Shown one piece after another: positions 1 through 64,000 of a DNA stretch of 64,000 nucleotides. Every line of letters starts with the position of its first letter. Position 1 is the first letter of the stretch. The position numbers and the translations under genes are program-made. The notes under the pieces are model-generated. The model searched no databases, was not told the origin of the DNA, and saw nothing but the letters and a program-made list of their open reading frames with translations. Where the stretch lies: NCBI GenBank assembly GCA_027315065.1, contig DAHUYT010000004.1, positions 803-64,802 on the forward strand, given 5' to 3'. The stretch comes from Nitrososphaerota archaeon. GTDB taxonomy: Archaea; Thermoproteota; Nitrososphaeria; Nitrososphaerales; Nitrosopumilaceae.

Positions 1-1136
1 ATTCCCAACTCTACTTTTCCTATGAATCGCTGAATTGCGTCAAGGGGGGCATTTGCATGTACTACGCCAACCATGCCTACTCCTGATAGCCGCAAGTCGG
101 AAAAGACTCGAAAATCATGATATCTTCTTACTTCATCAAATATGGTGTAATCTGGTCGTACCAATAATAATATGTCCGCCGCATTCTCAAAACTTCCGTC
201 AAGATGTGAGTATTGCGTAATTTTTTCATCTACCTGAAGATCTCTTGGTGATTCAAACGTCTTTACAATTTTGCCTTTTTTGGAATAGAAATCTGCAAGA
301 CTTGATGCCAGTGTACTTTTACCTGATCCTGGTGCTCCTGCAATGAGTACACCTTCTGCACTCTCGGATAATCGCTGCATCAGTTTTTCTGATATGTTGT
401 ACTGCTCAAGTGATAGTTTGACAAGTGGGTGCGTAATTGTAATTTCGTATTTGTTAGAAAATGGGCGATGAGTTATTACCACTCTGAAATCGCGGAATTG
501 AACTACGAGAGCCCCAGATTTTGAAATTTCAACAACTCCTGACTGGTTGGTTCTTGAAGCTTCTAAAATCTCTGTAGTAATTCTCTCGAGATATTCCTTT
601 TCAAGTATCCTATCTTCAAGCTCTACTAATGAAAAAGTACCGGGGGTTCCACGTTTAGCAACAGGTTTTGCTCCTTCTTTGAGATGGATGCTCATTGTTT
701 GATGATCAAAATACTTTTCAAATTCCAGATCTGAGATCTTTACTTGCGGTTTTGAGTAACTAGTTTTTACTCCTTCTGCTTGTGCGACTAAGGCTTGTAC
801 ATAATCTGCTGTATAAAACGTGGCGTTATTTTTCTTCGCAATGTCTTTTATTATGGCATCAATTCTGCCATGTCTTGCCAATTTGATATCATCCATGCTT
901 GGCCGTTCGCCTTCAAATCGAAGTATGATGTTGTTTTTTTGCACCAATTCACGAATCTTCTTTATCTCTTCCAAGCCAACAAAACCATAATCCTTGTTTT
1001 GTGAAGCTTGGGATTGCAGCTCATCTAATACTGCTACTGGAATTATTATTTCACAATCCTTTAGACTTCCAGATTCGATTAGTTTTGTTATTTCGCCGTC
1101 TATTATGATGCTTGTATCTACTACTATCTTTTCCAT
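1..1136 (-). CDS. PIN-domain/PilT-VirB11-like ATPase (PINA family), runs off the window start (partial)
   Basis: Not in the ORF track. Manual translation from ATG at 1136: MEKIVVDTSIIIDG (PIN domain), Walker A GAPGSGKST, then RPDYTIFDEVR and GVGMVGVVHA; frame open to position 1. Confidence 0.9.
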   Translation of the reverse strand, partial: MEKIVVDTSIIIDGEITKLIESGSLKDCEIIIPVAVLDELQSQASQNKDYGFVGLEEIKKIRELVQKNNIILRFEGERPSMDDIKLARHGRIDAIIKDIAKKNNATFYTADYVQALVAQAEGVKTSYSKPQVKISDLEFEKYFDHQTMSIHLKEGAKPVAKRGTPGTFSLVELEDRILEKEYLERITTEILEASRTNQSGVVEISKSGALVVQFRDFRVVITHRPFSNKYEITITHPLVKLSLEQYNISEKLMQRLSESAEGVLIAGAPGSGKSTLASSLADFYSKKGKIVKTFESPRDLQVDEKITQYSHLDGSFENAADILLLVRPDYTIFDEVRRYHDFRVFSDLRLSGVGMVGVVHANAPLDAIQRFIGKVELG

Positions 1137-1351
1137 TATTTAGTCAGATTATTTCGTACCTTTTAATCATACCTTTGTTTGCGACTGGTAAATTAGCGGT
1201 CCATTTCGCATTTTTTAATTGTAGTATATCTAGTGATTCACTGGAGAGTTACCAGCATAAAAAACAAATCCTAATAGCGAAAGTGCATGTCATTAAATCT
1301 AATAAAATCCTTGAAAAAGACGAGTTCTAGGTAGATAACAACTTGTTTGAT

Positions 1352-1711
1352 CTATGAAAGTACTCTTGATATTTCGCGTAACACATCCTCGAAATTAAAC
1401 GGCTTTAAGATGTATGCTACTGCACCGACTCTTATGCATTCTTTCATCGTTACTTGATTATCGCTTGCAGTAATCATGATCACCTTAGCATCTGGTCTAT
1501 GCGTGATTATATCACTCAATACTGTTAGGCCATCCTTTTTGGGCATGGCAACATCCAAAAGTACAATGTCTGGATTTGTTCTTTTAAACTGTTCCAATGC
1601 ATCTACGCCATTCGATGCTTCAGCTACGAATTCATGTTTGCCTATGATCAAAATGTCTTTTAGCACCATTCTTATGACATCGGAATCATCAGCAACCATT
1701 ATTCTGGCCAA
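1352..1711 (-). CDS. Single-domain CheY-like response regulator
   Basis: VADDS acidic pocket, phospho-acceptor LLDVAMP, ITA, KPF; no output domain. Confidence 0.92.
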   Translation of the reverse strand: MARIMVADDSDVIRMVLKDILIIGKHEFVAEASNGVDALEQFKRTNPDIVLLDVAMPKKDGLTVLSDIITHRPDAKVIMITASDNQVTMKECIRVGAVAYILKPFNFEDVLREISRVLS

Positions 1712-1755
1712 TTCTTACATTTAATCATGCTTAGTATTTAAATTCAAAAGAGCAC

Positions 1756-2124
1756 CTACAATTCTGGTATCTGGGGGAATTTATCATGCACCTGTTTCTT
1801 AAAATTCGATAAATCGTAAATACTTAAACCATCCAAAATCTTACCCATATCTTCAACTGTTTTGATTATTATAAAACAAGATCCCGGTAATGGGCCATTG
1901 CTCATTATATGTCTCAATATGGCATCGCTTGTTTTTGCCAATTCCCCAATTTTTTCTTGTCCCATCATTGGTGCCAGTCCTTTGATTTTATGAAGATGCG
2001 TCTTGATACTCTGGGAGTTCATGAGTATATGTTCATCATTATTGCATTGCATTGTAATTCTTTCTAATTCGTCCAATTCTTGTTGTATTTCTTGTCTTGC
2101 AGCCTTTAGAAACTCGTCAGACAT
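1756..2124 (-). CDS. Stand-alone Hpt (histidine phosphotransfer) domain protein
   Basis: Helical protein with LHKIKGLAPMMG Hpt motif; lies between a histidine kinase and a response regulator. Confidence 0.8.
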   Translation of the reverse strand: MSDEFLKAARQEIQQELDELERITMQCNNDEHILMNSQSIKTHLHKIKGLAPMMGQEKIGELAKTSDAILRHIMSNGPLPGSCFIIIKTVEDMGKILDGLSIYDLSNFKKQVHDKFPQIPEL

Positions 2125-2189
2125 TTTAATTAGTCACTAGTTATGTTTTACACAATCTTTTATATGATTATCTGTATCTTTTTTATTCA

Positions 2190-4064
2190 TTGAAGATTAC
2201 GCAGAAAACCTATCTGTTACTTGGGATAATAATTGGAGTTTCTGCTATTAATCTGGTTCTCCTACTTTCAATCTCTCAAGAGAACCTGAACGTGCTTCAC
2301 TCAATCAGCGATGCGAGCGATCTGAAGGTCATAGTTGAGGGAATATCTGGTACAGCTAACTCTATTGCAAGCGGTAATGAAGCAGGTAGACAAACATTGG
2401 CAGATGAAATTAATGGTTTTGACCAAACCTATGAGGCTTTAGGGACTGGAGGTACGTTTCAAGATATCCAAATAGTATCAGTACCATCTGAATTACATCC
2501 AATTTATAATCGAGTTGGAATTTCATGGCAAAAATACAAACAAGACGCTGAAAAAATCCGACAAGAATCAGTCTTTGATCCAACTGTGGAGCACGCACTG
2601 GCTTATATTTTGGATAAAAACAGTAACCTGATTTCGTTAACAAATGGAGTTGTAAACGATCTAGCTCCATTAGGTATGAATTATGATAAACATAAGATGA
2701 TTGCAGCAGAGATGGTAGGCATTGCACAAGATATAGGACAAAAGACATTGTTGATCTCTATTGGCGAAGGGCGAAATTACACTGATGCTATAAAAAAAGA
2801 CAGAATAACATTTGATGGAGATCTTAAGAATCTGGAGGGTATACCATTGGACAACCCTGATTATGCCAAGTATGGTATAGTGCAAGAAAATCTGCAAAAA
2901 ATTCCAAGAGAAAACTCTTACTCATTGAGACATCTTGATCCATTGTGGGATGCAGAACGAGCTAAAATAGAATACATCGAAAATAATACATTGATTTCAA
3001 AAGAATTTGGTTCAGCCCTCGTGAATCTTGATTATCAACGTGGTCTCTTGCTTGGCCACACTTCAAAATTTGTAGATGATTGGAACAAATTCATTGATTC
3101 AAAATTAAAACAGAACGTCATACTAGTTCAAGGTTTGCTGATTGTAGATATGGTAGTATTTGTAACTGTAATGCTCACTATTAGAAAGTCATTAAATCCT
3201 CTACACTTACTCACGAATGCCATCGGGAGAATAAGGGAAGGTTTCTATGATGAAAAAATTGATTATATTTCAAATGATGAAATAGGCAATCTTGCTGAAG
3301 CGATAAACACGATGTCAGGCACTATAAAAAAGAAAGAAGAAGAAGCTAAAAAGATTGAGATTGCAAAAAACGAATTCCTTGCAATGATAACACACGAACT
3401 AAAAACCCCATTGGTTCCAATACAGGGATTTTCAGATATGTTATTGGGCGGGTATCTAGGATCGTTAAACGAAAATCAGAAAGATAGGTTAAAGATAATT
3501 CGATCAAGTGCTGACTCTTTATTGCAATTAATATCTGATCTACTTGATGCGCAAAAACTAGAACTAGATCAACTTAAAATTAAAAAAACAAACAATGATC
3601 TAAAAGAAACAATTGAAACCGCAATGAAATCTATGCAATCTCAGGCTCTTGCAGATCAAATAGAACTCACTCATAATCTCAACCGCTCAATTTATGCTAG
3701 TTATGATGATGCAAGAATAATCCAAGTACTTACAAATCTGATCAAAAATAGTTTAAAGGCAGTATTGTCTAAGGTTGGAAAAATCGAGATATCAGTCGAA
3801 GAAAATCCAAAAGAAATCATAGTGTCAGTAAAAGATAATGGAAAAGGGATACCTGATAATGTCATTGATAATGTATTCAAGAAATTCTATCAGGTGGATA
3901 CTTCTTCCACTAGGGAATTTGGTGGAAGCGGTTTGGGACTGTCCATATGCAGGGGAATTGTGGAATCTCACGGTGGAAGAATTTGGGTACAAAGTAAAGT
4001 AAAGGAGGGATCCACGTTCTCATTTACCATTCCAACAAACGAATCTTCAAAAATGCCATTATAA
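2190..4064 (+). CDS. Membrane sensor histidine kinase (2 TM, extracellular helical sensor, HAMP, HisKA, HATPase)
   Basis: H-box THELKTPL, N-box LTNLIKNS, DNGKGI, GGSGLGLSI; hydrophobic helices near residues 8-27 and 310-331. Confidence 0.93.
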   Translation: MKITQKTYLLLGIIIGVSAINLVLLLSISQENLNVLHSISDASDLKVIVEGISGTANSIASGNEAGRQTLADEINGFDQTYEALGTGGTFQDIQIVSVPSELHPIYNRVGISWQKYKQDAEKIRQESVFDPTVEHALAYILDKNSNLISLTNGVVNDLAPLGMNYDKHKMIAAEMVGIAQDIGQKTLLISIGEGRNYTDAIKKDRITFDGDLKNLEGIPLDNPDYAKYGIVQENLQKIPRENSYSLRHLDPLWDAERAKIEYIENNTLISKEFGSALVNLDYQRGLLLGHTSKFVDDWNKFIDSKLKQNVILVQGLLIVDMVVFVTVMLTIRKSLNPLHLLTNAIGRIREGFYDEKIDYISNDEIGNLAEAINTMSGTIKKKEEEAKKIEIAKNEFLAMITHELKTPLVPIQGFSDMLLGGYLGSLNENQKDRLKIIRSSADSLLQLISDLLDAQKLELDQLKIKKTNNDLKETIETAMKSMQSQALADQIELTHNLNRSIYASYDDARIIQVLTNLIKNSLKAVLSKVGKIEISVEENPKEIIVSVKDNGKGIPDNVIDNVFKKFYQVDTSSTREFGGSGLGLSICRGIVESHGGRIWVQSKVKEGSTFSFTIPTNESSKMPL

Positions 4065-4093
4065 GATAAAATACATGCATCGCGGTCTCTCAA

Positions 4094-5512
4094 GTGTTGC
4101 TGGAAGATTTTGCAGATAAAGCGGTTCAACTTGCGCTCCAAAATGGAATACAATACTGTGATGTTAGAGCGGAAACTATTGAGAGTAATGGTTTTTTGCT
4201 TGAAGATGGGCAGATAGAACATTTTTCATCTAAATTTGAGGCTGGGCTGGGAATACGTATACTTGCAGACGGTGCATGGGGGTTCTATTCTATATCTAAT
4301 CCAAAATCTATAGATGAATTAAAAGATGGTGTAATCAGTGCAATAAAATGTGCGCTTTACTATGCTCAAACAAAGAAAAAAAAAGTAAAGATGGCAGAAA
4401 CTCATGTATGTGTGGATACCGTAGATTATGGCATGATTGAAACACCAACAGTAGATGAAATGACAAAACTGGCGCTTGAATGTGATGGAATAATTCGAGT
4501 GAGAAAGAGAATAAAAAAATCGTCAATTCACATGCATCATGATGTATTTGACAAGTATTTTGTAAATAGCGAAGGTGCAAAAATAACTCAGCGACATAAT
4601 GATACTATATCTCATCTGTCTGTCACTGCTCATGAATCAGGTCTTTCAGAAACCGTAAGTACAACCGAGGGAGGTCGTGGAGGCATGGAAATGATAACAA
4701 AGGAAGATAACATATTGAAAAAAGCCTATTCAATCTCTGAAAAGGCAGATAAACTAATAGATGCAAAACCTGCAAAAGAAGAGAAGACAACCGTCGTGAT
4801 GAATCCTGATTTTGTTGCGCTGTTAACACATGAAATTTTGGGACATCCTTCTGAAGCTGATCGAGTACTAGGAAAAGAAATGGCTTGGGCAGGCGGTGCA
4901 TGGTGGTCTGGAAAGATTGGAACAAAAATAGGCTCAACTGAGCTTAATGTAATTGATGATCCTATGATGCAATCTAGTCTGGGATGGTACAAGTACGATG
5001 ATGAAGGTGTGATTGCATCTAGGAAATCGCTTGTAAAAGATGGTGTTCTCGTTGGTCATATGCAGAGCAGGGAAACTGCCTCTCTTTTTGACGCTGAACC
5101 CAATTCCGCAATGCGTGCTGCAGGATATTCGTTTATGCCACTAATACGAATGGCATGTACTTGTATCTGTCCTGGAGATTGGGATCCAGACGAGTTGATA
5201 AAAGATGTAAAGTCTGGTTATCTGATCTGCGACATGAAGGTACCATCTATTGACATGATGCGATATAACTGGAATATTTCATGCCAGTATGCTCAAAAAA
5301 TTGAGAATGGGGAATGTAAAGAGTTGTTAAGGGATGTTATTGTGATGGGGAATGCACCAGAATTCTTCAACTCTATTGATGCAAGAGGTAAATATCTTAC
5401 TGTACGACCGATAACAAATTGTGGTAAAGGCGATCCAATGCAAATAATGAGAATGGGAAACGGGGGACCTCATATTCGTGGAATCGCTACGGTTAAGAGT
5501 GTGGGGACCTAA
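4094..5512 (+). CDS. tldD: TldD/PmbA family metalloprotease (TldD type)
   Basis: GLGIRIL..GAWGF, HEILGHPSEADR zinc motif, C-terminal CGKGDP..MGNGGPH. Confidence 0.88.
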   Translation: MLLEDFADKAVQLALQNGIQYCDVRAETIESNGFLLEDGQIEHFSSKFEAGLGIRILADGAWGFYSISNPKSIDELKDGVISAIKCALYYAQTKKKKVKMAETHVCVDTVDYGMIETPTVDEMTKLALECDGIIRVRKRIKKSSIHMHHDVFDKYFVNSEGAKITQRHNDTISHLSVTAHESGLSETVSTTEGGRGGMEMITKEDNILKKAYSISEKADKLIDAKPAKEEKTTVVMNPDFVALLTHEILGHPSEADRVLGKEMAWAGGAWWSGKIGTKIGSTELNVIDDPMMQSSLGWYKYDDEGVIASRKSLVKDGVLVGHMQSRETASLFDAEPNSAMRAAGYSFMPLIRMACTCICPGDWDPDELIKDVKSGYLICDMKVPSIDMMRYNWNISCQYAQKIENGECKELLRDVIVMGNAPEFFNSIDARGKYLTVRPITNCGKGDPMQIMRMGNGGPHIRGIATVKSVGT

Positions 5513-5513
5513 A

Positions 5514-6095
5514 ATGTCTGATGAGATTGATGCACTGAGAAAAACTATCATTTCATGCACTATCTGCGAATTATCTAAATCAAGAACAAATGCAGTGCCA
5601 GGTTCTGGTAGTATTAAAACCAAAGTAGTATTTATCGGTGAAGCTCCGGGTAGAACCGAAGATCTTCAAGGTGCACCATTTGTAGGTACTGCGGGTAAGA
5701 TACTTTCAGATGCATTGGCATATGCGGGATTCACGCGTGACGATGTTTATATTACAAATATTGTAAAATGCCGGCCGCCTGATAACAGGAGACCAAATAA
5801 ACAAGAAATGAATTCATGTAGAAATTATATGCAAAAAGAACTTGAGATCATTCAACCTAAGATTGTTTGTATATTGGGGAATACTGCTTTTGGTTCATTG
5901 TTAAATGGAAACGCAATAACTAAGAATCGGGGAAAAATAATTAAAAGAAATGGTCAACTATACTTTGTTACAGTACATCCGGCAGCTATCATATATAATC
6001 AGGATCTGCGTCAAGTCTTAAAAGATGACTTAAAGGCGTTATCTGATATTATTGACAAGCTACAAAAGGGAATTCCTGTGGAAACTAATGAATGA
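5514..6095 (+). CDS. udg: Family-4 uracil-DNA glycosylase (4Fe-4S)
   Basis: CxxC..L, GEAPG, KCRPP.NR.P, HPAA. ATG at 5514 (1 nt after the tldD stop) preferred over the track start at 5478. Confidence 0.92.
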   Translation: MSDEIDALRKTIISCTICELSKSRTNAVPGSGSIKTKVVFIGEAPGRTEDLQGAPFVGTAGKILSDALAYAGFTRDDVYITNIVKCRPPDNRRPNKQEMNSCRNYMQKELEIIQPKIVCILGNTAFGSLLNGNAITKNRGKIIKRNGQLYFVTVHPAAIIYNQDLRQVLKDDLKALSDIIDKLQKGIPVETNE

Positions 6096-6673
6096 AGACT
6101 ATTCCACGTTCATTTTATCGCAAAGATACCGTTGATGTAGCACACGATCTTCTAGGCAAAATACTAGTTCGAAGAATTAACGGGATGACAATCTCAGGGA
6201 TTATTTCTGAAACTGAAGCATATAGACATGGAGATGATCCGGCCAGTCATTCATTTGGAGGTAGAACAGAAAGAAACAAAGCTATGTTTGGTGAGGTTGG
6301 GAGAGCCTATGTTTATTTTACATATGGAATGCATTATTGTATAAACGCAGTTGCAAAAGATGAGAAATATGAGGCAGGTGCAGTACTAATACGAGCCCTT
6401 GTTCCAAAAGACGGACTTGACTTTATGATAAAACAACGTAAAACAGGCATAATTTCTAATCTTGCAAACGGTCCGGCGAAGTTAACCCAATCTCTAAAAA
6501 TAACACGTGAACAGTATGGCGAAGATCTGACAAAAGTCTCGGGGCTATATGTAACTGATGGATTTGATGTGAAAAGATCCGTAATCATGTCCCGACCTAG
6601 AATTGGAATTCGAAAGGCGGTGGATAATTTATGGAATTTTAGCGTACCTGAAAACTATTTTGTGGATTACTGA
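6092..6673 (+). CDS. mpg: 3-methyladenine DNA glycosylase (MPG/AAG family)
   Basis: ETEAY, YVYFTYGMHYC, AVLIRAL, NGPAKL, RIGI; 4-nt overlap with udg. Confidence 0.92.
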   Translation: MKTIPRSFYRKDTVDVAHDLLGKILVRRINGMTISGIISETEAYRHGDDPASHSFGGRTERNKAMFGEVGRAYVYFTYGMHYCINAVAKDEKYEAGAVLIRALVPKDGLDFMIKQRKTGIISNLANGPAKLTQSLKITREQYGEDLTKVSGLYVTDGFDVKRSVIMSRPRIGIRKAVDNLWNFSVPENYFVDY

Positions 6674-7872
6674 GGCACTTGTGCTGGCCTCGCTCCCAAA
6701 GTAGCAGTGAGGTCAAGCGATTTTCCTTGTCTATTGACTGTTAACACTACCTTGTCGCCCACTGATTTTTCATCATCTAGGTATGATATTACGTCATCAA
6801 TTGTCTTTATTGGATGTCCATCTATTGCAGTTATGATATCGCCACCATGAGGAATGTTGTTATTGTCAAGAGTAGCTGCTATCATACCAGCTTTGTTAGC
6901 TGGTCCTCCAGGAACGACCTTCTCAACCATCACACCTTTGAAGTTTCTTGGCAAATCATTGGCCAACGAAATATCTGGATCCATTGTTCTACCTGATATT
7001 CCAAGATAAGGATGTTGATATGTTCCGGTTTTAATTAAAACTGGGACAATTCTTTCAATGGTATTAGATGGAATGGCAAATCCTATTCCAGAAAAGTCCC
7101 CCGTGTTTGTCTTGATTGCTGTATTCATCCCAATCACTTCACCTTGCATGTTTAATAATGGACCTCCGGAATTTCCTGGATTGATGGCTGCATCGACTTG
7201 GATTACGTCTGGTATTGAATAACCAACATTTTCATTAGGCATCAAGCGTCCCACTGCACTTACTATCCCGGCAGTCATTGTATCACTGAGACCAAATGGA
7301 TTACCTATTGCAATCACTTGTTGTCCTGGTAACATCTCTGACGAATTTCCCAATGTAAGTGGAATCAGGGTTTCGTCAGAAAAGTTATCCATGATTTGTA
7401 TTACCGCGATATCATTATCTGGATCGGTTCCTACAACTTTTGCGGTGTATGTATTTCCATCAATAAATGTGACATTTACTGTACTCGAACCATCGACAAC
7501 ATGATTGTTCGTCACTATGTATCCTTCTTTGTCATAAATGAAACCTGACCCTAGTCTTGTTGATTGACCTGAGAGCGGTTGGCCATTTATGATCACGGTA
7601 TTATCAACTGTAGATACCTTGCTAGTTATCTGAACGACAGAGTCTTCCGTTTTCTTGAAGAGACCTGTCAGAACCGAATCTTGTGAAAAAGTCACTGCGC
7701 TATCATTTAGTCCTACGGAATTGGGTTGCACTTGAGTATCAGGTGTACTGGATGATACTTGTACAGTTGCTTGCGGCAAATTTCCAAAAGAGCGTTCATT
7801 GGCATACTGCACAATAACAACAGACAAAAGAGTTACAATCACTCCAATGAGTACAACATTTACCTTTTTCAT
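6667..7872 (-). CDS. htrA: Membrane-anchored HtrA/DegP-like serine protease with PDZ domain
   Basis: TNNHVV, DIAV and GNSGGPL catalytic triad; N-terminal TM; C-terminal PDZ. Confidence 0.92.
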   Translation of the reverse strand: MKKVNVVLIGVIVTLLSVVIVQYANERSFGNLPQATVQVSSSTPDTQVQPNSVGLNDSAVTFSQDSVLTGLFKKTEDSVVQITSKVSTVDNTVIINGQPLSGQSTRLGSGFIYDKEGYIVTNNHVVDGSSTVNVTFIDGNTYTAKVVGTDPDNDIAVIQIMDNFSDETLIPLTLGNSSEMLPGQQVIAIGNPFGLSDTMTAGIVSAVGRLMPNENVGYSIPDVIQVDAAINPGNSGGPLLNMQGEVIGMNTAIKTNTGDFSGIGFAIPSNTIERIVPVLIKTGTYQHPYLGISGRTMDPDISLANDLPRNFKGVMVEKVVPGGPANKAGMIAATLDNNNIPHGGDIITAIDGHPIKTIDDVISYLDDEKSVGDKVVLTVNRQGKSLDLTATLGARPAQVPQ

Positions 7873-7969
7873 ATGGATTATTTAAAAAATAGTGCAGACC
7901 AGAATAATATTCTTTACGAAGCTTTGTTAATCTCAACATAAATATACGCACTAGCCAGTTAAAGGTCTG

Positions 7970-8464
7970 TTGGTAAAAAAGCAAAAAAACAAGGCAAAAA
8001 CTTCATTTCTTTCGCGTGACACTGTGATTTTTGTAGCTATTATCGTAGCTATCGTCGGTGCCGGAATTTATTATTTGCTTAGCAATTCAACTCCAGTAAA
8101 CGAAAAGTTTCCAGTATTTAGTGCTCCTACAAATATCTATATTGTAGCAGTTCACGATCCAACACAAGGTTATGTATATGAACAAGAATCTACGCGTCAA
8201 GCCCCAAAGGCACTAACTGGAGGAGTTGCGGATGCCTCAATTCATATTCCAAAGGGCGCGCTGGTTTCACTTCATTTCATAAATGAAGACAAAGATACTG
8301 GTGCTCCCATGGACCTTAATATTGACGAATTTAACGTACACACAAACAAACTAAACTATTTCCAAGCACAAACGATAAACTTTCTAGCCGATAAAGCAGG
8401 AGTTTACTCATACTACTCAAAATTACACCCTGGAATGAAAGGTACTATAACGGTGGATCCGTAA
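7970..8464 (+). CDS. Membrane-anchored cupredoxin-fold protein with degenerate type-1 Cu site
   Basis: N-terminal TM; C-terminal GVYSYYSKLHPGMKGTITV matches cupredoxin YxCxxHPxMxG with Cys replaced by Ser. Confidence 0.7.
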   Translation: MVKKQKNKAKTSFLSRDTVIFVAIIVAIVGAGIYYLLSNSTPVNEKFPVFSAPTNIYIVAVHDPTQGYVYEQESTRQAPKALTGGVADASIHIPKGALVSLHFINEDKDTGAPMDLNIDEFNVHTNKLNYFQAQTINFLADKAGVYSYYSKLHPGMKGTITVDP

Positions 8465-8515
8465 TGATATCGACAACATTTTTTAGAACATATCCATTAA
8501 TGGAGTCTGTATGTA

Positions 8516-8902
8516 TTGATGAACAATAAAGAGCATAATTTTTCTAGGGCCGATGTTCTTGACCTAATGGATGGTTTTATTGAAAGAATACTTGAAATTA
8601 GAAAAATACTTCTCAGTGTTTCAGTCTCTGCATTAATACTTGGACCGTTTGCTACATTTCTTTCAATCTTTCTCATAACACATCCGCGTTTCTATGCTGT
8701 TCTTGAGAGGGAGCATGAGTTTGGTGAAATTCTAGTTGTTTTGTTAGGAGTCATAATTTCTGTTTCAGTTGTATGGATGATAACAGGAGTAAGGCAATAC
8801 CTAACACTGAAATCGTGGGATAATAGGTACAAAGAATATCTTGAACAAAAAGATCAGATTGACAAGAAAATTGCATCAGATTTTGGCCTAGAACAAGATT
8901 AA
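8516..8902 (+). CDS. Hypothetical membrane protein (2 TM, coiled C-terminus)
   Basis: 128-aa ORF with two hydrophobic segments; converges on the next gene. Confidence 0.7.
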   Translation: MMNNKEHNFSRADVLDLMDGFIERILEIRKILLSVSVSALILGPFATFLSIFLITHPRFYAVLEREHEFGEILVVLLGVIISVSVVWMITGVRQYLTLKSWDNRYKEYLEQKDQIDKKIASDFGLEQD

Positions 8903-9231
8903 GTTTTATTCTCGTTTTTTTCGTTTATTGCTTTTTTACGAGGAAACAATTTTTCATATGGCTCTAAGATGGCCCTGCAGAAATCTACTCCCTTTTGAGT
9001 AGGCTTGTATATTGTAACAATTCTTTTTCCTAATGACCTTTCTATGCTTGCTATGAAATCGTTTGATTTAAGATCGTCAAGTATGGGTTTGTGTTTTTTA
9101 AGGTTCAATCCACAAAAACTAACTAGAGCTGTTTGATTCAGCTCTCCATACTGGACTAGCATCAAAATTATGTCTTTTATAATATAAATTCGATCTCGAT
9201 ATATGCTTGAACTAGACATTTGTCGTCTCAA
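8899..9231 (-). CDS. Winged-helix transcriptional regulator (archaeal wHTH)
   Basis: RDRIYIIKDII...LNQTALVSFCGLN...Y..TQKG pattern. Confidence 0.72.
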   Translation of the reverse strand: MRRQMSSSSIYRDRIYIIKDIILMLVQYGELNQTALVSFCGLNLKKHKPILDDLKSNDFIASIERSLGKRIVTIYKPTQKGVDFCRAILEPYEKLFPRKKAINEKNENKT

Positions 9232-9288
9232 TTATGACCGCTAAATATAATCCCTGATTGTTATCCTTTTGTATCATAACTTATTTTT

Positions 9289-10731
9289 CTAGTATCCTTT
9301 TGCAAATATGACATCTGTTTTGCTTGGTTTTTTACAAACTATGCATGGTGCATTTGATTTTTTTTCATCAAATGGTATGACGCGAATATCTGCTCCAGTG
9401 GACTCTTTGATCAATTCCTCGCATTTTTGATCTCCACACCATGGCGAATAGAGAAACATTCCATTCTCTATCTCTTTTTTGAACTGTCCCAAATCTGTGA
9501 TATTTTGAGTCCTTTCATTGAGGAACTTCCGTGCTTTCTCAAAGAGATTTTCCTGAATTTCATCTAGTATCTTAATAATTTCATCTTCTGCATTGTCAAA
9601 AGAAAGATCAGATTTCTTTAGACTGTCGCGTCGTGCTAGAACCATTTTGTTTTTTGGCAGATCCTTTGGGCCGATCTCAATTCTTAGAGGAACACCTTTC
9701 ATCTCCCAATCGTTGAATTTGTAGCCGGGAGTAAACTCATCTCTAGAATCCATGTGAGTTCTCAAACCTTTCTTCATTAGAATCTCCTTGAGTTCACTAG
9801 CTTTTTTCAAGATCATCTCTTTGTCAGGTTGAGATGAGTAGATGGGAACTATAACTACTTGGATAGGTGCTACGCGAGGCGGTAAGACTAGCCCTTTGTC
9901 ATCCCCATGAACCATTATCAAAGCACCGATGAGTCTCCAAGAAATGCCCCATGATGTCTGCCACGCGAAAGTTTCTATATTTTGTCTGTCCAGAAATTTT
10001 ACATCAAATGGCTTTGAAAAGTTCTGGCCTAGGAAATGTGAAGTACCCATTTGTAATGCTTTTCCATCTGGCATGATTGATTCCATGGTGGTTGTATAGA
10101 CAGCACCAACAAACTTCTCCTTCTCACTCTTTTTTCCTAATATGACTGGGATAGCCAGTTCATCTTCTACCGTTCTTCTGTATATGTCAAGTATGATTGC
10201 CACCTCTTCCTCTGCCTCTTCTTTTGTAGCATGAACTGTGTGTCCTTCTTGCCATAGGAATTCAGATGTCCTCAGAAAAGGCTTTGTTGACTTGATCTCT
10301 GCTCTCAATGCGGAATTCCAAAAATTAATCTTAAGAGGCAGATCTCTCCAACTCTTTATCCATTTTGAATACATGGAATATGCAAGAGTCTCAGAGGTAG
10401 GCCTAAGTGCCAATCTGTCTCCGATCTCAGTATCCCCAGAATGTGTGACCCAAAAGACTTCAGGTGTAAAACCTGCAAAGTGTGTTGCCTCCTTGCTTAA
10501 TAGTGACTCCGGAATGAGTACTGGAAGAAATCCATTTTCATGACCAGTTACCTTTAGTTTTTGATCAACTGATGATTTGAGATACTCCCATATTGAATAA
10601 CCATATGGTCTTAGTACTATCAATCCCTTAACTGGAGCATAGTCTGTAAGTTGTGCTTTTATCACTACCTGTGTATACCATTCGCTAAAATCTTCATTCT
10701 TTTTTACCGTGATTCCAATCTCTTTACTCAA
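9289..10731 (-). CDS. proS: Proline--tRNA ligase (archaeal/eukaryal type)
   Basis: FSEWYTQV, RPTSET, FLRTSEFLWQEGHT, QMGTSH, C-terminal Cys-rich domain. Confidence 0.96.
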   Translation of the reverse strand: MSKEIGITVKKNEDFSEWYTQVVIKAQLTDYAPVKGLIVLRPYGYSIWEYLKSSVDQKLKVTGHENGFLPVLIPESLLSKEATHFAGFTPEVFWVTHSGDTEIGDRLALRPTSETLAYSMYSKWIKSWRDLPLKINFWNSALRAEIKSTKPFLRTSEFLWQEGHTVHATKEEAEEEVAIILDIYRRTVEDELAIPVILGKKSEKEKFVGAVYTTTMESIMPDGKALQMGTSHFLGQNFSKPFDVKFLDRQNIETFAWQTSWGISWRLIGALIMVHGDDKGLVLPPRVAPIQVVIVPIYSSQPDKEMILKKASELKEILMKKGLRTHMDSRDEFTPGYKFNDWEMKGVPLRIEIGPKDLPKNKMVLARRDSLKKSDLSFDNAEDEIIKILDEIQENLFEKARKFLNERTQNITDLGQFKKEIENGMFLYSPWCGDQKCEELIKESTGADIRVIPFDEKKSNAPCIVCKKPSKTDVIFAKGY

Positions 10732-10773
10732 TTTACATCATCATCGTAGTTGTTCTAATGAGCCTTTGTTCTT

Positions 10774-11067
10774 CTACAAAGGGTCGCCTTTGCAAAGGAC
10801 TTTGCCAGTTATTCGGCTCTGAAAATTAGGGCATACAAAACATTGGATAAACGGTATCTCTTTTTTAAAAACAGGACAGTCTACAGCTTCCTCTTTCATT
10901 TTTTTCAGCATTTTAGGGCTGACTCCCTTCAACTTTAATTTTCCTTTATCATCCATCATTCCTGATGCTTTCAACTCTTCTTTTGTTTTGTCTGATAACT
11001 TGTTTGATGTTGAAGATGCCTTGATTGTAACTTCGTATTTATGTGGAAGCTCACCCATGATATTCAT
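10774..11067 (-). CDS. Small Cys-rich hypothetical protein
   Basis: Lys-rich ORF ending in CPV...QCFVCPNF...LC. Confidence 0.65.
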   Translation of the reverse strand: MNIMGELPHKYEVTIKASSTSNKLSDKTKEELKASGMMDDKGKLKLKGVSPKMLKKMKEEAVDCPVFKKEIPFIQCFVCPNFQSRITGKVLCKGDPL

Positions 11068-11159
11068 CTTTGGATATCTTGAATATATTGCTAGTGGTAG
11101 GAAAATACGGTCTCGCTTAAGATTAATATAATCTCCATCATTTCACAAAGCAGAAACTG

Positions 11160-11810
11160 ATGTTAGCAATTTTCGATGTTGAGGGCGTATTACTTGATGC
11201 GGAATTCCTTCCAATTTTGGCAGAAAAAATCAACAAACAAGATGAGATCTGGGAAATTACAAGAAAAGGAATCGAAGGAATAATCAACTGGGAAGAAGGA
11301 TTAAAGAAAAGAATAGATCTTCTCAAAGGAATAAACTACGAAACTTGTACAGAGGTTGCCAATTCGCTTAGGATTATGACAGGTGCAAGAGAGGCATGTT
11401 ATGCTCTCAAGGCAGCCGGCTGGAAATTGATGGCAGTGTCTGGAGGATTCACTATAATGACTGATAGGTTACGAGAAGAACTGGGACTGGATTATGTCTT
11501 CTCAAACGATCTAATTTTCAAAAACGGTAAACTTGATGGCGTGGTAATAAATGTGGATTCTGATAAAGCTAGATCAGCTATATTAAAGATACGGGAATGG
11601 AAAGAAAAAAAGGAGGACATAGTAGTTGTTGTTGACGGTGCAAATGACGTGAAGTTGTTTGATATATGTGGGCTAGGTGTGGCGTTTAGAGCACAAGATG
11701 TTGTAAAAGACTTAGCCACTGTAACCTTGGAAGAGAAAGATCTCTCAAAACTAATCGATATAATCAATACCCATTATGGGCTAAAGATACAGTTGCAAAC
11801 TGTGGCCTGA
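11160..11810 (+). CDS. serB: Phosphoserine phosphatase (HAD)
   Basis: FDVEGVL HAD motif I, VSGGF, DGAND. Confidence 0.85.
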   Translation: MLAIFDVEGVLLDAEFLPILAEKINKQDEIWEITRKGIEGIINWEEGLKKRIDLLKGINYETCTEVANSLRIMTGAREACYALKAAGWKLMAVSGGFTIMTDRLREELGLDYVFSNDLIFKNGKLDGVVINVDSDKARSAILKIREWKEKKEDIVVVVDGANDVKLFDICGLGVAFRAQDVVKDLATVTLEEKDLSKLIDIINTHYGLKIQLQTVA

Positions 11811-11851
11811 ACAGAATATGATTTTAAGCAGTAGAGCAGAAGGTTACTAGG

Positions 11852-12592
11852 ATGGCATTAGAGATTATTCCAGTGCATCTTGAAAATGAAATCAAATCAG
11901 GTGATGATCTGATTGAGTTGATGATTATGTCAAAATCTGGCCCGAGTATACACGATGGAGACATTCTTGTTTTTACGCAAAAAATTATCTCAAAACAAGA
12001 AGGACGAGTTGTGAATCTTTCAAATATTAAACCTACCCTTCTTGCCATTGGTATATCTAGTGAGTACAGAAAAGATCCGCGAATTATGCAATTGATACTT
12101 GATCAATCAAAACGCATAATCAGAATGCATGATGGTATAATAATTTCAGAAACAATTCACGGTTTTATCTGCGCAAATGCAGGTGTGGATGAAAGTAATG
12201 TGGAAGAGGGTTATGCGGTTTTATTGCCAAATGATGCTGATGCGTCAGCTGAGGCATTATGTAGGCAAGTAAAAGAAAAGACTGGAAAAAACACAGCTGT
12301 TGTTATATCCGATACGTTTGGACGCCCATTTAGGCAAGGCCAAACTAATGTAGCCGTGGGGATTTCTGGAATTGTAGCCGTATTGGATTATGCTGGAAAA
12401 AAAGATGTCTTTGGAAGGACTCTTCGCGTGACTTCTATTGCTGTAGTAGATGAAATATGCTCAGCCGCTGAACTTGTTATGGGTAAATCATTTCACGTGC
12501 CTATATCTATAGTGAGAAATTATCATTTTAATAATGCCAAAAACACCATGAATGATCTTATTAGACCGCATTCTGAAGACCTATTTAGGTAA
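11852..12592 (+). CDS. cofE: Coenzyme F420-0:L-glutamate ligase
   Basis: KIISKQEGR, ANAGVDESN, SDTFGRPFR.G. Confidence 0.92.
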   Translation: MALEIIPVHLENEIKSGDDLIELMIMSKSGPSIHDGDILVFTQKIISKQEGRVVNLSNIKPTLLAIGISSEYRKDPRIMQLILDQSKRIIRMHDGIIISETIHGFICANAGVDESNVEEGYAVLLPNDADASAEALCRQVKEKTGKNTAVVISDTFGRPFRQGQTNVAVGISGIVAVLDYAGKKDVFGRTLRVTSIAVVDEICSAAELVMGKSFHVPISIVRNYHFNNAKNTMNDLIRPHSEDLFR

Positions 12593-12647
12593 GCAAAAAT
12601 TTTTGAAAACAAAGATTATATTCATAGATTGAGAGAAGCGATAAACA

Positions 12648-13568
12648 TTGGATGATCTACGGGCCGAACTACACTGTCACAATGAGTTTTCAAATTTTCA
12701 ACTCGGTTTAAAAGAAACACCATATGATTGTGGTATAACAGTACAAGAACAATTGGAACAAGCATACAAAGCAGGGCTAGATGTGCTCTTTATTACGAAT
12801 CATAATACATTAGATGGATACAACCAGCTTTTAGATTACAAAGAAAACCATGAAAAATTCAAAAACATCCAAGTCTATCCCGGCGAAGAAATTACAACCG
12901 ATCAAGGAATACACGTGTTAACATATGGATTAACCAAGACGATAAGGCCAGGTCAAAGTTTTGAGGAAATACTTGATGTAATAAAATCCCAAGACGCTGT
13001 TTCTTGTGCACCTCATCCTTTTGCACTAAATAATGGGCTTCGAGAAAAGTCTATTCACTGTGATCTGATTGAAGTATTTAATAGCAATAATGTTGATAGA
13101 TACTCAAACCTAAGAGCTTCCTATTTTGCAAAAGCAAACAATATGATAGAAGTAGCAGGAAGTGATTCTCATGTTGTTTCCACACTAGGTAGATGTGTTG
13201 ATGTTATTCAGGCTGAAAATACCCTTGATAATGTGTTACGAGAAATGAGAAAAGGGAAAATTACGATTGGCAATACTGGTTATATCACTAGCAAAGAAAT
13301 GATAGAGCACGCAAAATACAAAATTGCTAACTCAAAAGATGATATCATGATGTATTTCCAAGAAAACCACCCTCATCTAACTGGTGTTTGTAGTTTTCTA
13401 ATCGATGTGTTTGAATCAAACCCTGACAGTATGGTTTGGAGAGCGGTATATCAAATAGCAGTGCGCCTTACTACAAAGTTATCGAACAAAATTAATTTCA
13501 AAAATCAAGATTATAACATATTATATGAGCGTAATCTCAGAGCAATATTGCCAATGATTCTGACTTGA
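12648..13568 (+). CDS. PHP-domain metallophosphoesterase-like protein
   Basis: ELHCH, ITNHN, GEEI, HPF, GSDSH metal ligands. Confidence 0.82.
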   Translation: MDDLRAELHCHNEFSNFQLGLKETPYDCGITVQEQLEQAYKAGLDVLFITNHNTLDGYNQLLDYKENHEKFKNIQVYPGEEITTDQGIHVLTYGLTKTIRPGQSFEEILDVIKSQDAVSCAPHPFALNNGLREKSIHCDLIEVFNSNNVDRYSNLRASYFAKANNMIEVAGSDSHVVSTLGRCVDVIQAENTLDNVLREMRKGKITIGNTGYITSKEMIEHAKYKIANSKDDIMMYFQENHPHLTGVCSFLIDVFESNPDSMVWRAVYQIAVRLTTKLSNKINFKNQDYNILYERNLRAILPMILT

Positions 13569-13638
13569 GTAATTTTTCTTGCATACATGAATAGCTTTTA
13601 ATATTACTCTACTAGCTTTTTGTTTACAGGCGATACAT

Positions 13639-13878
13639 ATTTCAGAATTATCTCCAACCAAGACAATCGATGTTCGAGGAATGTTCTGTCCGGAACCTGT
13701 CTTTAGAACAAAGATCGAGATGGAAAAAATGACCGTAGGAAATATCCTAAAAATCATTGCAGATGATCCTGCATCTGAGGAAGACATCTCTAGGTGGGTA
13801 AACAGAAATGGACATCAATTGCTTGGCATCAACAAATCTGGTAAAGACCTTGAATTTACAATTAAGAAGGCGAAGTAG
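13639..13878 (+). CDS. tusA: TusA/SirA-family sulfurtransferase
   Basis: IDVRGMFCPEP and DDP..EEDI motifs. The IDVRG part lies upstream of the first ATG (13681), so the start is placed tentatively at ATT 13639. Confidence 0.82.
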   Translation: MSELSPTKTIDVRGMFCPEPVFRTKIEMEKMTVGNILKIIADDPASEEDISRWVNRNGHQLLGINKSGKDLEFTIKKAK

Positions 13879-13881
13879 GTT

Positions 13882-14883
13882 TTGGCTACCAAGGCAATAA
13901 ATGATGCAGAGGAGGTTTTGAAAAAAATTGGTAATACGCCTATTGTGAAACTAAACTCCATTTCAAACAGTCAGGTAGAGTTTTACGCGAAATTAGAATC
14001 TCATAATCCATTTGGTTCTGTAAAAGACAGAGCGGCGTTTTGGATGGTGAAAATGGCAGAAGAAAAGGGTCTCATAAAAAGGGGATCTAGTGTGATAATT
14101 GAACCGACATCGGGAAATACTGGAATTGCACTTGCAGGAATCGCAAAACTTCTTGGATATAAAGTAGAAATCGTAATACCTGAAAAGGCAAGCGATGAAA
14201 CGAAGAAGATAATCGAATCTTTGGGAGCTATCATATATCAAACAAGCGATGATCTGTGCCCAAAAGTTGGGGCTGGCACAGATCAGAGTATCGCGCTGGC
14301 AAAATCTATCGCATCATCACGACCTGACAAATACTATTTTCCTAATCAGTATTCCAATGAAGCAAATTTCATGGGTCATTACAAGGGCACAGGTCCTGAG
14401 ATTTGGGCTCAGACAAAAGGAAAGATAACTCATTTCTTTTCAGGCGTTGGAACTGGTGGAACTATAACTGGAATAGGTGCGTATTTGAAAGAGAAAGATC
14501 AGAACATAAAAATTATCGCAGTACAACCACAACAAAATCACTTGATTCAAGGTCTAAGAAATTTTGAGGAATCTGCAAAACCTGATCTCTTTTTAAAACG
14601 TGAGCAGGCAGTTGATGATTGGATTACAATTACAAATGATGAAGCATTTGTTGCAGTAAAAGAGATATTTGAAAAGGAAAGAATGCTAGTTAGTCCATCC
14701 TCTGCTACGGTATATGCTGCAATGAAAAAATATGGTATTGAAAAGGGACATGTGGTTGGAATATTTGCTGATGATGGTAGAAAGTTCAAGAGTCTTTATA
14801 TTCAGCAAAAAATATTTACTGACCAAGAATTCGATAAGGCATTACAAGAGGCAAAATACCTTTCACCCACTCAGTTTTCCTAA
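13882..14883 (+). CDS. cysM: PLP-dependent cysteine synthase family protein (CysK/CysM/OPSS)
   Basis: IGNTP, NPFGSVKDR (PLP Lys), EPTSGNTG, GVGTGGT. Confidence 0.85.
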   Translation: MATKAINDAEEVLKKIGNTPIVKLNSISNSQVEFYAKLESHNPFGSVKDRAAFWMVKMAEEKGLIKRGSSVIIEPTSGNTGIALAGIAKLLGYKVEIVIPEKASDETKKIIESLGAIIYQTSDDLCPKVGAGTDQSIALAKSIASSRPDKYYFPNQYSNEANFMGHYKGTGPEIWAQTKGKITHFFSGVGTGGTITGIGAYLKEKDQNIKIIAVQPQQNHLIQGLRNFEESAKPDLFLKREQAVDDWITITNDEAFVAVKEIFEKERMLVSPSSATVYAAMKKYGIEKGHVVGIFADDGRKFKSLYIQQKIFTDQEFDKALQEAKYLSPTQFS

Positions 14884-15852
14884 CTACTTTCTTCTGTTTT
14901 CTGACAAATACTTATCAACATCTATTGCAGCCATGCAGCCAAATCCTGCCGCAGTAATTGCCTGTCTATATCTGTGATCATGTACATCGCCAGCAGCAAA
15001 GATTCCCTCTATGCTGGTGTATGTGTGGTTTTTGAGTACTATGTAGTCCTGCTCGTCTAACTCTATTTGACCTTTGAACAGGTTGGTATTTGGTTCATGA
15101 CCTATTGCAACGAATAAACCGCCGACATCCATTATATTTTGCTGGTTTGTTGTTACATTCCTTATCATAATTTGGTTTACTTTTTGGCTTCCTTTGATTT
15201 CATCTATTACAGAATTCCAATGGAATTTGATCTTGTTATTTTCAAATGCTCTATCCTGCATTATTTTACTTGCCCTAAGCGTATCTTTTCTATGTATGAT
15301 GTGAACATTTTTGGCAAATTTAGTAAGGAATATGGCTTCTTCTATGGCAGAATCTCCGCCGCCTACCACCACTATTTCCTGATTCTTGAAAAACGGACCG
15401 TCACAAGTAGCACAATATGATACTCCCTTGGCACTAAATTCTTGCTCTCCTTTTGCGCCTAGTTTTCTAGGGCTTGCGCCAGTTGCAATTATGACGGCAT
15501 CTGCCTCATATTCCTCTGCATATGTTAATACCTTGAATGGCTTTCTTCTAAAATCTACATTTACTACCTCATCATCAATTATTGTAGCACCCATCCTCTC
15601 AGTCTGTTTTCTCATTATAGTCATCAACTCCGGACCTAGAATACCATCTGAAAAACCCGGATAATTTTCAACTTCTGTAGTAAGCATTAATTGTCCCCCC
15701 GGTAACATTCCTGAGATCACTAGGGTATCACGTTTGGCTCTTGCTGTGTAAATGGCCGCAGTATATCCAGAAGGACCTGCTCCAATTATTATCACATCAA
15801 ATTTTTTCTTTGTTTCTGGTTTGTTACTCTCTGCTCTAATTTCTGCCTGCAC
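14884..15852 (-). CDS. trxB: Thioredoxin-disulfide reductase
   Basis: GAGPSG, CATC redox motif, GGGDSA, FAAGD. Confidence 0.95.
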   Translation of the reverse strand: MQAEIRAESNKPETKKKFDVIIIGAGPSGYTAAIYTARAKRDTLVISGMLPGGQLMLTTEVENYPGFSDGILGPELMTIMRKQTERMGATIIDDEVVNVDFRRKPFKVLTYAEEYEADAVIIATGASPRKLGAKGEQEFSAKGVSYCATCDGPFFKNQEIVVVGGGDSAIEEAIFLTKFAKNVHIIHRKDTLRASKIMQDRAFENNKIKFHWNSVIDEIKGSQKVNQIMIRNVTTNQQNIMDVGGLFVAIGHEPNTNLFKGQIELDEQDYIVLKNHTYTSIEGIFAAGDVHDHRYRQAITAAGFGCMAAIDVDKYLSENRRK

Positions 15853-15897
15853 AAATAAAATTCATTTATAATTCATATTTAAATTATGCACTGGTTT

Positions 15898-16671
15898 TTA
15901 GAGATTATCAAGTATGTTTTGATGCTGATCACATAACTTTCCAATTTCTATTTGTGCATACAAAAGATCTTCTTGCCAGTGTGCATTGTACAACATACAT
16001 TTCCTTGACTCGCAAAAAGGAGACCCTGTAAGATAGTAGAACATGGCTTGTAACGCATATCCTCTAGTAACCAAACTTATCCTCTCGTCATAATATTCTA
16101 GAAATCTTCCCTTGAATTCTTGTTTAATTGTATCTAGATTCAGGCCATGTAAAATTTTTTTGTATATCTGTAGATAATAATCACGAGGTTTTGCTGGTGC
16201 TTCAATCATACCTGTAGTGGAAATGATGGCTGGGTTAGAACATATGACGACTCTACCATGATATCTATAATCGTTATAATCATAACTACAAGTCAATCTT
16301 GTTGTAAATATGAGATGGAATTTATCTACTGATGATTCTGAATCTGGTATGATGTCTCTGAAAATATTTTGAATCTCAAAACCATCGTACAAAATAATAT
16401 TGTCTGATGCTGAGTCTGTTGTTTCTGATTGTTCTTCGAATGTTGTTTCTTCAACTGTAGGTTTATGCCTCTCAAAAGGTATGTAAGGGTTAAAAATTCT
16501 ACATGAGGCTAACTGTTGAAATGTTTTTTCTTTTGCATGAAAATGCCGGAGGAATTCTTGTCGTACTTCTGTATTTATTCCAGTCTGTTTTTGTATGAAT
16601 TCTGCAAGGTCGTTGATCTTAATCTCAGGCACAGACGGTGCATCATACAAAAATAGTTTAGATATACTCAA
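15898..16671 (-). CDS. Hypothetical protein, archaemetzincin-like/DUF6775-like
   Basis: FC..RKCMLYNAHWQE Cys pattern resembles the archaemetzincin C-terminus; no HExxH motif. Confidence 0.6.
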   Translation of the reverse strand: MSISKLFLYDAPSVPEIKINDLAEFIQKQTGINTEVRQEFLRHFHAKEKTFQQLASCRIFNPYIPFERHKPTVEETTFEEQSETTDSASDNIILYDGFEIQNIFRDIIPDSESSVDKFHLIFTTRLTCSYDYNDYRYHGRVVICSNPAIISTTGMIEAPAKPRDYYLQIYKKILHGLNLDTIKQEFKGRFLEYYDERISLVTRGYALQAMFYYLTGSPFCESRKCMLYNAHWQEDLLYAQIEIGKLCDQHQNILDNL

Positions 16672-16694
16672 TAACGTATCTGGTCCGAATTGAT

Positions 16695-17513
16695 TTATCT
16701 TCTTAACTCTTTTATTTTAGATGCTGTGATCTCAGCTGCTTTCTTGCCTGATAACAACATTGAACCATATGTTGGACCCATTCTTGCTATGCCATATGTC
16801 TCTGTTACGGACATGCCTGTAGCCACAAGCCCAGGATAGACTTCACCTGTATGGTATACTACTTTGTCCTCCCCATCATCTACCCACATTGGATCCATGC
16901 CTTTCCAATCGATAAGCTTCCTGTCCACCAGTCTCTTTATGGCTACTGAATCATGACCTGATGCATCTATGACCATCTTGGATTCTAAAGCAACTGGGTC
17001 AACACAAGTTATATTTCTTGGAAGAGCTGATACTGGCATCCAATTCACTACGATACCACCTACTCTTCCATTCTTTAATATCAAATCATCAAATTTTGTC
17101 AGATTCAAGAATTTTACCCCAGCATCACAAGACGCAGCTATTAATTTCGAAACTGCATGTGGTCCCGGTGTAAGATAAAGCCCATCTCTTACCTTCTTAT
17201 AGGGAATTCCTAATTCATCCCAAATCTTTTGTGCCGGAGATCTTACTGTTACTGGATTCATCATGTATCCTCCCAGCCAATATCCGCCCCCAAGGTAATT
17301 GTTTTGTTCTATGACTAAAATTCTGAATCCCATCAACGCGAGTTCTCTGCTTGCGGTCAAACCTGCCGGGCCTGCACCTATGATTATTACATCAGAGTCT
17401 GCTCTGTCTATGAGTACTGAATGAAATTCATCGGCAATTGCTCGCGTGATCTCTTTCTCATCAACATCTGCAAATATTTTAGGCACTTCTTCTTTCTGGT
17501 TGGCCTTTTGCAT
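16695..17513 (-). CDS. thi4: Thiazole synthase Thi4 (Cys-containing type)
   Basis: GAGPAGL, GGGYWLGG, CVDP, DASGHD, RMGPTYGSMLLSG. Confidence 0.92.
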   Translation of the reverse strand: MQKANQKEEVPKIFADVDEKEITRAIADEFHSVLIDRADSDVIIIGAGPAGLTASRELALMGFRILVIEQNNYLGGGYWLGGYMMNPVTVRSPAQKIWDELGIPYKKVRDGLYLTPGPHAVSKLIAASCDAGVKFLNLTKFDDLILKNGRVGGIVVNWMPVSALPRNITCVDPVALESKMVIDASGHDSVAIKRLVDRKLIDWKGMDPMWVDDGEDKVVYHTGEVYPGLVATGMSVTETYGIARMGPTYGSMLLSGKKAAEITASKIKELRR

Positions 17514-17549
17514 GAAAAATATCCTTAGGACAGCACATTAATAGTTTGC

Positions 17550-18569
17550 TCAGTTTAAAAACGCGTCTTCAAATGATTTGACACATTCTCTTATGTGTGT
17601 CTTTTTTGTTGGATTCTTAAACGCATAAGTCGAAATAATATCTATTTTTGTAAGATCCTTTCTAGTTAATACGCCCTTTGCAGCTCTGAGTGCGTCTAAT
17701 ATCACATTGCATCCATTTGTACTATCGTTTGTTCTAAGTGACAGATCTATTTCTATTGTTGAACCAAGAAATCCTTTGGCTTCCATCCAATAATAACTAA
17801 CTCTGGAATCCCCAAGCTGCTCTGCATATTCTGTAGTACCTGCAGTAGAACTGAAGGGATATGTTGTTTCAATTGCGATAGATTCTGTCTTACTATTTCT
17901 CTTTTTTTCTCTTATCTCCTCAGCCATTGTATTCATGGTATCTTGATTTCCTCCGACATCAAGTTGATATGCTTTCTGGATCTTGATACCTCGATTTGTC
18001 ATAAAGTCTATCATTCCGCGATGAAAGGCAGTACCACCAAATTGACTCATCAAATCATCTCCTAGAATCATTAATCCTTTTGTCTCAAATGCTTTTTTTG
18101 TCTTGTCGGTTACGGTTTTGGAAGACGTGGCATTAAAAAACGAACAGCCTGCATCCAATGCAGCATCCGAATATTTTTCCGATGTCTTATCCAGTCCAGA
18201 AGAAATAACATTAACGAGAAAATCCGGATTATCTGTCTTGAGGGATCTGACAAATTCATCATAACTTACAGATTTTATGTGTCCACTATGGGTAATATGG
18301 GAAGGTACTGGATCTGACATTATTCCGGATTGGATTATAATGTCTGAAAAACCTGTTTTATGATCTGTGATCAATTGACCGATTTTTTTTCCCACTTTGG
18401 AAGGATCTATGTCAAAAACTGCTGATACTGATATATCGTTAGGAGTTAATCCTGAAATCTTTGGGTGCCAAAGTCCCTCGGTTGAGTTCTTGTAGTGTTC
18501 CAAACCTTTTACAAGAGTTAATGCCACATTGCCGCTTCCAGCAATAGCAATCTTGATTTTATCCGGCAC
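17550..18569 (-). CDS. Divergent inositol-3-phosphate synthase (Ino1)-like protein
   Basis: AGSGNVA NAD motif, AVFDID, GDDLMSQ.GGT, YQLDVGGN, DS.N; usual catalytic lysines altered. Confidence 0.75.
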   Translation of the reverse strand: MPDKIKIAIAGSGNVALTLVKGLEHYKNSTEGLWHPKISGLTPNDISVSAVFDIDPSKVGKKIGQLITDHKTGFSDIIIQSGIMSDPVPSHITHSGHIKSVSYDEFVRSLKTDNPDFLVNVISSGLDKTSEKYSDAALDAGCSFFNATSSKTVTDKTKKAFETKGLMILGDDLMSQFGGTAFHRGMIDFMTNRGIKIQKAYQLDVGGNQDTMNTMAEEIREKKRNSKTESIAIETTYPFSSTAGTTEYAEQLGDSRVSYYWMEAKGFLGSTIEIDLSLRTNDSTNGCNVILDALRAAKGVLTRKDLTKIDIISTYAFKNPTKKTHIRECVKSFEDAFLN

Positions 18570-18591
18570 ACAATTTTTTCTTGCCGATCTT

Positions 18592-18607
18592 CATTTAACT
18601 CTTTTCT
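18592..18607 (-). promoter_or_regulatory. BRE-TATA of the Ino1-like gene (probably leaderless)
   Basis: Minus strand reads AGAAAAGAG-TTAAAT about 23 nt upstream of the GTG at 18569. Confidence 0.5.
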
Positions 18608-18726
18608 GATGTTATTAGTAGAAAAGAACTCTTTTCTTGATGAAATCAGCCTTTTGATGTGTATTCTAGGTGGAAAATCTTGCCAGTATCTCTTTGGCTA
18701 GTACATATCTGATGTCTAGTTTAAAA

Positions 18727-18734
18727 TTTATATG
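18727..18734 (+). promoter_or_regulatory. TATA box of the sulfite reductase-rhodanese unit (probably leaderless)
   Basis: TTTATATG about 25 nt before the TTG start at 18759. Confidence 0.5.
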
Positions 18735-18758
18735 CACTTCGAAAAGTAGCTACAATAA

Positions 18759-20564
18759 TTGAGCAAGACAAGCCTTTCTCAGTCTAGACCAGATAACCAT
18801 CCAAAACCCAAGATACAATGGGGTCGTCTAGAGGAAGCTGAAAAATTTGCAGAAATGGTAAAACTCTTCAGACAAAACAAGATTAGCCGTGATGATCTAC
18901 GAAGATTTAGACTTCAACATGGTGCATATGGTAGCCGAATGACTGATGATTATAGTATGATTCGTGTAAAAATTCCGGCTGGGGAATTATATCCAATTCA
19001 GATCGAAAAAATGGCAGAACTAAGCGAATCATTTTCAATTGGAAGCGCACACGTTTCTACAAGACAAAATTTCCAACTTCACTGGGTTGCACTGGAAGAT
19101 GTTTCTGAGGTTATGCGAGGACTGACAGAAGTTGGTTTAACGTCAAGAGAAGCATGTGGTAACTCTGTAAGAAATGTAATGTGTAGCCCTCTTGCAGGTG
19201 TATGCCCTGATGAAATATTTGATCCTACTCCATATGCTTTGTCGACAGCAAAGTTTCTACTACGAAATTCTATGAATCAATCGCTCCCAAGAAAATTCAA
19301 GATCAATTATACGTGTTGTGAGAAACATGGAATGGCAAGAATAGTGGATGTTGGTATTATACCAAAAAGAACAGAAATTAACGGAAAAATCCAGAATGGA
19401 TTCAAGGTCTTCTTAGGCGGTGGGCTTGGTGCCCAATCATTTGTGGGACATCAGCTTGAAGAATTTACTCTAGAAGAAGATTTACTCTACACAATAATTG
19501 CGGTCATCCGAGTCTATGATAGGATGGGTAATCGCGAAAATATGGCAAGAAATAGGATGCGGTATCTCGTTAATGAACTTGGGTGGGAAAAATTCCAAAA
19601 CATTGTGCTAAAAGAAAGAACAATGACAAGACTGACACAATCTGTTGTAATAAAACTTGATCTTGACAAGACTCCTGAAGTATTGCATAAAATTTCAATT
19701 AGCTCAGAAACTCCATCGCCTCCACCGGGGTTATCTAGATGGCTCAAAACTAATACCATGAAGCAAAAGCAACAAGGTTATAGTGTAGCGTTCATTACGC
19801 TAGAGTCCGGTGATATCACTGCAAGTCAATTACGGGCCGTTGCTGCTATGGCTAGGGACTTTTCCGCAGAGGGAAGAATTAGAAATGGATTTGCTCAAGA
19901 TATCGTATTCCGATGGGTACGAGAAGAAGATCTTCCAAAACTCTATGCCAGATTGCTAGACGTTGGTCTTGCAAATCCTGGTGCGTTGACTATGGCCTCA
20001 GTTGTGGGATGTTCTGGAACCACCTCGTGTAATCTAGCATTGACTAATTCACACAGACTAGCAAAAGAAGTTCAAAGAAAATTCCTCGAGTTAAAACTTG
20101 ATGAAGATGATGACCTGAGAGATTCCACAATCAAGATAAGCGGATGTCCAAATTCATGCGGTCAACATGAGATAGCGACAATTGGATTTTATGGCGGGGG
20201 AGGAAGATTGGGCAAGGACATGTATCCGTTGTATACCATGTCGCTAGGTGGAAGGGCAGACGAAAACTCAATGCTGGGATTGATGACAACCAAGGTTCCT
20301 ACGAAGAGGGTCATCCCAACAATCTTGAAAATAATTGAGATCTTCAAATCCGAAAAAAGATCTGGCGAAGTTCTGGATTCTTGGATTCGTCGAGTTATTG
20401 AAGGAAATGGCGGACCTAGGGTTAAATCTGTAAATGATATCAAGGAATTGGTAAAGCCCATTGTAGCACCCCCTACAATTGAGCAAGACCCAGACTTTTA
20501 CGTCGATTATGGGAACGATGAAAGTTATCATGCAAAAACTGGAAGGGGCGAATGTGCTGCTTGA
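18759..20564 (+). CDS. Siroheme/4Fe-4S sulfite/nitrite reductase (assimilatory)
   Basis: TRQNFQLH, CGNSVRN, PRKFKI, CSGTTSCN and GCPNSCG ligands. Confidence 0.9.
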   Translation: MSKTSLSQSRPDNHPKPKIQWGRLEEAEKFAEMVKLFRQNKISRDDLRRFRLQHGAYGSRMTDDYSMIRVKIPAGELYPIQIEKMAELSESFSIGSAHVSTRQNFQLHWVALEDVSEVMRGLTEVGLTSREACGNSVRNVMCSPLAGVCPDEIFDPTPYALSTAKFLLRNSMNQSLPRKFKINYTCCEKHGMARIVDVGIIPKRTEINGKIQNGFKVFLGGGLGAQSFVGHQLEEFTLEEDLLYTIIAVIRVYDRMGNRENMARNRMRYLVNELGWEKFQNIVLKERTMTRLTQSVVIKLDLDKTPEVLHKISISSETPSPPPGLSRWLKTNTMKQKQQGYSVAFITLESGDITASQLRAVAAMARDFSAEGRIRNGFAQDIVFRWVREEDLPKLYARLLDVGLANPGALTMASVVGCSGTTSCNLALTNSHRLAKEVQRKFLELKLDEDDDLRDSTIKISGCPNSCGQHEIATIGFYGGGGRLGKDMYPLYTMSLGGRADENSMLGLMTTKVPTKRVIPTILKIIEIFKSEKRSGEVLDSWIRRVIEGNGGPRVKSVNDIKELVKPIVAPPTIEQDPDFYVDYGNDESYHAKTGRGECAA

Positions 20565-21361
20565 GCAAAGAAAAGATTACAAGAGTAACCATTGACGCTG
20601 ATACCTTACGATCGGAGATTAGGGACAAGAGCGTCAAGGTACTTGACATAAGAAAAGAACCAGATTACAAACAAGGGCATGTACCAGGGGCAATTAATTT
20701 TCCATTATCTAGTCTTCTTTCTGACGACAGTCCAGAAATGATTCTTCAACATGTGCAGTCTTTTGGTATTGATGATGAAACACACGTTGTTGTCTATGAC
20801 GACACATTTGGCGCCTTGGCGTCGCGTGTAGCGTGGGCACTTCAGTATATTGGTCATGAAGGAGTTTCTCTATTGGATATTACATACGGATCGTGGAAAA
20901 AACTCGGACTTGAAACTAGTCTTGAATCTCCATCTCTTGGAAAGAAACCACATTCTCTAAATCTACAACCGCAAATTCTTGCAACTGCTGATTATCTCAT
21001 GCCTGCCAGAGAGGAAGGTGTCATATTGATGGATAATAGGGAGAGATTGAACTTTCTTGAACATCATATTCCTGGTGCTATTAACATTCCATATAGAATG
21101 CTTGCCTCTGCTCAGAATATACTAAGATCAAAAGATGAATTGAGGAGGCTTCTACATAATAGAAACATATCTTCTAACTCTGAGGTGGTTACATATTGTG
21201 GCAGTGTGGGCACTCTTTCAGGATTGGGGTATTATGCATTAAAGTCAATAGGAATTCAAAATGTAAAACTTTACGTTCGTTCGTTTAAGGAATGGGAGTC
21301 ATTAGAAAAACCAATTGAAAAACAAAAAGATGCAAACTATTGGGATCTCTCGGCAGAATAA
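20561..21361 (+). CDS. Tandem-domain rhodanese (thiosulfate/mercaptopyruvate sulfurtransferase)
   Basis: GHVPGA, YDD (inactive N-domain), HIPGA, YCGS active Cys. TTG at 20561 overlaps the upstream TGA stop. Confidence 0.85.
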   Translation: MSKEKITRVTIDADTLRSEIRDKSVKVLDIRKEPDYKQGHVPGAINFPLSSLLSDDSPEMILQHVQSFGIDDETHVVVYDDTFGALASRVAWALQYIGHEGVSLLDITYGSWKKLGLETSLESPSLGKKPHSLNLQPQILATADYLMPAREEGVILMDNRERLNFLEHHIPGAINIPYRMLASAQNILRSKDELRRLLHNRNISSNSEVVTYCGSVGTLSGLGYYALKSIGIQNVKLYVRSFKEWESLEKPIEKQKDANYWDLSAE

Positions 21362-21365
21362 TATT

Positions 21366-22505
21366 TTAGGTATTTTGTGTAGTCTCACTTCTTAGTTTCT
21401 TTGTAGTCTGACTCTCTATGTGATCAAAGAGATCTATCATTTTCTGTTTATTTGCTTGCAAGTATTCATAACCTTTGTCAGTTAATCTGATCTTGAATAA
21501 TCTAATCTCTCTATGTTCCTCAAAAAAATGTTCTATCATCTGTGCACCGCTTTTACTAGGATCTATGAACACATCCATCTTTGCAATTACTTCATTAACA
21601 TCTCCTTTCTCTATTGCAGACTTGACAGCTTGAGATGCCTCGCTAATTTCTTTCAGGTGTTGGATCAATAATGGATTGCTCCTTTTTGTTGTACCTAAGA
21701 ACCCTTTTTTTTCAACACCTATCTTGGAAGCCAACTCGGGGGCAATCTCAAACTCTTCTATTTTCGATAAACCTGTGTTTTTCTCCTCTTTTACCAGTAG
21801 GCCTTTTTCCACTAATTTTCTTGCTGCATCTTCTACCTCTATCTTGCCTAGCATGGTTGTCCAAACTATCTGGCCTACCTTGTGATATCCTTGTCTTACT
21901 GATTCTAGTACCACTACCTCGACGATTCTTCTATATCTGTCATCTGCCCTGACATTCTCAAAGTCTTTGTCTCTTACTGCTTTCTTTGCATTCTTGACAT
22001 CTATTTCGATTGAACGCTTCAAAGCCTCAATAGACTCTGGAATGTGATTCAAAAGAGAATAATAACACGCCTTGTTGTACCATGACATACCGTCTGTGGG
22101 ATTTGTCTCAATTGACTTTTCTACGCATTCAATAGCTTTTTCATAATTTTTTTGTCTGTAGTAGATTAGGCCTTTCAGGTTCCAAGCATCTGAATTTGTA
22201 ACATCGATCTCGTGAACCTTGTTATACTCTTCCATGGCTCCGCCCAAGTTGTCCATGTGAAATCGCGTATAGCCTAATTTGAGAAGAGAATCAACATGTC
22301 CCGGATCCATTTGTAATGCCCCTTCAAAGGCTCGTACTGCTTCTTCCATCTTTTCATCTGCCATACAAAAAACTCCTTTCTTATACAGTTTATCTCTGGC
22401 ATAGTTAGGATCTGTTATCTTTGATCCCTTTGATGTCTCTACAGGCATTTCAGGTTTTGTCTTACTTTCAGGTGACTCTGGGATATCCTTGAATATTTTT
22501 TTCAC
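21366..22505 (-). CDS. TPR-repeat protein with central wHTH-like segment and helical C-terminus
   Basis: Repeats such as AWNLKGLIYY and SWYNKACYYS, followed by IVWTTMLGKIEVEDAARKLVEKGLL. Confidence 0.82.
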   Translation of the reverse strand: MKKIFKDIPESPESKTKPEMPVETSKGSKITDPNYARDKLYKKGVFCMADEKMEEAVRAFEGALQMDPGHVDSLLKLGYTRFHMDNLGGAMEEYNKVHEIDVTNSDAWNLKGLIYYRQKNYEKAIECVEKSIETNPTDGMSWYNKACYYSLLNHIPESIEALKRSIEIDVKNAKKAVRDKDFENVRADDRYRRIVEVVVLESVRQGYHKVGQIVWTTMLGKIEVEDAARKLVEKGLLVKEEKNTGLSKIEEFEIAPELASKIGVEKKGFLGTTKRSNPLLIQHLKEISEASQAVKSAIEKGDVNEVIAKMDVFIDPSKSGAQMIEHFFEEHREIRLFKIRLTDKGYEYLQANKQKMIDLFDHIESQTTKKLRSETTQNT

Positions 22506-22631
22506 GACTGACCAAATATGGATTTTCCGTAGATAAATACCATTCCGGATGTATAAAAAGTAAATTTTGTTGGCAACGCAGCTTTATAACGCCTGATAAA
22601 TACAAAAATACTCAGGTATTACACCTAGGAT

Positions 22632-24035
22632 ATGTCAGCCGGAGAAAGGATCATAGAAATAACTGGCGAGTCGCCATTTAAGCTCACCTCGGGAGTATTT
22701 GAAGTTCAAATTTCTATCTGCGACTATCCACCTTCGCAAGAAGACATAAAACGAAGGACCTTTCCAGTTATCTGGAAAGATAATTTTCATCTAAGGGTGA
22801 AAGATGCAAAATTCACCCAGATTATAGGTTCTTTAAAAAATCCAATTCCTGATTTTGTATTTACACGAGATTCAGTTTGGGTCGTTATTCTTGATCAGTT
22901 CTCTTCAATTAATTCTGCTTTTCAAGTTACTGTGCCAAAGATTCTAGGTGAAATCCCTGCCACTCCTCCAAGAGAAGAATCACCAAGGGACCGCAAAACG
23001 CCTTCAGAATATTATCCTACATCAGGTACTCAGGGACCCCGTGGTCCTCAGGGTCTACCTGGAGTTCAAGGACCCTCTGGTCCACCAGGTCCTCAGGGTC
23101 CATCCGGCACGCAAGGAATCCAAGGTCCTCCAGGTGATAAGGGATCTCCTGGTCCACAAGGTCCTCCTGGTGATAAAGGTCCCCCAGGTCCTCCAGGTGA
23201 TAAGGGCGACAAGGGTGACAAAGGTCCAACTGGTGATAAAGGTATAACGGGAGATAAGGGTCCATCCGGAGATAAAGGTCCACGAGGAGACAAGGGAGAA
23301 GTTGGTGACAAGGGAGACAAGGGAGACAAGGGCGATAAGGGAGAAAAAGGCCTTACAGGCGAATCTGGTCCTATGGGAGATAAAGGCGTAACTGGTCTAC
23401 CTGGCCCACTTGGAGATAAAGGAATCCTTGGCCCTCCAGGTGATAAAGGACCACGAGGTCCATCTGGTCCTCTAGGTGATAAAGGACTTCCTGGTCCTCA
23501 GGGTCCTCTAGGTGATAAAGGTCTTACAGGTCCTCAGGGTCCTCTAGGTGATAAAGGTCCACAAGGTCCACAAGGTTCACCGGGGGAAAAAGGCCTAACT
23601 GGTATTCCTGGCCCTCAAGGTGAGAAAGGATCTAGAGGTTTACCCGGTCCATCTGGTGATCAAGGACCTAGAGGTCCGCCCGGTACTCAAGGTCCACCAG
23701 GCCCACAAGGAATTCAAGGTCCTCAAGGTGATAAAGGTCCACTGGGTCCACAAGGTCAATCTGGTGATAAAGGCCCACAAGGAATTCAAGGTCCTCAAGG
23801 TGACAAAGGGGTAACTGGTCCTTCCGGTATGGCTGGTGATAAAGGCCCGCAGGGACCTCAGGGTACGATGGGTGATGTAGGTCCACGTGGTCCACCAGGC
23901 CCGCCAGGTCCACCAGGTCAACCTGGATTTTCAGAACAACAAAAGCAAATAATCACTCAACTTATTGAAATATTAGCTTCAAAGAATATAATTACAACAG
24001 AACAACAGATCAAGTTACTAAGTTTTCTCTACTAG
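22632..24035 (+). CDS. Collagen-like protein (globular N-domain, 101 Gly-X-Y triplets, helical C-terminus)
   Basis: Uninterrupted Gly-X-Y from nt 23025 to 23933. Confidence 0.93.
23025..23933 (+). repeat. Gly-X-Y coding repeat with internal exact duplications
   Basis: 909 nt = 101 triplets. Exact 30-nt repeat at 23493 and 23529 (36 nt apart); exact 32-nt repeat at 23700 and 23772 (72 nt apart). Confidence 0.92.
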
Positions 24036-24344
24036 TGTATTCCTGCACAAACTATGTAATGGTGTCATAAAAGAAGCCGAAATTAAAATAAAGCATGTAA
24101 AAATTTCCATATGTGTTCTGCTTAGGCTGTGATATTGCAAAGATGAATTTGTTTTGTATTGATTATATCTAACAAAGTGTCTAATGTTGAGCATGTGTAG
24201 CGGAAACGGTTGCACATTTGATAATAAAAAATAATTCCTATGCTTGCATCAATCTGTACTTTATCTGTGTTGTACAATATAAAAAATATACTGAGTTAAA
24301 ATATTGAAATTATCGCCTGATGTCAAGCGATAATTTTTTTGATT

Positions 24345-24482
24345 TTATCTTCTGCGTTTCTTTGCAGATTTTCTTTTAGCTGGTCTTTTAGCTTTTTTAC
24401 CCGCTGTTCTTTTAGCTGCTGTTCTTCTCTTCGGAGCTGTTCTTCTTTTAGCAGCTTTTTTAGCGTGTCTTTTCATTGCCAT
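24345..24482 (-). CDS. 45-aa Lys/Arg/Ala-rich basic peptide (histone H1/protamine-like), below the ORF-track cutoff
   Basis: Manual translation MAMKRHAKKAAKRRTAPKRRTAAKRTAGKKAKRPAKRKSAKKRRR*; ATG at 24482, TAA at 24347-24345. Confidence 0.75.
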   Translation of the reverse strand: MAMKRHAKKAAKRRTAPKRRTAAKRTAGKKAKRPAKRKSAKKRRR

Positions 24483-24799
24483 TGACAAGTTTTACATTTT
24501 ACTTGTTTTTCTATCGGTACGCTTAAGAAAGTTACACCAAATGATGATATTGTATAAACAAATTTTTCATAAAATTCTAAAATTTTGATCGTGTTTTAGT
24601 AAAGCCAACTCGATGATGTTGTTTTCCTTCTAGTTTGAGATCTGTCTACATCATATGTCCTGTCTTATTATCTTTTTTGCAATTCTGAATCTTTTACATG
24701 GAAACCATATCTAGCTTCATTTTTGAAATCCGTGTCTTACACTCTATAATCTTCTATCTCTTTTTCATGAAATCAAAAGACTTTGCTGACTCGATGTTG

Positions 24800-25900
24800 C
24801 TATTTGCTTTTTACTATTGTAAGCACATCTTCATCTTCTAATATGTGGCTCAAACCCGTTCTTTGTCCTCCAAACTTGACGCTTTTTCCCCATACTAGTG
24901 CATATCTAAAATCTTTTTTCAAATCTCGGTGTAACTTGTTACACACATCTAAAACAGTAGAACTGCGTCTGACAATAAGCGGCTCTTTGTAATCTGTCTC
25001 ACCGCCCTTTGGTCTCATGTAAATTCTAATAAAATCTAGATATTCATAAATCGCGTCTCTGAGTGCCATTATGTTAATATCTGCATCAGCTGATATGGGA
25101 ATGATTTTTGATTTTATCTTTTCTTGTAATTCATTTAAGAATCCTTGGTTTACCAAGTCTATTTTATTCATCACGGTAAGAGACTCAACATAGAACTTGT
25201 TACCTGATACATAATCAATTAATTGTTCGGAATCTATGTCTTCTCTTATCAAGACACGTGCATTATTTATTCCGTATACTCGCAAGATATCTTTGAGTAG
25301 ATTTAACGGCATTTTTGTTATTGGTACCTGCTGGCTTACCGCTATTCCGCCATCGCCTGTTTTTTCTATAACAATGTCCGGAGGCTTTTGGTCTAGTCGG
25401 ATTCCTATATTGCCAAGCTCGGTTCTAATTACGTCCTCGTGGTATGGTTGGAATACATCTAATATAATTAACACTAAATCTGCACTTTTTGCTACTGACA
25501 GAACCCTTTTGCCAAGTCCCTTTCCTGTAGATGCTCCCTTTATTATTCCAGGCAAGTCCAGAACTTGAATCCTAGCACCGCGATATTCCATCATACCTGG
25601 AACTACTGTTGTAGTTGTAAATTGAAATGCGCCTACAGCTGACTTTGCGCCAGTAAGCCTGTTAAGTAAAGTCGATTTTCCAACGCTTGGGAGCCCGATG
25701 AACACAACAGTTGCATCTCCTGTTCTTTTTACATCGAAACCCACTGAACTACCTGAGCCCCTTGATTTTACATCTTCTTGCTCTCTTTTCAATTTGGCAA
25801 GCTTTGCCTTTAGCAAGCCTATGTGGTGTTCAGTGGCCTTGTTGATCTGAGTCTTGGCCATTTCGTCCTTTATGGCCTGGATCTTCTCTGGTATTCCCAT
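24800..25900 (-). CDS. DRG/OBG-family GTPase with TGS domain
   Basis: NKATEHHIGLLKAKLAKL, GLPSVGKS, FTT, DLPG, NKID. Confidence 0.93.
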   Translation of the reverse strand: MGIPEKIQAIKDEMAKTQINKATEHHIGLLKAKLAKLKREQEDVKSRGSGSSVGFDVKRTGDATVVFIGLPSVGKSTLLNRLTGAKSAVGAFQFTTTTVVPGMMEYRGARIQVLDLPGIIKGASTGKGLGKRVLSVAKSADLVLIILDVFQPYHEDVIRTELGNIGIRLDQKPPDIVIEKTGDGGIAVSQQVPITKMPLNLLKDILRVYGINNARVLIREDIDSEQLIDYVSGNKFYVESLTVMNKIDLVNQGFLNELQEKIKSKIIPISADADINIMALRDAIYEYLDFIRIYMRPKGGETDYKEPLIVRRSSTVLDVCNKLHRDLKKDFRYALVWGKSVKFGGQRTGLSHILEDEDVLTIVKSK

Positions 25901-25965
25901 CTATCTTACTTGGGACTAATACTGAATAAAATCTTACTAATTAGATTTGATTTGTTGTTTTATGG

Positions 25966-26463
25966 TTAAAGTTTGAATGAATTAAAATAATGGACAAACA
26001 TATTGCCAAAATATACTGAAGCAAACGCACTAGTTGTTCTTGCTATGCTCATAGCTATGAGAAATTTTTTGAAATTGTATCTTTTTACTCCCGCTATTAT
26101 TGTGACAATTTCTGTCAATATGGGAACTAAACTTAAAGCAAATATTATGCTCCAGCCGTGTTTGTCTAGCCGCTCAAAACTCTTCTTATAATCTTCTTCG
26201 CTATGAGCTTTTCTCAGCAGTTTGTATATCTTTTTCCCGTCGTATCCTATAAAATATGTTATAATTCCCCCACCGACCGATCCTATGGCCATAATGCTGA
26301 ACACAGATGCAGAATTTTGACCGTCTAGAAGTAGCGCAGTCGATGTTATCACTATTGGAAATGGAATAATTGAAGCAAAAATACAGTTTAGAAAAAGACC
26401 AAGTAATCCATACTTGACAAAGAACGGATTCTCAAGTATGGGTTTTAAAAAATCAACTAGCAT
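25966..26463 (-). CDS. DedA/VTT (SNARE-associated) membrane protein
   Basis: GSVGGGIITYFIG, IIAGV.RY.F..F; ATG at 26463 preferred. Confidence 0.75.
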   Translation of the reverse strand: MLVDFLKPILENPFFVKYGLLGLFLNCIFASIIPFPIVITSTALLLDGQNSASVFSIMAIGSVGGGIITYFIGYDGKKIYKLLRKAHSEEDYKKSFERLDKHGWSIIFALSLVPILTEIVTIIAGVKRYNFKKFLIAMSIARTTSAFASVYFGNMFVHYFNSFKL

Positions 26464-26500
26464 AATATTAGTGGTTTTCTTACATATTATAATTGAATGC

Positions 26501-26746
26501 TCAACATTCCAAAGACTTGGGATGTTTTTCATTATTTGATTTGTAGTACAATGTCTTGCCGTCTTTCTTTATGTAGACGATCCTTGTTGCTGGTATTGTC
26601 TCAAAGTTCTCCGAAATCTTGAGAAATTCTGTTAACATAGATTCCTTGATTACATTGAAATCAAGATAACCGACAAAATAAAGATCTGGATTGTCGTAAT
26701 GCAATGCTTTACTGAAAATTTCAGTCACCACGCCTTTTCTGGTCAC
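26501..26746 (-). CDS. DUF504/MJ1316-like small protein
   Basis: IPATRIVYIKKDG pattern resembles IPxHRI of DUF504. Confidence 0.6.
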   Translation of the reverse strand: MTRKGVVTEIFSKALHYDNPDLYFVGYLDFNVIKESMLTEFLKISENFETIPATRIVYIKKDGKTLYYKSNNEKHPKSLEC

Positions 26747-26833
26747 AAATTAGCAAACAGACATGAATATTTTAGTATCTCCATTCAAATTAGTCTATAT
26801 GCAAAAGCATATGATTTTAAATTCTAACAATCA

Positions 26834-27151
26834 ATGATTCAGATCATGACTAATAAAATTACACTAAATATCGACAAGCCGATCTATACCGAAGGTGAGT
26901 ATATGAAACTAAAAGTAGACTGTGAGACACTTACTACAAAACAGACAATTCACGTGACAGTTTTAGATCCATCTGAGAAGGAAGTTTTCAGTGCCGATCA
27001 GTACATTAATTCTCAAAAGGGGACTTACTCTACTGTGTTAAAGTTTGACACAAAACAATGGCGAATTTCTGGCAGATACAAAGTTGCAGTGTGGGATCAA
27101 GAAGGAACAAGAAAGGAAGTATTTTTCCAATTCAAGGGAAAGGTTTCATAA
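26834..27151 (+). CDS. Hypothetical beta-sandwich (Ig-like) protein
   Basis: DKPIY.EGE, V.DP and G.Y.V strand patterns. Confidence 0.55.
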   Translation: MIQIMTNKITLNIDKPIYTEGEYMKLKVDCETLTTKQTIHVTVLDPSEKEVFSADQYINSQKGTYSTVLKFDTKQWRISGRYKVAVWDQEGTRKEVFFQFKGKVS

Positions 27152-27226
27152 TACATTATAGGTAACAAAACAGAACAATGTGTTGTCTATTACAATTATT
27201 ATATTGGGTGTAATTATGTGATTTAA

Positions 27227-27919
27227 TTGAAGCCGAAGATATATGCTGTGGATATAGATGGTACCATCACGGATAACAAAGGGGGGAGAGTTAACCTTGA
27301 CGCACTTGCTGCCCTACGTTATTTAGTAAAACTTGGTCACAAAGTAATCTACGTGACGGGTAGATCATCAATTGAGGCCTACATTCTATCCGTATTTGGT
27401 GGGACGACAAGAATAGCAGTAGGGGAGAACGGTGGAATTATCACATCTGGACCAGATGAACACAGATTAATCGGAAACAAACAGGAATGCTTGAAAGCAT
27501 TACAATTCATTAAAACCAAGATTCCTGTAGTTGAAAAGCCTGTTTTTCCGCGTATTACGGAAGTTGTTCTTGAAAGAAATTTTGATATCAACTTGGGTAA
27601 AAAGATTTTGGCTGAAAATAATTTTGACGTGCAATTATCTGATAGCATGTATGCCTATCATATTAATTCCAAGGGGGTTAACAAGGCAAATGGATTCCTT
27701 GAAGTTATGAATATGTTCACAGCCACAAAGCAAGATGTTATTGCAATAGGCGATAGTGAAACAGATGTGCCGCTTTTTGGACTAGCTGACATAAGCGTGG
27801 CATTAGGCAATGCCACCGATTATGTAAAATCACATGCTACCATGACAGTTCCAGGACATGAAGGAGAAGGAATAATGGAAGCGCTTGAAAAGATTGAACT
27901 AAAACTTTTAGTAAAATAA
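27227..27919 (+). CDS. Phosphoglycolate phosphatase-like HAD (archaeal Cof type)
   Basis: DIDGTIT, TGRS, ENGG, GVNKANG, GDSETD. Confidence 0.85.
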   Translation: MKPKIYAVDIDGTITDNKGGRVNLDALAALRYLVKLGHKVIYVTGRSSIEAYILSVFGGTTRIAVGENGGIITSGPDEHRLIGNKQECLKALQFIKTKIPVVEKPVFPRITEVVLERNFDINLGKKILAENNFDVQLSDSMYAYHINSKGVNKANGFLEVMNMFTATKQDVIAIGDSETDVPLFGLADISVALGNATDYVKSHATMTVPGHEGEGIMEALEKIELKLLVK

Positions 27920-27923
27920 TACT

Positions 27924-29810
27924 ATGACCCTAAGACTTCTTCTCGATGAAATTAGATTTAACATACAAAGAATCTTAGATGATCTAGGTTATCCAACGGT
28001 AGGATTTGATGTATCGGAAGCATCACACTCAGAATTCGGGGATGTAAGCTGTAATGTAGGATTTTTACTAGCAAAACCACTCAAAAAAAAGCCATCGGAG
28101 ATAGCAGAGTCTATCGCAAATAAATACCAAAAATACAAAAGTGCATTCATAGCGGAAGTAAATGCCAACTCCTCAGGTTATCTTAACTTTATCGTAAACT
28201 ATAGGGGATTCATTAAATCCGTTATGCAATCGTCCGTAAGACAAGATTATGGCAAGTTTGATCTTGGAAAAAATTCAAAGATTGTGGTGGAGCACACAAG
28301 TGTTAATCCAAACAAGGCATTGCACATAGGACATGTGAGAAACATCGTAATTGGAGATACAATGGCAAGAATTCTGAGCAAAGCCTGTTATGATGTCAGT
28401 ATTTTAAACTATGTGGACGATTCTGGGCTTCAGGTGGCAGATATCATAGTTGGTTTCAGGTACGGTGGGTTTGCCAATGAACCTCCACAGAACCAGAAAT
28501 TCGATCATTATTGTGGTGATGTTGTATATGTGAGCACCACTGAAAGATACGAGAAAGAACCAATTCTTGCAGAAAAAAGAACCATGGTTCTAAAAGAACT
28601 TGAAGAAGGAAACTCTGAGATTGCAAAATTTGGTGATATTATAACCCGAAGAGTTCTAGAAGAACAACTTAAGACATGTTGGCGACTTGGAGCTACATAT
28701 GATTGTGTAAACTTTGAATCCCACATAGTTCGTTCCCGACTCTGGAAAACAGTTCTTGAGAAAATGAAATCTATGGAAATTATATATCTAGAAAACAAAG
28801 GCAAGAACGCTGGCTGCTGGGTAATAAAATCTGATTCGATAACAGAAGAAGATAAGGTATTGATTAGAAGTAATGGTATTGCTACCTATATTGCAAAAGA
28901 TATTCCGTATGCTACGTGGAAGCTGGGTATCTTAGAAGATCCATTTTATTATAAACAATACATTGTTCAAAAAAATGACAGAATACTTTGGGAGACCACT
29001 CTTGAAAATACTGGAACAAAGCTAAATTTTACTGGTGACACAGTAATTACAGTTATTGATTCAAGGCAATCGAGATTACAAAAAATTATAACAAAAATAA
29101 TACATGATTTTAAATCAGCGGAAAAATCATATGTACATCTTGGGTATGAATCGGTCACTTTGAGTTCAGATACTGCAAAAACTCTTAATCTTGAAACTGA
29201 AGGAAAATCTGTCCAGATGTCAGGTAGAAAGGGAATCTATGTTAACGCCGATTATGTTCTGGATGTACTTGGTGCAAGAACATATGACGAAGTAAAGAAG
29301 AGAAATCCAGAACTAGATGAACCGCTTCTTGTGGAAATAGCAGAACAAATTGCAGTTGGTGCTCTGCGATATGCCATGATAAAACAAGATCTTGATAAAA
29401 TAATCACATTTGATATGACTGAGTCACTGAGTCTTGAAGGTGATACAGGGCCATACATACAGTACGCATATGCAAGATCCGTGAGAATTCTTGAAAAATC
29501 TGGCAAAGCGCCTGAATTTGATGTCTCTTTTGATGCTCTGAATACCATCTATGAGAGAAATCTAGTAAAAATAATTGGTAAATTCGACATACAAGTAGAA
29601 GACTCTGCAAAGAACTTATCTCCAAAGATAATTGCCCGATACTGTTATGATCTAGCAGTGTCTTTCAATTCATTCTACGAACACATCAAAGTTTTGGCTG
29701 CGGAATCTCCTGACATAATAAACGCGAGACTCTGTCTTGTATGGTCATTCAAAGAAACATTGGTCAAGGCACTTTCTTTACTGGGTATTGACGCACCGCA
29801 TAGGATGTAA
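27924..29810 (+). CDS. argS: Arginine--tRNA ligase
   Basis: EHTSVNPNKALHIGH (HIGH), MSGRKG, YIQYAYAR. Confidence 0.96.
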   Translation: MTLRLLLDEIRFNIQRILDDLGYPTVGFDVSEASHSEFGDVSCNVGFLLAKPLKKKPSEIAESIANKYQKYKSAFIAEVNANSSGYLNFIVNYRGFIKSVMQSSVRQDYGKFDLGKNSKIVVEHTSVNPNKALHIGHVRNIVIGDTMARILSKACYDVSILNYVDDSGLQVADIIVGFRYGGFANEPPQNQKFDHYCGDVVYVSTTERYEKEPILAEKRTMVLKELEEGNSEIAKFGDIITRRVLEEQLKTCWRLGATYDCVNFESHIVRSRLWKTVLEKMKSMEIIYLENKGKNAGCWVIKSDSITEEDKVLIRSNGIATYIAKDIPYATWKLGILEDPFYYKQYIVQKNDRILWETTLENTGTKLNFTGDTVITVIDSRQSRLQKIITKIIHDFKSAEKSYVHLGYESVTLSSDTAKTLNLETEGKSVQMSGRKGIYVNADYVLDVLGARTYDEVKKRNPELDEPLLVEIAEQIAVGALRYAMIKQDLDKIITFDMTESLSLEGDTGPYIQYAYARSVRILEKSGKAPEFDVSFDALNTIYERNLVKIIGKFDIQVEDSAKNLSPKIIARYCYDLAVSFNSFYEHIKVLAAESPDIINARLCLVWSFKETLVKALSLLGIDAPHRM

Positions 29811-29863
29811 CTCTAACCGAGAAATTTGGAAATACTATTATCCATATGGAATAAGGTCTAGTT

Positions 29864-30742
29864 GTGAAAAAAATAAAACAAAACAATAACGTACTGTTCT
29901 TCTTTGATGATTCGAAGAAATGGTTGATGAAAGTATCACGAAAACAGCAATTCCATACACATGTTGGAATTATTGATCATAAAAAAGTAATAGGTAAAGA
30001 ATATGGTAGCTCAATCAAGACCAATAAAGGTAAGATAATCTATCTTTTAGAACCCACCGTATATGATTATGTTATGAAAAGTCAGCGCAGCACTCAGATA
30101 GTGTATCCAAAAGATCTGGGTTACATAGCTGCAAGAACAGGATTGCAAAGTGGGCAAACAATTGTTGAAATTGGGACTGGGAGTGGTTCACTTACTACTT
30201 TTCTTGCCAGTATAGTAAAACCACGTGGTCATGTGTATACATATGACGTGGATGAAAACTTCATGGCAATAGCAAGGAAAAACATCGAAAAGGCTGGAAT
30301 TTCAAAACACGTCACAATGGAAAAGTTAGATATCAAAAACATCAAGAAAGTCCCACAAACGGATGTAGATATGGTGGTAGTAGATTTGGGGGATCCGTGG
30401 ACCGTAGTTCCACAAGCAAGAAAGATGCTCAAAGGAAGTGGATACTTTGTAGCAATATGCCCTACTATGAACCAACTTGAAAAACTTGCATCGGCGTTAC
30501 GCGAAAACGACTTTTTTGATATGGAGTTCACTGAACAGATTGTACGAACGATAGAGGCAAGGGAAGGAAAGACGCGTCACTCTTTCCGAGGTATTGGGCA
30601 CACTACATATGTTGCATTTGCTCGTAAAGTTACTACAAAAGATAGAAAAATAACCTCAAGTATAGAATCTGACAATATGTCTGATGAAGGGTCTGACGAA
30701 GAACCTGCTGAAGACGAAGGTTTATCCAGTGTAAAAAAATAA
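29864..30742 (+). CDS. trmI: tRNA (adenine-N1)-methyltransferase
   Basis: QIVYPKD, EIGTGSGSL, DLGDPW, GHTTY; acidic C-terminal tail. Confidence 0.9.
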   Translation: MKKIKQNNNVLFFFDDSKKWLMKVSRKQQFHTHVGIIDHKKVIGKEYGSSIKTNKGKIIYLLEPTVYDYVMKSQRSTQIVYPKDLGYIAARTGLQSGQTIVEIGTGSGSLTTFLASIVKPRGHVYTYDVDENFMAIARKNIEKAGISKHVTMEKLDIKNIKKVPQTDVDMVVVDLGDPWTVVPQARKMLKGSGYFVAICPTMNQLEKLASALRENDFFDMEFTEQIVRTIEAREGKTRHSFRGIGHTTYVAFARKVTTKDRKITSSIESDNMSDEGSDEEPAEDEGLSSVKK

Positions 30743-30747
30743 GGCAA

Positions 30748-31611
30748 TTGTTGTCCAAAATTCTACAGGCTACTGTTATCAAAAATTTTATCCCTCCACG
30801 AAAATCTTTGTCAAGAAAGGGAGAAAATGGAAAAGTGCTAGTTGTTGGAGGAGGTTATCTATATCACGGTGCTCCAATCCTTTCATCGCTAGCCGCACTT
30901 CGATCCGGAGCTGATCTAGTCTACACATGTGTACCTAAAACTCATGTGACGTCAACAAGAGCATATTCGCCAAATCTTATTGTAATTCCGCTGGTTGATG
31001 TAAAGCTTACAAGAGGCGCAGTTAGAAAGTTGGTTGGAATAATTCCAAAGGAACTTGATTCTGCGACTATCGGTATGGGACTTGGAATTCAAGATAGGGA
31101 AGCACTAAAGATGTTGGTAAAAGATCTACTTGACAGAACTGTTATGTTATCTCTTGACGCAAGTGCGCTTATACCTGAAATTCTTCCTGAAATTAAAGAT
31201 AAAAAAGTTGTAATCACTCCTCATGCTGGCGAATTCAAAAGATTGTTCGGTGAACTTCCTCCGTATAATGTAAAACAAAGAATTACATTGGTACAAAAAC
31301 ATGCAAGAAATAATGGCATAACTGTGCTACTCAAGGGTCCAACTGATATTATTTCAGATGGAATACAAACATTCTTGAATCCAAAAAATTTGGCATCGAT
31401 GACTGTGGGCGGTACAGGTGATGTTCTCTCTGGTATAGTAGCAGCAATGCTATCAAAGAACCGAAAACCTATAGAGGCTGCGTCTAGTGCTGTTTTTATA
31501 AATGGAAAAGCGGGTGTACTGGCACAAAAGAAAAATGGTTTGCATATCGTAGCAACAGATCTCTTAGATTTTATTCCGGTAGCAATGAAACCATTTGATC
31601 GAATAAAGTGA
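30748..31611 (+). CDS. nnrD: ADP-dependent NAD(P)H-hydrate dehydratase
   Basis: KGENG.VLVVGG, DASAL, TPHAGEF, GGTGDVLSG. Confidence 0.9.
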   Translation: MLSKILQATVIKNFIPPRKSLSRKGENGKVLVVGGGYLYHGAPILSSLAALRSGADLVYTCVPKTHVTSTRAYSPNLIVIPLVDVKLTRGAVRKLVGIIPKELDSATIGMGLGIQDREALKMLVKDLLDRTVMLSLDASALIPEILPEIKDKKVVITPHAGEFKRLFGELPPYNVKQRITLVQKHARNNGITVLLKGPTDIISDGIQTFLNPKNLASMTVGGTGDVLSGIVAAMLSKNRKPIEAASSAVFINGKAGVLAQKKNGLHIVATDLLDFIPVAMKPFDRIK

Positions 31612-31617
31612 TTTTGA

Positions 31618-32964
31618 ATGCAAGAACAATATGTAGACAAAAACATGCCTGCGTTAATTTCAGACTTGCAGAAATTAATTCAACAACCAAGCGTCTCTGC
31701 AAAAAATCTGGGGTTGGAAGAATGTGCAAGACTAGTGGTTAGAATAATGGAGCAGTCTGGAATCAAAGCAGAAATACTAAGACTAGGTAGAGATGTTCCA
31801 CCAGTAGTTTATGGAGAAGCCAAGTCAAAGAAAAAACCGCAAAAAACAATTCTATTTTATAATCATTATGATGTTCAACCCGAAGAGCCTCTTGAATTGT
31901 GGCACGATGAGCCATTTGGCGGCACGATAAGAGGTAACAAAATCTACGGCCGTGGTTCGGCTGACGATAAGGGTGAACTAATCACCAGAATTAAGGCAGT
32001 TGAGGCATTTATTAAAACAACTGGAGACGTACCGTGCAACATAAAATTTCTAGTTGAGGGCGAGGAAGAAATCGGGAGCGTGCATGTTGAGGCATATCTG
32101 AAAAGATATCAAAAGAGGTTATCATGCGATGGTGTAATCTGGGAATTTGGATACGTTGATGAAAAGAACAGGCCTATAATCAGTCTTGGTATGAAGGGTT
32201 TACTATATGTTGAACTTTCTGTACTAGAATCAATCCGTGACGCTCATTCTAGTCTGGCTGTATTAATTGAAAATCCAGCTTGGAGATTGATCGAAGCGTT
32301 AAAAACATTGCGTGACAAAAATGGCCTAATTCTCATTAAAGATTGGTACAGAGAAGTTGACAAGTTTACAAAAGAGGAACTTGATGTAATATCTCTTGAG
32401 AAATTTGATGAAAAGTCATTCAAAAAAGAATATGGTATAAAAAGACTTGTAGGAAATAAAAAAGGAATAGACATACAAAAGGCAATTGTAGGTGATCCTA
32501 CTTGTAACATAGCGGGATTCTCATCTGGGTGGGAAGGACCTGGAGCAAAAACAGTTTTACCGTCAAAGGCATTAGTAAAAATTGACTTTAGACTCGTTCC
32601 AAAAATGGATCCTCTAAAACAACTATCTAGACTAAAGATGCATCTTAAAGACAATGGATTTGGTGATATCAAAGTACAACTGATTCATGGCGAAGCAGCT
32701 TCCAGAACTAAAACATCTGATCCATTTGTAAAGATTGTAAAAAAGGCAGCAGACGAATCTTTTGGAACCTCAATAACGAGCATTTCGTCTTCTGGGACAG
32801 GACCCATGTATTCATTTTCCAAAGTGCTCAAGGCTCCCTGTATTTCAATCGGTAGTACATATGTCTATGCAAGAATCCACTCACCTAATGAATTTGCGAG
32901 AATAGATCTGCTAAAAAAGACAACAAAATGTATGTGTAAAATAATAGAAAAATTCAGTGCCTAG
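31618..32964 (+). CDS. M20-family metallopeptidase/deacylase
   Basis: HYDVQP, GRGSADDKG, EGEEE, HSPNE. Confidence 0.9.
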   Translation: MQEQYVDKNMPALISDLQKLIQQPSVSAKNLGLEECARLVVRIMEQSGIKAEILRLGRDVPPVVYGEAKSKKKPQKTILFYNHYDVQPEEPLELWHDEPFGGTIRGNKIYGRGSADDKGELITRIKAVEAFIKTTGDVPCNIKFLVEGEEEIGSVHVEAYLKRYQKRLSCDGVIWEFGYVDEKNRPIISLGMKGLLYVELSVLESIRDAHSSLAVLIENPAWRLIEALKTLRDKNGLILIKDWYREVDKFTKEELDVISLEKFDEKSFKKEYGIKRLVGNKKGIDIQKAIVGDPTCNIAGFSSGWEGPGAKTVLPSKALVKIDFRLVPKMDPLKQLSRLKMHLKDNGFGDIKVQLIHGEAASRTKTSDPFVKIVKKAADESFGTSITSISSSGTGPMYSFSKVLKAPCISIGSTYVYARIHSPNEFARIDLLKKTTKCMCKIIEKFSA

Positions 32965-33085
32965 CGATACTTGAGCCAGTTATTCTTTTGTATGCGGGTT
33001 GAGGAATATGATTTAGTAGCACAAGAATTCGGATCATAAGTGATTTAGAGAAAGGCCTTTATTGTGCTCATTTGGCAATCCAGTT

Positions 33086-33679
33086 ATGGCTTTTATGTAC
33101 ATGCCAGGTGCTACAGCAGTTGGAATAACCTATGATGAAGGCATAGTGCTGGCAAGCGAAAGAAGGATAGCTTATGGAAATTTTGTGGTAAGTAAAAATA
33201 CAAAGAAAACTTTCAAAATCACAGATTTTGTAGGTGCGTGCTGTGCAGGAATGGTCGCAGATATGCAGGTTTTGGCAATGCAGATGCGTGCACTGACAAA
33301 GATTAGAAAACTAGAGCTCAAAAGGGAGATTCCACCGAACTCTGTGGCTAAAATGATGTCATCTCTCATGTATGAAAGGCGATTCTATCCATTACTCACT
33401 CAGGTAATTGTTGGAGGTGTTGACGGTGAATCTGCAATTTATACGCTTGATCCGTTAGGTTCTGTTCTTCCAGATGATTATGCGGCAGTAGGAACAGGTG
33501 CAGAAATGGCATTGGGGGTATTGGATCAGGAATTCAAAAAAGGAATGAAGGAAAAAGATGCAGCAACACTTGCAATAAAGTCAATCAAGTCAGCTATAAT
33601 GCGAGATTCCGCAAGCGGTGATGGTATCGATGTGTTGGTTATTGATAAAAATGGGACCAGAGAATACACCGAAAACTAA
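33086..33679 (+). CDS. psmB: Proteasome beta subunit (probably non-catalytic paralogue)
   Basis: PGATAVG, ASERR, AGMVAD, GTG, RDSASG; ATG at 33086 preferred. Confidence 0.9.
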   Translation: MAFMYMPGATAVGITYDEGIVLASERRIAYGNFVVSKNTKKTFKITDFVGACCAGMVADMQVLAMQMRALTKIRKLELKREIPPNSVAKMMSSLMYERRFYPLLTQVIVGGVDGESAIYTLDPLGSVLPDDYAAVGTGAEMALGVLDQEFKKGMKEKDAATLAIKSIKSAIMRDSASGDGIDVLVIDKNGTREYTEN

Positions 33680-34156
33680 CTATTTTTTTATCATTTTTGC
33701 AGATTCCCAATATTTGTCTGAGACATAATGTAGATTCTTGATCACTTCACCTTTTGTGATGTTGGGCATCTCATCACTGGGTATGAGGGATTTTCCTATT
33801 GCGAGAAATTTATTGTGAGCTTCCTCTACAATGCATATGACCTGATCCTTTTGAAAGTCAGTATATTTTTTGATTCCTGGGCGCATGACATTTGCTCCAT
33901 TACATACAAACCTTATCGCACCTGCATCTACAGTGATTTTTGGAAATTTTTCAAGCAAGGTAGTTTCGGAAAGAAATGGAAGATATGTTTCACCATTTTT
34001 AATTGCCATGAATTTATCGCCTGTGATTATGGACGTTTCATCATCAATCTCGTATTTCACCAATGTTTTTATTTTTGGCAACTCTATTTTCCATTGGGAT
34101 GAAATTATCTCTAGAATCTCACTGCTTTCACTTTTAGATAGTGGATGAGATTTCAA
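33680..34156 (-). CDS. PUA-domain RNA-binding protein (DUF1947+PUA)
   Basis: VDAGAIRFVCNGANVMRPGI, LHYVSD..W. Confidence 0.88.
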   Translation of the reverse strand: MKSHPLSKSESSEILEIISSQWKIELPKIKTLVKYEIDDETSIITGDKFMAIKNGETYLPFLSETTLLEKFPKITVDAGAIRFVCNGANVMRPGIKKYTDFQKDQVICIVEEAHNKFLAIGKSLIPSDEMPNITKGEVIKNLHYVSDKYWESAKMIKK

Positions 34157-35166
34157 ACTCTAGACATTTCCTGTTTGATATCTAACAAGTCACGCAATAT
34201 GGAACTTGCAGTCTCCATGCCACCAGCACCTCGCCCAATTATGGTTTGCTGTCCTGAATGTTCTGAATTAAATGTAATTGCATTTAGTGTCCCATTGACA
34301 CAAAGTGGATCCTCCACCTGTATTTCTCTTGGTGATACCTCTAGGTCTCTATTGCATGATGCAATTAATTTGACTGCGGCATGATTAGCAACTGCCTTCT
34401 TAATATCTGAAATTGACACATCTCTAATACCTATTCGCTTGATGTCTTTGATGGTCACCTTCATATCCATTATCCAGTTTGCTAGTATTACAAGCTTGGC
34501 AGCCGCATCAAAGCCGTCAATATCCAATGACTCATCAGCCTCCACATATCCTTTCTTCTTTGCGTCCGCAAGCGCTATCTTAAACGTCATGCCGTCAGCC
34601 ATGTTTGTAAGAATGTAATTTGTTGTACCGTTTAGAATGCCTTGAAAAGAAACTATTCTTTCTCCTCTGAGGCTATTTTTTGCATAGTCTAGTATGGGAG
34701 TTCCTCCTCCAACAGTTCCGCTAAATTTTAATTGTACCTGATTGTATGTAGCCAATTCTATCAATGATGGGAAAGCAAGCGCCAGCGGACCCTTATTTAC
34801 TGTGATGATATGAAGGCCTTTTTTCATCGCAGTCACTATGTGCGACATGCCAGGTTCTGCATCCTTGTAATTACTCGGGGTAGTCTCAATTAAAACTTCA
34901 GCCTCCATTCCATTTATAATATCCATTCCATTTGCTTCTTTTTCCTTGTTGTGATACTTTCGTATGTTTCCGTATTTTTTCTTGACTTTTAGTAACCTGT
35001 TTAGATCAATGCCAGCAGAAGAAACAGCAGATCCTTTACGATCAAACACACCGACAATTCTAGGCTTTAATCCATGTTTTGCGTAAAGATCTTCAGATCT
35101 TGAAAGAAGAAGCTTTGCAAAACTTTGTCCTACTACACCAAAACCACACAATATTATACGCAACAT
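34153..35166 (-). CDS. hom: Homoserine dehydrogenase
   Basis: GFGVVG, TVNKGP, GGGTP, GILNGTTNYIL, GRGAG. Confidence 0.94.
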   Translation of the reverse strand: MLRIILCGFGVVGQSFAKLLLSRSEDLYAKHGLKPRIVGVFDRKGSAVSSAGIDLNRLLKVKKKYGNIRKYHNKEKEANGMDIINGMEAEVLIETTPSNYKDAEPGMSHIVTAMKKGLHIITVNKGPLALAFPSLIELATYNQVQLKFSGTVGGGTPILDYAKNSLRGERIVSFQGILNGTTNYILTNMADGMTFKIALADAKKKGYVEADESLDIDGFDAAAKLVILANWIMDMKVTIKDIKRIGIRDVSISDIKKAVANHAAVKLIASCNRDLEVSPREIQVEDPLCVNGTLNAITFNSEHSGQQTIIGRGAGGMETASSILRDLLDIKQEMSRV

Positions 35167-35237
35167 TCACAAGACACATGTTGGGATTAATTAAGATTCA
35201 TCAATTCTGAGATTCCTTTATTAAAGCTTGAAAAACT

Positions 35238-35903
35238 TTGGATACTGTGAAATCTAAAAAATATGCCTACATTGGAATCGCGACAGCTAGTATTGTAGTT
35301 GTAGTTGTGTTTTTCACTCAATTCAATATAATGCAGACAGGATCAAATGTACAATCAGGAATATCTGCATATACTTTGGATTTCACTTACGCTGAAGTAA
35401 ATTCAAATTTGAAAAGTTCCCTGATAGAGCAGCACATAAACATGTCAAAACCTTTGGAGTTTAGTACTCCATCGGATATTCGTCAGTATTGTAATTTTCT
35501 TTCTAACCAGACAAAACAATCTATGATTGAACATTGTACTTCAACAGAACTGAAAGACGAACATAATAATTTTCTTGGAAATATTAACATGGTGGGGTCC
35601 TCTCTATCTCCAGTATTGGTGATTGCGGCAGCACAATCCGATCCGATATTTAGTAACTATAATGACATAAAAATTCTATTTGGAGATGTTGTCAATGAAA
35701 CCATATGTCAATGCTGGGCTAAGGAAAAACCGGGAGGATACTCTACATTATCCGATATGATGAACGCACTTCGTGACTTTCATTTAAAAGGAAAAGAGCC
35801 TAATAGCACCACTCGCGGTATACCATTAAGCGGAAAACACTTTGAAATAGAATTGACTACAAACAATCAAGGCTATCTTTGGAAATTACTTATAGCCAAG
35901 TAA
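35238..35903 (+). CDS. Membrane-anchored hypothetical exported protein
   Basis: N-terminal TM; Cys-containing soluble domain. Confidence 0.7.
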   Translation: MDTVKSKKYAYIGIATASIVVVVVFFTQFNIMQTGSNVQSGISAYTLDFTYAEVNSNLKSSLIEQHINMSKPLEFSTPSDIRQYCNFLSNQTKQSMIEHCTSTELKDEHNNFLGNINMVGSSLSPVLVIAAAQSDPIFSNYNDIKILFGDVVNETICQCWAKEKPGGYSTLSDMMNALRDFHLKGKEPNSTTRGIPLSGKHFEIELTTNNQGYLWKLLIAK

Positions 35904-35963
35904 TATGTCTATACTCAGGTTCATTAAGCTTGACGTGCTCACTTAACCTACGGAAATTTCAAT

Positions 35964-36743
35964 TTGGTGTTAGCATTGCTTGAATATCTATGGCTAATAC
36001 CGCTTGGTTTTGTTGCTGGTATAATAGGATCAATGATCGGTCTTGGTGGAGGATTTATTATTGTCCCAGCCTTGACTTTTGCTGGATTTCAGCCTACTCT
36101 TGCGGCAAGCGATAGCCTCTTTGCTGCATTTTGTAACGCCGTAGCGTCAACACTATCTTATGCTAGGCAAAAACGAATTGTATATTCTCTAGGACTAAAA
36201 CTGGCATTGCTTTCCATTCCGGGGACAGTACTTGGGGCCTATATCTCTGACGAAATATCAGCATCTACATTCAAGTTATTGTTTGGTATGGTGTTAGTTG
36301 CTTCCAGTGTCTACATTTACTCTAGAAGAAAGATGGAACCTAAAGAACATAATCTCTCAAAACAGCTTGTAATACTCATAATAGGAGCTAGCTTCTTTGC
36401 AGGTATAATTTCAAGCCTATTTGGAATTGGGGGAGGCACCGTCTTTGTTCCTCTCATGATCGTGGCAATAGGGCTGTCCATGAAACTAGCTGCACCCACA
36501 TCGCAATTCATATTGATGTTTGCAGCAGCATCGGGAATGATCGTTCATTCTCTATTGGGACATCCTGACTATGCTCAAGCTGGTTTATTGTCAATAGGTG
36601 CATTTGCTGGAGGAATTGCTGGAAGCAAAATATCATTAAGAGTAGACGAAAGAAAACTAAAGATATTTGTCACGCTAGTACTTGTTATAACATCGATCAA
36701 ACTTTTTATGGATGCTTTTAATATCTCAGTTAAAATACCGTGA
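35964..36743 (+). CDS. TauE/SafE-family sulfite exporter-like membrane protein
   Basis: Duplicated GLGGG/GIGGG..VP motifs; about 8 TM segments. Confidence 0.85.
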   Translation: MVLALLEYLWLIPLGFVAGIIGSMIGLGGGFIIVPALTFAGFQPTLAASDSLFAAFCNAVASTLSYARQKRIVYSLGLKLALLSIPGTVLGAYISDEISASTFKLLFGMVLVASSVYIYSRRKMEPKEHNLSKQLVILIIGASFFAGIISSLFGIGGGTVFVPLMIVAIGLSMKLAAPTSQFILMFAAASGMIVHSLLGHPDYAQAGLLSIGAFAGGIAGSKISLRVDERKLKIFVTLVLVITSIKLFMDAFNISVKIP

Positions 36744-36778
36744 CGACAATATGGAAAATTCTTACTAGATGTTTTCAT

Positions 36779-37243
36779 TTATTTTTGGGATGGTGGTTCC
36801 TTTCTAATTTGGTAAAGGTTTCTTTTAGATAAAAGAACAAGATCATTATCATCTTTTGTTCCCTCAAAATCAATTGATAGTAGACCAAATTCATCATTAA
36901 GATCGCGCTTGCCAACTATCTTAAATTTGATTCTTAATTTTTCATCTGTATGGAGAGGCTTGAGAAATCTAGTTTGTCTGTTATTCCAATCTAGATCTCC
37001 GTCTATGCCGTAGAAAATCAAAAGATTCCCGTACATTTCTTCAAGCCTTGTAAACTCACCTTCTATTCTTGATAATATGGCCCTGCCGGAAACCATTTCG
37101 CTATGCTGGTGTGAGAGTCCTCTCTTTTCATAAATTATGTTTTTTATTCCAGAAAAGGAAAGATATTTGTCAAGATCCTCGGGGGAAATCTTACATTCTG
37201 AAAAAAACTCATCTCCAACTTTGAATTCAGAGAATTTTTTCAT
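36779..37243 (-). CDS. Hotdog-fold (MaoC-like) protein
   Basis: FSEFKVGD, F.KPL..DE, C-terminal strands; 4-nt overlap with the upstream SDR. Confidence 0.68.
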   Translation of the reverse strand: MKKFSEFKVGDEFFSECKISPEDLDKYLSFSGIKNIIYEKRGLSHQHSEMVSGRAILSRIEGEFTRLEEMYGNLLIFYGIDGDLDWNNRQTRFLKPLHTDEKLRIKFKIVGKRDLNDEFGLLSIDFEGTKDDNDLVLLSKRNLYQIRKEPPSQK

Positions 37244-39036
37244 TGAGATCTTGTTTCATCAGGATAGTAAATCACTTCTGAGTTTGTAACTGCTTTTTCA
37301 GATTTGAAGAAATTCACTGCATTTAGGATTTTTGAGTTGTCTGACTCGATACCGTCCACGCTTCCGGGGAGAATCAACTGTATTCTGATTCTTGACTTGA
37401 GAACATCGCTTAGTTCTTGATTAATCGTCGTAACAAAAGGTCTTAGTGCTCCTCGAAATATCTCTATCTGTGTTCTGTCTCTGCCTGTTGTCTTGCTACC
37501 AGATGGCATATCTGGACCGATTATTATTATGTGTCCTTCCTTTTCCTTGAAAAGAGGAGGATTTTTTGCTCCACCTGGAACAAATCTGTTAAGGACTTCT
37601 TGTAGGACGAGGGCTGGGGTGTCTATGAATTTGTCTACCAGCATGTCCCATTGCTGCCTTGACAACTCTGTAATCTTTGGGATTTGAGGTAATTTACCAG
37701 TTACATAAATCACTACATTAATCGGTCCTATCTTTTGGGTGGCAGTGTTTAGCATTCTTCTCATGTTTTCTTGGCTGTTGATATCCATGACATGAGAATG
37801 GAACTTGGATAATTGTTCTTCAGCATGTTTGATACTTGTCTTTGAAATCAAAATTACTGTTTTTCCTCCATTACTCTCGATATTTTGTGCAAGATATTCA
37901 ACTCTTGATACATCTGATTCTTCTGTGGTATCTACTACAAACAAAACCACTTCTGAGTTATACTCTGGCTTGGTTTCTGGTATTGAGCAAGCTATGTGAG
38001 GTTTAACGGGGTAGAATACTCTGTCTCCGGGAATTACTTTGCCATTTAGAATTTTTGATATATTTTCATCGCATAGCATAAGAACAATTTCGGCTACTTG
38101 TTGCTGTGACAAGAACTGTTCGTCTGCAATCATCTTGCTAGTGTTGGTTTGAATCTTTTCTGCAATCTGTTGTATCTTGGTCAAAAGAGAAGTAACAGTA
38201 CTGTAAAGTTTTTGAATTTCTGGTTCAGACGTTATTGATTTTGTCTTTGCTATTTTGGATACTGCTTGCTTCACTCCATTCTTTACTGTGTTCTCATCCT
38301 CACCTAGTAATGGAATGATATCGTTATTGACTGACTCTACTTCTTCTGAGGTTAGATTTTCAAAACCACTGACTCGCATAAACTCTGCCGCTGCTTTTGG
38401 ATAGACCGTTTTGTATATTCTGTCAGAATGAACTGGTCCTGGATTAGTAGCAATTGATATTATTCCTTTATCTGTAAGATCCCATGACATTGCCTCTGCA
38501 AGTCTATTCTTTGCTCCTTGAGATGCCGTGTATGGACTTCTAAATCTGTATGGTCTCTGTTCAAATGGACGTTCTTCCGTAAAGAAAGTGGATATTGTTA
38601 TAATCTTACATCCTGATTTCATGGCTTTGATTGCCTGTGCTGAAGTCCAGAAGGTACCGGTGAGATGAATGCCAACCGTACTCTTAAAATCATTCATTGG
38701 TGAATTTGAAAAACATGTTACTGGACCTGAAACCCCCGCATTATTTACTAAAATATCCACGGTTCCATGGGATTTCTTCAAATCTTCAAACATTTGAGAA
38801 ACTCCTACCTCATCACTAACGTCAATACCTGGGAAAATTTTCACAAATGCGCCGCTTTTAACTTTGTCAATTATGGTTTGTAATTCTTTTGCAGCTTCTT
38901 CGAGCGGCTCCTTTCTTCTTCCTAAAATAACTATGCTTGCACCGTTTTCGGCAAACTTGATCGCTATCGCTTTTCCGATTCCAGTGCCACTACCAGTGAT
39001 AACTGCCAGCTTATCTTGAAACTTTAACATTAACAA
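37240..39036 (-). CDS. Two-domain short-chain dehydrogenase/reductase (malonyl-CoA-reductase-like architecture)
   Basis: TGSGTGIG, GRR, NNAG, YTASQ, NPGPV; second degenerate Rossmann domain. Confidence 0.85.
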   Translation of the reverse strand: MLMLKFQDKLAVITGSGTGIGKAIAIKFAENGASIVILGRRKEPLEEAAKELQTIIDKVKSGAFVKIFPGIDVSDEVGVSQMFEDLKKSHGTVDILVNNAGVSGPVTCFSNSPMNDFKSTVGIHLTGTFWTSAQAIKAMKSGCKIITISTFFTEERPFEQRPYRFRSPYTASQGAKNRLAEAMSWDLTDKGIISIATNPGPVHSDRIYKTVYPKAAAEFMRVSGFENLTSEEVESVNNDIIPLLGEDENTVKNGVKQAVSKIAKTKSITSEPEIQKLYSTVTSLLTKIQQIAEKIQTNTSKMIADEQFLSQQQVAEIVLMLCDENISKILNGKVIPGDRVFYPVKPHIACSIPETKPEYNSEVVLFVVDTTEESDVSRVEYLAQNIESNGGKTVILISKTSIKHAEEQLSKFHSHVMDINSQENMRRMLNTATQKIGPINVVIYVTGKLPQIPKITELSRQQWDMLVDKFIDTPALVLQEVLNRFVPGGAKNPPLFKEKEGHIIIIGPDMPSGSKTTGRDRTQIEIFRGALRPFVTTINQELSDVLKSRIRIQLILPGSVDGIESDNSKILNAVNFFKSEKAVTNSEVIYYPDETRSQ

Positions 39037-39208
39037 AATTTGGCGCCTTTTGGACTATTTATTCGATTGTGCCGTGTGATTTGTGTGATTCCTTGATATT
39101 TTTACGAATGTTACAGTTTTCTACCTATAAACGGCGGATCTAATATGGTATTATGTTTGTATCAAAATCATCATTGAATTGAATGAAAATTCATCAAAAA
39201 GTATTTAC

Positions 39209-39787
39209 TCAAATCCACATGCCGCCCAAGCCACCATAACCAAAGCCACCATAGCCCATACCATACATCCCCATCCCTCCACCACCGAGCATTCCCATCA
39301 TGAGTAGGTTTGATGATAAACCTGACTGATCTTGAGACTGGTGTAACTGCTGATGTTGCTTTAACTCTTCATCTGATTTGAAGAGCAATCCATCTAGGTG
39401 ACATATCTTCAATGAAGGATCTATCTTGCTGACTATTTGCTCCCATATTTTCTCCTCAAACTTGTGGGCAGAATGCAGATCGGCTGCAGTAGCTATGCCT
39501 AGCGTAGCAACACCTTCTATGGCTGGAATGGCTAGATCTCGTCCCCAAATGCCAGCGTGTAATTGAACTTCAAATTTCCCCTTTGTACCTGCCACTATGA
39601 CATCCACATCTCTTACTCTTCCCATTACTATTCTTTCAATGTTTGATTTTCTTGCATGCATATCTAATAATCCATCTTTTGGATCCTCTGCAACGATCTT
39701 GAATCCTTGAGATTGCAGAATCTCTTTGATATGTGAATAAACATCCTTAGGATCTATATCTTTTTCAACGAATCCATGTTTTCGCAT
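39209..39787 (-). CDS. Hypothetical protein with C2H2-like finger and Gly/Met-rich tail
   Basis: C-x2-D-x3-F-x5-L-x2-H-x3-H at 39403-39341; tail GMLGGGGMGMYGMGYGGFGYGGLGGMWI. Confidence 0.72.
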   Translation of the reverse strand: MRKHGFVEKDIDPKDVYSHIKEILQSQGFKIVAEDPKDGLLDMHARKSNIERIVMGRVRDVDVIVAGTKGKFEVQLHAGIWGRDLAIPAIEGVATLGIATAADLHSAHKFEEKIWEQIVSKIDPSLKICHLDGLLFKSDEELKQHQQLHQSQDQSGLSSNLLMMGMLGGGGMGMYGMGYGGFGYGGLGGMWI

Positions 39788-39875
39788 TTCTTCTCTAGAT
39801 GACAGCGATCTTCTTCCAACTAATAAGTCTGGTGATCATTCTCATCGTTCCGTGTCCTAGATGTCATAAAGAGGC

Positions 39876-40160
39876 GGTTCTGCTAACTTATCGAGACCTG
39901 TCATTACAATCATTTCCCGATTATCAACTTGCTTCCATCTACTCCGAGGATTAGTGGCTGCAAGTTATCCACATTCCCCTTCATCGCTTCACCTGAAATC
40001 CCTCCAGGATGGCAAAACCTACTCCACCCCTTGTGCGCAATGTTCATGGACGCAACGACGTCGCGGTCCATTGATCTGCCACAATTAATGCACAATAATT
40101 TACGTCTGTGAAACCTGTCCTCTTGGAGTCTATCTCCGCATATTGAATAGAGTCTTAATG
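39876..40160 (-). mobile_element. tnpB: 3' remnant of an IS200/IS605-family tnpB with putative right end/omega-RNA region
   Basis: Frame reads YSICGDRL...RKLLCINCGRSMDRDVVASMNIA (TnpB zinc ribbon plus DRDxxAxxNI); in-frame TGA just upstream; no RuvC-I/II or tnpA. Confidence 0.75.
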
Positions 40161-40197
40161 TGTAATATTTATTTGTGGGTCAGATTCAACTTGACGT

Positions 40198-40434
40198 ATG
40201 CACGATTCCGAACCTGATACATTTGAGCAAAAAAACAAGCAAAAAGAATACTGTGAACTGTTAGAAAAAATTGGGATAAACGCAGAACCAAAGCAATTTG
40301 AAACTGACGAAGTTGAAAAAAGCGATTATTATTCAAAGTACTTCTCACATTCTCCTGTCATGGTTACAAATCATGGTTGTATAGATCTCAAAGACAGTAA
40401 CATCGACGTTATTCAAATAATCCAGAAGGGTTAA
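40198..40434 (+). CDS. Hypothetical protein
   Basis: 78-aa ORF, 1 nt before the next ORF. Confidence 0.55.
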   Translation: MHDSEPDTFEQKNKQKEYCELLEKIGINAEPKQFETDEVEKSDYYSKYFSHSPVMVTNHGCIDLKDSNIDVIQIIQKG

Positions 40435-40435
40435 A

Positions 40436-40816
40436 ATGTTACAAGATCTAAATCCATTACCCTGGGGAGCACAGGATAGATTTCAAGCACACTTTATTGT
40501 CAAAACTCAAAATCAACTTGACACTGATGATCTTCTTGCCAAAACAAAACTAAATACCAAAGGGCACTTTTCTACAAAGAAAGTATTGGGAGTAGAATGG
40601 ATTGGAGGAGAACTTGCCGCCTCTCTAAATTCTGACGAGGAACTCAAAAACATGATTCTGAAGCTTCCATATCGGGATGCGTTAATTTGGGTAGAGCCAA
40701 CCAAGAAAGGAATCCGGATTCACGGTAAATGGAAAAGTAGCCAGGAATTGGGGATTACAAAAGAACTATTTGAGATCTATGACAGAATAGCTGCTCATAT
40801 AAAAAAACACCTCTAA
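40436..40816 (+). CDS. Hypothetical protein
   Basis: 126-aa ORF with normal composition. Confidence 0.7.
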   Translation: MLQDLNPLPWGAQDRFQAHFIVKTQNQLDTDDLLAKTKLNTKGHFSTKKVLGVEWIGGELAASLNSDEELKNMILKLPYRDALIWVEPTKKGIRIHGKWKSSQELGITKELFEIYDRIAAHIKKHL

Positions 40817-41346
40817 GCTTTCCACCAATCAAGTGCTAGACAATCAATCTTATTTCCTTTTGGAATTGCAAGGATGAATTGTTTTCGAACAGTTGTGGCC
40901 AGCCTTCCTGCTAAAACAACTTCTGTTGCAGATATTGTATCTGTGGAATTGTAAACCTGTATCAAATATGGTGCATGATCTATACCTGGACCTTTTTGAT
41001 AAACTGCAAAATCACAACCAAATTTGATTCCAGGATTTACAATATATCCTTTATCTCTGAAATCTTTGTAGATCTGATATTTCTTGTCGAAGTTGTGGTG
41101 TTCGCGTCTACATATTTCCAGCATTTCGTTTAAAGCAACTTTTTTTTTAGCCTGATATATATTCAATTTTGATTTTTCCAGAAGATAATATCCTTCTATG
41201 AGATCCAAAATCAATGGTACACTAATCTCCTCAGGTTTTGGTTTTGTAATTCCTATTGGTTTTCCATAATATCCATTGATAAACAATGACTTTGATTCTT
41301 CCAGATTCCATATTATTATTCTATTCTCGATTAATTCTCCTTCCAA
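40813..41346 (-). CDS. endA: tRNA-intron endonuclease
   Basis: YKDFRDKGY, GIKFGCDFAVY, HAPYL, LATTVRK. Confidence 0.92.
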   Translation of the reverse strand: MEGELIENRIIIWNLEESKSLFINGYYGKPIGITKPKPEEISVPLILDLIEGYYLLEKSKLNIYQAKKKVALNEMLEICRREHHNFDKKYQIYKDFRDKGYIVNPGIKFGCDFAVYQKGPGIDHAPYLIQVYNSTDTISATEVVLAGRLATTVRKQFILAIPKGNKIDCLALDWWKA

Positions 41347-41423
41347 GTATCTCTTTCACTAATGAGGTAATTGATTTTAGTGTTTACAAAACGTTAGTAA
41401 AAAAAGAAGATGATTTTACTATT

Positions 41424-42077
41424 TTATAGGCTAAGCGCTAGCAGAATGAACGAATCTGATACCTGAAGGCATTTGTCCGACATTTCCTCTATGCCTTCCA
41501 CCACATCTTTTAGAAGCATTAGTTCCTTTGTAGTTGTGACCTCATCTAAGACCTTTATGGTTAATGAGCGATATTTTTCGTCTACCATTCTTTCCATCTT
41601 TTGTGCTTCATGTGCAAGATCGATTGCAACTGTAGCGTTACCGCCCATTGCACGAACAATTTCGTTTATCTTGTAAATCTGGTCTACTGCCTGCTCAATC
41701 AATTCGGATAGATCTTTCTCTATTTTTTCCTTCTTTAGTGTGGCTCCCTTTATGTTTGATAACTTGAAGGCTATGCCTGTAATGTAGCCAGCTATCTCAT
41801 CCATTGTGTATGCTGTATTTAACAGATTTTCCCGGTTCATCATAAGTCCTCCCACATCTGCTATTTCGCGAGTTATTTTCCTGCGCAAAGCCTCCACTTC
41901 ATCCTCTGTATTTTTTATTCTCTCAAGAACCTGTTTTACCTCTGCCTTGTCAGCCTTGATTATTAACTCTGGAAGTGATGAAAGGTCCCTCACTGCGTTA
42001 AGGATCCTGTTTATTTCATCCTGTAAAACGGCAAGTGCCTTTCTCTTTGCCTGAACTTCAAGTTCTCCGCTATACAT
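41424..42077 (-). CDS. DUF47/PhoU-like helical protein
   Basis: E.E.EALRRKI, D.IA, ERMVDEKYR, EEMSDKC pattern. Confidence 0.8.
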   Translation of the reverse strand: MYSGELEVQAKRKALAVLQDEINRILNAVRDLSSLPELIIKADKAEVKQVLERIKNTEDEVEALRRKITREIADVGGLMMNRENLLNTAYTMDEIAGYITGIAFKLSNIKGATLKKEKIEKDLSELIEQAVDQIYKINEIVRAMGGNATVAIDLAHEAQKMERMVDEKYRSLTIKVLDEVTTTKELMLLKDVVEGIEEMSDKCLQVSDSFILLALSL

Positions 42078-42137
42078 CTAGACGTTTAGTTCTATGCCAG
42101 CAGCTAATAATCCTTACGTAGAGAGCTTTTGATCAAA

Positions 42138-43913
42138 TTAACCTTTGTTCAACTGTCTTTCATCTTGCACTACTTTCTTTTGGCTATTGTACATGGTAAT
42201 AATCTCGCTCACAGAAGTAGAGTTTTCTGGAGTTTTTTCAAACCTGATCTTTCCAGTAAATTTAGGAAAGCGCAAGGCAAGACCACTACCCTTTCGTATC
42301 TTGTCTAAAGCTGCCTTATGAATGGGGCTCAATGTGATCTCAGAAGCCACTACTTCGATCACAACTTCTGGCTCGAACCATACGTCTGCTTCAAGCCCAC
42401 TGTCAACTCTGGGATCTTTCTTGATCCTGATTTTATCTGATAATATCTGATAAAATTGATCCAAACTTTCATCTGTAAATCCGGTTCCGACTTTACAGAT
42501 ACTGGGATAATTATCTACTTCATCGTCATATATTGACAAGAGTAATGCGCCATATCGGCCAGTTCTCCGGCCACGACCATAAAATGCACCTACTACAACC
42601 AAATCTAGAGAATCGCCTAACTCATTTCTATATTCGCGTTTTAGCTTGAGCCAATTACTTGCCCTGGCACCAGCTCTGTATGGTGAATCCAGATGTTTGA
42701 GCATGAGTCCCTCGCAACCAGAGTTAATGGCGTTTTCCAGAAAATCTTCAACCTCGTCATTTGTTTTGACTAACATCATGGGTATAACTTTAACAAACAA
42801 ATCTTCGTTTACAATATTTTCAAGCATACGTCGTCGTTCCTTGTATGGTGTATCTAAACAGCTTTTACCATCCACAAATATTATGTCAAAGAAATTGACT
42901 GTTATGGGATATTCTTGCACAGCCTTTACTATGTTGTATTTCCTTCTTCGATGCATAAGCTCTTGAAAAGGTAAAAACTCTCCCGTGTCTTCATTTATCG
43001 CTACTATTTCCGCCTCCAATATCACTTCGTCAGCATTTAATGATTTTCCAATCTTCTCCACAATATCAGGATAATAATTGGTAATGTTCTCAAGACTCCT
43101 AGAATAAAGAACGATCTTGTCTTTTTGCATATGGAGTTGAACCCGTTCACCATCAAGTTTGTATTCTGCAGCAAACTCCGCCTCTATTTTCTCGCGAGCC
43201 TCCTGTGCACTCTTTACTCTTTCAGCAAGCATGGGACGAATTGGACTGAAAACCGATACTTGGAAACCCCTCAGCGAATTAATTCCGTCTTTTGCAACGG
43301 CTTCTGCAACCCTACCCAAATCACTACAAACATTGTACGCATGTTCTAATAGATGTCTATTCTCTTTTGAACCTGTAAATGCAATAGACAACGCATCAAG
43401 AATGGTATAATCGGCTACTCCTAATCGCAGATTGGCAGTAATTATTTTTACGATGAATCTTCCTTCTGTAGGACTAGCGTCATTTAATAGACTAGAGATA
43501 TATTTCATTTTCATGTTTTGAGATTTATTTCCCCTTAGTGACGATATCTTGAATAAAGTGTCATAAACCCTCTCTACGGTAATATCTTCCTTGAGAAAAG
43601 TTGTTTGTGTTTTTTGCTCCAATATGTTGGCAGTAGCCTGTCCAAAATCCCCGACTTTTTTGTACTCATGTTCTATCTTCGATGCTGGAACTCCTGTGGA
43701 TTTTGACAGTGCCACAATTACAGTTTTTTCAGCAACTCCAATTTCCACTCCTTCATGTTCAGGTCTCAATTTACCTTGAAGCAAATATGTCACCTTTGAA
43801 ATTATTTCAGATGGGGTGATCTTAAATAAATCCACTAAATGTTGAGTCAACTCCAGTCGTTTAGTAGTGCCGCCCATGTATCCCAGAGTATCAGCTACCA
43901 CTGAAAACTTCAT
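42138..43913 (-). CDS. lig: ATP-dependent DNA ligase
   Basis: EYKLDGER adenylation motif, EGLMLK, WLKLK, LRFPKF. Confidence 0.96.
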   Translation of the reverse strand: MKFSVVADTLGYMGGTTKRLELTQHLVDLFKITPSEIISKVTYLLQGKLRPEHEGVEIGVAEKTVIVALSKSTGVPASKIEHEYKKVGDFGQATANILEQKTQTTFLKEDITVERVYDTLFKISSLRGNKSQNMKMKYISSLLNDASPTEGRFIVKIITANLRLGVADYTILDALSIAFTGSKENRHLLEHAYNVCSDLGRVAEAVAKDGINSLRGFQVSVFSPIRPMLAERVKSAQEAREKIEAEFAAEYKLDGERVQLHMQKDKIVLYSRSLENITNYYPDIVEKIGKSLNADEVILEAEIVAINEDTGEFLPFQELMHRRRKYNIVKAVQEYPITVNFFDIIFVDGKSCLDTPYKERRRMLENIVNEDLFVKVIPMMLVKTNDEVEDFLENAINSGCEGLMLKHLDSPYRAGARASNWLKLKREYRNELGDSLDLVVVGAFYGRGRRTGRYGALLLSIYDDEVDNYPSICKVGTGFTDESLDQFYQILSDKIRIKKDPRVDSGLEADVWFEPEVVIEVVASEITLSPIHKAALDKIRKGSGLALRFPKFTGKIRFEKTPENSTSVSEIITMYNSQKKVVQDERQLNKG

Positions 43914-43949
43914 TGAATATTTCTACAAACTGTAGGATAAAAGGTTGAG

Positions 43950-44252
43950 TTATTTTATGTGTAAATGTGTCTTGATTTTTAATCGTATTTCAGGAGTTCT
44001 TTTCAAAATGATGCTGTGAAAGTCTGAGGACTCTTCAAAATCTAAATATCTCTTGTTCCTCTGTAGAAATCCATCAAAGAAAACCCCACAGATATATCCA
44101 ATATAAATTCCATATGCAAAGTCTTCAAGGTTAGATGCTATGTCTAAGGACTTGGATTCAGCCAAAACCATTTTGGGATAATCCAACGCATATGTTATAA
44201 TGTCGTTGAGATTTTTTTCCTCGATCACATCTATGCCCATATGAGTGCCCAA
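43950..44252 (-). CDS. Hypothetical protein
   Basis: 100-aa ORF between ligase and S25e. Confidence 0.6.
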   Translation of the reverse strand: MGTHMGIDVIEEKNLNDIITYALDYPKMVLAESKSLDIASNLEDFAYGIYIGYICGVFFDGFLQRNKRYLDFEESSDFHSIILKRTPEIRLKIKTHLHIK

Positions 44253-44355
44253 ATTTAGCTTGTATTTAGAACTTTTGGAATTTAGGGTGAGGTCTCTAGA
44301 TTATCAGGAATAGAAATTCTCGTTCGTTTATAAATAGGAAATAGAAATCTCGATT

Positions 44356-44664
44356 ATGGGTGGAGCAAAGAAAAAGTCCCCGGCACAAGCAGAAAAGTCT
44401 CAGACTTCTGAAGCCGCGAAGAAAGATGGTTCAAAAAAAGACAAGAAAGAACAGAAACAAAGAACAAACGTTTCTGTAATAATAGATGAAGGGCAGGCTA
44501 TGAATTTTATAAAAAGTTCTAAGGTCTTCACCGTACAAGAACTGTCTAGACAAACAAATGTCAAGGTGTCGGCAGCAAACACGTATCTGCTAAACTTGTT
44601 AAAACAGGGATCAATAAAGAGAATAGGCGGATATAGTGGACATCATATCTATGTGCCGTCCTGA
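44356..44664 (+). CDS. rps25e: 30S ribosomal protein S25e
   Basis: MGGAKKK basic N-terminus, wHTH core; TTTATAAA about 22 nt upstream. Confidence 0.85.
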   Translation: MGGAKKKSPAQAEKSQTSEAAKKDGSKKDKKEQKQRTNVSVIIDEGQAMNFIKSSKVFTVQELSRQTNVKVSAANTYLLNLLKQGSIKRIGGYSGHHIYVPS

Positions 44665-45035
44665 GATATAGAAAATATATCGCCCGGTTTAATTTCTCTT
44701 AATGCTTCCAAGTTTGATGTTATTTTGCCAATGAGTGTCATAAGTTTGGTGGAAGTGACATCTTCTAAAAAGAAACAAATTGAACCATTCGATGCCATAA
44801 ATCCCACGTCGCCCTTTTTGAATTGCGTTCTGAGTTTTTCGCCACCTGTCGTAAGAGACGTATCCATGAATGCAATGGAATTGCCAATCATGTGTGAATT
44901 ACCCTCTAGTGGTAATGCTCTTAGTATGGAACCAACAGTTTTTGACGCCAGGTGACGTTTTAACTCAAATCTAATCTGTGCCTTTCCTCTCAATGCTAGT
45001 GTTAGATCAATCCTGGATACTGATCCGGCACTCAT
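44649..45035 (-). CDS. Cyclophilin-like fold protein (DUF369-like)
   Basis: TV.SILRALP, GDVGF...GSICFF. Confidence 0.75.
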   Translation of the reverse strand: MSAGSVSRIDLTLALRGKAQIRFELKRHLASKTVGSILRALPLEGNSHMIGNSIAFMDTSLTTGGEKLRTQFKKGDVGFMASNGSICFFLEDVTSTKLMTLIGKITSNLEALREIKPGDIFSISQDGT

Positions 45036-45087
45036 TTTTGAACGAGAGTATTATGAAATATATAACGTTTCTTACCGTTTTATCTTA

Positions 45088-45594
45088 ATGTCTGAGGAAC
45101 CTGAGGAAGTTAGTGTAGATACTGAAGAGGTTCCAACAGAGGAAGAGCCTGTAGAATCCATTTTACCACGAGAGGCAGAATCCGTAGAAGTTGTACCTGA
45201 TGATGGCGAAGAAAAGCCAGTAATTAAGAGAGGGAAAAAGGAACTTTCACCAGAAGAACTTGCAGAACAAGAAAGACTGCAAAAAATCATTGCTGCAAGA
45301 GAAATTATTGAGGTAGATCCAATACATATTTCAATAGAATATGAAACTGTGGGGAAAGGTAAAATTATGATTGGTCCTCCTACACTTACACGCTTTGAAA
45401 AAGCTAGAATTCTTGGAGCAAGAGCATTACAACTTTCTCTCGGTGCGCCGCCATTCATTCCGGTGCCTAAAGAGGTCGCAACATCACTTGATTTAGCTTA
45501 CAATGAGCTGGAAAAACGAGTTATTCCAATTACAATAAGGCGTGTATTACCAAATGGTGATTTTCAGAATATACCAATTGATCTCTTCGATTAA
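45088..45594 (+). CDS. rpo6: RNA polymerase subunit Rpo6 (K) with long acidic N-terminus
   Basis: LTRFEKARILGARALQLSLGAP, IPITIRR.LP. Confidence 0.93.
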   Translation: MSEEPEEVSVDTEEVPTEEEPVESILPREAESVEVVPDDGEEKPVIKRGKKELSPEELAEQERLQKIIAAREIIEVDPIHISIEYETVGKGKIMIGPPTLTRFEKARILGARALQLSLGAPPFIPVPKEVATSLDLAYNELEKRVIPITIRRVLPNGDFQNIPIDLFD

Positions 45595-45650
45595 TGGATG
45601 ATTTGTCGATAAGATTTTAATAGAATGTATAATTTGGTTTTTAGTAGATC

Positions 45651-45971
45651 TTGTTGAGTGGAATCGAGGAAAATATGCAACTAAATGACATGCCATCCTG
45701 CTCAAAAGATGGAAAATTGATCACAATTAATCAACAACCCATAATGGAATGTGCTCTTGATATTTTAACAGAATTGATAAAATATGGTACTGTGACTCTC
45801 AAGGCTAGGGGGGATTCAATCCCTACTGCTGTGGCTGTGGCAAACGTGATAACTGAAAACATGGTTAAAGGTAATTCTAAGATATCTGATATCGTAGTAG
45901 ATAGCGAGAACCATGAAAATCAAGGTCCACTTGTATCAATAATTGAAATAACTATAACCAAAACAAATTAA
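45651..45971 (+). CDS. Alba-family nucleic-acid-binding protein (divergent)
   Basis: LKARGDSIPTAV, SIIEITI. Confidence 0.75.
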   Translation: MLSGIEENMQLNDMPSCSKDGKLITINQQPIMECALDILTELIKYGTVTLKARGDSIPTAVAVANVITENMVKGNSKISDIVVDSENHENQGPLVSIIEITITKTN

Positions 45972-46384
45972 AAATTACTTCTTGGACCTTGGAGGAGCAT
46001 GTTTTCACATTCCTTGCATATTGCCTCGTCTATGTTTGATTCCAGCTTGTGATGTATGTCACAGATCAAAAGGCTTGATTTTATGTAATTGCAGAGGCCT
46101 ATGAATTTTGAAAGACTAGAAGGTGTATATGCCATGTTAGACGCTAAATTGTTACAAATATCCCTTATCATGTTTGATACCTCTTTAACTGCAAGGAGCT
46201 TGTGAATGAGTTCGGGATCACCTCTAGTTCCTCTAACATAATTACTAATTGCAGCTTGGGTCACTCCCAACATCTTTGAAACCTCCTCTTCACGTATTTT
46301 GTGATCCTCTATGAGTTTTTTAGCCAAGATGGCTCTCAATGCAGGAATTAGTGTCTTTGTTTCAATTTCGGCGGGCAAAAGCAT
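45968..46384 (-). CDS. HTH transcriptional regulator with Cys/His metal site (COG2522-like)
   Basis: LLP.EIE...IPALRA, LGVTQAAISNY, C..H...C..C. Confidence 0.8.
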   Translation of the reverse strand: MLLPAEIETKTLIPALRAILAKKLIEDHKIREEEVSKMLGVTQAAISNYVRGTRGDPELIHKLLAVKEVSNMIRDICNNLASNMAYTPSSLSKFIGLCNYIKSSLLICDIHHKLESNIDEAICKECENMLLQGPRSNF

Positions 46385-46467
46385 ATGGTTTTTTTCTTTG
46401 TAAAATATTTAAAGCTAATCTTTATCGCCATGATGACTTATTTGAGAGATTACTTGAGATCAATTAA

Positions 46468-47418
46468 TTGCAAGATATTTGTTCAAGACTTCAGTCGCTT
46501 GTATTTGATGCTGTTATGAGATGTAAATCTGAAAGCATTTCTCTATCGGGCGGTCTTGATTCGTCAATTCTTGCATCTTGTCTTGATGCCAAAACAATCC
46601 AGGCATATGTTATGGTGGCAGCAGATTTTCCATCAACAGACTTGGTGAATGCTCAACTGGTTGCTAAGTTAAATAACCTGAAACTAACTGTAATTTCTGC
46701 ATCTGTTGATGAATTATTACAAGCGATTGAGCACACAATCAAAATTCTTCGTGTTTTCAATCCGATCGAAATCCGAAATAGCATTGTACTTTATCTTACA
46801 ATGGAAAATGCAAAGCATGACGGCTTCAAGTCTATTATGACAGGTGATGGGGCAGATGAGCTTTTTGCAGGCTATCACTTCTTTCAAAGAATGTCGCAAC
46901 ATGAACTGCAAAAAGATCTTGAACGAATATGGAAAATAATGCATTTTCCGTCTGTGCCAATATCAGGAGCTCTAGGAATGTCCCTTCTGACACCATTTCT
47001 TGATAAAAAAATTGTAGAATATGCAAAATCAATACCGCCAGAACTCAAGGTTCATGAAGAAAACGGAAAAAAATATGGTAAATGGATTCTAAGAAAAACA
47101 TTTGACAACATGTTACCACGATCAATTATATGGAGAGATAAAGATGCAATGCAAGATGGCTCAGGCACAAATGGACTGACCCATTTTTTTAATAGTCTAA
47201 TATCAGATTCAGTCTTTTCGGAAAAGATTAAAAATTATCTAAAAGAAGAACAAATCGAGTTATTATCAAAAGAAGCACTATATTATTACGAGATCTATCG
47301 GAGATACTATGACTATCCTATTAGGCTTGGATCGTCAAAAAACAGATGTCGATACTGTAATCATCCTATTGAGGAGGATTCACATTTTTGCCGAATGTGC
47401 GGGGCCTTTCCTGTCTAA
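46468..47418 (+). CDS. Asparagine-synthase C-terminal (PP-loop) domain protein with C-terminal zinc ribbon
   Basis: LSGGLDSS, TGDGADELFAGY, K.ILRK, CRYC..CRMC. Confidence 0.82.
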   Translation: MQDICSRLQSLVFDAVMRCKSESISLSGGLDSSILASCLDAKTIQAYVMVAADFPSTDLVNAQLVAKLNNLKLTVISASVDELLQAIEHTIKILRVFNPIEIRNSIVLYLTMENAKHDGFKSIMTGDGADELFAGYHFFQRMSQHELQKDLERIWKIMHFPSVPISGALGMSLLTPFLDKKIVEYAKSIPPELKVHEENGKKYGKWILRKTFDNMLPRSIIWRDKDAMQDGSGTNGLTHFFNSLISDSVFSEKIKNYLKEEQIELLSKEALYYYEIYRRYYDYPIRLGSSKNRCRYCNHPIEEDSHFCRMCGAFPV

Positions 47419-47558
47419 TCCTTTTTCCACTTGTTAGGTTTTCTTACAAAAATTCTCTTACAACCATGACAACAAAAGTAATATTTTTTTCCTTTATATT
47501 CATGTTCAAGAGCAAGCTTCTCATCAAGCTCTATCCCGCAGACTGGATCTACTGGCAT
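47415..47558 (-). CDS. YHS/TRASH-domain small metal-binding protein
   Basis: MPVDPVCG...YYFCCHGC; ATG at 47558. Confidence 0.85.
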   Translation of the reverse strand: MPVDPVCGIELDEKLALEHEYKGKKYYFCCHGCKRIFVRKPNKWKKD

Positions 47559-47598
47559 GTTTTGGTTCTTCTGTCGTTTGTATTTAAAACTTACACAA

Positions 47599-48705
47599 TT
47601 ACGATGACAATTCATTAACAAGATCAGAAAATTCTTTCTCACTTAAAACAGGAATTTTTGTTAATTCTAAATTCTCGTCTACATGAGAAAGAGATTTTTG
47701 TCCTACCAATGGTGCTATGACACCAGGTGTGGACCTGACAAATTGAATTGCTCTATGAGATGACCGTGTTAATTCCCCAAATTCAGGTAAGATTTTTGGA
47801 CCTAGTAATTTTGACTGCATGAGGGGAACACTTGTGAAAACTCCCATTCCAAGTTTGGCTGCCGCCTCAAAAATATTGAATGTCATGTCATCCTGTATCT
47901 GATTCCTCATGGTCAGAGCTTGATCTAAATGCATGTTATACGGAAGTTGTATGAACTTGAATCCATTTTCAGAACCTCCGACATCTCTAGCTATTTTGGC
48001 AATCTCAAAAATAGAGAGATATTGTGAATGCCCCTGTGGTACTCTAAAACAATCCCATGTGGCCATTCCATAGTATCTTATTGTTCCAGACTTTCTTTGA
48101 TCTTCGTAAAACTTGAACACCTCTCCAAGTCTTCTCATGAATTCATCCTTTGTCATGTCATGGAGTTGTCCTTCAGCAGCATTGTGCAAATACATCAAGT
48201 CAATGCACTCTAGTCCTAAGTTACTGAGACTTCTGTTTAATTGATCTTGAAGATATGGTAGTGTCATGCAATGGTATCCAGAAGATATATCTCCAGATTT
48301 GATTATGCCAGGTTTTACAAGGGTATTTTGAATATTCTGCCAAAAATCTTCTTTCACGTCACCATCATTTGTTATGTAACCATTTTTTGTACTTACAAAT
48401 AGTTGATCTCTTCTTATCTTGTTTTTTTCAATTAGTTGAGTGATTGCTTTGCCTATTGATCTTTCTGCTTTCTGTGCCCTATAGTTGATGGCGGTATCTA
48501 TTACATTTATCCCCAAGGTAGTTGATTTTATCACCGCATCCCTGACTAGCATGTCAGTCGCGTCGTCTGGATTTCCAAGATACGTACCTATCCCAATAGA
48601 TGATAACGTTAATCCATCAAATTGTTTGAAGTGATTTTTTGCAACATTTGGATGATTATCTGCAAACTTGGCAGTTCCTTCTGATGTGGCATGCCCGGTT
48701 ATCAC
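47599..48705 (-). CDS. Aldo/keto reductase
   Basis: IGIGTY, DTAINY, STKNG, DLMYLHN, QLPYN. Confidence 0.88.
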   Translation of the reverse strand: MITGHATSEGTAKFADNHPNVAKNHFKQFDGLTLSSIGIGTYLGNPDDATDMLVRDAVIKSTTLGINVIDTAINYRAQKAERSIGKAITQLIEKNKIRRDQLFVSTKNGYITNDGDVKEDFWQNIQNTLVKPGIIKSGDISSGYHCMTLPYLQDQLNRSLSNLGLECIDLMYLHNAAEGQLHDMTKDEFMRRLGEVFKFYEDQRKSGTIRYYGMATWDCFRVPQGHSQYLSIFEIAKIARDVGGSENGFKFIQLPYNMHLDQALTMRNQIQDDMTFNIFEAAAKLGMGVFTSVPLMQSKLLGPKILPEFGELTRSSHRAIQFVRSTPGVIAPLVGQKSLSHVDENLELTKIPVLSEKEFSDLVNELSS

Positions 48706-48735
48706 AAAATGGCTTTAGTCATGGTTGATTTAACT

Positions 48736-49638
48736 CTACTGAACAATTTTCATTATGTGATCTACAATAAAGCTTACGACAAGTAAAACCCCCGTAATTC
48801 TGCTATATGACACAAAGTTTTTCATTATTGGAACAAATTCTTCTACCTTATCAAATTTTTGTTTCAAGGACATACCAGATTTTATTACAATGGGTATGGT
48901 GACAAATGTGATAAGAGATATGATTGGGAAGAAATGTAATGCGACAGCAGTTATGATTACTCCATATGATATAGCTGGGAAAACCCATATGCTAGCAGCA
49001 GCTTTTGCTCTTCCAAGTAATATGACAAGTGTTCTTCTTCCATGTGACTTGTCTGCATCATGATCTGGGAATGAATTTACAAAGAGAACAGTTGATGATA
49101 AAACCCCCGAGATTATGCCGGCAAGTATGGGCTCAACGGTTATTTGGGAGACCTGTACAAAATATGTTCCAAGTACTATCATGGTACCCTTGATGGCAAC
49201 AAAGACTTCGCCTAGGCCTGAATCGACTATTCTTGTAGAATAAAAATAGATCGAAATAATTGCAAATCCCAAAATTACTGCAATAGTTATGCCTCTCTCA
49301 AATACAAAATATGTCCCAATTAATGCACCACAAACCAACAGAATGACTCCTGCACGGTAGACTTTTGATGGATCGAGTAACCCTTCTGGTAAAACCCCAG
49401 TACCACCGCTGAATTTGGTTCTCTTAGTTTCAATATCTATTTTTCTTTTATAATCCCAGTAGTCATTGAGTAAGTCTACACTTGCATGTAATGCTATGAC
49501 ACCTCCAAATGTTAACAATGCAAATTCTAGGTTGATAGTTGTATTTTGCCACCAATTTATCGCCAGACCAAGAAAAACCGAGATTATTGACGCAAGTAGA
49601 AATTTGATTCGAACTATACGTAACCAAGATGACAGCAT
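48736..49638 (-). CDS. menA: UbiA-family prenyltransferase (MenA-like)
   Basis: NDYWDY..KID, NSFPD..AD..GRRTL; multiple TM segments. Confidence 0.8.
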   Translation of the reverse strand: MLSSWLRIVRIKFLLASIISVFLGLAINWWQNTTINLEFALLTFGGVIALHASVDLLNDYWDYKRKIDIETKRTKFSGGTGVLPEGLLDPSKVYRAGVILLVCGALIGTYFVFERGITIAVILGFAIISIYFYSTRIVDSGLGEVFVAIKGTMIVLGTYFVQVSQITVEPILAGIISGVLSSTVLFVNSFPDHDADKSHGRRTLVILLGRAKAAASIWVFPAISYGVIITAVALHFFPIISLITFVTIPIVIKSGMSLKQKFDKVEEFVPIMKNFVSYSRITGVLLVVSFIVDHIMKIVQ

Positions 49639-49696
49639 TATGTAATATTCAGGTATGGTCTATTTCGGTATATTGTCTATACTGAAGAGAGTCTGA

Positions 49697-50101
49697 TTAC
49701 CTCAATTTTTCCAAGTCTACACTTTCTACTGGTTTTCTACCATTGAAGCCTTCGTCCTTTCCATGCCAGAACTTGATCTCAGTCTCACCTTCTTTCCAAC
49801 AAAGCCATATTTCTTCATTAAATCGAAGTGACGGGAAATCTAATAATCCGTCATCTATGCTTTTTATGGTTACACCAGTATTTTCTATGTCTTCTATTGC
49901 TTTGTAAAAATTCGATACTACAGTATTGAGTTCTTGCTTCTTGATGATATATTCTTTGAAACCGTCCCTGTATCTGGAATCTGATTCCATCTCTGTTTGT
50001 ATTCTTATGACTGCATTTTTCAAATTTACCAGATCTTTAAACCTTTTAACCATGGAAGGTAGCATCGCATTTGCCTCTTTTAGAGTGAAATGAGAAAACA
50101 T
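49697..50101 (-). CDS. DUF2203-family protein
   Basis: FTL.EAN, GLLDFP, LCWK.GE..I.FWH..EGF.GR.P. Confidence 0.8.
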   Translation of the reverse strand: MFSHFTLKEANAMLPSMVKRFKDLVNLKNAVIRIQTEMESDSRYRDGFKEYIIKKQELNTVVSNFYKAIEDIENTGVTIKSIDDGLLDFPSLRFNEEIWLCWKEGETEIKFWHGKDEGFNGRKPVESVDLEKLR

Positions 50102-50134
50102 TACAAAACTGGCATGACGACCTAGTTAAAAGTA

Positions 50135-50995
50135 TTAAGTATCATTCAATGATGATATTAATTCCGCAATCATTCTTGATGCCAAGTGTGATGTTCTATC
50201 CTTGATGTCATAACTTGGGCACACTTCCATGATGTCAAGCCCTACAATATTGCCCTTACTTGCTATTGATTTGAGAATATATGATACCTCGAGATTTCCA
50301 AGTCCTAGTGGAACAGGAACTGAGACTCCTGGTGCATAAGCAGGATCTATTGCATCCATATCTACTGAAACATACACGCTTTTCCCAATCTTATCTAGTA
50401 TGGTGTCGCTAATTTTTACTATACCGTTTCTAAGTATGTCAAGGGGGGTTATCACTGACAAATTGTATTTTTTGATGTTGTCCATCTCTTCTTGTTCGGG
50501 AGTTCTTATCCCTATCTGGACACTTGATTTTATATCTATGTAGGGTAATATATCGTGCAAGACTGAACCATAATATCCACTAGACGAGCTAATAAAATCA
50601 GGGTGAGCGTCAAAATAAACTAGGGATATGGGTCCATACTTTTTGGATAGTGATTTAATGATCTCTGTAGAAATAGAATGATCTCCACCTATAGTTATCG
50701 GAATTTTTGATTTTGAAATTATCTTGCCTATTGCGTCATTAACTTCAGTCTTTAGTATGTTCCCATAATCGTAGACCTTTTTGTTTATCCCTCCAAGTGG
50801 GAATCCGGCAGAAGTTTGGTTGTCTCTCTTGTAGGTATCTCTTATGTTGGAAATCTCTCTTATCCTGTGAGGCGCTTCCGAAGTACCTTTACGTAGTGAA
50901 TGAGATTTTGATTCGTCAGGAACTCCTAAAATAACAACATTTGATTCGTCAAAGTTCTCAGTGTTTGCCCAACATATCTTCATCCTTATACTCAT
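50135..50995 (-). CDS. Ureohydrolase (agmatinase/arginase family)
   Basis: GGDHS, DAHPD, DMDAIDP, APGVS.P, E..P. Confidence 0.88.
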   Translation of the reverse strand: MSIRMKICWANTENFDESNVVILGVPDESKSHSLRKGTSEAPHRIREISNIRDTYKRDNQTSAGFPLGGINKKVYDYGNILKTEVNDAIGKIISKSKIPITIGGDHSISTEIIKSLSKKYGPISLVYFDAHPDFISSSSGYYGSVLHDILPYIDIKSSVQIGIRTPEQEEMDNIKKYNLSVITPLDILRNGIVKISDTILDKIGKSVYVSVDMDAIDPAYAPGVSVPVPLGLGNLEVSYILKSIASKGNIVGLDIMEVCPSYDIKDRTSHLASRMIAELISSLNDT

Positions 50996-51053
50996 AATTT
51001 GTAATTATAAAAAATTGACTAGTGAACATACAAGTATAACGATACAACACCGG

Positions 51054-52052
51054 CTAGATCTGATAAGATATGTCTCCAACTTGTAATCTTTGGGTTCTTC
51101 CCTTACTTGAAACCAATAATGCTCCATCATCATCTATTCCCAGAACTCTTCCTTTTATTTCTCCGTTGGGTGATGATATGCTGACATTTTTCCCAATTGT
51201 CGAGGATCTTTTTTCCCACTCGTTTTTGATTCCATGAAGTTTGTTTGCGACTAGTTTGTCGTATAGTTGCTCAAATTCATACAGGAATGTTTGAAGCAGT
51301 AGTACGGGGCGTGACTCTTCTTTCTTGCCTACCAGTGTTGTCACCCCATAAAAATTCTCCGAACTCTTGACAATCTTAGTTATCTTGCTAGGCTGAATCT
51401 TGAAATTTATTCCAACGCCAATTATCAAGTAATCTATCTGATTAGATTCGATGGATGCATCAACTAGTATTCCAGCTACCTTCTTATCGTCCAAAGTAAG
51501 ATCATTTGGCCACTTTAACTTAGGCTTTAAATTCAATACTTTTTCTATGGCAACACAAAGAGCAAGCGAGGCAAGCATGGGAAATAATGAAGCTTGTGAA
51601 ATCTCAAAATTAGGCTTGAGAATGACTGATAACCATATGCCGCCACTTGGAGACACCCATTTCTTATTTTGCCTTCCTCTGCCGTGAGTTTGTCGTTCTG
51701 ATATTATGATAGTGCCATTCTCATGAGGCTTTGATGATATCTTTAATGCAAAATTCTGTGTTGAATCAATTGTGTTAAAATAATATATTTTTCTCCCAAT
51801 AGTTTCTGTCTGCAATCCGTCTGAAATTTCCCATGGCAGCATCAGATTTGTTTTGGCAATTAATCTGTATCCGAATTTCTGTTTTGATCTTATTTTGTAA
51901 CCTAAGGACTGGAGTTTTTTTATATTCTTCCAGACAGCTGCCCTACTAAGCCCTAATGATCTACCTATGTATTCTCCGGAAATAAATTCTGATTGATGAG
52001 ATTTTAGTAATCTGATTATCTTATCCGGGATGTCATCAAATGAGGTATACAT
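51054..52052 (-). CDS. birA: Biotin--protein ligase with N-terminal wHTH (BirA class II)
   Basis: SRAAVWKNI, STQN, QT.GRGR, KWPND, K.AGIL; ATG at 52052 preferred. Confidence 0.92.
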   Translation of the reverse strand: MYTSFDDIPDKIIRLLKSHQSEFISGEYIGRSLGLSRAAVWKNIKKLQSLGYKIRSKQKFGYRLIAKTNLMLPWEISDGLQTETIGRKIYYFNTIDSTQNFALKISSKPHENGTIIISERQTHGRGRQNKKWVSPSGGIWLSVILKPNFEISQASLFPMLASLALCVAIEKVLNLKPKLKWPNDLTLDDKKVAGILVDASIESNQIDYLIIGVGINFKIQPSKITKIVKSSENFYGVTTLVGKKEESRPVLLLQTFLYEFEQLYDKLVANKLHGIKNEWEKRSSTIGKNVSISSPNGEIKGRVLGIDDDGALLVSSKGRTQRLQVGDISYQI

Positions 52053-52086
52053 GTGTTGTTTGCTTGACAAATTAACATTGGAGGTT

Positions 52087-52749
52087 TTACTCTTCAAGTA
52101 ATTTTCTGATGTTTTCTTCAAGGGAATCATTTTGACCAAATATGACATCTCTGAGTATTCCTTTCTTATCAATTAGAATGGAGGACGGTGTTCCACGCAG
52201 AGCATACTGCTCAAATGTCTGAGCGGCGTATTCTTTATTTTTTATATATTGCTTGACACGCTCAATAATGTCTAGTTTTTGATGTTCATTGTATGAATAA
52301 AATTCCGACACATTTGCTTCTATGATCTCATTTATTTTCTCTTGACTCACTGGACCCTCTTCTTTCTTCAAAAGATCCATGCCGACAGGAAATGGAATCT
52401 TATATGGCAGTTTTTTTCCATCTACAAGTTTACCATACTGTCCTAATGCTCTGAGTGTCTCGCCTATTGTCTCACCTTTTGTCAGAAGAAGTTCGAGATT
52501 ATCGATGGTATTTTTATCAAAATCCTCGAATGCGGTTGAAACACCAAGAACTGTAACCCCGTCTTTACGGTACTTGTTGTAAATGCCAATTGCCTGTGGT
52601 ATTCCATACAAAAAACATCCTGGACAATTTACTTGGAACACCTCAACTAACACAACGTTGTCTTTTTCTTTATCTATGTTGGTGGGTAATCCCTGTACCC
52701 ATTTTGAGATTCCAAGATTTGGTGCCTTTGAACCTATTTTTGCAATCAT
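52087..52749 (-). CDS. Thioredoxin-fold TlpA/AhpC-like protein
   Basis: FQVNCPGC, GTPS.ILID..G; ATG at 52749 preferred. Confidence 0.8.
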   Translation of the reverse strand: MIAKIGSKAPNLGISKWVQGLPTNIDKEKDNVVLVEVFQVNCPGCFLYGIPQAIGIYNKYRKDGVTVLGVSTAFEDFDKNTIDNLELLLTKGETIGETLRALGQYGKLVDGKKLPYKIPFPVGMDLLKKEEGPVSQEKINEIIEANVSEFYSYNEHQKLDIIERVKQYIKNKEYAAQTFEQYALRGTPSSILIDKKGILRDVIFGQNDSLEENIRKLLEE

Positions 52750-52940
52750 GAATAACATTTGGGATGTGATTTGATATCTATTTCTTTGTGCGTTATTTCT
52801 TATCAATGGTATAATACACTGCAATGGCCTATCAATTGTGATCTTATTTTGCTAGTCAAACGGTGTCCTAATCTTGGAATAAACAGGAATTGGGAGGAAT
52901 CATGGAAATTCTTTTATATGCGTAGTCTATAGCTAAAACC

Positions 52941-53318
52941 ATGTCGTCCAAGTTACCGGTAGTACTGTTGTTAACAGTAGTTCTGATGGCGTCTGTTGCT
53001 GTATCAACAATTCCAGCATCACATGCTTTGATACAAAGAAACTTCAACTACCTAAATGATCAACAGATAACAGTGAGAACCGGAGATACCAAGGTCTGTG
53101 GAGATCACTTATGTGCGCCTGGGGAATGGGATAAGATGCAACAACAGATTGCTAATGCGCAGTTTGGCAATCAAACTGGAAAAAATGGAACATCTTCAAC
53201 CGCAGCACCTGCAACGTCTAGTGCGTCAAATCTTTGCAATATCGTAAAATCTGCACTTAATAACGCAAATGTCCCTGCTACCACAACACAAGAAGTACTT
53301 TCAAAACTAGGCTGTTAA
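52941..53318 (+). CDS. Small secreted Cys-containing protein
   Basis: Signal peptide ending near ASHA; VCGDHLC motif; T/S/A linker; second Cys pair. Confidence 0.75.
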   Translation: MSSKLPVVLLLTVVLMASVAVSTIPASHALIQRNFNYLNDQQITVRTGDTKVCGDHLCAPGEWDKMQQQIANAQFGNQTGKNGTSSTAAPATSSASNLCNIVKSALNNANVPATTTQEVLSKLGC

Positions 53319-53771
53319 AAAGACCAATTTCAAATCTCTTTTTTTAGAACTCTGCCTGTAATTAGAATTCAAAAGTTTATGTCAAAACCGTTCATGTGTG
53401 ATTGTCCGTTATATCTATGGCATATACATGATGTTCTAACAATTGGTATCATTTGTGGGATCAGAAGTTTCATGCCCTTGGTATATCTGTATTATGCTAG
53501 ATTAGACAGGCAAAAGTATGGTAACGACATCCTTCCTTCATTCCTGCAAATTCCTTCACTTCTATCACCACAGTTAACCCATAGATTTCAAGCCATGTAT
53601 GAAATGTGTACTGATCTCTTTGGTCAATCTATGACTATTTCTACACTGATTTTTTAGCGTCTCAGCATGGGAAATGACACCACTTGGATCTTTCTGTCGT
53701 GAGATAAGATCTGTACACTTCCATGAATTGTTCCACGATAATCTATTAAGAGGAATGATCATGCACAAACC

Positions 53772-54191
53772 ATGGAAAGAGATCCGCACTCTGATGAGCA
53801 AATAAAGACCATCTATGCGTTAAAAAATATAGCCGTTGTAGGTATGTCCAAGAATCCAGAAAAGGCAGCACATTATGTACCGAAATACCTTGCAGAACAA
53901 GGTTACCACATAATCCCGATTAATCCTACAACTGATGAGATTCTTGGGAAAAAATGTTATCCGAGTTTATTGGAAGTTCAAGTCCCGATAGACATTGTCG
54001 ATGTTTTCAGGCCGTCTGATCAAGTAAAACCAGTAGTTGATGATGCAATAAAGATAAAACCAAAAGTGATCTGGTTACAAGAAGGAATTCATAATCTAGA
54101 AGCGGAGTCACTAGCAAAAAAAGCAGGAATAGATATTGTCTTTAACAGATGTATGCTTGCAGAACACCAGCGACTATTCCAGACATGGTAG
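53772..54191 (+). CDS. CoA-binding protein (YccU-like)
   Basis: IAVVGMS..P, DIVDVFR, WLQEG, RCM..EH. Confidence 0.88.
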   Translation: MERDPHSDEQIKTIYALKNIAVVGMSKNPEKAAHYVPKYLAEQGYHIIPINPTTDEILGKKCYPSLLEVQVPIDIVDVFRPSDQVKPVVDDAIKIKPKVIWLQEGIHNLEAESLAKKAGIDIVFNRCMLAEHQRLFQTW

Positions 54192-54547
54192 AAGACTTTA
54201 CAAAGTTTTGTGATGCTCTTTCAGATCTGATAAAATCATTTGAACAAAAAAATGTACTAATAAAGATGACACCTGACACCGATTACGATATTGTCAAGAT
54301 ATATGGAGAGAGATCAGACGCGCTTGCACGTGCAAAAACAGGACTCGAGGAAGTTGCAGAGCTTGCATATGATACGGCTGAACATCATCCATACTGGAAT
54401 TTACTGTATGATGGTGTACAAATAATAAAAACGGTCTTAGACAAATGGAGTGATACATTAACGGAGGAAGAACTTGAGGAAATCAAGTGGTATGCAGACA
54501 AGATAAAAAATTCACTTGGAAATGTCTCAAGTGATCATGATGAATAA
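54185..54547 (+). CDS. Hypothetical protein
   Basis: ATG at 54185 overlaps the upstream stop; helical, acidic sequence. Confidence 0.7.
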   Translation: MVEDFTKFCDALSDLIKSFEQKNVLIKMTPDTDYDIVKIYGERSDALARAKTGLEEVAELAYDTAEHHPYWNLLYDGVQIIKTVLDKWSDTLTEEELEEIKWYADKIKNSLGNVSSDHDE

Positions 54548-54588
54548 TCTACAACAGAGATAAATAGCAAGGATTACGAGATGAATCC

Positions 54589-55806
54589 ATGCCAATAAAA
54601 ATTGGCCTTATCGGTAAAACAAATACGGGGAAAACCACGTTTTTTAACGCTGCCACTTTATCAGGTGGAGAGATCTCAACTTATCCATTTACAACAAAGA
54701 AACCAGAGCACGGCACAGGGAACGCAATAACACCATGTGTTCACACGGAATTTAATATGCAGGATAATCCTCAAAATTCAAAATGCGTTGATGGGTGGAG
54801 ATTTATACCTATTGAGCTCATCGATCTTCCTGGTCTAATAAAAGGAGCTTGGGCAGGGAAAGGACTAGGTAACCAATTTCTTTCTGTTGCAACTCAATCT
54901 GACGCTCTCTTGCATATAGTGGATGTATCAGGTGGTGTGGATGCTGCTGGACGAATAACAGAACTTGGTCAAGGAGACCCAATTGCCGATGTATCTGATA
55001 TTGAAGAGGAATTGACAATGTGGTATCAAAAACTTTTAGAAGGTAACAGGGACAAAATATCAAAACTAGTCCACTCTGAAATCGAGCTAGTTGTAGCAAT
55101 CACTGATGTCTTCAGAGGCATAGGTGTCAAAGAAAGTCATGTAAAGGAGACTATGAGAGTCACTGGTCTTGAAGACAAACACTTTGATAATTTTGATATG
55201 ATTGATAGCAAAAAATTCTCTGCACATTTACGAAAGATTTCAAAACCTACGCTAATAGTGGCAAATAAAATCGATCTTGCAGGTGCAGACAAAAATTTTG
55301 ATAGGTTACGTGAAAAGCATATAGATACAATAATCATACCTGCCAGTGCTGACAGTGAACTTTCTCTGAGGCGTGCAGAACAAAAGAGGTTGATAAAATA
55401 TATTCCAGGCTCAGAACAGTTTGAAATACTTCACCAGGAAGCGTTAAATAAAAAACAACTGGAAGCTTTAGAGTTTATCACAAAAGGCATACTAGGTGAA
55501 TACATGAGAACAGGTGTACAGTTTGCAATCAATGTTACCGTCTTCAAATTGCTGAAGATGAATTCTGTTTATCCTGTTGCAGATCCTGAGAAATTATCAG
55601 ATAAAAAAGGACACGTTCTACCTGATCTTATGCTCCTGAAAGATGGTTCGACAATAGAAGATTTGGCAAAAGAAATTCACTCCGATTTGACTAAGGGACT
55701 TCTTTATGCAAAGGATGTCCGATATGGAGTAAGATTACCAACCAATTATCAGTTACGTGATAGGGATATCGTATCATTGGTAAGCGCACACACAAAAAAA
55801 TCTTAA
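54589..55806 (+). CDS. ychF: YchF/OLA1-like GTPase/ATPase (archaeal)
   Basis: GKTNTGKT, YPFTT, DLPGL..GA..G.GLGNQFL, NKID, TGS domain. Confidence 0.88.
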   Translation: MPIKIGLIGKTNTGKTTFFNAATLSGGEISTYPFTTKKPEHGTGNAITPCVHTEFNMQDNPQNSKCVDGWRFIPIELIDLPGLIKGAWAGKGLGNQFLSVATQSDALLHIVDVSGGVDAAGRITELGQGDPIADVSDIEEELTMWYQKLLEGNRDKISKLVHSEIELVVAITDVFRGIGVKESHVKETMRVTGLEDKHFDNFDMIDSKKFSAHLRKISKPTLIVANKIDLAGADKNFDRLREKHIDTIIIPASADSELSLRRAEQKRLIKYIPGSEQFEILHQEALNKKQLEALEFITKGILGEYMRTGVQFAINVTVFKLLKMNSVYPVADPEKLSDKKGHVLPDLMLLKDGSTIEDLAKEIHSDLTKGLLYAKDVRYGVRLPTNYQLRDRDIVSLVSAHTKKS

Positions 55807-57209
55807 CTGTTTTCGGCACCAATTTTTTCCTGTTTGATCCATAGTGTTTTTTTTCTGTGATCAATTAGTACAATTCCCAAGTCTGATATCTCCTTTCTAA
55901 TGATGTCTGCACCTTGAAAATTTTTCTGATTTCGCAATAGATTGCGTCGATTGATAAGTTCATTTATTTTAGTTTTCACTTCTAATGTAACTTGGGATAT
56001 CTTCAAGCCTAGAATATCTAATATTTGATTAAATACGGGTAAAGCAATATTGGAAATGGAAGATACTAGGCGCTCAGACGAAGCAATCTGATTTGCAGCC
56101 TTTACGATCTTAAAAAATGCATTAACTGCAAACGGCGTATTAAAGTCTGAGTTTAAAGCTTCAGTGAACTCTTTTCTTGCTTCCTCCACTATATCTTCCA
56201 TAAATTTTACATCCTCTATGCTGGCAGATCCGTCGCCTGACAAGACTAATTCATAGTAACAGTTCTCTACTTGACGCCACTTTGTTATGGTCTCTCTTAA
56301 CAAATCTTCAGAATAATCAATGGGTTTAGAATAGTGTCCTGAAAGACAAAAAAGTCTGATTACGTTTGACCCCCATTTTTTTAGAACGAAATCCACAGAC
56401 TTTGTATTTCCAAGCGACTTTGACATTTTCTCGCCATTTATTGTGACCATTCCTATATGCATCCAAATCTTGGCAAAATTCTCGCCTGAATATGATTCTG
56501 ATTGGGCAATTTCATTTTCATGGTGGGGAAAAATTAGATCTCTACCTCCACCATGAATCTCAAAATTTGGTCCTAGGTATTTTAGACTCATGGCAGAACA
56601 TTCTATATGCCATCCCGGTCTGCCCAACCCCCATGGACTTTCCCACCTCGGTTCATCATTTGCGAATTTCCATAACGCAAAATCTAATGGATCTTTTTTA
56701 GTTTCATCTATCTCCACGCGTGCACCGGAGACTAACTCGTGAATCTTTTTCTTTGAAAGTTTTCCATATTTTTGAAATCTTGACACTGAAAAATATACAC
56801 CATTTGTTGATACATATGCAAAATTTTTCTCAATTAATACTTTGATCAAATTAATCATGTCTTCTATATGCTCTGTAGCTTTTGGGTATCTGTCTGCATG
56901 TATGACATTAAGATTGTCAAACTCCTCAAAATAACTCGCGATATATTTTGAACTAATTTTATCTGCAGATGTGTTTTCCACTCTCGCTCGATTTATTATC
57001 TTGTCGTCTACATCTGTGAAATTTTGAATAAATTCAACTTTGATTCCTTGTGATTCTAGAAATCTGCGGAGGGTATCGAAAACTATGATTGTTCTAGCAT
57101 GTCCTATGTGGCTATCGTCATACACTGTAACCCCGCACAGATAAATTCTTACCTTGTTTGATGTATCTAATTCCTTTTCCGCTACTGACAGCGTATCAAA
57201 AATTTTCAA
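55803..57209 (-). CDS. cysS: Cysteine--tRNA ligase
   Basis: CGVTVYD..HIGH, GWHIECS, FPHHENE, KMSKS. Confidence 0.96.
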   Translation of the reverse strand: MKIFDTLSVAEKELDTSNKVRIYLCGVTVYDDSHIGHARTIIVFDTLRRFLESQGIKVEFIQNFTDVDDKIINRARVENTSADKISSKYIASYFEEFDNLNVIHADRYPKATEHIEDMINLIKVLIEKNFAYVSTNGVYFSVSRFQKYGKLSKKKIHELVSGARVEIDETKKDPLDFALWKFANDEPRWESPWGLGRPGWHIECSAMSLKYLGPNFEIHGGGRDLIFPHHENEIAQSESYSGENFAKIWMHIGMVTINGEKMSKSLGNTKSVDFVLKKWGSNVIRLFCLSGHYSKPIDYSEDLLRETITKWRQVENCYYELVLSGDGSASIEDVKFMEDIVEEARKEFTEALNSDFNTPFAVNAFFKIVKAANQIASSERLVSSISNIALPVFNQILDILGLKISQVTLEVKTKINELINRRNLLRNQKNFQGADIIRKEISDLGIVLIDHRKKTLWIKQEKIGAENS

Positions 57210-57223
57210 ACTTTATCCTCTAA

Positions 57224-58015
57224 TCAAAGAACACATGCTTTGGGTGTTATTCTTTTGTGCTCGCTTCTTTTATGCATCTGATAAATTTTATCCACATCTG
57301 AAATGGGTATTTCTGTAATCTTGGCAGTATCTTCAATTGAGAAATTCTTGTCAATCATACAATAAAGAATAGAATCAATTTCTTCATATGTTAGACCAAT
57401 CTCTGCTTCTGCGATGTGCCCTTCCCATAATCTGGGCCCGCTTGGTTTTGATATTATGTTGGGTGCAATGCCAAGGAATCTCGCAAATTTCCGAATCTGA
57501 GTTTTATACAGTGAAACTATCGGTAAGAGATCAGCAGCTCCATCGCCATATTTCGTAAAATATCCTATCAAAAACTCACTTCTATCCTCTGACCCAAGTA
57601 CGAGATAATTCCTAGTATTGGCATAATAATACAAAATGTTTGACCTAATCCTGGCACCAAGGTTGCCAAATGCTAGTGGATTTGGTTCAATATATTTTGA
57701 ATACTCTTTGTGGATGAATCCAATATCGACTAGTTTGTATTCCAGATGTGAACTATCAACAATTTTGATTGCGTCTTCTGTATCTGTCTCTGGCGTGATC
57801 TTAGAGTCTGGCATTATCAATGCGAGTGATTTTTCTCTGACAAATTTTGCGCAAAGCATAGCAATAATTGCAGAGTCTATCCCTCCACTTAGACCAAATA
57901 TTACTCCCTGTGATCTTCTGTCTCTAATTTCTTCCATGAGAAACGAACCAATTTTTTCTTGAATCTGATTGAAATCTTTTTTTGTGATCTCGTCTAGTAT
58001 TTTTAGATTCAACAT
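57224..58015 (-). CDS. nadE: NH3-dependent NAD+ synthetase
   Basis: LSGGIDS, N..ARIR, G.FTKYGDG, EHKR. Confidence 0.93.
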   Translation of the reverse strand: MLNLKILDEITKKDFNQIQEKIGSFLMEEIRDRRSQGVIFGLSGGIDSAIIAMLCAKFVREKSLALIMPDSKITPETDTEDAIKIVDSSHLEYKLVDIGFIHKEYSKYIEPNPLAFGNLGARIRSNILYYYANTRNYLVLGSEDRSEFLIGYFTKYGDGAADLLPIVSLYKTQIRKFARFLGIAPNIISKPSGPRLWEGHIAEAEIGLTYEEIDSILYCMIDKNFSIEDTAKITEIPISDVDKIYQMHKRSEHKRITPKACVL

Positions 58016-58077
58016 TTGTTAAAATTATTCTAAAGAATTAAACTTTTTCAAGCGTTTTTTACATTAGATGTTTTTTA

Positions 58078-58287
58078 TTATCTCTTTTCGGGGTTGACGC
58101 ATTTCTGAACTCGTCCTATTTTACCATTGTATAATTCTACTTTAATCCCGTGAGGATGAGACTTGCTTGAAGTGAGAATTTTCTTGACCACACCTTCAGT
58201 CAAAACACCTGTGTGCTGATCTTGTTTTTGCACTATTAGTACACTTGTTCCAATTTTTATTTCATCTCTTGAAGGGGACCCACTCAA
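58078..58287 (-). CDS. YwbE/DUF2196-family protein
   Basis: IVQKQDQ.TG.LT.G.V..ILT....HPHGIKV.L..G..GRV. Confidence 0.85.
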   Translation of the reverse strand: MSGSPSRDEIKIGTSVLIVQKQDQHTGVLTEGVVKKILTSSKSHPHGIKVELYNGKIGRVQKCVNPEKR

Positions 58288-58380
58288 TGATGACTTGGTA
58301 ACAATTGTATGTCTTAAACTAATCTAAAACTAGGATATTTCTCTTGTGTTATAGTTTTTTACGAGCATTTATGATACTAA

Positions 58381-58581
58381 TTGTTGAATGATTTCATTGT
58401 AAGGTGTAGGTCTTGCAATACCAAGATCTTTATCCCTGATCAGGGACCTTGCACCGATTTAGAGTACGTGAAATACATTAATGCATACAACAAACAATGC
58501 AAATGTGGTAAAAACGATGGGATCTTCTTTCCTAGATGTACATTGTCATATGTTAATGATAATATGGGATTTCTGTGGTAA
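58381..58581 (+). CDS. Possible small zinc-ribbon protein
   Basis: CRSC...CKCG; 66 aa; TTG start. Confidence 0.4.
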   Translation: MLNDFIVRCRSCNTKIFIPDQGPCTDLEYVKYINAYNKQCKCGKNDGIFFPRCTLSYVNDNMGFLW

Positions 58582-58595
58582 ATTAATTGAATTTG

Positions 58596-58898
58596 TTACA
58601 GATCTAGATAAATGCCGTCATTTTTTACTTCAACTTTGTATGTCTGAAGTTTCACTCCTTTGATGTAATCCAAGAGCTCTCCTGTTTTGATGTTGTAGTG
58701 CCATAAATGAAGCGGACATTCCACAACATCGCCTTCTATCTTGCCAGGTGCAAGTGATCCGTCTTGATGTACGCAAATTGAATCTAGTGCATGAAAACCA
58801 TCTTGATTGAATATCGCAATTTTCTTGCCGTCTACCGAAAACTCTTTCCCTTTTCCTAACGCAATCTCGTTCTTTTCTGCTATTTTCTTCCAGACCAT
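58596..58898 (-). CDS. Rieske (2Fe-2S) ferredoxin
   Basis: CVH...CPLH Rieske ligands. Confidence 0.92.
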   Translation of the reverse strand: MVWKKIAEKNEIALGKGKEFSVDGKKIAIFNQDGFHALDSICVHQDGSLAPGKIEGDVVECPLHLWHYNIKTGELLDYIKGVKLQTYKVEVKNDGIYLDL

Positions 58899-58994
58899 AT
58901 TTTTTTAAACAAAACACATCCAATATTTAGATTGTTATTTTTGGCAGAACCCTTTTTGATAACATTTTATACCTCCTAAAATTTGAAATTCCAT

Positions 58995-60236
58995 ATGAGT
59001 CAGGTAAAAGATCCAAGCCTTGCAGAAAAAGGAAAGACATCATATGAATGGGCACGGGATCACATGCAAATTCTTACTAATACCATTGGGCGATTAAAGA
59101 AATCTCAGCCTCTCAAAGGACTACGCATAGGAATTTGTCTACACATTACAAAAGAAACATCTGTCTTGATAATGGGCGCAAAAGAATTGGGTGCAGATGT
59201 AAGTGCATGTGCTGCAAACCCTCTTTCAACACAGGATGACATATCTGCATTTTTAGCTGAAAATGGAATTCACATTTATGCTTGGACGGGTCAAACACAA
59301 GAAGAATATGATTGGTGTATCGAAAAAATGTTAAGTCATAAACCCCAAATTATAACAGATGATGGCTCTGACAGTCATAGCAAAATACATGGAAATAAAA
59401 AATTTGCGTCAATGAAAGTCTTGGGAGGAACAGAGGAGACAACAACTGGTGTTATACGATTGAAGGCGCTTGCGAAAGAAAAGAAACTCAAGTATCCTGT
59501 GATTGCTGTCAATGATGCATATACAAAACACATGTTTGACAATAGGTATGGAACAGGTCAGAGCACAATTGATGGATATCTGAGATCTATGAATCTATTA
59601 TTTGCGGGAAAGCGTGTTGTTGTAGCAGGATATGGATGGGTAGGACGAGGAGTTGCATCGCGGTGTCGCGGAATGGGCGCCAAAGTTTGCGTTACTGAAG
59701 TTGATCCAGTAAGAGCTCTGGAAGCTCACATGGATGGATTTGAAGTTGCACCAATGACCGAAGCAGCAAAAACGGGTGAAATATTCATTACTGCAACGGG
59801 GCAAACTGGAATAATTAGAAAAGAACACATCCTGACCATGAGAAACGGAGCCATCATGGGTAATGTGGGCCATTTTGATGTTGAGGTGGATGCCAAGTTT
59901 TTACTAAATGAATCAAAATCAGTACGAGAAGTTCGTCCAAATCTAGATGAGTGTTTACTAAAAAATGGAAAACGTGTTTATCTTATAGGAAAAGGGAGAA
60001 TCGCTAATCTTGTTGCCGCCGAAGGACACCCGCCAGAAGTTATGGCACAATCATTTTCAAATCAACTGCTGTCCATGATTTACATTGCAAAGAATCATAA
60101 AAAGATAGGAAAGAATGTAATCACGGTTCCGCAAGAAATTGACATACAGATTGCAATAGATGCATTAAAGGCGATGAATGTTAGTATGGACAAACCAACG
60201 GTAGCCCAGATAAAATATGGTCAAAGTTGGGCATAG
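58995..60236 (+). CDS. ahcY: Adenosylhomocysteinase
   Basis: CLHITKET, EETTTG, DNRYGTGQS, GYGWVG, GHP; ATG at 58995 preferred over TTG at 58983. Confidence 0.95.
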   Translation: MSQVKDPSLAEKGKTSYEWARDHMQILTNTIGRLKKSQPLKGLRIGICLHITKETSVLIMGAKELGADVSACAANPLSTQDDISAFLAENGIHIYAWTGQTQEEYDWCIEKMLSHKPQIITDDGSDSHSKIHGNKKFASMKVLGGTEETTTGVIRLKALAKEKKLKYPVIAVNDAYTKHMFDNRYGTGQSTIDGYLRSMNLLFAGKRVVVAGYGWVGRGVASRCRGMGAKVCVTEVDPVRALEAHMDGFEVAPMTEAAKTGEIFITATGQTGIIRKEHILTMRNGAIMGNVGHFDVEVDAKFLLNESKSVREVRPNLDECLLKNGKRVYLIGKGRIANLVAAEGHPPEVMAQSFSNQLLSMIYIAKNHKKIGKNVITVPQEIDIQIAIDALKAMNVSMDKPTVAQIKYGQSWA

Positions 60237-60266
60237 CTTAAATCACGCACATACTTTATTCCGATA

Positions 60267-61913
60267 ATGAAAAAGGCAATCATAACAAGCGCGTTACCCT
60301 ATGCTAATGGTGAAATACACCTTGGTCATGTTGCCTCGACCTATTTGCCTGCTGATATCACAACAAGATTTCTCAAGCTTACTGGCACGGAAGCCTATTA
60401 CATTTGTGCATCAGACGACTATGGTACGCCGATCCTAATTCAAGCTGAAAAAGAAAAAAAGGCGCCAGAAGAATACGTCAAAATCTGGAATAAAAGAGAT
60501 TATGATGATTTTACCGCATTTGGGATAGGGTTTGATCTATTTTACAGAACAAGCTCTCCAGAGAATATTGCCTTTGTACAGGATGTATTCAAAAAATTAA
60601 TAGAAAATGGTCACATTTACGAACAAGAGATCATTCAATTCTATTGTAAAGTTGACAAGAAATTTTTACCAGACAGGTATGTGCTAGGTAGATGTCCATA
60701 TTGTAAGGCTGAAGAACAATATTCAGACCTCTGTGAAAAATGTGGAAGGGTGCCACAAGAGATAGAAGAACCCAAGTGCTCAATTTGTAAGAATCCTCCA
60801 ACAAAAGAGAAGACCAAGCATTATTTTTTCAAGCTGACAAACTTTGTAAACGAACTAAATGAATGGCTTGAAGGCGACTCTCATCTTCAAAAGGACGTAA
60901 AAAAATACGTACAAAATTGGATAAAAGACGGTCTAGTGGATTGGGATATTACAAGAGACATTACATGGGGGGTGCCTATTCCACTTGAAGGCGCCAAAGA
61001 CCAAGTCTTCTATGGGTGGTTTGATAATCACCTTGCATATATTTCCTCAACACTGAAATTTTTAAATGACAAGGGAATAGATGGCAAAGAATTTTGGAAC
61101 TCGGCAGATATTTACCACTTTATTGGTAAAGATATTGTGTATCATCATTATCTGTTTTTACCCGCGATGAGAATTGGAATAAAAAAAGAATACAAACTTC
61201 CTGACTATATTCCAACTAGGGGGCATCTGATGTTACAGTCAAAAAAGATTTCAAAAAGTCGTAACTGGTATATCGGCCTAAAAGACTTCCTTCAAATATA
61301 TCCAACTGACTACCTGCGATTCTATTTGACATTGATTACACCATATAGCCAAGATGATCTTAATTTTGATTGGGACGAATTTGCAGCTAGGATAAACTCT
61401 GAACTCATAGGAAACATTGGTAATTTTGTTAATCGAGCACTTGGCTTTACAAAAAAGAGTACCGAAGGCGTGGTCCCTTCGATTGACTGTCCTGACTCTA
61501 CTGATAAGGAAGCACAAGACAAGATCAAAAGATTGGTAAATGAAATGACACCGCTAATGGAAGAAAATAGCCTTGACAGGGCACTCAAGAAGATCTTGGA
61601 GTTTTCTGCATACTTTAACCAATATTTTCAGAAAAAGGAACCGTGGAAAGGAGGAGTAGGTACAAACAACTGCATATTCATCTCAGTGCATGCGGTGCGC
61701 TCCATCGCAATAGCACTTTATCCATTTTTGCCAGAATCATCGCAGAGAATTTGGTCCCAACTCAACTTGGCAGGAAACGTGTCAGGGCAACCGTGGCATT
61801 CCATGTCTGAAATTGCGATAAAATCCGGTCACAATCTGGGTGAGGCTTCTCCACTTTTCAAAAAAGTGGAATCTACAGATATTCAGGTACACAAGTCAAA
61901 ACTTGGACAGTAA
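60267..61913 (+). CDS. metG: Methionine--tRNA ligase (no C-terminal dimerisation domain)
   Basis: PYANGEIHLGH, zinc knuckle, FIGKDI, KISKS. Confidence 0.96.
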   Translation: MKKAIITSALPYANGEIHLGHVASTYLPADITTRFLKLTGTEAYYICASDDYGTPILIQAEKEKKAPEEYVKIWNKRDYDDFTAFGIGFDLFYRTSSPENIAFVQDVFKKLIENGHIYEQEIIQFYCKVDKKFLPDRYVLGRCPYCKAEEQYSDLCEKCGRVPQEIEEPKCSICKNPPTKEKTKHYFFKLTNFVNELNEWLEGDSHLQKDVKKYVQNWIKDGLVDWDITRDITWGVPIPLEGAKDQVFYGWFDNHLAYISSTLKFLNDKGIDGKEFWNSADIYHFIGKDIVYHHYLFLPAMRIGIKKEYKLPDYIPTRGHLMLQSKKISKSRNWYIGLKDFLQIYPTDYLRFYLTLITPYSQDDLNFDWDEFAARINSELIGNIGNFVNRALGFTKKSTEGVVPSIDCPDSTDKEAQDKIKRLVNEMTPLMEENSLDRALKKILEFSAYFNQYFQKKEPWKGGVGTNNCIFISVHAVRSIAIALYPFLPESSQRIWSQLNLAGNVSGQPWHSMSEIAIKSGHNLGEASPLFKKVESTDIQVHKSKLGQ

Positions 61914-63137
61914 ATGACACTAGACTGGATCTCAAGAGATGGGAAACTGATACTGGGCGCAAGAGTTGTCAGAACATTCTCGTACGGTTTTGTGAGCGTA
62001 ATTTTGGCAATCTACCTCAATTTACTTGGATTCAATGAAATCTTAGTTGGAGTTGTTTTAACTGCCACATTAGTAAATAGCGTAATCTTCAACATAATCT
62101 CAAGTGTGTATGCTGATAAGATAGGACGCAGAAAGTTTTTGATTCTTTATGCAGTTTTGATGGTTATTTCGGCCACAGTCTTTTTCGTAACCAACAACTA
62201 TGTAGCATTAATTATAGCCGCACTGATTGGAACAATTAATGTGACAGGATCAGAGGTAGGGGCATTCTTATCCCTTGAACAAGCCATTCTGCCTCAAACA
62301 ATAAATGACGAAAAGAAGCGAACCTTGATTTTTTCTATCTATAATATGGTGGGAACATTTGCCATGTCGGGAGGGGTGCTTCTTTCAGGCTTACCTCATA
62401 TTTTCTCACAACAGTTTGGGCTTGATCAAACTAATGCAATCAAACTTCTCTTTCTTGCATATGCTGTATGTGCATTAGGCGTTCTTGCAATCTATCTCGC
62501 ATTATCGCCCAAGATTGAGACCAAATCTAAGAATAAACACGCCAATTCATTTCGTAATATCACACCCCAATCTCGTAGTGTTATTAAGAAAATATCCTCG
62601 CTATTTGCTGTTGATTCCTTTGCAGGGGGGTTTGTGATACAAAGTATAGTTTCCTTTTGGTTCTACACAAAGTTTGGCGCTGACTTATCTACCTTGTCTT
62701 ACATCTTTACAATGGCAGGCATACTTACTGCGATGTCGTATCTGCTAGCCAACAAAATAGCCTCAAAGATTGGTCTTGTAAATACAATGATCTATACCCA
62801 CATACCATCCAATATTCTTCTAATATTGGTTGCATTTGCACCAAGTTTCCCGCTTGCTGTTGGATTGTATTTTGCAAGAATGAGTATATCTCAGATGGAT
62901 GTTCCAACGCGTCAGTCGTATTTGATGGCGGTAGTAAACGAAAACGAGCGTGTTACAGCAGCCGGGATTACCAATACATCAAGAAACATTGCACAGTCAG
63001 TAGGCCCATCACTTGCTGGTGCGATAATGGGTTCACTTTTATCATCTCCTTTCATTATAGGTGGCGTACTAAAGTTAGCATATGATATAGGGCTATTTCT
63101 AAATTTCAGAAAAATAAAACCGCCAGAGGAACTCTAG
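61914..63137 (+). CDS. MFS transporter
   Basis: ADKIGRRK motif A, about 12 TM segments, MDVPTRQSY. Confidence 0.9.
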   Translation: MTLDWISRDGKLILGARVVRTFSYGFVSVILAIYLNLLGFNEILVGVVLTATLVNSVIFNIISSVYADKIGRRKFLILYAVLMVISATVFFVTNNYVALIIAALIGTINVTGSEVGAFLSLEQAILPQTINDEKKRTLIFSIYNMVGTFAMSGGVLLSGLPHIFSQQFGLDQTNAIKLLFLAYAVCALGVLAIYLALSPKIETKSKNKHANSFRNITPQSRSVIKKISSLFAVDSFAGGFVIQSIVSFWFYTKFGADLSTLSYIFTMAGILTAMSYLLANKIASKIGLVNTMIYTHIPSNILLILVAFAPSFPLAVGLYFARMSISQMDVPTRQSYLMAVVNENERVTAAGITNTSRNIAQSVGPSLAGAIMGSLLSSPFIIGGVLKLAYDIGLFLNFRKIKPPEEL

Positions 63138-64000
63138 ATGCTTGGTTTGTTGATTTTCTCAAGATATGCAAGAATTCCTGTGTAGTCGATATTGCCAAAT
63201 CCATCTTTGACGGCATTTTGATACAATTCATTTGCAAGTCTAGCAACAGGTAAATAGGCTCCAAATTCTTTAGCGGTGTAACTTATCTCATCTAGGTCTT
63301 TTTGCATTACGCTTAGAAAGAAACTTGGATCAAAGACCCCTTTTGCCATCTTTGGTCCTTTGAGAATGCTCATCCCCGTCTTAAAATAGGTGGAATTTAA
63401 TACATCTAAGAAAAGGAGAGGGTCCAAACCTGACTTTTTTGCTAATATGATGCCCTCCGATATGCCCAATGCCAAAATAGAAATCTGCAAATTCATGGCG
63501 AGTTTCATCGCATCAGCAGACCCATTATTCCCCAAGTAAAACGTCCTTTCCCCTATTGAATCAAAAACAGGTTTACATTTTTCGTAAACTTCTTTTTTGC
63601 CTCCTATCATGACTATAAGCTGGCCTTTTTCTGCAAGTGATGGTCCGCCCATGACTGGACTGTCGATCATTGGAATCCCATACTGCAAATATTTTTCAGC
63701 TATTTTTCTTGACGAAATAGGACTAATCGTGCTCATGTCAGACACAATCAGTTTTTCATGTTTGCCATGTATGATACTGTCTTTGCCAAATGATATGGAC
63801 TCAACGGCCTTTACATCCTTTACTATGATGATTACAATATCCGATCTTTCAGCTACTTGTTTTGGTGACTTTGCAACTTGTGCGCCAATTCTCCTAAGAG
63901 ATTTTGTCTTTTCTTCTGTCCTGTTGTAAACTGTGACCTTATGTCCTGTTCTAAGAAGACGAGCTGCAACTGCTTTTCCAAGCAATCCTGTACCGATAAT
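63134..64000 (-). CDS. NAD(P)-dependent oxidoreductase, 3-hydroxyisobutyrate dehydrogenase family (start beyond the window end)
   Basis: IIGTGLLG, YNRT, DMSTISP, DSPVMGG, KLAMN, KDL. Confidence 0.88.
   Translation of the reverse strand: MIGTGLLGKAVAARLLRTGHKVTVYNRTEEKTKSLRRIGAQVAKSPKQVAERSDIVIIIVKDVKAVESISFGKDSIIHGKHEKLIVSDMSTISPISSRKIAEKYLQYGIPMIDSPVMGGPSLAEKGQLIVMIGGKKEVYEKCKPVFDSIGERTFYLGNNGSADAMKLAMNLQISILALGISEGIILAKKSGLDPLLFLDVLNSTYFKTGMSILKGPKMAKGVFDPSFFLSVMQKDLDEISYTAKEFGAYLPVARLANELYQNAVKDGFGNIDYTGILAYLEKINKPSI

Follow-up and report, generated by a model that had tools for sequence, protein, structure and literature searches.

Conserved pairing of tusA with a cysteine synthase gene in ammonia-oxidising archaea hints at cysteine formation with protein-bound sulfur

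Cysteine synthases of the CysM branch are known to take bulky sulfur donors. Mycobacterium tuberculosis CysM uses the thiocarboxylate of the carrier protein CysO together with O-phosphoserine, and Escherichia coli CysM, of the same branch, is a thiosulfate user. Among archaea, the O-phosphoserine sulfhydrylase of Aeropyrum pernix combines O-phosphoserine with sulfide in a host without a CysE route. To our knowledge, no biochemical precedent exists for a CysK/CysM enzyme that takes its sulfur from the persulfide carrier TusA. The locus described here, found in a window of 64,000 nucleotides (the whole stretch of DNA that was analysed, from a Nitrosotalea-like member of the Nitrosopumilaceae), gives hints that ammonia-oxidising archaea (AOA) may build cysteine with protein-bound sulfur.

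Our analysis revealed that tusA and a cysteine synthase gene form a conserved two-gene unit of AOA, situated in an island for the final steps of sulfate assimilation (Table 1). The layout described in the original prediction, with tusA 3 nt before the synthase, a rhodanese overlapping the sulfite reductase (Sir), trxB and thi4 between these pairs, and serB upstream, is present in every part. The tusA stop codon (TAG, 13876–13878) is separated by 3 nt from the TTG start of the synthase ORF at 13882, the Sir and rhodanese ORFs share 13 nt such that the rhodanese start overlaps the Sir stop codon, and trxB converges on the synthase tail to tail with zero gap, while serB lies 1.8 kb 5′ of tusA. 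Four minus-strand genes (trxB, DUF6775, thi4, and a MIPS-like gene) fill the interval between the two pairs. The MIPS-like gene has no evident sulfur role and is missing at that position in several related loci.

Table 1. Genes of the sulfur island, with window coordinates and profile matches
Gene	Product	Coordinates	Strand	Evidence
serB	SerB phosphoserine phosphatase	11160..11810	+	TIGR00338, 163.9 bits (cut-off 144)
tusA	TusA sulfur carrier, ~79 aa	13639..13878	+	PF01206; single Cys in CPEP motif
synthase	CysM-type PLP-dependent cysteine synthase (class from sequence features)	13882..14883	+	PALP, 240 bits
trxB	Thioredoxin reductase TrxB	14884..15852	-	TIGR01292, 429.7 bits (cut-off 343.45)
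DUF6775	Probable metallopeptidase	15898..16671	-	PF20565, 306 bits
thi4	Thi4 thiazole synthase	16695..17513	-	TIGR00292, 218 bits (cut-off 148)
MIPS-like gene		17550..18569	-	PF01658, 84 bits
Sir	Sirohaem/4Fe-4S sulfite reductase, NirA/Sir family	18759..20564	+	NIR_SIR and NIR_SIR_ferr, two matches each
rhodanese	Two-domain rhodanese	20552..21361	+	PF00581, two matches; loop CGSVGT

The carrier matched PF01206 over its full length (77.4 bits; gathering score, 28.6), and its motif D-x2-G-x2-C-P-E-P contains the conserved CPxP-type cysteine at the head of helix 1. A whole-genome profile scan identified this TusA only (90.8 bits; profile positions 1–70 from window position 13660). At 13639, the position assigned as the tusA start, the codon is ATT, and the sole canonical in-frame start is ATG 13681, with no ATG, GTG, or TTG from the upstream frame up to that codon. 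ATG 13681 is located two codons before the TusA cysteine, and a start there would drop β-strand 1; relatives start at a GTG, the position of which reads GCG here. The start is uncertain, with ATT 13639, ATA 13633, and ATG 13681 as candidates.

The synthase carries the motifs SVKDR (PLP lysine), TSGNTG (substrate loop), and GTGGT (phosphate loop), all invariant in the homologue alignment, and it matches cysteine synthases of known structure with E values down to ~1e-52. It matched the cysKM and cysM models below their cut-offs and missed the cysM equivalogs TIGR01138 (264 versus 394 bits) and NF008735 (243 versus 413), and scores under these curated NCBIfam cut-offs place it in a separate subfamily. 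A short loop takes the place of the CysK insertion, and an Arg occupies the position of E. coli CysM R210: the QGLRN of the synthase aligned ungapped with GIRRW in the CysM enzymes of E. coli and Salmonella, as did the stretch QPQQNHLIQGLRNFEES with QPEEGSSIPGIRRWPTEY of 2jc3 and 2bhs. The Arg in a GLRN-like motif was also found in actinobacterial-looking representatives (YGLRNVDEGFVPE). On these sequence features we class the enzyme as CysM-type. Its overall similarity to cysteine synthase B (CysM) of E. coli and Salmonella is E ~1e-49 to 1e-51, and it resembles these enzymes in the ungapped R210 region, but it differs from them in the missed cysM equivalog, in an added invariant loop Cys and C-terminal tail, and in that no accompanying CysE was found. 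The extra Cys loop (DDLCPKVGAG) that had been noticed in the synthase was confirmed as a subfamily insertion, DDLCPKVG, whose cysteine (Cys126) is invariant in 21 aligned homologues with identity down to 42% and, in 78 of the 120 close homologues, has no second Cys beside it in the protein.

Regarding the substrate, five AOA genomes contained no CysE above the cut-off of its family, the best score being 38 bits versus 210, and serB is a conserved neighbour, which makes O-phosphoserine plausible; the synthase is probably an O-phosphoserine sulfhydrylase, and O-acetylserine is an unlikely substrate because no CysE was found. SerB competes with the synthase for O-phosphoserine. The serB gene adjoins tusA in Nitrosopumilaceae-type loci and also, in divergent orientation, in a Nitrososphaera-type locus (L007). 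The A. pernix enzyme falls outside the best 60 solved relatives of the synthase and belongs to another branch with no known carrier partner.

Taken as a whole, the locus resembles the M. tuberculosis CysO–CysM(–Mec) system in its CysM-type PLP enzyme with a short loop, its likely substrate O-phosphoserine, and the small sulfur-carrier gene beside the synthase gene. The carrier here, however, is TusA (Cys persulfide, PF01206) instead of a β-grasp protein of the ThiS/MoaD kind that carries a Gly-Gly thiocarboxylate, the locus is without an E1 or Mec gene, and the DDLCP insertion, specific to this synthase subfamily, sets the enzyme apart from M. tuberculosis CysM. Whereas the CysO system forms an acyl adduct needing hydrolysis, persulfide attack would give a mixed disulfide needing reduction. 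A CysO-dependent CysM system was rejected for this locus, since the neighbour is TusA and both ThiS-family matches of the genome are encoded away from this contig (on C3 and C7), one being fused to ThiF beside a ThrC-like gene and the other a stand-alone 92-aa ORF. TusA shares its fold and CPxP cysteine with the E. coli IscS–TusA–TusBCD–TusE–MnmA relay and the DsrE/TusA proteins of sulfur oxidisers. Sister lineages within the class carry dsrE–tusA pairs, and the Nitrosopumilaceae genomes tested yielded no DsrE/TusBCD homologue; unlike in the IscS relay, the neighbour of TusA here is a cysteine synthase.

To assess conservation, adjacency was surveyed in 151 genomes sampled from the class, including 87 AOA genomes, 76 of them with a synthase orthologue (three families; G132, among these 76, is an unpublished genome). 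The tusA gene was located immediately 5′ of the synthase gene on the same strand in all 76 synthase-bearing genomes, and likewise 5′ in 14 of 14 additional AOA-type loci with enough flanking sequence. In other phyla, none of the 64 canonical CysK loci had TusA within ~6 kb, and DDLCP-type synthases outside AOA had no TusA neighbour. The original prediction was to fall if the tusA–cysM linkage was not conserved; the linkage is strict. The trio tusA–synthase–trxB recurs in loci L007, L009, L010, and L011. Sir is next to the rhodanese gene in 85 of 87 AOA genomes. The two pairs are 5–11 kb apart in most Nitrosopumilaceae and unlinked in the other two families, and in one genome (G120) the tusA–synthase pair is intact although the Sir–rhodanese pair is 1.5 Mb distant. 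TusA is encoded in all 87 AOA genomes and the synthase in 76; in the remaining 11, tusA is kept and the synthase gene is cleanly missing between tusA and trxB, indicating that TusA has at least one other client.

Substitution patterns and complex prediction bear on the proposed link between the two proteins. Among 31 synthase-bearing AOA, the two helices flanking the TusA cysteine were almost constant, with substitutions at 0.2 of the 10 positions in one and 0.7 of the 9 in the other, compared with 8.5 of 31 in the rest of the protein. In the one large synthase-less clade, both helices were remodelled (5.3 of 10 and 4.1 of 9 positions changed), and the lone synthase-bearing member of this clade retained them. 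Loss of a NifS-like gene was considered as a cause of the remodelling and does not explain it. The TusA surface was unaltered in eight of the 11 synthase-less genomes, from four other genera, so the co-evolution signal comes from a single clade. Complex prediction for the synthase with PLP and TusA gave a score of 0.57, within a band that the tool rates more often wrong than right, against 0.00 for the best of 3 controls; the runs agreed in at least 95% of contacts, with a partner pLDDT of at least 85. Of 80 solved complexes, 58 attain the mark used, as do 2 of 110 mismatched pairs; at 0.60 or under, however, only 7 of the 80 solved complexes do so, together with both passing mismatches. The predicted complex lends the relay weak support.

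On these grounds we tentatively favour, at somewhat short of even confidence, a reading in which TusA delivers sulfur to the synthase. Sat, CysH, and Sir would reduce sulfate, and the synthase would form aminoacrylate from O-phosphoserine. A persulfide on the single TusA cysteine would then serve, at least partly, as the sulfur nucleophile, possibly helped by loop Cys126 at the active-site mouth. Its attack would yield a TusA-S-S-cysteine mixed disulfide, to be resolved by thioredoxin and the adjacent TrxB or by sulfide, the latter reloading TusA, and the Sir-linked rhodanese would act as a second persulfide carrier. Against such a relay stand the retention of TusA in synthase-less genomes and the lack of a TusA neighbour for DDLCP-type synthases outside AOA. 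Moreover, persulfide sulfur is S(0) and the product of Sir is sulfide, so that an oxidant or an exchange cycle must be assumed. A more far-reaching version, in which AOA assimilate sulfur without free sulfide, from Sir through its translationally coupled rhodanese and TusA to a CysM-type O-phosphoserine enzyme via a thioredoxin-resolved TusA-cysteine disulfide, seems improbable to us; if true, AOA would have a persulfide version of the CysO–CysM pathway, one that would shield their copper-rich enzymes from sulfide.

The main rival to TusA as a donor is an ordinary arrangement in which the synthase, an O-phosphoserine (or O-acetylserine) sulfhydrylase of the CysM type, draws on the free sulfide that Sir makes, and TusA and rhodanese are general carriers downstream of cysteine that neighbour the synthase only through shared sulfur-dependent regulation. 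A cysteine desulfurase would load TusA or rhodanese, which would pass sulfur to E1-activated ThiS/MoaD-type proteins and tRNA thiolation. Such an arrangement is modelled by the eukaryotic Nfs1–Tum1–Uba4–Urm1 relay, which likewise joins a two-domain mercaptopyruvate-type rhodanese with an E1-activated ubiquitin-like carrier, the latter encoded elsewhere in the present genome; unlike in that relay, the partner gene of the rhodanese here encodes a sulfite reductase and not an E1. The wider distribution of TusA than of the synthase and the several cysteine desulfurase homologues encoded are in keeping with it, as is a ThrC-like gene followed 2 nt later by a ThiS/MoaD–ThiF fusion, a pair conserved in five of five AOA genomes, including synthase-less ones; this fusion has no rhodanese domain, and a system of this kind needs its sulfur donor in trans. 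An operon in a sister lineage, comprising cysK, a hexapeptide transferase (SAT-like) gene, cysteine desulfurase, thiF, tusA, and dsrE, also fits TusA acting downstream of cysteine. Furthermore, Thi4 carries the motif ASGHD, whose Ser we take to be at the position of the sacrificial Cys of yeast Thi4, and this motif marks it as the non-suicide, sulfide-dependent type. Free sulfide is then presumably made anyway, which counts against a dedicated relay. However, a strictly head-to-tail pair spaced by a few nucleotides, maintained in three families despite rearranged surroundings, is more than shared regulation usually keeps, the TusA surface is remodelled in the synthase-less clade, and the support from complex prediction, although weak, is not nil. 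We regard this ordinary arrangement as a real possibility, if a rather doubtful one.

The remaining alternatives differ in where the sulfur originates. In the full scheme first proposed, rhodanese cleaves thiosulfate to give sulfite plus a persulfide that travels via TusA to the synthase, with Sir recycling the sulfite. The conservation of both pairs and their proximity in most Nitrosopumilaceae are consistent with this scheme, and TusA-family proteins can bind or decompose thiosulfate, as the available parts of two reports indicate for YeeD (PMC11073785) and Metallosphaera TusA (PMC4175335). Yet Sat and CysH are encoded elsewhere in the genome (contig C27), so sulfite can derive from sulfate, no YeeE-type (YeeE/Sulf_transp) thiosulfate importer was found in five AOA genomes, and the two pairs are unlinked outside Nitrosopumilaceae. 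Sir is the sole such gene in the genome, and it falls below the NirA and Sir equivalog cut-offs, so sulfite rather than nitrite is assigned as its substrate from context. The active loop of the rhodanese, CGSVGT, is without the cationic CRKGVTA of thiosulfate sulfurtransferases and resembles, with no exact match, the mercaptopyruvate signature C-G-[ST]-G-V-T; among solved structures, SseA of E. coli is its best relative (1urh; E 1.7e-20), and the rhodanese reached 85 bits against a cut-off of 250 for NF008557. By its sequence, the rhodanese is likely of the 3-mercaptopyruvate type and not the thiosulfate type. Of the persulfide relay as originally conceived, the tusA–synthase linkage, the CysM type, and the invariant loop Cys were retained, and the thiosulfate origin was not; we consider the full scheme very unlikely. 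A similarly remote prospect is an S-sulfocysteine route as in E. coli CysM, where the synthase would join thiosulfate to activated serine, TusA would handle thiosulfate only, thioredoxin and TrxB would split S-sulfocysteine into cysteine and sulfite, and Sir would reduce the sulfite. The loop Arg aligned with R210, the convergent trxB abutting the synthase and, weakly, the automatic annotation of homologues as "S-sulfo-L-cysteine synthase" suit this route, but the same lack of an importer in the five genomes and the complete sulfate assimilation pathway do not, and it leaves the invariant loop Cys and a persulfide carrier without a role. Slightly less improbable, but still quite unlikely, is channelled reduction, which would do for sulfite assimilation what DsrC does in dissimilatory sulfite reduction, and in which rhodanese would take persulfide-level sulfur straight from Sir and pass it via TusA to the synthase with no free sulfide released. 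The overlap of the rhodanese start with the Sir stop, in 85 of 87 AOA genomes, and the NirA/Sir–rhodanese fusions reported in Halobacteria (PMC11237513) speak for it, whereas a search of longer proteins yielded no fusion related to this rhodanese, and the neighbouring thi4 encodes the sulfide-dependent type. Assimilatory Sir is the further difficulty for channelling: we know of no biochemical precedent for such an enzyme passing sulfur directly to a rhodanese.

Parts of this island have been noted before in comparative genomics. The available parts of PMC11237513 and PMC13325395 contained no mention of the tusA–synthase pair in AOA, but the Sir–rhodanese link (PMC11237513) and the Thi4–DUF6775 link (PMC13325395) are already described there, DUF6775 clustering with Thi4 as its known companion. 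Sir and rhodanese are fused in the halobacterial cases, whereas in AOA they are separate, overlapping genes.

Tandem placement of tusA and a CysK/CysM-family PLP enzyme (the synthase) was conserved throughout the synthase-bearing ammonia-oxidizing archaea (AOA) of our sample. Match coordinates were compared within one sample of 151 genomes of the class, with synthase orthologues defined by an E value of 1e-125 or better, and tusA lay immediately upstream on the same strand in 76 of 76 synthase-bearing genomes, which represent three families, all of the window's order, and include one unpublished genome (G132). In an independent scan of species genomes, every AOA-type locus with sufficient flanking sequence had TusA upstream (14 of 14), and none of 64 canonical CysK loci, taken from bacteria and other archaea, had it within ~6 kb. 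The linkage at the core of the original prediction is confirmed, far beyond chance. A full-text literature search returned no published description of this pair. Sulfite reductase (Sir) and the two-domain rhodanese were found in all 87 AOA genomes, adjacent in 85, and in none of the class's other families in the 151-genome sample at the thresholds used. A distance of 5-11 kb, occupied in part by thi4 and trxB, separates the two pairs in most Nitrosopumilaceae, and in the other two AOA families the pairs are unlinked, with tusA, the synthase gene, and trxB still together. One synthase orthologue (G124:C22:16364-17314) contains an in-frame TAA and may be a pseudogene in the course of being lost. 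In G149 (L005:1739-6322), a sulfite reductase copy lies on each side of the rhodanese gene, the two sharing 64% and 62% identity with that of the window.

The genome carrying the window (contig C44) comprises 1.74 Mb, and the nearest homologues of the window's proteins bear the source names Nitrosotalea or Thaumarchaeota. The 3-nt gap between tusA and the synthase gene, the overlap of Sir and rhodanese (13 nt), and the synthase loop DDLCPKVGAG were all found as first described. Across window positions 13600-13690, the sole canonical start in the tusA frame is ATG 13681, two codons before the catalytic Cys; the GTG start of Nitrosotalea relatives (L010, L017) is GCG here, and the remaining options are ATA 13633, ATT 13639, or ATG 13681. 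A comparable loss of the tusA start was seen at locus L018. The F420:gamma-glutamyl ligase keeps its place between serB and tusA across AOA families.

Features of the window (gene order from the ORF listing and family scans) and of related loci on other contigs
Feature	Location	Strand	Basis or remark
serB	11160-11810	+	ORF listing and family scan
F420:gamma-glutamyl ligase and PHP-family hydrolase	11852-13568		between serB and tusA
tusA	ends 13878	+	ORF listing and family scan
CysK/CysM-family PLP enzyme (synthase)	13882-14883	+	ORF listing and family scan
trxB	14884-15852	-	ORF listing and family scan
DUF6775, thi4, MIPS-like gene			in that order between trxB and Sir
NirA/Sir-type sulfite reductase	18759-20564	+	ORF listing and family scan
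Two-domain rhodanese	20552-21361	+	ORF listing and family scan
Threonine-synthase-family gene (405 aa), 2 nt, ThiS/MoaD-ThiF fusion (438 aa)	L102:3525-6060		window's genome (G000), contig C3
larC, larE, NifS-type cysteine desulfurase operon	L137:1107-4335		window's genome (G000), contig C9
cysK, 349-aa hexapeptide transferase, class-V aminotransferase, thiF, tusA, dsrE operon	L015:1612-7415		G005, non-AOA class member

The synthase carries the PLP lysine and the TSGNTG and GTGGT loops, and scores under every curated cysteine-synthase cut-off. In the stretch that follows the phosphate loop, the synthase can be aligned gap-free with the CysM proteins of E. coli and Salmonella, with the Arg of QGLRN falling on R210 of the E. 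coli enzyme; canonical CysK homologues of sister lineages have a ten-residue insertion at this position. A second hallmark is the insertion D-D-L-C-P-[KR]-V-G, shared by every AOA copy and by several non-AOA clusters defined at 50% identity; its Cys (Cys126) is invariant in the synthase alignment (A2), and 78 of 120 close homologues contain no other Cys. In the alignment, the insertion takes the place that 'KGMKG' occupies in plant and bacterial enzymes, where that segment lines the active-site entrance; this correspondence would put Cys126 at the active-site mouth. No CysE above its cut-off was found in five AOA genomes, which makes O-phosphoserine the likely substrate, and a role in cysteine synthesis is supported by one non-AOA subfamily member that adjoins cysS. 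A small purpose-built HMM detected a fused TusA-like domain in 0 of 150 representatives of the synthase family. Judged by eye, the N terminus of representative P0245 is extended by a segment that closes with Gly-Gly and resembles a ThiS/MoaD-type (CysO-like) domain.

The best single reading, which we hold tentatively, is that TusA would deliver sulfur directly to a CysM-type synthase acting on O-phosphoserine. Complex prediction for TusA and the synthase gave a weak pass, scoring 0.57 where the best of three controls scored 0.00. Among 80 solved complexes 58 reached the mark, and among 110 mismatched pairs 2 did; only 7 of the 80, and both of these mismatches, reached it with a score of 0.60 or under. 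The runs shared at least 95% of contacts, with a partner pLDDT of at least 85. The two TusA helices that flank the Cys (PEPVFRTKIE and DISRWV.R.GH) hardly vary among 31 synthase-bearing AOA, in contrast to the freely variable remainder of the protein. A genus with genomes of about 1.1-1.3 Mb has kept the synthase in only 1 of 45 members; that member retains both helices, and in 15 of 15 synthase-less members read, both are remodelled in several different ways. Loss of NifS was rejected as the cause of this surface change, because some genomes with a diverged TusA still carry a NifS-like gene.

Nearly as likely, though again short of probable, is an ordinary sulfide-dependent synthase encoded beside a general sulfur carrier. 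TusA is kept in the 11 of 87 sampled AOA genomes from which the AOA-type synthase is absent (including G086, G115, G148, G149, and G056; loci L002-L006), with a clean gap between tusA and trxB, and its helices are unchanged in eight synthase-less genomes from four other genera, so that the co-evolution signal amounts to one event. The sister-lineage operon of cysK, a hexapeptide transferase, a cysteine desulfurase, thiF, tusA, and dsrE matches the classical scheme, with cysteine as the source of persulfide. The AOA ThiS/MoaD-ThiF fusion that follows a ThrC-like gene has no rhodanese domain and would need a sulfur donor in trans. Retention of TusA without the synthase, together with these other sulfur systems, implies that TusA has at least one other client; DsrE, searched for as a partner, was not found in the Nitrosopumilaceae genomes searched. 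Pairs of dsrE and tusA lie ~2 kb from canonical cysK in L013 and L014.

Sat and CysH are encoded together on another contig of the genome, and Sir is its only sirohaem reductase; sulfate assimilation is therefore complete, and thiosulfate is not required as a source of sulfite. A search of five AOA genomes for a YeeE-type importer found none, and the rhodanese, with the loop CGSVGT and E. coli SseA as its best solved relative, looks like a mercaptopyruvate-type rather than a thiosulfate-type sulfurtransferase. These features make it unlikely that thiosulfate enters through the rhodanese, as the original prediction of a relay via rhodanese and TusA had it; that prediction is partly supported, and what survives of its relay is the tentative link from TusA to the synthase, with O-phosphoserine. 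Thi4 has no sacrificial Cys and scores above the cut-off of the sulfide-dependent model. Links between Sir and rhodanese (PMC11237513) and between Thi4 and DUF6775 (PMC13325395) have already been noted. Among longer proteins, no fusion of Sir with a rhodanese of this kind was found, which is weak evidence, and the extended open frame that spans the rhodanese in G148 comes from two overlapping genes in different frames rather than from a fusion.

AOA are among the most abundant microbes of soils and oceans, and we found no bench studies of their cysteine synthesis in the literature. The tusA-synthase pair is possibly a variant of carrier-dependent cysteine synthesis not previously described. 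Should TusA feed the synthase, CysO-CysM would be joined by a second kind of carrier-protein-dependent cysteine synthesis, and an amino-acid synthase would for the first time count among the biosynthetic clients of TusA; this reading is directly testable with a few purified proteins. The AOA-type synthase is absent from 43 of 45 genomes of the small-genome genus, to which G086 belongs; G182, of the same genus, has only a 36%-identical CysK-like match with an in-frame TGA. An alternative cysteine route was sought in two of the 11 synthase-less genomes, G086 and G115, and neither another CysK-like PALP gene nor a true Cys_Met_Meta_PP enzyme was present; both retain Sat, CysH, Sir, and rhodanese despite having no synthase. 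Recognisable cysteine synthases are altogether missing from one large pelagic genus and from several further lineages of AOA.

The gene content of the operon of larC, larE, and a desulfurase gene suggests that it makes the nickel-pincer cofactor and has a sulfur supply dedicated to this purpose; a match to the larC/larE-linked desulfurase was missing from 33 of the 45 genomes in the small-genome genus, many of them incomplete. The ThrC-like gene and its carrier-E1 partner look like a MetM/MetO-type carrier-dependent homocysteine synthase, a route listed in PMC13759103, and no PF01053 enzymes were found in AOA. All 5 AOA genomes compared retain this pair, synthase-less ones included.

Follow-up and report, generated by a model that had tools for sequence, protein, structure and literature searches.

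Proteins of the chlamydial Hc1/Hc2 type (HC2, PF07382) and Pseudomonas AlgP are prokaryotic, poor in acidic residues, rich in Lys, Arg and Ala, of low complexity and built from short tandem units. The number of these units differs between strains, and the proteins bind and condense DNA electrostatically. Protamines, which are about 30–65 aa long, and the C-terminal tail of histone H1 are disordered chains in which about 50% or more of the residues are basic, and both are presumed to act by bulk charge neutralisation. The ribosomal mini-proteins eL41, bS22 and bTHX are tiny, consist almost purely of Lys and Arg, and are routinely missed by gene callers (PMC3353972). In archaea, a lysine-rich protein of 74 aa with a pI of 9.6 (WP_019177984.1) is a candidate nucleoid protein of Methanomassiliicoccus luminyensis (Hocher et al. 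2022, PMC7613761); it is small, basic, lineage-specific, outside the known families and itself abundant.

Traits of each of these systems recur, some of them as predictions, in a short polycationic peptide encoded in the Nitrosopumilaceae, with the addition, in the case of the ribosomal mini-proteins, that the peptide gene adjoins the gene of a ribosome-associated GTPase. The Nitrosopumilaceae are ammonia-oxidising archaea (AOA) and rank among the most abundant microbes of oceans and acid soils, and despite repeated annotation of their genomes none of the protein databases searched contains the gene. We describe it from a stretch of 64,000 nucleotides (the window), which derives from a mine-drainage metagenome. 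The features of the locus are as follows.

24345..24482, minus strand: coding sequence of the 45-aa peptide, identified by its ORF and composition, by syntenic orthologues and by repeat periods that are multiples of 3.
24505..24540, minus strand: conserved upstream block, TTGGTGTAACTTTCTTAAGCGTACCGATAGAAAAAC, unique in the window and at a fixed spacing to the ATG.
24549..24568, minus strand: A-rich tract plus TTTATACAAT, of the form AAAAAAT(T/C)GT(T/G)(T/G)A(T/C)A, whose position is the same in every genus of the alignment.
24308..24335, no strand assigned: 13-bp hairpin, AATTATCGCTTG-ACAT-CAGGCGATAATT, right after the stop codon.
24295..24307, minus strand: T-rich tract, TCAATATTTTAAC (minus-strand letters), past the hairpin.
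24800..25900, minus strand: gene of a DRG/Rbg-type Obg-like GTPase with MMR_HSR1, MMR_HSR1_Xtn and TGS domains, the upstream neighbour, given for context only.

The ORF reads from an ATG at 24482 to a TAA stop at 24345–24347, and its 45 codons translate as MAMKRHAKKAAKRRTAPKRRTAAKRTAGKKAKRPAKRKSAKKRRR. An earlier note on this DNA had correctly placed a clean ATG...TAA frame at these positions, leaving the strand, which is minus, unstated; its composition (24 Lys/Arg and 11 Ala among 45 residues, none acidic) was reproduced on recomputation, with 13 Lys, 11 Arg, 11 Ala and no Asp or Glu. The T-rich sequence that it saw beyond the stop is there as well, after the 13-bp hairpin. The peptide has a mass of about 5.2 kDa, a calculated pI of 12.0 and about 24 positive charges, and lacks acidic, aromatic and Cys residues. 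Tandem Repeats Finder detects in-frame periods of 15 and 18 nt in the ORF, which correspond to units of 5–6 aa. No other ATG ORF of the window is strongly basic, and when the window was simulated 200 times with a second-order Markov model, an ATG ORF that reached both 40 aa and 50% Lys plus Arg never arose. A single substitution would turn 23 of the 45 codons into a stop, and 26 of the 45 into a codon for Asp or Glu.

By way of the GTPase, we fetched 80 syntenic loci from contigs representing one genome per species, covering Nitrosotalea, Nitrosotenuis, Nitrosopumilus and other Nitrosopumilaceae. The earlier note held that its reading would fall if related genomes lacked a syntenic basic ORF; a Lys/Arg-rich ORF lies on the GTPase strand, about 330 nt past the GTPase stop, in 73 of the 80 loci. 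Of the other seven, three lie on contigs that stop before the site (L006, L022 and L064), and one (L003) has a 1-nt deletion, suspected to be a sequencing error. In three Nitrosopumilus-like lineages (L065, L068 and L076, with GTPase identities of 73–74%) the ORF is truly missing at the DRG site, so the gene is not universally essential. In a second survey, of metagenome contigs picked by the upstream motif (n = 120), a Lys/Arg-rich ORF begins 16–25 nt after the motif in 117, the distance being 24–25 nt in 112 of the 120; the complete copies amount to 86 unique sequences of 24–107 aa. The gene is conserved across at least three Nitrosopumilaceae genera.

With the window included, the syntenic set comprises 74 copies (70 unique sequences, 21–96 aa, 3,683 residues). 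All 74 start with ATG-GCN (Met-Ala), and nearly all have at least two Arg before a TAA or TAG stop. The N-terminus follows the pattern M-A-T/M-K-R/K..., while the C-terminus is Arg-rich and in the majority of copies ends in K/S-R-R-R. The middle consists of units of the S/T-A-P-K-R-R type, whose number varies by in-frame duplication, with tandem-duplication periods of 15, 18, 27, 33, 69 and 81 nt, all of them multiples of 3. Pooled over the 70 unique peptides, the composition is 27% Arg, 24% Lys, 22% Ala, 10% Ser and 5.5% Pro, with one Asp and no Glu, aromatic residue or Cys in the 3,683 residues, and Lys plus Arg makes up 45–62% across the family. Between genera the ORF sequence turns over with the amino-acid composition held. 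Pro is absent from 12 copies, and in some lineages (for example N. bavarica, L045) the S-A-P-K-R-R type gives way to a helical variant that is rich in Val and free of Pro.

Conservation of this kind could in principle belong to an RNA. On that account the expressed unit would be an untranslated non-coding RNA and its open frame a by-product of purine-rich repeats, an explanation to which two observations lend something. First, openness of the frame is weak evidence here: the antisense −1 frame lacks stops in 73 of the 74 copies, as does the sense +1 frame in 50, so frame openness alone cannot identify the coding strand. Second, relative to the closest relatives of the window, nucleotide identity is higher in the peptide ORF (92–96%) than in the neighbouring GTPase CDS (87–89%). 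Other features of the frame speak for translation. The ATG-GCN start is invariant and the Arg-rich end and stop nearly so, the ATG stands at a fixed 24–25 nt from the promoter motif, and every repeat period and every indel is divisible by 3, including a 15-nt in-frame insertion in a variant from a metatranscriptome. Asp, Glu and stop codons are nearly absent even though about half of the codons lie one step away from them, which indicates purifying selection on charge and frame, and the turnover of sequence at constant amino-acid composition also counts against a functional RNA, for which Rfam offers no match and the upstream region no conserved RNA structure. We therefore give the non-coding RNA scarcely any credence. 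The antisense ORF on the plus strand (24339–24485) was likewise discarded as a gene, as an ATG yielding most of its length is found in only 2 of 70 relatives. Start and stop codons, frame-preserving indels, selection on residue class and transcription all mark the 45-codon ORF as protein-coding, and on the evidence of conservation and transcripts it is very probably a real, expressed gene for the predicted peptide.

The ORF is framed by conserved signals on both sides. The upstream block has the consensus TTRGTGTAAYTTTNTTWAG-N4-MCNATAGAAA across loci and occurs once in the window, where no match is expected by chance, and once in each matching related locus. Its invariant ATAGAAA (24508–24514) ends 25 nt ahead of the ATG in the window, and 24–25 nt ahead of it in 69 of 74 loci, with a spacer of variable sequence. 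The block is 94% identical to that of the closest relatives, against 87–89% for the GTPase CDS, and the 109 nt of non-coding sequence upstream of the ORF is about 94% identical as a whole. RNAalifold predicted no consensus structure and no pairs in the block, which places its conservation at the level of sequence and led us to reject a structured RNA leader. A reading of its ATCATCA element as part of a C/D-box RNA was also dropped, because a D box is lacking and Rfam gives no match. A fixed distance between motif and ATG, combined with a free spacer, is what would be expected of a TATA-like box in front of a leaderless or nearly leaderless archaeal mRNA, and from this arrangement we infer that the block is a TATA-like promoter element, possibly that of a leaderless mRNA. 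The less conserved element at 24549–24568 may be a second BRE/TATA-like element or, alternatively, the end of the upstream transcription unit.

Downstream, a hairpin directly after the stop codon is predicted in 72 of 72 loci tested, with a mean ΔG of −14.6 kcal/mol and a mean z of −4.25 relative to shuffled sequences. The stem sequence differs by genus, reading ATTATCGC... in Nitrosotalea and CGTCAAT... in Nitrosotenuis and Nitrosopumilus, with the stem itself kept. Behind the hairpin, 46 of 72 loci show a run of four or more T. Assembled transcripts of the Ca. Nitrosotalea devanaterra orthologue end 10–25 nt past the equivalent T-tract, and the T-rich tract at 24295–24307 is probably a transcription stop. 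The unit is thus a compact stand-alone protein-coding gene, made up of a promoter-like block, a 45-codon ORF and a hairpin/T-tract terminator.

Transcription, whose lack would in the eyes of the earlier note have counted against the gene, was found for the orthologue of a relative, N. devanaterra, in several independent metatranscriptomes from soil and rhizosphere. Among RNA runs, none contains the sequence of the window itself, and a Nitrosopumilus locus gave none that could be used. The RNA evidence consists of unstranded assembled metatranscriptome contigs (Logan), which were compared with the 9.1-kb N. devanaterra locus (L036), in which the orthologous ORF occupies 5427–5645. In metatranscriptome X1, one contig of 426 nt (5290–5715) spans the orthologue with a single mismatch. 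Contigs from X2 and X3 cover 5444–5718 at a depth of 11–14, the depth over the GTPase gene being 0, and further pieces from X10, X14 and X16 also fall on the orthologue; in X2, X3 and X14 the peptide gene is the sole covered part of the locus. Judged by these unstranded contigs from a relative, RNA libraries contain much more of the peptide-gene region than of the genes around it.

The gene is conserved and transcribed, yet overlooked by public annotation. The exact sequences of ten orthologues, among them those of three RefSeq genomes and of N. devanaterra, are absent from a collection of 15 billion proteins. Profile searches, run through a word index on 5.8 billion clusters and exhaustively with HMMER on 1.84 billion representatives, returned only two fragments (P0002 and P0067), which are frameshifted or truncated copies of the peptide, and the ORF is as uncalled as the earlier note had described it. 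That gene callers and tryptic proteomics would both miss such a peptide, as had also been proposed, is supported by this absence and by the lengths of the tryptic fragments, none of which exceeds 5 aa in 73 of the 74 copies. The gene thereby exposes a blind spot common to gene callers, in their handling of short, low-complexity ORFs, and to bottom-up proteomics. In the full-text literature we found no description of a small basic, protamine-like or arginine-rich AOA protein.

Searches against known families were similarly unproductive. Pfam, NCBIfam and Rfam hold nothing for the window peptide (no Pfam match at E ≤ 1), a Pfam scan of 32 orthologues assigned no family (the best matches, at E 0.35–0.49, being to unrelated DUFs), and no matching chain was found in the PDB by single sequence or by profile. 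One Val-rich variant gives sub-threshold matches to HC2 (12.3 bits, E 0.19, against a gathering score of 40) and to S26e (13.9 against 27). The resemblance to H1 and to chlamydial Hc proteins that the earlier note pointed out does not extend to family membership, as Pfam gives nothing at threshold and the globular domain is absent. For linker histones specifically, the window peptide and the 32 orthologues have no Pfam match at E ≤ 1, and the globular winged-helix domain of H1 could not fit into 45 aa. None of the 32 orthologues scanned matches HC2 either; homology to Hc2 or AlgP is undetectable, with 12.3 bits as the best HC2 score against a cut-off of 40, and the Nitrosopumilaceae peptide further departs from those proteins in being much shorter (21–107 aa), in having about as much Arg as Lys, in its conserved termini, in its archaeal origin and in that its DNA binding is a prediction.

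Other comparisons also end in differences. The peptide is set apart from protamines P1 and P2, which carry Arg clusters and, in mammals, Cys, by the lack of a Pfam match and of Cys, and by Lys being about as frequent as Arg; no restriction to a developmental stage is known for it, and the sperm-specific criterion is inapplicable to an archaeon. Nor does it belong with the SPKK-type minor-groove binders known from sea-urchin H1/H2B, because the canonical S/T-P-K/R-K/R motif occurs twice in the 3,683 residues of the 70 unique peptides, compared with 134 occurrences of S/T-A-P-K-K/R. In contrast to eL41, bS22 and bTHX, it varies in length and in repeat number and has neither a sequence match among those proteins nor a chain in solved ribosomes. 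The M. luminyensis protein, in turn, is annotated and has been seen by shotgun proteomics, whereas the Nitrosopumilaceae peptide greatly exceeds it in basicity, is repetitive and escapes tryptic MS; the two sequences have been compared only through a database-wide profile search, which was negative. We conclude that the peptide represents a new, unannotated family. Its general type, that of low-complexity polycations that bind nucleic acid, is a familiar one, its function being inferred.

There are several possible explanations for what such a peptide does. Neither a signal peptide nor a hydrophobic segment is present, and for lack of a signal peptide we expect it to stay in the cytoplasm. An AF2 model from the single sequence has a pLDDT of 71 and two short helices and, as is usual for a chain of this type, says little about structure. 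Size, a Lys plus Arg content of 45–62% and the lack of a fold in the AF2 model fit polycationic nucleic-acid binders, and since conservation is confined to charge, to small side chains and to the two ends of the chain and no fold is evident, the peptide would have to sit on polyanions. It would be an intrinsically disordered polycation that binds polyanionic nucleic acid by bulk electrostatics rather than through a folded domain, neutralising the phosphate charge. The earlier note had proposed, from composition, nucleoid condensation or binding of RNA or polyphosphate. By analogy with the described systems, we regard a role as a nucleic-acid-binding polycation as probable.

Polyanions other than nucleic acid have to be weighed against this. 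Composition alone would allow a cytoplasmic polycation whose partner is polyphosphate or acidic lipid, or a membrane-active peptide that is exported and acts as antimicrobial or cell-penetrating peptides do, and the Val/Arg-rich variants (L045, L119 and L188) do resemble amphipathic cationic helices. The common Pro-containing variants, however, are not amphipathic, a signal peptide and a hydrophobic segment are absent, and no export, immunity or polyphosphate gene was seen among the neighbouring ORFs of the window. The gene is moreover housekeeping-like, being vertically inherited in a conserved chromosomal slot, and we consider a target of this other kind very unlikely.

Among nucleic acids, the AT-rich chromosome would be the most likely main target, which the peptide might compact and shield in the manner of protamines, the H1 C-terminal tail or Hc2; rRNA or ribosomes would be the second choice. 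Three observations favor DNA, namely the repeat-number polymorphism, the dispensability of the gene at its locus in some lineages and the low level of histone in N. maritimus. Repeat-number polymorphism with retained composition is how Hc2 and the AlgP-type H1-like proteins evolve. Integral ribosomal proteins, on the other hand, normally hold their length and sequence and are not prone to it. In N. maritimus the reported share of histone in the proteome is less than 0.06% (PMC7613761), so that a DNA counter-ion that has escaped notice would have its place, and the peptide could not have shown in that proteomics, as its tryptic fragments are at most 5 aa in all but one of 74 copies and it was absent from the search database. 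Composition and an apparently high representation among transcripts would likewise be compatible with a nucleoid-associated polycation. Points against a role on DNA are that SPKK, the motif of a specific DNA-binding mode, is near-absent, that no specific DNA-binding motif is conserved in a family in which some lineages carry Pro-free, Val-rich A/V/K/R variants, and that the Pfam and PDB searches revealed no homology to any nucleoid protein. Invariant linkage to a ribosome-associated DRG GTPase, in addition, suggests translation as much as chromatin. DNA, or the nucleoid, as the peptide's main target is accordingly a tentative proposal by analogy, to which we assign somewhat less than an even chance. 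The statement as a whole, that a real expressed gene encodes a cytoplasmic disordered polycation that acts on nucleic acid with DNA as its main target, stands a little short of even.

A rival reading turns to the ribosome. The peptide might be a lineage-specific mini-protein associated with ribosomes or rRNA, a functional counterpart of eL41, bS22 or bTHX that occupies a groove of the rRNA or assists in ribosome assembly. It is small and extremely basic, apparently strongly transcribed relative to its neighbours, and always encoded next to a ribosome-binding DRG-type GTPase, and its shortest variants, at 21–25 aa, are of the size of eL41, which has a fixed length of about 25 aa. The published distribution of L41e takes in Euryarchaeota and Nanoarchaeota but leaves out the TACK group (PMC3353972), so that the polybasic slot could be vacant in these archaea. 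Against this, repeat expansion gives a length range of 21–107 aa with a middle conserved in composition only, and the gene is absent from the DRG locus in three lineages. Membership of Ribosomal_L41 or another small ribosomal family finds no more support, there being no Pfam match at E ≤ 1 apart from the sub-threshold S26e and no similar chain in PDB ribosomes. A ribosomal role is on balance unlikely.

A different explanation takes the GTPase itself as the starting point. Rbg/Drg GTPases keep translation going across stall sequences of poly-Arg and poly-Lys (bioRxiv 10.64898/2026.05.13.724932, 10.1101/2020.07.06.190082), and the peptide ORF is extremely polybasic. Its mRNA might thus be a stall-prone message whose translation depends on, or reports, DRG activity, with the peptide itself secondary. 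The GTPase gene lies about 315 nt from the peptide ORF in the window, on the same strand, and its C-terminus is found directly upstream of the conserved block in 96 of 97 metagenome contigs with enough sequence. Yet the local gene order is common to all Nitrosopumilaceae loci examined, so that the linkage may be plain inheritance, and the peptide gene comes with a conserved promoter-like block and a terminator of its own, with most transcript contigs stopping short of the GTPase gene. Selection against acidic residues and for the termini further implies that the product matters, and the next gene is convergent, which leaves nothing downstream to regulate. A leader-peptide reading was rejected for the related reason that no co-oriented downstream gene exists. 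We judge an mRNA-level tie to DRG to be very improbable indeed. The invariant slot behind a GTPase reported to help translation of poly-Lys and poly-Arg nevertheless makes the gene a natural substrate for testing that activity in archaea.

Returning to the nucleic-acid-binding polycation, a stronger form of the DNA proposal can be formulated, in which Nitrosopumilaceae would have in the peptide their main chromatin protein and the main counter-ion of their DNA, a protamine-like, stand-alone molecule that functionally replaces histone packaging in these mesophilic archaea. If true, it would explain the near-absence of known nucleoid proteins from the N. maritimus proteome, the protein having stayed hidden through missing annotation and through digestion by trypsin to pieces of at most 5 aa; we think this distinctly unlikely. 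Should the peptide coat DNA or RNA at all, it would be a component missing from accounts of archaeal chromatin and a rare case of a protamine-sized, stand-alone polycation in a prokaryote. Further copies can be sought with the upstream motif, which, with the ATG 24–25 nt behind it, serves as a precise handle.

A collagen-repeat gene on the plus strand (22632–24035) is convergent with the peptide ORF. The neighbouring Zn-ribbon gene is decayed in the window, and by a pattern test 41 of 97 contigs are without its four intact Cys, decay that was confirmed by eye in nine contigs. An obligate operon with the Zn-ribbon gene was thereby discarded, since the peptide gene persists where the Zn-ribbon gene decays.

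Of all ORFs in the window, the most polybasic (24345-24482) is the unannotated K/R-rich peptide gene on the minus strand; it lies directly behind an archaeal Rbg/Drg homologue (24800-25900), and the linkage between this GTPase gene and the peptide gene is kept in 96 of 97 metagenome contigs. Rbg/Drg GTPases have recently been implicated in translation through poly-Lys and poly-Arg stalls (bioRxiv 10.64898/2026.05.13.724932; 10.1101/2020.07.06.190082). Around the peptide gene, the following features were annotated:

24505-24540, minus strand: 36-nt upstream block conserved across genera, with equivalents in loci L001-L200 (related genomes and metagenome contigs)
24596-24768, minus strand: remnant of a decayed zinc-ribbon gene, with stops, frameshifts and lowered nucleotide identity
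24308-24342, T-runs on both strands: hairpin with flanking T-runs, 3′ of the peptide gene

Across genera, conservation within the locus is highest in the upstream block, exceeding even that of the peptide sequence itself. No RNA structure was predicted in the block, and its part 5′ of the ATAGAAA motif (TTRGTGTAATTTT.TTWAG) could be bound by a dedicated regulator. At the other end of the gene, the plus-strand T-run beside the hairpin reads TTTTTTT (24336-24342) and a convergent collagen-repeat gene ends at 24035, approximately 300 nt away; the hairpin may serve both genes as a common bidirectional terminator.

Most relatives carry an intact zinc-ribbon gene between the GTPase and peptide genes, annotated as ‘hypothetical protein’ and with named hits that all belong to Nitrosopumilaceae or Thaumarchaeota. 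The remnant in the window derives from such a gene of 57-58 aa (MEKEVEHRWCKKC...YKCVQCGQISWLQGRRPSAESVY). Every frame of it is broken by stops and frameshifts, and its nucleotide identity is only 74-78%, versus 88-96% for the flanks. The same decayed form is found in X23, an independent mine-drainage data set, and in the metagenome contig L155. The zinc-ribbon gene appears to have been lost repeatedly, since 41 of 97 metagenome contigs do not show four intact Cys in a pattern test, and visual inspection confirmed the decay in nine contigs and in L045 (N. bavarica).

In three Nitrosopumilus-like lineages (L065, L068 and L076; GTPase identity 73-74%), both the GTPase and zinc-ribbon genes are retained and no basic ORF lies behind them (~5100-5900 of the locus). 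The convergent collagen-like gene abuts at the usual place of the peptide gene in L065 and L076.

In protein databases the peptide family is represented only by P0002 and P0067, both frameshifted or truncated copies, which gene callers appear to have accepted because the frameshift appends a tail that is not of low complexity. The related locus L003 holds an ORF with a 1-nt deletion (L003:5426-5600).

Some lineages, including Ca. N. bavarica, encode a Pro-free variant in place of the S-A-P-K-R-R type (L027, L040, L043, L045, L046 and L052; in metagenomes L082, L095, L102, L119, L159, L175, L188 and others). This variant is rich in Val, Ala, Arg and Lys and is 46-107 aa long (e.g. MAKLVRRAAKRKAVKRAVVRK...). 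It keeps the promoter-like block, start and RRR end of the S-A-P-K-R-R type. The prediction for it is a helical, not a turn-rich, peptide, whose behaviour could differ.
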